Shown: piece after piece, positions 1 to 26,636 of the stretch | Layout: every line of letters begins with the position of its first letter | Position numbering within the stretch: position 1 is the stretch's first letter | Origin: Senegalimassilia sp. | Lineage (GTDB): Bacteria; Bacteroidota; Bacteroidia; Bacteroidales; Muribaculaceae | DNA: 26,636 nt | Assembly (NCBI GenBank): GCA_963590085.1 | Contig: CAVAOU010000001.1 | Location: forward strand, 1 to 26,636 | Direction: 5' to 3' | Position numbers and translations under genes: made by a program | Notes under the pieces: generated by a model | The model's input: the letters and a program-made list of their open reading frames with translations, nothing else | Databases searched by the model: none | What the model was told of the DNA's origin: nothing

Positions 1-536
1 TTACTGGTGTCTGCTGAAAGAATTCTCTCACAAAGGGTTTCACATTTTCGTGCCGTTGCATTGTTTAATAGCTGATTGACCAATGTTAATATAACTTGTA
101 ATGCTTGCTCTTGCTCTCTGTCGGCCATTGATATCCCGAATGAATATTTTGCTCGTCCAACAAGTTTGTCCAGAGTACGGCCTGAACGATAAATAGCATC
201 ACCGTCCATCATGTCTAACCCACGGTCAATTGTCTTCATTTCACCAATACCGATTGCAATTCGAAGACCATACCTATTAAACCGTTTGTCATTCGGCATA
301 TTGTTTGGTTCAAAGGATTTAACCCACGTTTTCAGAATAAGGGCTACTTCAAAAGCATCCTCAGGTCTGTCCATGACACATTCGATAGAGTCGCCTCTAA
401 CAATTCGTCCCCAAAAGCCTTGATAACGCTTTTCGAGGATAGATAGGCACTCCCTCAACTTTTCATTGAGTTCAATCATCGATTCCCGAGAGAGAGAAGT
501 TGATGAAACTACATCAGCAGATATTGCAGCATACAT
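1..536 (-). CDS. SatD-family protein, 3'-partial (runs off the left edge; absent from the ORF track)
   Basis: Manual translation from ATG at 536: MYAAISADVVSSTSLSRESMIELNEKLRECLSILEKRYQGFWGRIVRGDSIECVM...YGLRIAIGIGEM...MMDGDAIYRSGRTLD. The frame is open to position 1. The 'ADVVSST', 'RGDSIE', 'RIAIGIG' and 'DGDAIYRSG' motifs are typical of the SatD family. Visibly more AT-rich than the neighbouring genes. Confidence 0.8.
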   Translation of the reverse strand, partial: MYAAISADVVSSTSLSRESMIELNEKLRECLSILEKRYQGFWGRIVRGDSIECVMDRPEDAFEVALILKTWVKSFEPNNMPNDKRFNRYGLRIAIGIGEMKTIDRGLDMMDGDAIYRSGRTLDKLVGRAKYSFGISMADREQEQALQVILTLVNQLLNNATARKCETLCERILSADTS

Positions 537-555
537 ATATTCGATATTTTATCGG

Positions 556-629
556 CAAACGCATTGGCTTGTTTGTTTTAGAAACAAGCTTATTCGCTTG
601 TTTTGGATAAATACAAGCTTATTCACTTG
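556..629. promoter_or_regulatory. Three palindromic operator-like repeats CAAGC-N6-GCTTG at a 29-bp period
   Basis: caaac-gcattg-gcttg 556-571; caagc-ttattc-gcttg 585-600 (extends to the perfect aaacaagc-N6-gcttgttt, 582-603); caagc-ttattc-acttg 614-629. Confidence 0.7.
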
Positions 630-637
630 CAAAGATA
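630..637 (-). promoter_or_regulatory. Bacteroidetes sigma-70 -7 element (TATCTTTG) for the SatD gene
   Basis: caaagata on + reads TATCTTTG on -, about 95 nt upstream of the ATG at 536. The -33 element is not canonical. Confidence 0.6.
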
Positions 638-696
638 CTATCTTTCTCGAATTGAGAGTATAAAATCGTCTTTTTGCGTGTAATTTAAGCAAATTT

Positions 697-1965
697 TTAT
701 TTCACGGAGAGCAGTTTGTGGCCGGCTTGGCAGTAGAGGCATTTGCGGGGGAGGCAGTAGGCGTTGCGCAGTTGGATTGCTGCCTGCGAGGTGAGGGCGT
801 TGTCAATCTTCATGCCGGCGCGGGCAAACATCGTGGTGATGTGGTTGCTTTCGGGCTTGAGCGCCTCAAGCAGCGAGATGGCGCGCTCCGCCCAGTCGTA
901 GTCGTCGGCAATCTCCGAATAGGCGTAGTAGAGCGGCGCTACGGTGTTGATGAGCACGATGTCGACGCTGCCGCGCCCCAGGGCGGTCTGCGTCTCGCCA
1001 CTCTCGTGGCCGAAGGTGTAGTGGTTGCTCCAATAGCCCGTGAGCGCCACGCCGAAGAGTTCGCGCAGTTGCTTCTCGTTGCCGTGCGTGGCGAGGATGT
1101 CGGCCATCAGGCGGAAGCCGCCATGCACATAGTGGGCAAGCAGCGCTATGCGCCGCCACGGGAAGTTTTGCGGACGCATGCGGAACGCCTTCCAGGCGAG
1201 TCCTTCGGGTCGCCGCAGGGAGAACTTGGTGGCAAGAAACGAGTATTCGCGCTGCAGTTGCTCCTGATAGCGGTCGGTGGCAGGGCCGTCGAGCAGTCCT
1301 GCCTGCCCGAAGAAGAGCGCTTCGAGTTGCAGCAGCGAGTCGGAGTGTTTGTGCAGGAGGTTGAGTGGCAGACTCTTGGCGAGGAGTTCGAAGGCGTCGC
1401 TGTTGGTGCCGAAGCCGATGGTGCGCGCCAAGGTAACGTAGCAGGTGTCCTCCCAACTGCCGTGGTAGCGCTCCAGCAGAGCCTTCACCCGCCGGCTCTT
1501 GTCGGCGAGGCGCTCAAACACGAGCGACTGTATCCACTCTGCCGTCTCGAGGCCATTCATCGAGGCAATCACCGCCTTACACGGCAGTTCCACCTTCGCG
1601 TTGACGAGGCTCGAATAGCGGTCGGCAATGTCGGCGGTGCACTCCATCACCATCTGCGGTATGCGTTCGCCGTTGGCGCGCGTCACGGCGGCATCGTCCT
1701 TCGCCACCACGTGGAGCACCACGGAGTCGTAGGCGCGGTCGTCGTCGTGGCCGTGGCGGTGCCAGTCGGAGGCTCGGTAGTGGATTTCCACATTGCCAGC
1801 CCATAGGCAGCCGTCAATCTCCACTTTTGCGTTGAAGAAGTCGGGACCCGCATCGGTGTTGCGCCGGCCGGGGTCGATCACCCGCACCGGGCGACCGTCG
1901 TTGGTGGCAAGCGGACGCGTGCCCCATAGGCGGTGTTCCCACATGTATTGCATCAGCATCTCCAT
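697..1965 (-). CDS. DUF2851 family protein
   Basis: True start is most likely MEMLMQYMWEHRLW at 1965. The ORF-track extension to 2748 overlaps the epimerase out of frame. Motifs NTDAGPDFFNAKV, WAGNVEIH, DWHRHGHDDDRAYDSVVLHVV, RMRPQNFPWRRIA and C-terminal CLPRKCLYC match the Bacteroidetes DUF2851 family. Confidence 0.88.
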   Translation of the reverse strand: MEMLMQYMWEHRLWGTRPLATNDGRPVRVIDPGRRNTDAGPDFFNAKVEIDGCLWAGNVEIHYRASDWHRHGHDDDRAYDSVVLHVVAKDDAAVTRANGERIPQMVMECTADIADRYSSLVNAKVELPCKAVIASMNGLETAEWIQSLVFERLADKSRRVKALLERYHGSWEDTCYVTLARTIGFGTNSDAFELLAKSLPLNLLHKHSDSLLQLEALFFGQAGLLDGPATDRYQEQLQREYSFLATKFSLRRPEGLAWKAFRMRPQNFPWRRIALLAHYVHGGFRLMADILATHGNEKQLRELFGVALTGYWSNHYTFGHESGETQTALGRGSVDIVLINTVAPLYYAYSEIADDYDWAERAISLLEALKPESNHITTMFARAGMKIDNALTSQAAIQLRNAYCLPRKCLYCQAGHKLLSVK

Positions 1966-1991
1966 GGCGTCAAGGTTTTTTTGTCGTGGGG

Positions 1992-3002
1992 TTATATCCA
2001 GCCGTTGTCGCGGTACCACTCGATGGCTTCCTCCAGGCCGGCACGCAGGTCGTAGCGCGGAGTGTAGCCGAAATCGTTCACGGCGTCGGAGATGTCGCAG
2101 GTCCAGTTGCGCTGGCGCAGGATGATGTACTTGTCGCGGTTGAGGGTGCTCGCCTTGCCTCTGGCGGCGGCGATGCGCTCTGCCACGGCACACACTATCT
2201 TCACCATCCACAGCGGTGCCTTGACGGGCACCACGAAGCGCTTGTGCAGCAGTTGCTTCACGATGGCGCGAAACTCGCTCTGCGAGTAGGTCTTGCCGTC
2301 GGTGAGCAGATACGACTTGCGGCGCACGCCCGACTCCAGAGCGTCGAACACCGCCGAGGCGAGGTCCTTCACATAGATGAAGGTGAGCATCTGCCGGCGG
2401 TAGCCCACGCTGAAGTCGAAGCCCTTGCGTATGGACTCGATCATCAGAAAATAGTCGCGTTCGCGCGGGCCGTAGACACCCGTGGGGCGCATGGCAATGT
2501 AGGGAAAGTCGGTGAGCGACTGCAGATAGGTCTCCGCCTTGAGCTTGGAGAGGCCGTAGCGGGTGTTGGCCATCGGCACGCTCTTCGAGGTGAACGGTGT
2601 GTAGCCTTTTTCGTCGCCCAGGCCGAGCACGCTCATCGAACTCATCATCACGAAGCCGTCGGGCACAGCGTCGAGCGCCGTCAGGGTGTCGACAAAGAGA
2701 CGGATATATCCGTAGTTGATGCGGTTGAAGTCGCCGAAGTTGGCGCATTTGGTGGCACCGAGGTTATGCACCACGTAGTCCCACTTGCCGTGGGCGGCGA
2801 GTTCGTCGGCGAGCGTGGCGCGGAACTTCTCCTCGTCGTTGAAGTCCAGTTCCACGAAGCGTATGCGCTCGTCCTGCAGATATTTGCGCGAGGTGGTGGC
2901 TCTCACCGCCGCCCACACGTCGTAGCCGCGGCGCAGGGCCTCCTCGACGATAAATCCGCCGATAAATCCGCCGGCGCCTGTAATCAGTACTTTCTTTGTC
3001 AT
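1992..3002 (-). CDS. NAD(P)-dependent epimerase/dehydratase (extended SDR)
   Basis: Rossmann motif VLITGAGGFIG, catalytic YGLSK (YxxxK), RPTGVYGP. Start probably MTKKVL at 3002 (alternative 3023). Confidence 0.9.
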   Translation of the reverse strand: MTKKVLITGAGGFIGGFIVEEALRRGYDVWAAVRATTSRKYLQDERIRFVELDFNDEEKFRATLADELAAHGKWDYVVHNLGATKCANFGDFNRINYGYIRLFVDTLTALDAVPDGFVMMSSMSVLGLGDEKGYTPFTSKSVPMANTRYGLSKLKAETYLQSLTDFPYIAMRPTGVYGPRERDYFLMIESIRKGFDFSVGYRRQMLTFIYVKDLASAVFDALESGVRRKSYLLTDGKTYSQSEFRAIVKQLLHKRFVVPVKAPLWMVKIVCAVAERIAAARGKASTLNRDKYIILRQRNWTCDISDAVNDFGYTPRYDLRAGLEEAIEWYRDNGWI

Positions 3003-3030
3003 TCCTGTAGCATTGTGTGGCACGATTAGG

Positions 3031-4833
3031 TCAAATCATGCTCAAACGGTATTTCTTTATGAATTCCAGCACCTTGGGGTTGCGCTGGGCTGCTTCCATC
3101 ATCAGTTCGCGCTGGGTCCACACCTTCTCTTCGGGGCGGCGCTCCATCACCTTGACGGTGAGCATCACGTTGTCGTTTTTCAGCGTGCCGCGGATGGACT
3201 GCAGAATGTCGTGCATCATCGATTCCATCTTCTCTTTCTGCGCAGGGTTGCTCACGCTAAACACGTAGTTGTCGCCGTCCGTGCGCTCGGGGAAGCCCAT
3301 GATCATGGCGTTGTAGAGGAGCGACTCCTTCTTGTGGGCGCGCACGTAGATGCGCCAACTTTCCTTGAAGTCCTCGTCGGAGTATGCCTCGGCGCGGTGG
3401 CCTACGGGCTGCTGGGGAGCGGCGGCCTGGCTTTGCGCGGCGGCAGGTGCGGGTGCGGGATGGCCCGACAGCGTGGCTTTTATCGACACCGTGTTGAGTC
3501 CGGCAACGCGCAACCCGCCAGTGGCGGCTGTGGTGCGGACAATGGGGCGTTGGGCGGCTGCCTGTACGGGCGCTGCCTGAGGTTTGGGAGTCTGGGGTTG
3601 GGTTGCCTGAGGTTGAGGCTGTGCCTGCACTCTCGGAGCGGCCTGGGGCGCTGGTTGCGCTTGTGGCTGTGGTGCTGCCGGAGCGGTGCTTGGCGCTAAC
3701 TTCTTCAACTGTTGTTGTTGAGGTTGTGCAGGGGCCTCATCGCTAAAAAGCTGGCAAATCTTTATCAGTGTCAGTTCGACGATGAAACGCTTGTTGGTGG
3801 CGCTGTTGTAACTGAGGTCGCACGTGTTGCAGAGGTCCATCGCCGCATAGAGTTTGGAGAGCGGACATTTGGCGGCCTGCTGCTTGTAGCGCTCGGCAAT
3901 CTCGCCGGTGGCTTCCATCAGCGGAACGAGTTCGGGCGAATGTGCCACTACGAGTTCGCGCATGTGGGAGGCTACGCCGTTGACAAACACTTTCGAGTCG
4001 AAGCCGTGGTCGCGCACCTCCTTGTAGATGAGCAGCGACTGTTCCACGTTGCCGGCGGCGAAGGCGTCGACAAGGCGGAAATAGTAGTCGTAGTCGAGGA
4101 TGTTGAGGTTGTCGATGGCGGCGTGGTATGTGATGTTGCCCAATGACGCGGCTGCCACCTGGTCGAAGATCGACAGGGCGTCGCGCATGGCGCCGTCGGC
4201 CTTCTGCGCTATCACGTTGAGCGCTTCCGGCTCGGTGGTGTAGCCCTCGTGGTCGGCAACATATTTCAGTTGCTCGGCGATGTCGGCGGGCGTGATGCGC
4301 TGGAAGTCGTATTTCTGGCATCGCGACAGGATGGTGGGCAGGATTTTCTGCCGCTCGGTCGTCGCGAGGATGAAAATCACATATTTCGGCGGCTCTTCAA
4401 GCGTCTTCAGAAACGCGTTGAAGGCGGCTGTGGAAAGCATGTGGACCTCATCGACGATAAACACGCGGTAGCGACCCGTGACTGGCGGGATGAGCACCTG
4501 CTCGGTGAGTTGACGGATGTCGTCGACGCTGTTGTTCGACGCGGCGTCGAGTTCGATGATGTTGAGCGACCGCTGCTCGTTGAAGGCCCGGCACGATTCG
4601 CACTCGTTGCAGGGCTCTCCGTCGGCAGTGAGATGCTCACAGTTGATGGCCTTGGCGAAGATGCGCGCCATGGTGGTCTTGCCCACGCCGCGCTGTCCGC
4701 AGAACAGGTAGGAATGGGCGAGCCGTCCCGACTTGATGGCATTCTTGAGGGTGTTGACGAGCGCGTGCTGACCAACCACCGATTTGAACGTCGCCGGGCG
4801 GTATTTCCTTGCCGATACGATATAACTTTCCAT
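3031..4833 (-). CDS. dnaX: DNA polymerase III subunit gamma/tau
   Basis: SARKYRP, Walker A GQRGVGKT, Zn module C-x9-CNECESC, ELDAASNNSVDDIR, IVDEVHMLS, LKTLEEPP, ILSRCQ; Pro/Gln/Ala-rich linker followed by a C-terminal tau domain. Confidence 0.97.
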   Translation of the reverse strand: MESYIVSARKYRPATFKSVVGQHALVNTLKNAIKSGRLAHSYLFCGQRGVGKTTMARIFAKAINCEHLTADGEPCNECESCRAFNEQRSLNIIELDAASNNSVDDIRQLTEQVLIPPVTGRYRVFIVDEVHMLSTAAFNAFLKTLEEPPKYVIFILATTERQKILPTILSRCQKYDFQRITPADIAEQLKYVADHEGYTTEPEALNVIAQKADGAMRDALSIFDQVAAASLGNITYHAAIDNLNILDYDYYFRLVDAFAAGNVEQSLLIYKEVRDHGFDSKVFVNGVASHMRELVVAHSPELVPLMEATGEIAERYKQQAAKCPLSKLYAAMDLCNTCDLSYNSATNKRFIVELTLIKICQLFSDEAPAQPQQQQLKKLAPSTAPAAPQPQAQPAPQAAPRVQAQPQPQATQPQTPKPQAAPVQAAAQRPIVRTTAATGGLRVAGLNTVSIKATLSGHPAPAPAAAQSQAAAPQQPVGHRAEAYSDEDFKESWRIYVRAHKKESLLYNAMIMGFPERTDGDNYVFSVSNPAQKEKMESMMHDILQSIRGTLKNDNVMLTVKVMERRPEEKVWTQRELMMEAAQRNPKVLEFIKKYRLSMI

Positions 4834-4837
4834 ACGG

Positions 4838-4845
4838 CAAAGTTA
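4838..4845 (-). promoter_or_regulatory. -7 promoter element (TAACTTTG) 4 nt before the dnaX ATG
   Basis: Minus strand reads TAACTTTG-CCGT-ATG. Confidence 0.6.
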
Positions 4846-4868
4846 ACCTTTTTTTCTGCTCGGCGAAC

Positions 4869-5285
4869 TTATTTGCGGTGTTTTTTGTAGTACGCCAATC
4901 CGCGTTTCACGTTTTCCTTTACGGCGTTGCTGGAATAGGTTGCGCCGCTCACGGCGTCGACTTCCATCTTGGTGGCTGCCTTCACGCTGTTGCCGTTCCA
5001 CTTGTCGAGCAGCGAGCGCTTCACGCGGGCAAAGATGCTCCGTGTTTCCTGGTTGGGCAGGGCTTCGATCTTGACCACCTTGTCGTTCTTGATGTAGATT
5101 TTCAGAGGCGTGGCGCCTGCGTAGCCCTTGACCGAGCCGGCGAGCGTGGTGGTGTTCACCACATAGGTGCCGTCGGAGGTGCGGGTCATCACCTCGTCGG
5201 CCTTGCCTGCCGAGGTCATTGCCACAGTAGCCACCGTGGCTGCGGCGGCGAGGGCGATGCCGAGAATTGCTTTTTTCGCTTTCAT
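4869..5285 (-). CDS. Exported FMN-binding domain protein
   Basis: N-terminal signal/anchor, 'VKGYAG', 'NQET', and the flavinylation motif 'VDAVSGATYSS'. Confidence 0.88.
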   Translation of the reverse strand: MKAKKAILGIALAAAATVATVAMTSAGKADEVMTRTSDGTYVVNTTTLAGSVKGYAGATPLKIYIKNDKVVKIEALPNQETRSIFARVKRSLLDKWNGNSVKAATKMEVDAVSGATYSSNAVKENVKRGLAYYKKHRK

Positions 5286-5324
5286 TTTTCCGTTTATGTG
5301 TTTGTAGATTGTGATTGTTTGCCG

Positions 5325-5840
5325 CTATTCTTCGCTGAGTATGCCCAGCAGTTCCTTCACCTCGTAGTTGGTGAGGCGGCGGCTGTCTTTGAGGCGCGCG
5401 GCAAACGACTGGGCGATGGTGCGGACGGACTGGTTGCTGAACACCTGCTCCAGGTAGCCGTAGGTTTCCTGAAAGAGTTGGCGTATCTCGTCGTCCTCCA
5501 ACTGGCACGACCGCTTGCCTTCTTCTGCCACCTCGGCGAAGATGGCCTTCTTGGCGTCGACATAGCGGAAGGGCTTCTTTGCGGTGAGGGAGCGGCTCAT
5601 GAGGTTGGCTATGAGCATGCCCACGGTCATCTGGTAGTGCTTCAGCGTGGCGTGCCACGAGTCTACGGGCGACAACGCTGGGTTGCCGCTGAAGTAATAG
5701 TCGGGAGTGAATGAGATGTAGTCTCCGTCCTCGTTGTCGAGGTCAATCTGGTAGAGGAGTCCCTCGCCGTTCCATATCGATATGCCTATCGCCATTCCGG
5801 CGATGCCTAAACATTTGTCGTCTTCGTCGTTATATTTCAT
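5325..5840 (-). CDS. Hypothetical protein resembling a degenerate peptidase M41 (FtsH protease) domain
   Basis: 171 aa; ATGA overlap with the patB stop. C-terminal 'DDEIRQLFQETY...IAQSFAARLKDSRRLTNYEVKELL' resembles the M41 C-terminus. No HExxH motif. Confidence 0.7.
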   Translation of the reverse strand: MKYNDEDDKCLGIAGMAIGISIWNGEGLLYQIDLDNEDGDYISFTPDYYFSGNPALSPVDSWHATLKHYQMTVGMLIANLMSRSLTAKKPFRYVDAKKAIFAEVAEEGKRSCQLEDDEIRQLFQETYGYLEQVFSNQSVRTIAQSFAARLKDSRRLTNYEVKELLGILSEE

Positions 5841-7027
5841 TTTGATTGTAGTTCTTTATGCTTTGCAACGGCCTCTGCCAGTTGCTTCATGGCCTGCTCG
5901 AGCACCGAGCGCGGGCAGCCTACGTTGAGGCGCATGTGGCACTCGCCGCCGGGGCCGAAGATCTCGCCGTCGTTGAGCCCGAGATGCGCTCCCTCGGTGA
6001 AGAGATCCGTCAGTTCGCGTCCCTGCAGTCTCAATCCCTTGCAGTCGAGCCACACGAGGAACGATGCCTGTGGGCGTACGGACTTGATTTCGGGTATGCG
6101 CTCGCCCAGGAATTTCTCCACGTAGAGCACATTGCCCTCGATGTAGGCGATGGCCTCGCTGAGCCATTGGCTGCCGTGGCGGTAGGCGGCTTCGGTGGCG
6201 ATGGTCTGCACGAAGGTGGGCGAGTTGAACTCGTTGACCGTGAGCCATGTGTAGAAGCGGCGGCGCAGCGTGGGGTTCTTCACCGCGCACCACGAACTGA
6301 CGATGCCGGCGATGTTGAAGGTCTTCGACGGGGCGCTGAACGAGATGCCCGTTTCCCGCGCCTTGTCCGACACGGAGAGGTATGGGGTGTAGCGGTTGCC
6401 AAACAGTTCGAGGTCGCCGTGGATCTCGTCGCTCGCCACAATCACGCCGTGGCGGGCGCACACCTCGGCAACGCTTGCCAGCGCCTCGCGGCTCCACACG
6501 AAGCCTCCGGGGTTGTGGGGGTTGCAGAGTATGAGCATCTTCGCCTGCTCGTCCTCTATCTGCTTCTCCAGCAGGGCGATGTCCATCTCCGCCGAGCCGT
6601 CGGGGGAGATGCGTAGCGGGTTGTTGACCACCTTGCGGCCGTTGCCCTCAATGATATGGCGGAACGGATGGTAGACGGGCTGTTGGATTATCACCTTGTC
6701 GCCTTTTTCGGTCAGCGCCAACAGTGCCATGGCGAGACCGCGCACAATGCCCGGCACGAAGGTGATTTCTTCCTTCGTCACCGTGAGGCCGTGGCGGCTC
6801 TCCGACCAGTCGATGATCGACTGCCAGTAACTGTCGGGCGTCGTGGCGTAGCCAAACACCGGGTGCTCAAGGCGCCGGCGCAATGCCTCCGTGATGGCGG
6901 GGCACACCTCGAAGTCCATGTCAGCGACCCACAGTGGAATAAGGTCGTCGCGTCCGAAAAATTCGGCCATACCGTCGTGCTTCATGCAGTCGGTGTGGCG
7001 GCGGTCGATAATCTTGTCAAAGTCCAT
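5837..7027 (-). CDS. patB: MalY/PatB family PLP-dependent C-S lyase / aminotransferase
   Basis: IPLWVADMDF, HPVFGY, LCNPHNPGG, SDEIHGDL, PLP-lysine motif APSKTFNIAG, RLNVGCPRS. Confidence 0.93.
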   Translation of the reverse strand: MDFDKIIDRRHTDCMKHDGMAEFFGRDDLIPLWVADMDFEVCPAITEALRRRLEHPVFGYATTPDSYWQSIIDWSESRHGLTVTKEEITFVPGIVRGLAMALLALTEKGDKVIIQQPVYHPFRHIIEGNGRKVVNNPLRISPDGSAEMDIALLEKQIEDEQAKMLILCNPHNPGGFVWSREALASVAEVCARHGVIVASDEIHGDLELFGNRYTPYLSVSDKARETGISFSAPSKTFNIAGIVSSWCAVKNPTLRRRFYTWLTVNEFNSPTFVQTIATEAAYRHGSQWLSEAIAYIEGNVLYVEKFLGERIPEIKSVRPQASFLVWLDCKGLRLQGRELTDLFTEGAHLGLNDGEIFGPGGECHMRLNVGCPRSVLEQAMKQLAEAVAKHKELQSK

Positions 7028-7037
7028 AGTGTTTATC

Positions 7038-7664
7038 TTATTTCACAGGTTTAGGCCCGTATTGGTTGGTGCCCTGGTCACCGCTGATTGCCCACCAGTA
7101 GATGAGGATGAGTCCGACAATCGGGATGATGCTCAGGAGTTGGAACCATCCGCTGCGGCCTGTGTCGTGCAAGCGGCGTGAACCTACTGCAAGCGATGGC
7201 AGGAAGGTTACGATGCAGCCGAAGCCATAGGTAAGGGTTGAAACGATGAATGTGAACAGCACGAACCACCAGAATTCGGCTTGCGAAGCGCGGCCGTCGA
7301 AGTCGGCAAACTTGCTGAAGCACACCTTAATCGATTCGCCGAAGCCCATCGACTGCGGATGCTGCTGATAGCCGTTCGGCTGATATTGCTGTTGATAGCC
7401 TTGCTGATATTGTTGCTGCTGGTAACCCTGTTGTTGATAGCCTTGCTGATATTGTTGTTGTTGATAGCCCTGCGGCTGTGCAGGAGGCACTACGGGCGGC
7501 ACCTGATTGAACAGTTGAGCCACTTCCGGCACTTGTGTTGCTGGCAACCAGTTTGCCATGCCTTCACACCACACCAACGAACTCTGGTTGAGGCCATTGG
7601 CAAGCAGATCCTGTACGTCGAACGGTCCAATCTGCTGACCGTTGTTGGCGATGTAATACTTCAT
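7038..7664 (-). CDS. GYF_2 (DUF4339) + DUF805 membrane protein with Q/Y/G-rich linker
   Basis: N-terminal YYIANNGQQIGPF...LVWCEGMANW (GYF_2); C-terminal FSKFADFDGRASQAEFWWF...RRLHDTGRSGW...NQYGP (DUF805). Confidence 0.9.
   Translation of the reverse strand: MKYYIANNGQQIGPFDVQDLLANGLNQSSLVWCEGMANWLPATQVPEVAQLFNQVPPVVPPAQPQGYQQQQYQQGYQQQGYQQQQYQQGYQQQYQPNGYQQHPQSMGFGESIKVCFSKFADFDGRASQAEFWWFVLFTFIVSTLTYGFGCIVTFLPSLAVGSRRLHDTGRSGWFQLLSIIPIVGLILIYWWAISGDQGTNQYGPKPVK
7378..7469 (-). repeat. Coding low-complexity tandem repeat (GYQQQQYQQ / GYQQQ units)
   Basis: tgttgatagccttgctgatattgttg occurs at 7390 and 7432 (42-bp period), with shorter partial copies flanking. Confidence 0.8.
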
Positions 7665-7726
7665 AGTCTTTGTGCTTAACGGTTAATAATAATCTAAAGG
7701 ATAGTGTTGTACCCCATACATTGCAA

Positions 7727-7758
7727 CAAATTTAGTCAATCCCCTCCGCCCTGCCAAA
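7727..7758 (-). promoter_or_regulatory. Bacteroidetes promoter for the DUF805-patB unit
   Basis: Minus strand TTTG (7758-7755) - N20 - TAAATTTG (7734-7727). Confidence 0.7.
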
Positions 7759-7786
7759 TTCCACCCCCAGAAAAAAGCGAAAATGT

Positions 7787-7818
7787 TTTGGATTTTAAGA
7801 AGATTGACAATATCTTTG
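7787..7818 (+). promoter_or_regulatory. Bacteroidetes promoter for the AAA/DUF4143 gene
   Basis: TTTG (7787-7790) - N20 - TATCTTTG (7811-7818), matching the consensus. Confidence 0.75.
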
Positions 7819-7877
7819 TTGAGGATTTTCATGGAATATTCTCAGTAGTGTTGAGGATTTTCACTGAAAATCCTCAA
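7819..7877. promoter_or_regulatory. Tandem 27-bp palindromic operator-like sites (32-bp period)
   Basis: ttgaggattttc-atg-gaatattctcag 7819-7845 (imperfect); ttgaggattttca-c-tgaaaatcctcaa 7851-7877 (perfect 13-bp arms). Confidence 0.75.
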
Positions 7878-7911
7878 TAGGAACGGTGCTTTTATAATAA
7901 AAAATAAAGAT

Positions 7912-9048
7912 ATGATAAACCGTATATGTCACATCGATAAGGATTTAGAGGATAGTGTTTTCCTGTTTGGAGCCAGGCAGACCGGGAAAAGTACTTTTTT
8001 GCGCCAAAAATTCCCGGACAGCATCTATATTGACCTTCTTGACACTGCCTTGAAGCAGAGATTCGAGCAGCGTCCAGTGCTGCTCTATGAGATGCTTTGC
8101 GACAAGCCGAGCGGAACACTTGTAATAATCGACGAGATACCTGAGGTACCAGTATTGCTCAACGAGGTGCACCGCCTGATGTCGGAGAAGGGGATTGTAT
8201 TCATTCTGTGCGGCTCGAGTGCCCGCAAGTTGAAACGGAAGGGATACAACACTTTGGGTGGTCGCGCCTATCCCGTTTATCTGTTTCCGTTTGTGAGTGC
8301 CGAGATTCCAGATTTCGACCTTCAAAAGGCCATCAACTACGGTATGTTGCCGCCGCATTATTTGGCTAAAAATCCGCAACGGCGGTTGTCGGCGTATATC
8401 GACGTTTACCTGAAAGAAGAAATCAAGGAGGAAGCATTGGTGAGAAACCTGAAAGCATTTAGCCGCTTTCTGGAGGTTGCTGCTTTGACCGACGGCGAAA
8501 TGGTCAACAACAACAATATTGCGCAGGACTGCGGTGTGAGTGCCAATACGGTGGTTAATTATTTCGACATATTGGAGGACACATTGTTGGGATTCCGTGT
8601 GCCGGCTTTCACAAAGACCATGAAGCGCCGTCTGGTGCAGGCTCCGCGCTTCTATTATTTTGACGTCGGAGTCGCCAACTATCTGTTGCACCGCAATGAG
8701 TTGGTGAGAGGCACTGCCGACTACGGCCATGCGTTTGAGCATCTGGTAATCCAGGAGTTAAGGGCGTGGCTGGCCTATACTGAAAGTAATGAGCAACTGA
8801 GTTATTGGCGCACCTATGCTGGGCAGGAGGTGGATGCCGTAATCGGCGATGCCCGTGTGGCAATAGAGATTAAATCGGTGGAAGAGGTGCAGCCTCGGCA
8901 TCTCAAGGGGCTTAATGCGTTTGCTGCCGACTTTCCCGACAGTCGCCTGCTGATTGTGTCGCTCGACCCGATTAACCGCAGAATGGGCAATGTGGAGTGC
9001 ATCTACATAATGGACTTCTTCAAGATGCTCTGGAAAGGGGAAATATAA
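7912..9048 (+). CDS. AAA_14 ATPase - winged HTH - DUF4143 (PD-(D/E)xK-like) protein
   Basis: Walker A GARQTGKST, Walker B VIIDEI, LCGSSA, LGGRA, HTH-like NIAQDCGVSANTVVNYFDILE, RFYYFDVGV, C-terminal EVDAV...AIEIK. Confidence 0.92.
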   Translation: MINRICHIDKDLEDSVFLFGARQTGKSTFLRQKFPDSIYIDLLDTALKQRFEQRPVLLYEMLCDKPSGTLVIIDEIPEVPVLLNEVHRLMSEKGIVFILCGSSARKLKRKGYNTLGGRAYPVYLFPFVSAEIPDFDLQKAINYGMLPPHYLAKNPQRRLSAYIDVYLKEEIKEEALVRNLKAFSRFLEVAALTDGEMVNNNNIAQDCGVSANTVVNYFDILEDTLLGFRVPAFTKTMKRRLVQAPRFYYFDVGVANYLLHRNELVRGTADYGHAFEHLVIQELRAWLAYTESNEQLSYWRTYAGQEVDAVIGDARVAIEIKSVEEVQPRHLKGLNAFAADFPDSRLLIVSLDPINRRMGNVECIYIMDFFKMLWKGEI

Positions 9049-9081
9049 AAATCATACGGTCTTCTGGGCCGGCTGGCAATG

Positions 9082-9122
9082 AAAAAGTCGGGGCGGGCGC
9101 TGGTGCGCCGCTCCGACTTTTT
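9082..9122. terminator. Bidirectional intrinsic terminator between the AAA gene and pgi
   Basis: aaaaagtcggggcgggcgc-tggt-gcgccgctccgacttttt: a GC stem flanked by A5 and T5 between convergent genes. Confidence 0.8.
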
Positions 9123-9142
9123 GCTGATGATGCGTTATGCTG

Positions 9143-10480
9143 TTATTTCAACTTGGCTTGGATGGCCTTGCTCTCTTCTTCGTAGCCAGGCTTGTTGAGG
9201 AGGGCAAACATGTTTTTCTTGTAAGCCTCTACACCTGGTTGGTTGAACGGGTTGACGTTGAGGATGTAGCCGCTGATGCCACACGCCTTCTCGAAGAAGT
9301 AGATAATCTCGCCGAGGCAACGCTCTGAGAGTTCGCCGAGAGTGATGTGGATGTTTGGCACACCGCCGTCAACGTGGGCGATTACGGTGCCGAGTTCTGC
9401 CATCTTGTTCACTTCGTCGATGCGCTTGCCTGCGATGTAGTTGAGACCGTCGAGGTTGGCTTCGTCAGATGGGATGACAGTTTCGTGCTGCTGCTTGGCA
9501 ACAGAGATCACAGTCTCGAAGATTGTGCGCTCGCCCTCCTGGATCCATTGACCCATTGAGTGGAGGTCGGTAGAGTTGTCGACAGCGGCTGGGAAGATAC
9601 CTTTGTTTTCCTTGCCTTCGCTCTCGCCGTAGAGTTGCTTCCACCATTCGCCGAGGTAGTGGAGTTTCGGGTTGTAGTTCACGAGGATCTCAACCTTCTT
9701 GCCAGCGCTGTAGAGCGCGTTGCGGGTCTTGGCGTAGAGATATGCTGGGTTGGTGTCGTCGGCAGCGGCTGTAGCAGCCTCCATGGCCTGTGCACCGGCG
9801 AGGAGTTCGCGGATGTTGAAGCCTGCAACGGCGATTGGCAGCAAGCCTACCGGAGTGAGCACTGAGAAGCGGCCGCCAACGTTGTCTTCGATAACGTAGG
9901 TTGCGTAGCCTTCTTCAGTGGCGAGTTTGCGAAGCGCGCCGCGCTTTGCGTCGGTAACGGCCACGATGTGCTTTGCTGCGAAGTCCTTGCCCTCTTGTGC
10001 TTCGAGCATCTCTTTGAGGATGCGGAAGGCGATGGCTGGCTCGGTTGTTGTGCCCGACTTAGAGATTACGATGATACCGAATTTCTTGCCCTTGAGGAGG
10101 TTGACCAATTCATAGGTGTAGTCCTCACCGATGTTCTGACCGGCAAACACTACGCGTGCGCCCTGTGCTGGCTTGTAGGCAGCAAACGAGTCGCTCAATG
10201 CCTCAATCACAGCCTTAGAGCCGAGGTAACTGCCGCCGATGCCGATAGCCACGACATATTCGCAGTCGTTGCGCAGCGTTGCTGCAGTCTTTTCGATGTC
10301 GGCTACCAATGCTTCTGGGGTTGCGCTTGGAAGGTGCATCCATCCAAGGAAGTCGTTGCCGGCACCTGTGCCTTTTTCGAGTTTTTCAAGACCTTCGGCA
10401 GCGGCGCCGTTAAAGGCGTCGATCTGTGCCTTTGTGGCAAAGTTTGCCACGTTCTTGATTGATAATTCTAAATTCTTCAT
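9143..10480 (-). CDS. pgi: Glucose-6-phosphate isomerase
   Basis: [68 protein letters not shown]. Confidence 0.97.
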
Positions 10481-10510
10481 AATCAGCGTTATTATTAATC
10501 ATAGATTGGT

Positions 10511-11506
10511 TTATCTCAGTTTTTCCGCCAGGCTGTCGATGGCCTTCTGCGCCGGCGCTTTCTCGTAGAGGATGCTGTAGACGCAGTCGAGGATGGGCAT
10601 GTCGACGCCGTAGCGCTTGTTGATCTCGTAGATGCACTTGGTGCCGTAGTAGCCTTCGGCAATCATCTCCATCTCCATCATGGCTGCCTTCACGGAGTAG
10701 CCGCGGCCAATGTAGGCGCCGAAGTTGTGGTTGCGCGAGAACTTGGAGTAGGCTGTGACGAGGAGGTCGCCCAGATAGACGGAGTCGCAGATGTTGCGCT
10801 CGTGCGGGCTCACCACCGCCAGGAAGCGTTCCATCTCGCGGATGGCGTTGCTCACGAGCATGGCGAGGAAGTTGTCGCCGCTCTTGAGGCCGTAGATGAT
10901 GCCGCCGCAGATGCCGTAGACGTTTTTCAGCACGGCGCCGTACTCGATGCCGTCGACGTCGTTCGACACGATGGTGCGCAGCGCCGGGCCTTGCAGGCAT
11001 GGCGCAAACGCCTCAGCCAGCGTCGGGTCGAGGCTGCCCACGGTGAGGTAGGAGCGTCGGCCGAGCGCCACCTCTTCGGCGTGGCACGGTCCGCCAATCA
11101 CCACCTGGCGGTCGTGGCGGATGCCGTAGTAGTCGGCCATATAGTTTGTCACCACGGTGTTTTCGTCGGGCACGATGCCTTTGATGGCGGTGACCATATA
11201 CTTGTCGCTGAGGTCGACCGTCACCTTCTTCAGGTGTTCCTTCAGATAGGGCGACGGGATGGCGAGCAGCAGCGTGTCGGCTTCTTGGCACACGGCGTTG
11301 ATATCCGACGAGAACTTGATGCGGTAGGTGTCAAACAGAATGTCCGACAGGTATACCGGGTTGTGGTGCGTGCGCCTGAAGTCGGCGATGCGGTCGTCGC
11401 GGCGCATGTACCACAGGATGTTGTCGCAGTTCTGCAGCAGGAGTTTGGCGAGGGCGGTAGCCCAACTGCCTCCGCCCATCACAGCAATCTTTCCGGGAAA
11501 AGCCAT
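10511..11506 (-). CDS. gpsA: NAD(P)H-dependent glycerol-3-phosphate dehydrogenase
   Basis: GGGSWATA, AIKG, GPCHAEEV, LKNVY, LGDLLVTAYSKFSRN, AEGY. Confidence 0.95.
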   Translation of the reverse strand: MAFPGKIAVMGGGSWATALAKLLLQNCDNILWYMRRDDRIADFRRTHHNPVYLSDILFDTYRIKFSSDINAVCQEADTLLLAIPSPYLKEHLKKVTVDLSDKYMVTAIKGIVPDENTVVTNYMADYYGIRHDRQVVIGGPCHAEEVALGRRSYLTVGSLDPTLAEAFAPCLQGPALRTIVSNDVDGIEYGAVLKNVYGICGGIIYGLKSGDNFLAMLVSNAIREMERFLAVVSPHERNICDSVYLGDLLVTAYSKFSRNHNFGAYIGRGYSVKAAMMEMEMIAEGYYGTKCIYEINKRYGVDMPILDCVYSILYEKAPAQKAIDSLAEKLR

Positions 11507-11517
11507 CGCTCTGGTTC

Positions 11518-13248
11518 TTATTTCTTCACGGCGTCAATCCATGCGGCAACGTTGTCGACGGCTGGATTGGTGAGGCCGAGTTTGAATTTCTTGTTGAGGC
11601 CGCAGATTTCCTGGTGTACCTTGCCGGGGTTGGCTCCCGCGAGGCTCTCGACGGTGGTGTAGCCCGCCTTCTGTAGCGGTGCAACCCATTCCGCAGGGAT
11701 GCCTACGGCGGTGTAAGCCTCTTCGCGGTCGCGCTTGGCAACCTTCTCCGGACGCATCTGCGGGAAGAAGAGCACTTCCTGGATGGTGGTCTGGCCTGTC
11801 ATGAGCATCACCAAGCGGTCGATGCCGATGCCGATGCCCGATGTTGGAGGCATGCCGTACTGCAGCGCGCGGAGGAAGTCCTTGTCGATGACCATCGCCT
11901 CGTCGTCGCCCTTGTCGGCGAGTCGCATCTGCTCTACGAAGCGCTCTTCCTGGTCGATCGGGTCATTGAGTTCGGAGTAGGCGTTGGCAAGTTCCTTGCC
12001 GTTGACCATCAGCTCGAAACGCTCGGTCAGGCCTGGTTTTGAACGGTGCTTCTTGGTGAGCGGCGACATCTCAACTGGGTAGTCGGTGATGAATGTAGGC
12101 TGGATGAACGAGCCTTCGCAGAACTCGCCGAACAGTTCGTCGATGAGTTTGCCTTTGCCCATGGTTTCATCCACCTCCATGCCCTTTTCGAGGCAGAACG
12201 CGCGGATTTCCTCCTCGGTCTTGCCGTTGCAGTCGAAGCCTGTCTTCTCCTTGATGGCGTCGAGGATTGGCAAGCGGCGGTAAGGAGCCTTGAAACTGAT
12301 CACCTTGCCGTCAATTTCGCGCTCTGGCTTGCCGTTGACAGCCACGCAGATGGTTTCGAGCAACTGCTCGGTGAACGACATCATCCAGTTGTAGTCCTTA
12401 TATTGAACGTAGAGTTCCATGCAGGTGAACTCAGGGTTGTGGTTGCGGTCCATACCCTCGTTGCGGAAGTTCTTGCCTATCTCGTAGACACCCTCGAAGC
12501 CGCCCACGATGAGGCGCTTCAGGTAGAGTTCCGTAGCGATGCGCATATACATGTCGATGTCGAGCGCATTGAAGTGGGTGATAAACGGACGTGCGCTGGC
12601 GCCGCCGGCGATGCTCTGCAGCGTTGGTGTCTCCACCTCGGTGTAGCCGGCCTCGTCGAGCACGCGGCGAAGGGTGCGGAGCACGGTGGCGCGCTGCAGG
12701 AAGATGTCCTTCACGCCGTCGTTGACGATGAGGTCAACGTAGCGCTGGCGGTAGCGGAGTTCGGGATCCTCGAAGGCGTCGTAGGCCTTGCCGTCCTTCA
12801 TCTTCACGATTGGCAGCGGGCGGAGCGACTTGCTCAGAAGTTTGATGCTCTTGGCGTGGACGGTGATTTCGCCCATCTGTGTGCGGAACACGAAGCCCTC
12901 GATGCCCACGAAGTCACCGATGTCGAGCAGTTTCTTGAAAAACACGTTGTAGGTGTCCTTGTCCTCGCCCGGGCAAAGGTCGTCGCGGCTGATGTACACC
13001 TGGATGCGGCCTTCGGAATCCTGGAGTTCCATAAATGAAGCCTTGCCCATGATGCGGCGGCTCATGATGCGGCCTGCCACGCTCACTTCGCGAGGCTCCG
13101 CATCGTCTTTGAAGTTCTCCTTGATTTCCTTGGTGTGGCCCGTAACCACATATTCTTCAGCAGGGTAGGGATCGATGCCCAAATTTCTGAGTTCTGCGAG
13201 ACTGTTGCGTCTCACAATCTCTTGTTCGCTTAACTCCAATACGTTCAT
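11518..13248 (-). CDS. lysS: Lysine--tRNA ligase (class II) with C-terminal extension
   Basis: Start [10 protein letters not shown] at 13248 (the ORF-track extension to 13380 runs through the promoter). [48 protein letters not shown]. Confidence 0.97.
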
Positions 13249-13320
13249 ATATCTTTTCTTTATATTTTCAAATCGCTCTGCAACAGCGCCGATTTTTTCG
13301 GCGTAAAATTTTGCAGACTG

Positions 13321-13352
13321 CAAAATTACGCATAAACCGAGTGTTTTACAAA
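13321..13352 (-). promoter_or_regulatory. Bacteroidetes promoter for lysS-gpsA-pgi
   Basis: Minus strand TTTG (13352-13349) - N20 - TAATTTTG (13328-13321). Confidence 0.7.
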
Positions 13353-13385
13353 AATATCGGCGCTTTTTGCTACAAAGCAAGCGGC

Positions 13386-14897
13386 TTAATTGTTGGCCGC
13401 TACTGTACTTACGATGAGGTCGATGAAGTAGTCGAGCACGTTGTCCTTCTTGCTGTTGTTAACCTTCACCTCAATCTTGTTGTCCTTCTTGTCGCTGTAG
13501 GCGATGGCGGTGAGGTCGAGGTCGATGCCGTAGGCTGCCTTGATGCTCTGTGCGGCTGGCGAGTTCTTCGTCAGGTTGATCATCAGCGCTGCCTGGCGGC
13601 CCTTAAACAGACCCGGGTCGGTGAACGGCTGCGAGGCGATTGCGCCGTTGGTAATCACGAGGTAGTTGCCGTCGGCCTTGACGGTTGCCGTCACGTTGCT
13701 GTCTACCGGGATTGTTACTGAGCCGTCGGCGCCTACTGGCAAGCCCGCCAATGCTGCGAGCGACTTCACGTCGTCCTTGAGGCTCTTCTTGCATTTTGCC
13801 ACGAGGGTAACGGTGACGCACTTTTCGTTGAATGTCTGATAGTCGCCCCATTCCGTCTCAACGGTCTTCTGGATTGCGCCCGAGATGTTTACGCCTACGG
13901 CCACGTTGTCGTCGAGGTTGTTGAAGAGTTCGGTAATGATGGCTTTCTGGGTCTCGTCGTAGATGTTGCCCTCAATCATCTTCGAGTACATCTTCTTCAC
14001 GTAGTCGGGCAATACCGATGCATAGACCATTGATGTCGACTTGTCGAAGTATTTCAGGATTTCGGTGTCGATGGTGAGGTTGCCCGCGAGTTTGTCGGTG
14101 AGGTTGTTGCCTTCCTCGTCAACCAGTTTGGTGTTGACGGTCAATTTGTCCTTGTCAAATGTCCAACTCATGTACATGCGGCTGTTCATGTAGTCCTTCA
14201 TGTGTACGTCGTCGGTTGTGATGCCGTAGCGGCTCAACTCCTTGTTGAGCATCTGCTCCGATGCGCCGCCTGCCATCGACATCACCTCTTCGAGGTTTAC
14301 GAACACATTGAAGTCGCCTTCGCTCATGTTGTCGGCAAAGCCCTTGAGCGAAGCCACCGATTTGTCCTTGTCGAGGCTCGAGAATGTCTTCATCGCGTCG
14401 GTGAGGTCGGAAATGTCAATGTCGCGGAAGCCGATGCATGCCACCTTGCCGTCGAGCACGATGCTTGGCGCGTTCTTGCCGTCGCCTTCAAACGTCACGA
14501 AGCCGTCGCTCTTGCCCTTGGTAGTGTTTTCTGCCACGAGGTCGAGTTTGCCGAACTTGTCAACGTCGTCGACGATAAACATCAGGTAGGCAGAGTTCTC
14601 GTATTCAAACACAACCATCTGTTCCATATTGATGCCGCTCTCGCCGTTGAAGCATTCCTTGACGAAAGCAACGACATCCTTGGTTTTATCCTTCTTCGGG
14701 ATCATCTTCAGGTATTTCTCGAGATTGCCCTTCTTGGCGAGGTCCTTAGGCTTGATTGTGAGCACAGCCTTGGTGTCGTTAGGCACATAGTTGATAAGGT
14801 CGGCGGGGCTGTCGGAGCACGATGCGAACGACAGCACTGTGGCAAGTACAAGAGCCACCGCCATCAGCCGGCTTGTAAATGAGTTTGTTCTGTTCAT
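13386..14897 (-). CDS. Lipoprotein, DUF4836-like
   Basis: Lipobox FASC followed by '[28 protein letters not shown]', similar to Bacteroidales DUF4836 N-termini; 503 aa. Confidence 0.65.
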
Positions 14898-14936
14898 AAT
14901 TTTATTTGGTTTTTTATTGTTTGTTCTTCATTGCCA

Positions 14937-14967
14937 CAAATATAAACAAACGGAGCGAGATTGCAAA
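14937..14967 (-). promoter_or_regulatory. Promoter for the DUF4836-like gene, overlapping the upstream terminator
   Basis: Minus strand TTTG (14967-14964) - N19 - TATATTTG (14944-14937). Confidence 0.6.
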
Positions 14968-14982
14968 ATCCCGCTCCGCTTT
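14944..14982 (-). terminator. Intrinsic terminator closing the three-gene phage-like cassette
   Basis: Minus strand GCGGAGCGGGATT-TTGC-AATCTCGCTCCGT followed by TTGTTT, about 20 nt after the stop at 14999. Confidence 0.7.
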
Positions 14983-14998
14983 CTGCTACTTCTCTCTC

Positions 14999-15451
14999 CT
15001 ACAGCCAATACGCCGCTCGGTCGGTGATGGTGGCCGCCAGGCGCAAGCCCGACAGCGCACTTGCCGCCATGTCGCGGAAGCGGTCGCACGCCTTGCTGCG
15101 CATGGCGTAGCAGTCGGCAAGCACCATCGCCGCGATGTAGCGCTCGGCATAGTGGCGCAGTGTCTTTGCCGGCACATCATCGACGAGGAGCAAGGGGAGG
15201 GCGAGCGTGGTGGCGTTGTCATCGTCGTCAACGGTAAACGCCTCGGCATCGACGATGCTCGCCAACTCGCCTGCGAGGCTGAGCCACGCGTTGCGGCAAT
15301 AGAGCGTGAGCAGGCGGCGGTTGTCACTCGAGATTATCGCCGGGCGGCGCTCTCCGTCGCTCATCAGCGCCATGCAGGCGCTCTCGGCATAGACGGTTTT
15401 CAGCACTTGGCTGATGCTGATTGAAATGGTTACTTTGCGTGTGTCTTTCAT
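14999..15451 (-). CDS. Hypothetical protein, possibly a phage head-tail adaptor/connector-like protein
   Basis: True start is probably MKDTRKVTISIS at 15451 (ATGA overlap with the upstream stop); 150 aa, mostly helical. The pattern '..TISIS..QVLKTVYAES..' and 'YIAAMVLADCY' recalls Bacteroidales prophage virion proteins. The product call is inference. Confidence 0.55.
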   Translation of the reverse strand: MKDTRKVTISISISQVLKTVYAESACMALMSDGERRPAIISSDNRRLLTLYCRNAWLSLAGELASIVDAEAFTVDDDDNATTLALPLLLVDDVPAKTLRHYAERYIAAMVLADCYAMRSKACDRFRDMAASALSGLRLAATITDRAAYWL

Positions 15452-15876
15452 TTTTGTTTGATTTTGTATAAGGTTAACAAGATTAGTGTCAATGCCGTGC
15501 CGAGCGCGGCTATCAGTGTCCAGCGGCACGGGCGAAGTGGCGTGGTGGCGGTTGCCGTGCTTGCCGACGACCGTTGCTCCTGCCGCTGGGCTATGCGCGT
15601 GGCGGTGTCGGTAGTGGCGGCGGATGCCTTGGTGGTGCGCCGAGCGGCGGCTATCCGTCTCACAGCCTGGCGCCCGGCTGTGTCGGGCGGATAAAACTCG
15701 ATTGCTACCAGCGTGGCGTCGCTCCCGCTCTCCGTGAGCACGCGGCGGCTGAAGGTTGTGGTGTCGGAGGCAACCACCGTGGCTCCCTCCGTTGTGGTCC
15801 GCTCCACCGCCTTGTGGCTGCGGCACCCTGCGAGGCTAAACAGCGCTGCGGCGGCTACGGCTGTTGCTGCTCTCAT
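15448..15876 (-). CDS. Lipoprotein with C-terminal TM helix (candidate unimolecular spanin)
   Basis: Lipobox LAGC-RSHK, Thr/Ser/Ala-rich periplasmic segment with IEFYPPD, C-terminal hydrophobic WTLIAALGTALTLILLTLY plus basic KIKQK tail. Confidence 0.65.
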   Translation of the reverse strand: MRAATAVAAAALFSLAGCRSHKAVERTTTEGATVVASDTTTFSRRVLTESGSDATLVAIEFYPPDTAGRQAVRRIAAARRTTKASAATTDTATRIAQRQEQRSSASTATATTPLRPCRWTLIAALGTALTLILLTLYKIKQK

Positions 15877-16252
15877 AGTAGATGATTTTTGATGCCTGTT
15901 TCTTCGACAGAAAGTAGCGCGACGCCTTCTGCTCGGCGAGCACCGTCGCCACCGCCTCGGGGATGGTGCAGTTGCGCTGGCTCACGGTGCGGCGCACGTG
16001 CTCGCCAATCTCCTCCCACATCTGTCTTTTCAGTCTGCTCCGTGCCGGGCACGGCTTGCCGTCGCGCAGCATCCCGTACATCATTCTCACGGCGTAGTCG
16101 TAACTCACATCGTAGCGCGGAGTGCCTGCCGTGAGCACTGCCTTCACCAGCGCGTCGCGGCTTTCGTAACTGTCGGCGTCGAACGTGGATTTCAGGCTTT
16201 CCCTCCACGTCGACATCAATTCTCGGTTTCTTTGGATTTTGTGTTCAAACAT
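15836..16252 (-). CDS. Basic hypothetical protein with internal duplication, of a type seen in Bacteroidales prophages
   Basis: Start MFEHKIQRNRELM at 16252. Two similar halves: LVKAVLTAGTPRYDVSYDYAVRMM and AVATVLAEQKASRYFLSKKQASKII. Confidence 0.65.
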   Translation of the reverse strand: MFEHKIQRNRELMSTWRESLKSTFDADSYESRDALVKAVLTAGTPRYDVSYDYAVRMMYGMLRDGKPCPARSRLKRQMWEEIGEHVRRTVSQRNCTIPEAVATVLAEQKASRYFLSKKQASKIIYYESSNSRSRRSAV

Positions 16253-16274
16253 AGTATTGATTATTTTTTGTTTG

Positions 16275-16307
16275 CAAATATACACCAATTATTGGCTATT
16301 TTGCAAA
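16275..16307 (-). promoter_or_regulatory. Promoter for the phage-like cassette
   Basis: Minus strand TTTG (16307-16304) - N21 - TATATTTG (16282-16275). Confidence 0.6.
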
Positions 16308-16378
16308 TCTTTTATTGGTTATTTGCCAACAAGAGTACTTTTATCCACAAAAATTGTCAATTTATCGCATATAAGTGC

Positions 16379-16386
16379 TACATTTG
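16379..16386 (+). promoter_or_regulatory. -7 element (TACATTTG) for the divergent lipoprotein gene
   Basis: TACATTTGCA about 40 nt before the ATG at 16425, followed by an A-rich leader. Confidence 0.55.
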
Positions 16387-16424
16387 CAGAGTTCTAAACA
16401 CAATAACTAAAAATTTAAAAAAAG

Positions 16425-16835
16425 ATGAAATCACTTATCAAATCAGTTGCCTTCACAATGTTTGCGATTGCAATGTGCATTGGCTTCGTTTCATGTGACA
16501 ATGACACTAAAGGCGATTTTTTGTATGATGTAACAGTATCTAGCGACACTTCTACTGCTTCTTACATGAGCTACAAGTACTCAGGTGCAGAGTCTGCAAT
16601 CTTCACTGAAGTTGAGAAGGTTGCTAAGTCTGTTGACTCTTCAAGCACAACTGTAATCATGAACGGTAAGGAGAAAGATTGCCTCAAGGCTCTCAAGGCT
16701 GCCGTTGACAAAGGTATGGACTCTGTAGAAGCAGCAGAAACTTACGGCTCTTTCTACGATCTTTCTGAGACTACTGTCGTAATCAAGGACAAGGACAGCA
16801 AGGTTGTTTACAGCCGTACATTCAAGAAAAAATAA
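16425..16835 (+). CDS. Small hypothetical lipoprotein
   Basis: Signal peptide II with FVSC followed by acidic DNDTKGD; has its own promoter and terminator. Confidence 0.8.
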   Translation: MKSLIKSVAFTMFAIAMCIGFVSCDNDTKGDFLYDVTVSSDTSTASYMSYKYSGAESAIFTEVEKVAKSVDSSSTTVIMNGKEKDCLKALKAAVDKGMDSVEAAETYGSFYDLSETTVVIKDKDSKVVYSRTFKKK

Positions 16836-16857
16836 TCTAAGCGGTTATTAAAAAACT

Positions 16858-16894
16858 AAAAGCGACAGACGCCGATGCGCCTGTCGCTTTTTTT
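16858..16894. terminator. Bidirectional intrinsic terminator
   Basis: aaaa-gcgacagacgc-cgat-gcgcctgtcgc-ttttttt between convergent genes. Confidence 0.85.
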
Positions 16895-16909
16895 CGTCTT
16901 TTATGATTA

Positions 16910-19141
16910 CTATTTCAACGTGAACGCCACTTTGCCGCGGATGTCGGCTGCAGAGGCTGCCACGATGGCTTCAAACTCGCCAGGCTCGGTCACCCACTGG
17001 TGCTTGTCGGCGTCGAAAAATGCCAGCGCGTCGTTGCCAATGGTAAACGTAACCGTGGTGCTCTCGCCCGGCTGCAGAGCCACCTTGCGGAAGTCCTTCA
17101 GTTCCTTCACTGGGCGCGGGAGCGACGACTGCTTGTCGGCGATGTAGAGTTGCACTGTCTCCTGGCCGTAGAGTTTGCCGGTGTTGGTCACCTTGACGCT
17201 CACCTTCACTGAGTCGGACGCCGTGACGGAGGTCTTGTCGATGGTCGGCTTGCCGTAGGCGAATGTGGTGTACGACAGTCCGTGGCCGAAGGCAAACAGT
17301 GGCTTCACGCCGTCGTGGTCAAATCCGCGGTAGCCCACGAAGATGCCTTCCTTATAGTACACGTCGTAGATGCCGCTGCCGTCGGTGCGCTTGGTGCCTG
17401 GGTAGGTGTCATATTTGTGTGCGCCAACATCGTTGAGTGCTACTGGGAACGACATCGGCAGTTTGCCGCTCGGGTTGACAGCGCCCGTAAGCACATCGGC
17501 GATGCCGTTGCCTGCCTCGCTGCCGAGATACCATGTCTGCACGATTGCCGGAACTTTCTTCACCCATGGCATTGCCACGGCGTTGCCCGACACGTTGACC
17601 ACTACCAATCGCTTGTTGGCGGCGGCGAGGGCCTCAATCACGCGGTCCTGGCCGTAGGGCAGTCCGTGACCCTCGCGGTCGGAGTCTTCGCAGTCCTGAC
17701 CGGCGCTCTTGTTCAAGCCGCCCACAAAAATCACGTAGTCGGCCTTCTTGGCTTTCTCCACTGCCTCGGCGATGAGTTGCTCTGGCGTGCGGTTGTCGGT
17801 GAGGTCCTGACCGGTGACCACACCGTTATATTCGCCCGTAGGGTCGCCCACATAGCCGCGGGCATAGTCCACAGTGGCGTTCTTAAGGTTGGCGCGCAGG
17901 CCGTCGAGTGGCGAAATCTCGTGCTGTGCTTTCAGCGACGAACTTCCGCCGCCCACGGTCATCATCTTTATGGCGTTTTCGCCCACAACGAGGATGTTGA
18001 GACGCTTGGTGGTGTCGATTGGCAGCACGGAGCGGTCGTTCTTGAGAAGCACGGTGCCTTCAGCGGCGATGCGGCGCGCTGCGGCATAGTGTTCCGGCGA
18101 ATGGAACGAGCCGAAGGGCTTGTTGCGCTTCATGGCGGTGAGCATCGTGAGGCGCAGCACGTTGCGCACCTTCTGGTCGAGTTCCTCGGTGCCGATTTTG
18201 CCTTCCTGAATCATTTTGAGATAAGGGTTGGCAAGGTAATAGTTGTCGTAGGCGTTCGATGTGCCAGCGTAGAGGCCGTCGGTCCAGGAGCCAAACTCCA
18301 GGTCGAGGCCGTAGCGGGCTGCCTCCTCTGTGTCGTGCGTGCCGCCCCAGTCGGATATCACTGCGCCCTTGAAGCCCCACTCCTTGCGGAGAATGTCGAT
18401 GAGCAGGCGCTTGTTGTGGCATCCGTGCTGGTTCTGGTAGAGGTCGTACGATCCCATGATGCTCCATGCGTCGCCTTCCTGCACGGCTGCCTTAAACGGC
18501 GGCAGGTAGATTTCGTAGAGCGTGCGGTCGTCCACGTTGACATTCGTGGTGTGGCGGTTCACTTCCTGGTTGTTGAGCGCAAAGTGCTTCACGCACACTG
18601 CCACGCCGTTGTCCTGCACTCCCTTGATGTAGGGCACCACCATGCGGCTCGTGAGCAGCGGGTCTTCGCCCATATATTCAAAGTTGCGGCCGTTGAGTGG
18701 CGTGCGGTAGATGTTCACGCCCGGGCCGAGCAGCACGTCCTTCTCGCGGAAGCGAGCCTCTTCGCCAATGCTGTGGCCGTAGAGCAGCGACAGTTGCGGG
18801 TTCCACGTGGCGGCGAGGCAGGTGAGTGCGGGAAACGCCACGCAGGAGTCGTTGGTCCATTTTGCTTGGTTCCATTCGTCCCACATCACCTCCGGACGGA
18901 TGCCGTGAGGGCCGTCGGTGGTCCACAGTTCGGGGATGCCAAGGCGCGGCACGCCTGGCGACGAGAATTTCGACTGCGCGTGGATGATGGCAATTTTTTC
19001 TTTGAGAGTCATGCGTTGAAGGGCATCCTCGACGCGAGCGTCGAGGGGTTGCGATTCGTCGAGATAGACGGGCGTTGCCGCCTTCACTCCCACGGCCGCC
19101 AGCGGCAGCACGAGGGCAAGGATAAGTTTTCTTACGTTCAT
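16910..19141 (-). CDS. Glycoside hydrolase family 3 (beta-glucosidase/xylosidase-like), exported, with Fn3-like C-terminus
   Basis: Signal peptide, DGPHGIR, LGPGVNIYRTPLNGRNFEYMGEDP, CVKHF, nucleophile motif ISDWG, GTVLLKN, NPSGKLP, FGHGLSYTTF, ELKDF. Confidence 0.95.
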   Translation of the reverse strand: MNVRKLILALVLPLAAVGVKAATPVYLDESQPLDARVEDALQRMTLKEKIAIIHAQSKFSSPGVPRLGIPELWTTDGPHGIRPEVMWDEWNQAKWTNDSCVAFPALTCLAATWNPQLSLLYGHSIGEEARFREKDVLLGPGVNIYRTPLNGRNFEYMGEDPLLTSRMVVPYIKGVQDNGVAVCVKHFALNNQEVNRHTTNVNVDDRTLYEIYLPPFKAAVQEGDAWSIMGSYDLYQNQHGCHNKRLLIDILRKEWGFKGAVISDWGGTHDTEEAARYGLDLEFGSWTDGLYAGTSNAYDNYYLANPYLKMIQEGKIGTEELDQKVRNVLRLTMLTAMKRNKPFGSFHSPEHYAAARRIAAEGTVLLKNDRSVLPIDTTKRLNILVVGENAIKMMTVGGGSSSLKAQHEISPLDGLRANLKNATVDYARGYVGDPTGEYNGVVTGQDLTDNRTPEQLIAEAVEKAKKADYVIFVGGLNKSAGQDCEDSDREGHGLPYGQDRVIEALAAANKRLVVVNVSGNAVAMPWVKKVPAIVQTWYLGSEAGNGIADVLTGAVNPSGKLPMSFPVALNDVGAHKYDTYPGTKRTDGSGIYDVYYKEGIFVGYRGFDHDGVKPLFAFGHGLSYTTFAYGKPTIDKTSVTASDSVKVSVKVTNTGKLYGQETVQLYIADKQSSLPRPVKELKDFRKVALQPGESTTVTFTIGNDALAFFDADKHQWVTEPGEFEAIVAASAADIRGKVAFTLK

Positions 19142-19176
19142 TTGGTTTATGTGGTTATTTTAGATTTCCTGTTCAG

Positions 19177-19253
19177 CAAAATTAGCCACAAGCGGCGGTT
19201 GGGGCAATTCACAAAAACTCACACTTCGCCGTTGAGGGGGCTAAAAACTCACA
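19177..19253 (-). promoter_or_regulatory. GH3 promoter with upstream direct repeats
   Basis: TAATTTTG at 19184-19177, ATTG at 19208-19205; aaaaactcaca repeated at 19213-19223 and 19243-19253. Confidence 0.55.
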
Positions 19254-19259
19254 AAAATT

Positions 19260-20402
19260 TCACTTTAGCGTTTTTTCGTACACCGCCATCAACTCTTTGC
19301 AGAGCCTTTCGTCGCTGAAGCGCTTGGCGTATTCCCGTCCGTCGGCAATCATGCGCTGGCGCAAACCGTCATCGGTAAGCACGCGCTCCACGGCATCTGC
19401 CATGCCGTCGGCGTCGTCGGGATTCACATAGATCGACCCTTCGCCGCCGGCCTCCTCGAGGCACGACCCTGTGCAGCCTATCACCGGCACACCGCTGTTG
19501 AGCGCCTCAAGCAGCGGGATGCCGAAGCCTTCGATGCGCGAGGGGTAGACAAACACTCGTGCGAGGCGGTAGACCGACGGGAGGTCGGCAAACGGCACGT
19601 TGTGGTGGAAATGGCAGTAGTCGGCTATGCCCCACTGCTGCGCCAAGGTCTTTATCTTGTCGCAGTAGGCGGTGCTGCGGCCCACGGCTACGATGTGAAA
19701 CAGCCGCCCGCCTCTTTCCTTCGCCCGCCGCAGTGCCTCCACGAGCAAGAGCAGGTTTTTGCGCTCCTCGATGCTGCCCACAAAGAGGGCATATTCGTCG
19801 GGCAGGCCGTAGCGCGCCTTCACCTCAGCGAGGCGCTCGGCGGCGATGGGCTGGGCAAACACGGTGTCGCAGCCTTGGTAAACCACGTCGATCTTCTCCT
19901 CCGCCACGCCGTAGTAGTGCATAATCTCGCGCTTGGTGTACTGGCTCACGGCTATCACGCGGTCGGCCTTCTGGCACGCGCGGCGGAACTTGTAGTTGTA
20001 GATTTTTCGGTCAATCCAGTGGTAGTACTGCGGTGTGTGGATGAAAATGAGGTCGTGGATGGTGACGATGCTGCGGCAGCGCCCGCGGCCAATGTTGAGC
20101 GGCAACTCGTTGCTGAGGCCGTGAAACAGGTCGATGCCGTCGCGACGCAGGTCGGCTGTCACGCCCCACACCCGCCACAGCGACCGAAGCCTCCGCCACA
20201 GCCCGCCCTCGGGGAAATGGCTGTGCAGTTGGCCTATCGTCGGGATTTCGCCGTAGAAGGGCGTGCGCCGCGGATTGGGCGCATAGAGGTGGTACTCGTT
20301 TTCCGGATGCTGCTGGGAGAGTATGCGCAGCACGAAGCGGCTGTAGTTGCCCAGGCCTGTGCGGTTTTGCGCCGCACGCTTGGCGTCAAATCCTATTTTC
20401 AT
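19260..20402 (-). CDS. Glycosyltransferase family 4 (GT-B)
   Basis: Start MKIGFDAKRA at 20402; TGLGNYSR, VTIHDLIF, VGSIEERKN, EGFGIPLLE (Ex7E). Confidence 0.93.
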   Translation of the reverse strand: MKIGFDAKRAAQNRTGLGNYSRFVLRILSQQHPENEYHLYAPNPRRTPFYGEIPTIGQLHSHFPEGGLWRRLRSLWRVWGVTADLRRDGIDLFHGLSNELPLNIGRGRCRSIVTIHDLIFIHTPQYYHWIDRKIYNYKFRRACQKADRVIAVSQYTKREIMHYYGVAEEKIDVVYQGCDTVFAQPIAAERLAEVKARYGLPDEYALFVGSIEERKNLLLLVEALRRAKERGGRLFHIVAVGRSTAYCDKIKTLAQQWGIADYCHFHHNVPFADLPSVYRLARVFVYPSRIEGFGIPLLEALNSGVPVIGCTGSCLEEAGGEGSIYVNPDDADGMADAVERVLTDDGLRQRMIADGREYAKRFSDERLCKELMAVYEKTLK

Positions 20403-20426
20403 CGGTCGTAATGTGTTAGTTTTCCA

Positions 20427-20434
20427 CAAAGTTA
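20427..20434 (-). promoter_or_regulatory. -7 element (TAACTTTG) for the GT4 gene
   Basis: caaagtta on +, about 25 nt upstream of the ATG at 20402. Confidence 0.55.
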
Positions 20435-20596
20435 GCCTATTGCACCTATTCTTCCCCTCAGCCTCGACGGAAAAATGAAAAAAATGACAAATAATTGTTG
20501 TTGTTAATAAAAATGTCTATCTTTACCACTGGTAAAACACAGACTAAAAATATACCTAACAATAAAAAACTATTTTATTAACTAAAAATCTTATTT

Positions 20597-22978
20597 ATGA
20601 GAAAGTCATTCAAACACATTCTTTTAGCAGGCTTGACCGTCGCGTCGTCTGCTGTGGCCATGAATGCCCAGACTCCTCTCGAGTCGCTCAACGCCTATCC
20701 CTACGACATCAAGGTGGAGAAGGTCGGCACTGACTACAATGTGACCTATCGTTTGAACGCTCCTGCCGAAAGCGCCAAGGTGGTGCTCCTCGTCAAGAAC
20801 GTACCGGTGAAGGAATATGCCGGCACAACAAATGCCGAGTATACCGACGACACCAAGACTGCCGTCAACAACCTCAACACGGTAACAATCCCTGAGGCCG
20901 ACATCCCTAAGGACGCTACGGTTTCGTTTGGCGTAACGGTGCAGGGCGCTACTGTGGCTGAGCCTACAATCTCTTCGAAGTACTACAAGTTCTACCACCC
21001 GGCTGGCGTGGCTGTCGACAACGACACCGACAGTCCTAACTTCGGCCGCGTGCTCGTAACTGAGGCTATGTCGGCTCCTGAAACAGGCTATCAGTCGTCG
21101 GGCGGCAATCAGGGTATCTATGCATTCGATGCAACTCTCACCCCTATCAAGAACGCCGACGGCGGATACGTGTTTAAGGGTGGACAAACCTACCAAGGCA
21201 AATTCGCTAACGGCAAAACTGCCTACGACCCTCGCAAAATCCGCATCGCCGACGACGGCCGTATCTTCCTCAGCGGACAGAACCAGAATGGCGTGGCTCT
21301 CTGGTCGGTCAACCCTCTGAACCTCAACGACGACTTCACTCCAGTTATCCACGGCACATCCGATGAGTCGTACAACATCAACGATGCCGACGGCAATTTC
21401 GTCGCTGCTCCAAACGTTAGTTTCGACCTCCGTGGCGAAGACGAGAACCTCACAGTCTTGGCTCTTTCTTCAAGTATCGGCGGTCTCGATTTCGTTGCTT
21501 CGGCATACCGCACCGACGAATACAACCTCGGTGAGGCTAAAGAATGGACAGAGGCTCCGTCGAAGGCCATTGAGGCTTTGACTGGCAAATATTCTGTTAC
21601 AACGGGCAACACCTCTGTTACCTACGACGAAGACGGCGGCATCTGGTTTGCAAGCAGCCGCTCAACAGCAAAAGACACAGAGCCGACATTGGTTCACATC
21701 AACGCTGACGGCGTAGAGGACTACAAGATTGCGGCAAACGGAACCCTCGACGTTGACTTCTTTGGCGGCGCAGGCATCCGCTTCAACCAGGACTATTCTC
21801 TCCTTGCCATTGCTACAAGCGGATCTACAATTACAGTCTTCAAGGTTACGAAGGACACCAACGGCGCTCCGCTGCTCGTAAAGCAATATTCTTTCGCAAC
21901 TGAAATCGGCCGCAACTGCAACGATATGGCATTTGACTGCGCTAACAACCTCTACTTCGTTGGTAACTCTAAGGAATTCCTCAGGGTGGCTGCCCTGCCT
22001 CGCGAAAGCGGTGAAATCACAGTTGCCGCTCCGAGCGAATACAACGTTGAAATTTCAAGCGACGACTATCCTGCAGTGCTCTACCTCATCGGCCTCGACA
22101 ACAATTGGGATCCTACTTTTGGCCAAATGCTCGACAAGACTGGCGAAGGTGTCTACACAACAAACATTTCAGGTCCTTGCAACTTCGGTATCGTAAGCAA
22201 ACTCGACGCAGACTGGGACGTGGTCAACGCTAACCGTTGGGGCTTCGCAATGTCGGAGGACAACAAGGAAGTCAACATCAACGAGACTACTTCTATCGTG
22301 AAGGATGCAGGCGCCATCCGTGTTACTGCAACACCAGCATCTGGCTCATTCAAAGTTACTGTCGACCTCAAGAACCTCACAATCCTCGTTGCCGGCGAAG
22401 TCGTAGTGACTTATCCTGAGAAACTCTATGCTATTGGACACTTCTCTGACGAAACTTGGGCTCAGTCAAGCACTACCCACGTGGCTAATGCTACTTCTGA
22501 GGGCGTTTACCAGATTGACGACCTCGAGATTGTCGACGGCGACGGAGCTGGCTACGGCTACTTCGCATTCACTGCTACACCAAGCGAGATTTGGGACGAA
22601 GTTAACGCAACTCGCTATGGTCCAGTGACTAAAGATTATGAACTTGCAGACAACACTCCTACCGAAATCGGTTTGAATGGCGACACTTCATTCAAGATTC
22701 TCGCTGGCAAGTACAACATCACCGTTAACCTCGTTGAGGGCTTTGTTCTCACAGTTAAGCAAGACGGCGACAGCGTTGAGAAGGCAGCAGCCGACGCAGT
22801 GAAGGTGGCTGCAGGCGCAGGCGAAATCCGCGTTCTGGGCAACGTAGAATCCGTTTCAATCTACAACACAGCCGGCCAGGCAGTGGTGCTCAACAGCAAG
22901 GACAACGCGTTCCAGGTTGCTCGCGGCATCTACGTAGTGGTTGTCAACGGCAAATCAACGAAAGTAATGGTGAAGTAA
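20597..22978 (+). CDS. Secreted T9SS cargo protein: probable beta-propeller + two SusE/SusF-like modules + type A CTD
   Basis: Signal peptide ending AMNA-Q. Repeated modules YPAVLYLIG..NNWDP..GEGVY..NANRWG and YPEKLYAIG..TW..SEGVY..NATRYG. C-terminus VSIYNTAGQ...RGIYVVVVNGKSTKVMVK is a typical T9SS sorting signal. Confidence 0.8.
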   Translation: MRKSFKHILLAGLTVASSAVAMNAQTPLESLNAYPYDIKVEKVGTDYNVTYRLNAPAESAKVVLLVKNVPVKEYAGTTNAEYTDDTKTAVNNLNTVTIPEADIPKDATVSFGVTVQGATVAEPTISSKYYKFYHPAGVAVDNDTDSPNFGRVLVTEAMSAPETGYQSSGGNQGIYAFDATLTPIKNADGGYVFKGGQTYQGKFANGKTAYDPRKIRIADDGRIFLSGQNQNGVALWSVNPLNLNDDFTPVIHGTSDESYNINDADGNFVAAPNVSFDLRGEDENLTVLALSSSIGGLDFVASAYRTDEYNLGEAKEWTEAPSKAIEALTGKYSVTTGNTSVTYDEDGGIWFASSRSTAKDTEPTLVHINADGVEDYKIAANGTLDVDFFGGAGIRFNQDYSLLAIATSGSTITVFKVTKDTNGAPLLVKQYSFATEIGRNCNDMAFDCANNLYFVGNSKEFLRVAALPRESGEITVAAPSEYNVEISSDDYPAVLYLIGLDNNWDPTFGQMLDKTGEGVYTTNISGPCNFGIVSKLDADWDVVNANRWGFAMSEDNKEVNINETTSIVKDAGAIRVTATPASGSFKVTVDLKNLTILVAGEVVVTYPEKLYAIGHFSDETWAQSSTTHVANATSEGVYQIDDLEIVDGDGAGYGYFAFTATPSEIWDEVNATRYGPVTKDYELADNTPTEIGLNGDTSFKILAGKYNITVNLVEGFVLTVKQDGDSVEKAAADAVKVAAGAGEIRVLGNVESVSIYNTAGQAVVLNSKDNAFQVARGIYVVVVNGKSTKVMVK

Positions 22979-22998
22979 CACTTCCCCAAACCCTATAG

Positions 22999-23032
22999 AA
23001 AAAGGCTGTGCCATCAGGCACAGCCTTTTTTT
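22999..23032. terminator. Bidirectional intrinsic terminator
   Basis: aaaaaggctgtgcc-atca-ggcacagcctttttt: a perfect stem between convergent genes. Confidence 0.9.
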
Positions 23033-23057
23033 GTTACTCTGTAAGTACACTACCTCA

Positions 23058-24116
23058 CTAATTGGAGAATGCGCTGAGGGCGGCAGTTGGCTTGCCACTC
23101 TCGTCGAAGGCGCCCTTGGTGTAGCCTTTCCAGCCGCCGTAGCATTCAGGCTCCCAGTAGAACACGCCGCCGCAGCCGTCGATGGCCTTGCAGCCGCTCA
23201 CGAGGCGACTCATCATCGCCGAGGCGTTGCTTGAGTCCCACGGCATGCCTACCTCACAAACCATCACAGGGCACGAATAGCGGCTGTGGAGGGTCTTCAA
23301 GTTGGCGAGACACGATGCGGTGAGGGTCTCCCAGTTGCTGTCTTCTGGATAGAACGACACGCCGATCATGTCCCACTTGGCGCCGGCGGTGCGCAGACCG
23401 TCGAACATCCACGTGAAGTGGTCGAGTTCGTTGCCGCGGTCAAGATGCACAATGACCGATGCGTTGGGATAGACTTCCTTGACTGCCGCGTAGCCGGCGC
23501 TGACAAAGAAGGCGAAGTTGGTAAACTCGGTGTCCTTGGCTTCTCCCTTGGGCCAGAGCATGCCGCTGCTCGTTTCGTTGCCCACCTGCACCCACTGCAC
23601 ATTGACGTTCTTCGCCTTGAGGGCTGTGAGCACGTCGGTGGTGTGGTCGGAAACTGCCGAGCCCATCTGAATCAGCGTATAGTCCTTCCACGCTGCCGGA
23701 GGGGTCTGCTGTGCGGGGTCGGCCCACGAGTCGGAGTAGTGGAAATCGACCATCACTGCCAAGCCGAGCGCCTGGGCGCGAGTGGCCTTGGCTACTACAT
23801 CAGCCTTGTTGCACCAGCCGTCGGTGGGGTTGACCCACACGCGCAGGCGCACGGCGTTGACACCCAGCCCCTTGAGTATCGACAGGCAGTCGTCTGCCTT
23901 GCCCGACGCGTCGTAGAATTTCTTGCCCGACGCTTCCATCTCGGTGAGCCAACTCACGTCGGCGCCTTTGGCAAACGTTACTGTTGTTTCTTCTTTCTTG
24001 TCCTCGCCGCCGCCACCGGGGGTAGGACTGTCGTTGCCGCCGCAGGCTGCCAGCGACGAGATGCACAAAGTGGCGCACGCCATGGTGAGCATGTGCCGGA
24101 AAATTTTCTTTCTCAT
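23058..24116 (-). CDS. GH53 endo-1,4-beta-galactanase (lipoprotein)
   Basis: Lipobox LAAC; FAKGADVSW, RLRVWVNP, DFHYSDSWADP, QVGNE (acid/base), CEVG (nucleophile), GVFYWEP. Confidence 0.93.
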   Translation of the reverse strand: MRKKIFRHMLTMACATLCISSLAACGGNDSPTPGGGGEDKKEETTVTFAKGADVSWLTEMEASGKKFYDASGKADDCLSILKGLGVNAVRLRVWVNPTDGWCNKADVVAKATRAQALGLAVMVDFHYSDSWADPAQQTPPAAWKDYTLIQMGSAVSDHTTDVLTALKAKNVNVQWVQVGNETSSGMLWPKGEAKDTEFTNFAFFVSAGYAAVKEVYPNASVIVHLDRGNELDHFTWMFDGLRTAGAKWDMIGVSFYPEDSNWETLTASCLANLKTLHSRYSCPVMVCEVGMPWDSSNASAMMSRLVSGCKAIDGCGGVFYWEPECYGGWKGYTKGAFDESGKPTAALSAFSN

Positions 24117-24140
24117 AGGTCTATTTTTGTTGTTTTTAGT

Positions 24141-25685
24141 TTAGTCTTGGTCTTCTAGCCACGTTGAGGCGTAGAGGTTGAGCAGGCGGTCCTTGTAGTC
24201 TGTGCGGAGTGCTGATTGCTCCACCTCGTCGGCTTTCGCTTTGTCAATCGCCACTCCGCCGAGCCCCTTGCGCAGATAGCCGGCATACACTTCAGCGGCG
24301 TCCTTCTCGATGAAGCCTTCGCGCCATGCGTCCTCAAAGCACTGTGCGGCCTTGGCGTAGCCTTCCTCCTTGCCGATGTTGTTGTAGACCAGCCCCAGGG
24401 TGTTCATTGCCTGTGGGAAACCCGCGGCGGCGGCTTCTTTGAGCAGCGCCAGACAGGCTTCTGCCTCCTCCTGCGTCATGTCCTTGTTGAGAGTGTAGAC
24501 GTAGGCGAGCATCGCCTTTGCCGAAGTGTCGCTGACCGACGCCTTCTTCAGCAGGTCGAAGCACTGGCGGCGCGCTGTGCTGTCGGGCTGCTCGCCGGTG
24601 CGCTTCACTATGGTGTAGGCTTTCATCGTCAAGCCCTCGTCGATGCCCGCTGCCACGAGGCGGTCGAAGCAGGAGTCGGACTTGGCGTAGTCCTTGAGAT
24701 GCACGTAGGCAACGCCCTTGAGATAGTCGGAAAATGCCGTGGTGTCGGGGTTAGCCTTGTCGCAGTATGCTTTCTTGAAGTATGTTGCGTTGCCCTGGTC
24801 GACGGCCTTTGCCATCCACGCCAGAGCCATGTAGAAACTGCGCTTGCGGTGGATGCCGTCGCGATAGTCCACGGCGTAGTCCCACTGCGCGCCGCGCGAG
24901 CCGAGCACCGCCGCGCGCTGCAGGTAGGCTATTGCCTTGGCGCTGTCGGTGTCCACGCCGTAGCCGCAGTCGTAGCGCTGACTAAGGTCGTAGCACGCTT
25001 GCGGGAAGTCGCGGTCGGCGGCCGCCTGCACATACGTCAGTCCTTTTGCTACGTCGGCGTCGTTGCCCATGCCTTTCATCAGCATCATGCCGGTGAAGTA
25101 GGTCGACGACAGGTCGCCTCCGTTGGCGGCCTTGGTGAACCATTGCAAGGCTACGTCCTCATGGCCGGTGTTGAGGTTGATGAGCGCCCATTCGCGCTGG
25201 GCGTCGACCGAGCCGCCCTCAGCGGCGAGGCTGAAATACTCTTTCGCCTTTTCTCCCGAGCGCTTCACACCGTTGCCGGTCTTGTAGGCCAGGGCTGAGA
25301 GTACGCCGTCGAAGAGGCTGCCCTTGCGCGCCGCTGCTTCCGAGGCTGTCATCAGCGAGTCGTTGCCGCTGCGTATGGATTTGAGATAGAGGCGCATGGC
25401 TTTCAGCGAGTCGCGCTCGGTGCCGTGGCCGTAGCGGTAGCACATGCCCATGTTGCCCACGGCCTCAACGTTGCCTTGCTTGGCTGCTTTCGCCCACCAT
25501 TGCAGAGCCTCCGTGTAGTTCACCTTCTTGCCGTTGGTGCCGTTGTAGCACCACGAGCCAACTTCGTTTTGCGCTGCCGCGTCGCCGTCCTTGGCTTTCT
25601 GCAGGATTTCATACTTCTGCGAGGTGGCGGCAAACGCCGTCACGGCGGCGGCAATGCTCAATATGAGAGTTATTGTTCTGTTCAT
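24141..25685 (-). CDS. Exported Sel1-like repeat protein
   Basis: Signal peptide followed by many SLR units (AQNEVGSWCYNG..YTEALQWWAKAAKQGNVEAVGNMGMCYRYGHG...). Confidence 0.9.
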   Translation of the reverse strand: MNRTITLILSIAAAVTAFAATSQKYEILQKAKDGDAAAQNEVGSWCYNGTNGKKVNYTEALQWWAKAAKQGNVEAVGNMGMCYRYGHGTERDSLKAMRLYLKSIRSGNDSLMTASEAAARKGSLFDGVLSALAYKTGNGVKRSGEKAKEYFSLAAEGGSVDAQREWALINLNTGHEDVALQWFTKAANGGDLSSTYFTGMMLMKGMGNDADVAKGLTYVQAAADRDFPQACYDLSQRYDCGYGVDTDSAKAIAYLQRAAVLGSRGAQWDYAVDYRDGIHRKRSFYMALAWMAKAVDQGNATYFKKAYCDKANPDTTAFSDYLKGVAYVHLKDYAKSDSCFDRLVAAGIDEGLTMKAYTIVKRTGEQPDSTARRQCFDLLKKASVSDTSAKAMLAYVYTLNKDMTQEEAEACLALLKEAAAAGFPQAMNTLGLVYNNIGKEEGYAKAAQCFEDAWREGFIEKDAAEVYAGYLRKGLGGVAIDKAKADEVEQSALRTDYKDRLLNLYASTWLEDQD

Positions 25686-25699
25686 CGTAATGTGTGAGA

Positions 25700-26636
25700 T
25701 TAAGCGGCTACGGAGTCGTAGTCTTCATAGTCGCTGCCGTCATCGTAGTAGTAATCATCGACAACTGCCGAGTCAGCGGGCACTTCTTCGTAGACTTCTG
25801 TCTCATCTACAGCGGAGTCGCCCACAGGATACAAGTCGACATATTCGTATTCGCCGTCCTCGAGGCCGCTCTTGTTGCCGCGCGCGCTGAGCATGAAATA
25901 GGACACTGCGCCGGCGATGGCGAGCACTACTACCGCGGCAAGCGTAATCCACAGGGCCTTGCGGCTCTTCGTGCCGCCTGTCGGGCGGCTGCCGTCAATC
26001 CTTCTGGTGGGGTTGCTGTCGCCACCAGGCAATGGCGGTGGTGGCGCGGGCATCGACGGGCCTTCGTCGGTGAGCGCTTCGATAAATGCTTCGGCCGAGG
26101 GCAGGCGCTCGCTGCGCTTCATCTGCATGGCGCCGATGATGGCGTTGCGCACAGCGCCGCTGGTTTGCTGCGGCAGCGTAGCGGCTATGTTTGCCGAGGT
26201 CTGTTCGGAAGCGACCACGGGATCCTTGCCGGTGAGCATGTAGAGGAGGGTGGCGCCGAGGGCGTAGACGTCGGCCTGCGGCGCGAAATTGTTGAGTCCG
26301 GCATACTGTTCAATCGGGGCGTAGCCGTCGCTGCAGCCCTGCACACGGATTGTCGACGTGGGGCGGCCTTTCATGTCGAAATGCTTCGACAGGCCGAAGT
26401 CGATAAGCACCGGCTTTACTACCGATGCCGTGAGGTGCTGAAGCATTATGTTGTCGGGCTTGATGTCGAGGTGGTTGATGAGGTTGGAGTGGAGAAACTT
26501 GACCGCTTTGGCGATGCTGCGTATGATCTCCACGGCCTCTTTTTCGCCCATCGGTCCCTGTGCTTTGATCTTGTCGCGGAGCGAGCCGTCGCTGAGATAC
26601 TCCATCACGTAGTAGGCGGTGTTGTTGGTTTCAAAC
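25700..26636 (-). CDS. Hanks-type Ser/Thr protein kinase, membrane-anchored, 5'-partial
   Basis: The frame is open from the right edge (FETNNTAYYVMEYL). HLDIKPDNIM, LIDFG, GYAPIEQ, DVYALG, TGKDP, then a Pro-rich linker, a TM helix and an acidic tail. Confidence 0.93.
   Translation of the reverse strand, partial: FETNNTAYYVMEYLSDGSLRDKIKAQGPMGEKEAVEIIRSIAKAVKFLHSNLINHLDIKPDNIMLQHLTASVVKPVLIDFGLSKHFDMKGRPTSTIRVQGCSDGYAPIEQYAGLNNFAPQADVYALGATLLYMLTGKDPVVASEQTSANIAATLPQQTSGAVRNAIIGAMQMKRSERLPSAEAFIEALTDEGPSMPAPPPPLPGGDSNPTRRIDGSRPTGGTKSRKALWITLAAVVVLAIAGAVSYFMLSARGNKSGLEDGEYEYVDLYPVGDSAVDETEVYEEVPADSAVVDDYYYDDGSDYEDYDSVAA

Follow-up and report, generated by a model that had tools for sequence, protein, structure and literature searches.

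The locus analysed here raises the question of whether three small genes on the minus strand of a 26,636-nt window (the whole stretch of Muribaculaceae DNA that was analysed) are leftovers of a prophage or one piece of a domesticated phage system whose other pieces lie elsewhere in the genome. The genes, here called A, B and C, overlap in series (by 41 nt between A and B and by 4 nt between B and C), and the promoter, intact frames and terminator that the first-pass annotation had described are all present (Table 1). The -7 element is preceded, 21 nt upstream, by TTTG, and both were recognised from what we take to be the Bacteroidota promoter consensus. At the other end of the operon, the terminator-like hairpin overlaps the promoter region of the next host gene. 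Composition is host-like, as had been claimed, with GC of 0.58, 0.64 and 0.63 for A, B and C compared with 0.53-0.60 for five neighbouring host genes, and GC3 of 0.78, 0.71 and 0.82 compared with 0.68-0.79. No tRNA was found in the window, and the integrase said to be missing was likewise not found among its long open reading frames, which read as housekeeping genes and which, from their translations, are presumably lysS, gpsA, pgi, dnaX and bglX.

Table 1. Features of the A-B-C operon (positions in the window) and partner modules elsewhere in the source genome (contig, then positions).
Feature	Position	Strand	Description
Gene A	16252-15836	-	138 aa, basic, two three-helix HTH-like repeats, phrog_27246
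Gene B	15876-15448	-	142 aa lipoprotein, C-terminal transmembrane helix
Gene C	15451-14999	-	150 aa, predicted phage portal adaptor (head-to-tail connector) fold
Intrinsic-terminator-like hairpin	14981-14948	-	15-bp stem, closes the A-B-C operon
-7 promoter element TATATTTG	16282-16275	-	A-B-C operon promoter, canonical spacing to -33
Imperfect palindrome TGGCAAATAACCA	16328-16316	-	candidate operator upstream of A
Imperfect palindrome TTGCAAAATAGCCA	16306-16293	-	candidate operator; overlaps the -33 TTTG
Scaffold + capsid	C3:5144-3362		host genes around
Portal	C189:3070 to contig end		host genes around
Head gene X	end of C356, start of C217		host genes around
Large terminase	C64:5848-3971		host genes around
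Holin-like + M15 peptidase (endolysin)	C188:1648-2471		host genes around
Nozzle-like gene	C14:12665 to contig end		host genes around

The first-pass annotation had also predicted that orphan capsid, portal, terminase and endolysin loci would exist elsewhere in the genome, and such loci were found. In the source genome, partner modules occur in single copy at six other sites, and the modules comprise one to three genes set among host genes. The genome is 78% complete, and several modules stop at contig ends, so that one flank of each is in view. The source genus thus has seven small operons (A-B-C, scaffold and capsid, portal, X, large terminase, holin and M15 endolysin, and the nozzle-like gene). 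In other Muribaculaceae genera, A and C come after a P22-like portal gene, and in five genera (G021, G026, G027, G028 and G030) an unbroken operon of scaffold, capsid (PF17236), X, portal (PF16510), A and C lies between host genes. All 16 of the terminase sequences carry what we take to be Walker A, Walker B-like and HDD motifs. The nozzle-like gene is so called because of how large its phage homologue (E 1.6e-12) is and where it lies, and a PDB sequence search with its product returned nothing meaningful. No replication or integration genes were found with the set in the source genome, and a search of this 78%-complete genome with 896 + 1376 phage ORF queries found no separate small terminase, tail fibre, ejection protein or giant virion protein. 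A recombinase two genes from the nozzle-like gene, presumably XerD, reads as a housekeeping gene. Two amidases, on contigs C352 and C192, were excluded from the system, as they sit in separate prophage remnants.

Several of these genes are nearly universal in the family. Among 36 Muribaculaceae genomes, A was found in 34, the capsid in 34, the terminase in 33 and the portal in 35, nearly always in single copy, with the endolysin in 26 and the nozzle-like gene in 25; clear second copies belong to true prophages (G013 and G036), and other doubles are split genes or contig breaks. In 24 genomes of other families, searches for A, capsid, terminase, portal and the nozzle-like gene returned nothing, and that for the endolysin returned one weak match. 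Capsid relatives are recorded under Muribaculaceae, Barnesiella, Coprobacter and Caccoplasma, and across the order the capsid was matched in 32 of 401 genomes, and six other families accounted for 21 strong matches. Five genomes from five of these sister families were tested and all contained A, terminase and portal, and the A-B-C order is retained in three genomes (G323, G359 and G314, in the last of which C is assigned by position only). The sister-family clusters are less reduced: the capsid there is accompanied by fibre-like genes, holin and endolysin, and fumarate hydratase is often adjacent.

Sequence comparisons between genomes point to vertical inheritance under purifying selection. 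Gene trees share 5-9 of 12-16 splits with the lysS tree (shuffled labels give a mean of ~0.2 and a maximum of 4), and no supported conflict with lysS was found for A, B, scaffold or capsid; supported conflicts occur for C (six pairs) and terminase (three), mostly involving the outgroup, and distances correlate weakly with those of lysS (-0.16 to 0.52). A quick capsid tree places 22 of 23 phage rows and 43 host rows on opposite sides of a long branch with full support. The one phage row left over (L065, a prophage) is on a very long branch and too divergent to place, and the host label needs two changes, so that a single origin of the host capsids is not formally demonstrated by this tree. The genes flanking the modules differ widely between species, which suggests that the modules move as units. 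The ratio dN/dS (NG86, five close genomes, pairs not independent) is 0.15-0.39 for A, 0.28-0.50 for B, 0.18-0.42 for C, 0.09-0.30 for scaffold, 0.05-0.09 for capsid and 0.13-0.19 for terminase (0.05-0.50 for the six system genes overall), compared with 0.03-0.09 for lysS. Some copies are broken or split through sequencing error or decay (A and B fused and capsid split in G002, terminase split and a stop in the nozzle-like gene in G008, portal split in G025, and the start of B in G016). The contrary pattern set out beforehand in the first-pass annotation, a cassette with no phage kin or one that is sporadic, decaying and without partners, is absent; the genes are conserved and nearly universal in single copy, some tree conflicts aside, their dN/dS is well below 1 and the partner loci exist.

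Of the three proteins, C has the most confident assignment. The first-pass annotation had likened it to phage head-completion proteins, and C is very probably, on the strength of its AlphaFold model (pLDDT 92.3), a phage portal adaptor of the P22 gp4, T7 gp11 or HK97 gp6 type. In a structural search of 48,161 chains, the first 20 rows are all phage portal-tail or neck structures; the best match has Z 9.9 (rmsd 2.5, 100 residues aligned), below the caution line of ~13 that the tool gives for helical bundles, and the P22 gp4 entry has Z 6.3. Because these Z scores are moderate for a helical bundle, the case for an adaptor rests on the uniform identity of the matches. A Foldseek search of C against the PDB returned nothing at E <= 0.001 (an Sf6 gp7 complex was given a probability of 0.72). 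The profile of C matches tandem phage paralogues, at E values down to 3e-11, that adjoin the nozzle-like gene. A narrow profile of C matches in 21 of 36 genomes, and iterated searching finds C next to A at every one of the 36 A loci examined.

The reading of B as a lipoprotein with a C-terminal transmembrane helix is borne out by a lipobox cysteine that is invariant in 19 of 19 aligned sequences and by a hydrophobic C-terminus. Searches of Pfam and NCBIfam yielded no family above cutoff for A, B or C, and PHROGs compared with the alignments of B and C gave only weak lipoprotein matches or families of unknown function. The profile of B does match lipoproteins whose genes immediately follow an amidase gene, at E 4e-11 and 1.2e-6 in two prophage remnants of the source genome, as well as in a phage locus (L410; E 1.1e-8) in which the gene order is holin-like, amidase-like, B, three adaptor-like genes and nozzle-like. 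B is therefore likened, by its anatomy and the position of its homologues directly after endolysins, to unimolecular spanins of the T1 gp11 type, which in the available part of the survey of spanins (PMC6139136) are described with an N-terminal lipobox and a C-terminal transmembrane helix. It differs from them in that a cysteine, itself not conserved, immediately precedes the helix in the source copy, a periplasmic cysteine being given there for 0 of 58 unimolecular spanins (PMC6139136). A lipoprotein with a C-terminal helix stands upstream of the adaptors in only 3 of 77 phage loci, and in the source genome B is unlinked from the holin-endolysin pair. It is nevertheless likely that B is a unimolecular spanin, with a lytic function to match. 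In 13 genomes of other Muribaculaceae genera, B is absent from the interval between A and C; since the A-B-C order is kept in sister-family clusters, B was probably part of the ancestral set.

The internal duplication of A was recovered by profile alignment of the two halves (probability 97.5, E 6e-12), and the phage kinship suspected from its translation is clear, in that A belongs to phrog_27246 (E 1.5e-8) and a profile of 35 host sequences finds it in 76 of 82 phage or prophage loci that had been picked by capsid similarity. In these loci, A and the terminase point the same way, A being upstream and often separated from it by a rhomboid-like gene, and A is divergent from scaffold and capsid. 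The AlphaFold model (pLDDT 94.6) has six helices forming two tandem three-helix repeats, and its fold matches are weak (best Z 6.7) and mostly to HTH or winged-helix domains, including Mu C (Z 4.8) and the G20C small terminase (Z 5.0). The NCBIfam model CD3324, which we take to represent a Mor-like family, matches A at E 0.002, below cutoff. A Foldseek search of A against the PDB and BFVD returned nothing at E <= 0.001, and in the ESM Atlas A and B match unnamed clusters only. The model is read as a tandem HTH-like protein, and A as a probable DNA-binding switch.

The proposed regulatory role of A concerns the promoters of the partner modules. DNA resembling TTTCYCTTTTTYGCGA is found upstream of scaffold, X, portal, terminase, holin and the nozzle-like gene at a fixed distance from a TAnnTTTG -7 box; in all six operons the element lies ~22-37 nt upstream of this box and the -33 element is displaced. 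A PWM built from 45 sites in more distant members of the genus, with the source genome and its four closest kin excluded, ranks the promoters of X, scaffold, holin, portal and nozzle-like gene 1-5 and that of the terminase 17 among 798 -7 sites with a downstream ORF. A separate pattern, drawn from sites in close kin, gave 20 matches across four kin genomes and none when the reversed control was run, and 17 of the 20 precede particle genes (16 by profile and one holin by coordinates), a test whose sensitivity is circular and whose specificity is not. In one 99%-complete genome (G013), all six matches are the six modules. The promoter of A does not carry the particle element, has normal -33 spacing and scores -34.6 against a median of -15.9. 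The first-pass annotation had expected partner loci to share the upstream motif of the cassette, and this held in part: the partners share a motif with each other, but the cassette lacks it and has a promoter of its own. Variants of the motif are lineage-specific (e.g., the scaffold and terminase promoters of G026 share a variant of their own). In the intergenic regions between A and scaffold in phages, the host PWM beat at least 38 of 40 shuffles in 8 of 42 cases and did so at the expected position in 4 of 42, and by eye the phage promoters carry a positioned element of their own with another sequence.

A is read as the activator of these promoters because it is the only member of the set found to have a DNA-binding-like fold and because it lies outside the regulon. 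From these two properties A is probably the activator of the six particle promoters; nothing ties A directly to the motif, since the host motif is unmatched in the phage A-scaffold intergenic regions and the fold matches of A are weak. Alternatively, A could be the small terminase, or serve in both roles, with another factor activating the six promoters. The phage gene order, with A upstream of the terminase in the same direction and often only a rhomboid-like gene between, agrees with this, as do the G20C small terminase among the weak fold matches and the lack of any other small-terminase candidate in the searches above. Small terminases combine an HTH domain with an oligomerisation hairpin, however, and the two tandem three-helix repeats of the A model include no obvious hairpin of this kind. 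Mu C and CD3324 match as weakly as the small terminase does, A is never adjacent to the terminase in the host loci examined, and its promoter lies outside the regulon that includes the terminase. The lineage-specific motif variants are, in addition, what a fast-evolving activator would be expected to produce. A small terminase is therefore a doubtful identity for A.

The loci can be rated with high confidence as a domesticated, vertically inherited, co-regulated phage particle system. Most likely, phage-derived parts have been reused to make particles carrying the cell's own DNA, and the reading of the whole as a gene transfer agent is given a probability of about 0.6. Its most specific form falls slightly short of even odds, namely that the Bacteroidota have here their first gene transfer agent, belonging to the core of about seven Bacteroidales families of the gut, made up in Muribaculaceae of about eleven genes without fibre or ejection proteins, and switched by a tandem-HTH protein (A) whose promoter element diverges by host lineage.

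Under the gene transfer agent reading, a forebear that Muribaculaceae share with about six sister families would have domesticated the late genes of a short-tailed temperate phage of Bacteroidales, with a P22-like portal and an SU10-like capsid and akin to Bacteroides phage BS-TP4. In present-day cells, a signal would lift repression at the operator-flanked promoter of A, and A would then bind the TTTCYCTTTTTYGCGA-type element and activate the six operons, as Mor/C does in Mu. Capsid, scaffold and portal would assemble, and the terminase would load the heads with chromosomal DNA, since no phage genome is present to be preferred. C, with X, may then close the portal and take the nozzle, after which holin, endolysin and the spanin-like B, whose anatomy fits the task, would lyse the producer cell. 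The particles would finally hand their DNA to kin; no fibre or ejection genes that would serve its entry into a recipient were found in the 78%-complete genome.

That last step is where one alternative diverges, in which the particles are real and host-controlled and transfer no genes, acting as PBSX-like killers, as decoys or in programmed lysis and release of eDNA, with packaging incidental. PBSX offers a precedent, as it packages host DNA without transferring it according to the available part of a published account (PMC7667829), and both the fibre and ejection genes not found in the source genome and the portal of ~450-480 aa in Muribaculaceae, compared with 658 aa in the phage, would suit such particles. 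The intact terminase, on which purifying selection is strong (dN/dS 0.13-0.19), counts against this reading, and no tail tube or sheath genes, which a tailocin needs, were seen in the six-operon regulon; this alternative is judged unlikely. Still less probable is a helper-dependent or anti-phage device, in which the head genes would hijack or poison related phages on their arrival and take fibres and ejection proteins from them. In its favour, prophages in G013 and G036 show that kin of the ancestral phage continue to infect these hosts, and no fibre or ejection genes were found, but the set keeps lysis genes, a terminase and a probable activator of its own, its capsid is far from those of phages (~40% identity, long branch), and phage promoters carry a different element. 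Random prophage debris, already doubted in the first-pass annotation, finds some footing in the few frameshifted or split copies and the variable flanking genes and is as good as ruled out by family-wide single-copy presence, open frames, dN/dS of 0.05-0.50, host-like GC3 and a promoter element common to six loci.

The system envisaged here would work like a multi-locus gene transfer agent. Agents of the RcGTA and CcGTA type are siphovirus-derived, alphaproteobacterial and multi-locus, with a dedicated activator (GafA); they are inherited vertically under purifying selection, and their head, lysis and accessory loci are dispersed under one switch. By analogy, the present loci are likewise vertical, purified and dispersed, with A as the presumed switch, a 138-aa tandem-repeat protein of phrog_27246 that matched no named family and in this differs from a GafA-type activator. 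A further comparison is with the Bacteroidales temperate phages BS-TP4, BKO1-TP3 and BF1-TP2 and their IMG/VR relatives, which share homologues of A, scaffold, capsid, X, portal and terminase, as well as holin, endolysin, a B-like lipoprotein, adaptor paralogues and a nozzle-like gene; in the host, C comes after B, the same junction of lysis and neck genes as in phage locus L410. These phages differ in having a giant virion gene, long fibre-like genes, a rhomboid-like gene, three adaptor paralogues and early genes, in transcribing A away from scaffold and capsid, and in a late-promoter element of another sequence. The nearest described case is FpGTA of Faecalibacterium prausnitzii, which, in the available part of its description, is likewise a podovirus-like domesticated set of a gut commensal, occupies more than one locus, is nearly ubiquitous in its clade and includes holin and endolysin (PMC12946183). 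The host of FpGTA is Gram-positive, and the two operons of the agent include a named small terminase as well as genes for baseplate, fibre and receptor binding (PMC12946183), whereas the system described here belongs to a Bacteroidota host and has up to seven loci, a spanin-like gene, a shared promoter element and no fibre found in the source genus. Particles and packaged DNA are demonstrated in the same account of FpGTA (PMC12946183), which is compared by description with a system known from genes alone. No description of such a gene set in Bacteroidota was found in the full-text literature, in which few subscription papers were covered.

If the gene transfer agent reading is correct, a family-wide system in Bacteroidota adds a phylum and an independent domestication to the known agents. 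Muribaculaceae dominate the mouse gut, and the agent would explain their large share of the DNA in virus-like particles there. In untreated (pre-antibiotic) mice, Muribaculaceae account for an average of 19% of the bacterial DNA in virus-like particles according to the available part of a recent study (10.64898/2026.07.08.737213), which also describes a uniform or sloping pattern for particle DNA of this family, leaves the mechanism behind the Duncaniella pattern unassigned and considers membrane vesicles or generalized transduction as possible sources (10.64898/2026.07.08.737213). FpGTA is called, in the part of its description available, the first GTA-like element of the human gut and among very few outside Alphaproteobacteria (PMC12946183). 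The cassette offers a candidate for the master switch together with a promoter signature by which the parts of the system can be listed, and if the activator reading holds, overexpression of the single 138-aa gene A would turn particle production on. The analysis also gives probable roles to three unnamed protein families (A, B and C).

The control of A itself may lie in the palindromes at 16328-16293, which are candidate repressor or autoregulatory operators. By eye, most A promoters of the same genus have palindrome-like elements in the corresponding position, and five sister-family genomes have them upstream of A. Scanning with the pattern of the A promoter identified no host regulon. The tandem-pair palindrome pattern, which missed the A promoter itself, picked out two other pairs in the genome, of which one has no gene start close by and the other precedes an unrelated host ORF.

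The portal protein measures about 440-480 aa in Muribaculaceae, compared with 658 aa in the prophage and about 660-700 aa for the open frames of the sister families, while the scaffold is about 120 aa long in Muribaculaceae versus about 250-270 aa (L049 and L465-L467 compared with L440-L444 and L046). This progressive shortening suggests that the head is small or that the portal has lost its barrel. The capsid protein carries a hydrophobic N-terminal leader of roughly 35-55 residues in the genus of the window, in the sister families, and in the phages; this leader looks like a membrane anchor. Capsids of several other genera (e.g., protein P0065) lack it. In the phages, a rhomboid-like gene sits between the terminase and A (the tandem HTH-like protein), and capsid assembly may possibly be tethered to the membrane, with intramembrane cleavage.

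In the sister families (L468 in G314, L469 in G323, and L228), a Bax-inhibitor-1 family membrane gene lies directly 3' of C (the portal-adaptor-fold protein), and fumarate hydratase immediately precedes the scaffold gene. Capsid genes 64-96% identical to that of the genome under study also occur in records titled as Ruminococcus, Eubacterium, Agathobacter, Wujia, or Bacteroides fragilis (L177, L178, L195-L197, and L202), which are probably mislabelled assemblies. The single-contig genome G002 (L005, L059) contains frameshifts in the capsid gene and, within an A-run, at the A/B junction, resulting from either sequencing error or recent decay.

Judged by eye, the tandem palindromes within the A promoter are kept across the genus and the sister families, and a pattern scan of the window's own genome found no host regulon for them. 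The lipoprotein gene beside A has low GC (0.41; GC3 0.45) and matched no family; all three of the closest genomes that were compared have it next to A as well.

Coordinates of the features discussed
Feature	Location	Strand	Remark
Lipoprotein, 136 aa	window 16425-16835	+	transcribed away from A
Tandem palindromes	window 16293-16328		A promoter
Capsid	L047:4735-3362		own copy, leader-bearing
Capsid	L046:9227-10663		leader example
	L046:7919-7443		listed with capsid leaders and phage rhomboid-like gene
	L228, L468, L469		further loci listed for capsid leader

Two separate prophage remnants in the same genome (L274 on contig C352 and L275 on contig C192) each contain an amidase followed by a lipoprotein resembling B (the proposed spanin-like lipoprotein), and one of them, judged by eye, includes Mu-like genes.
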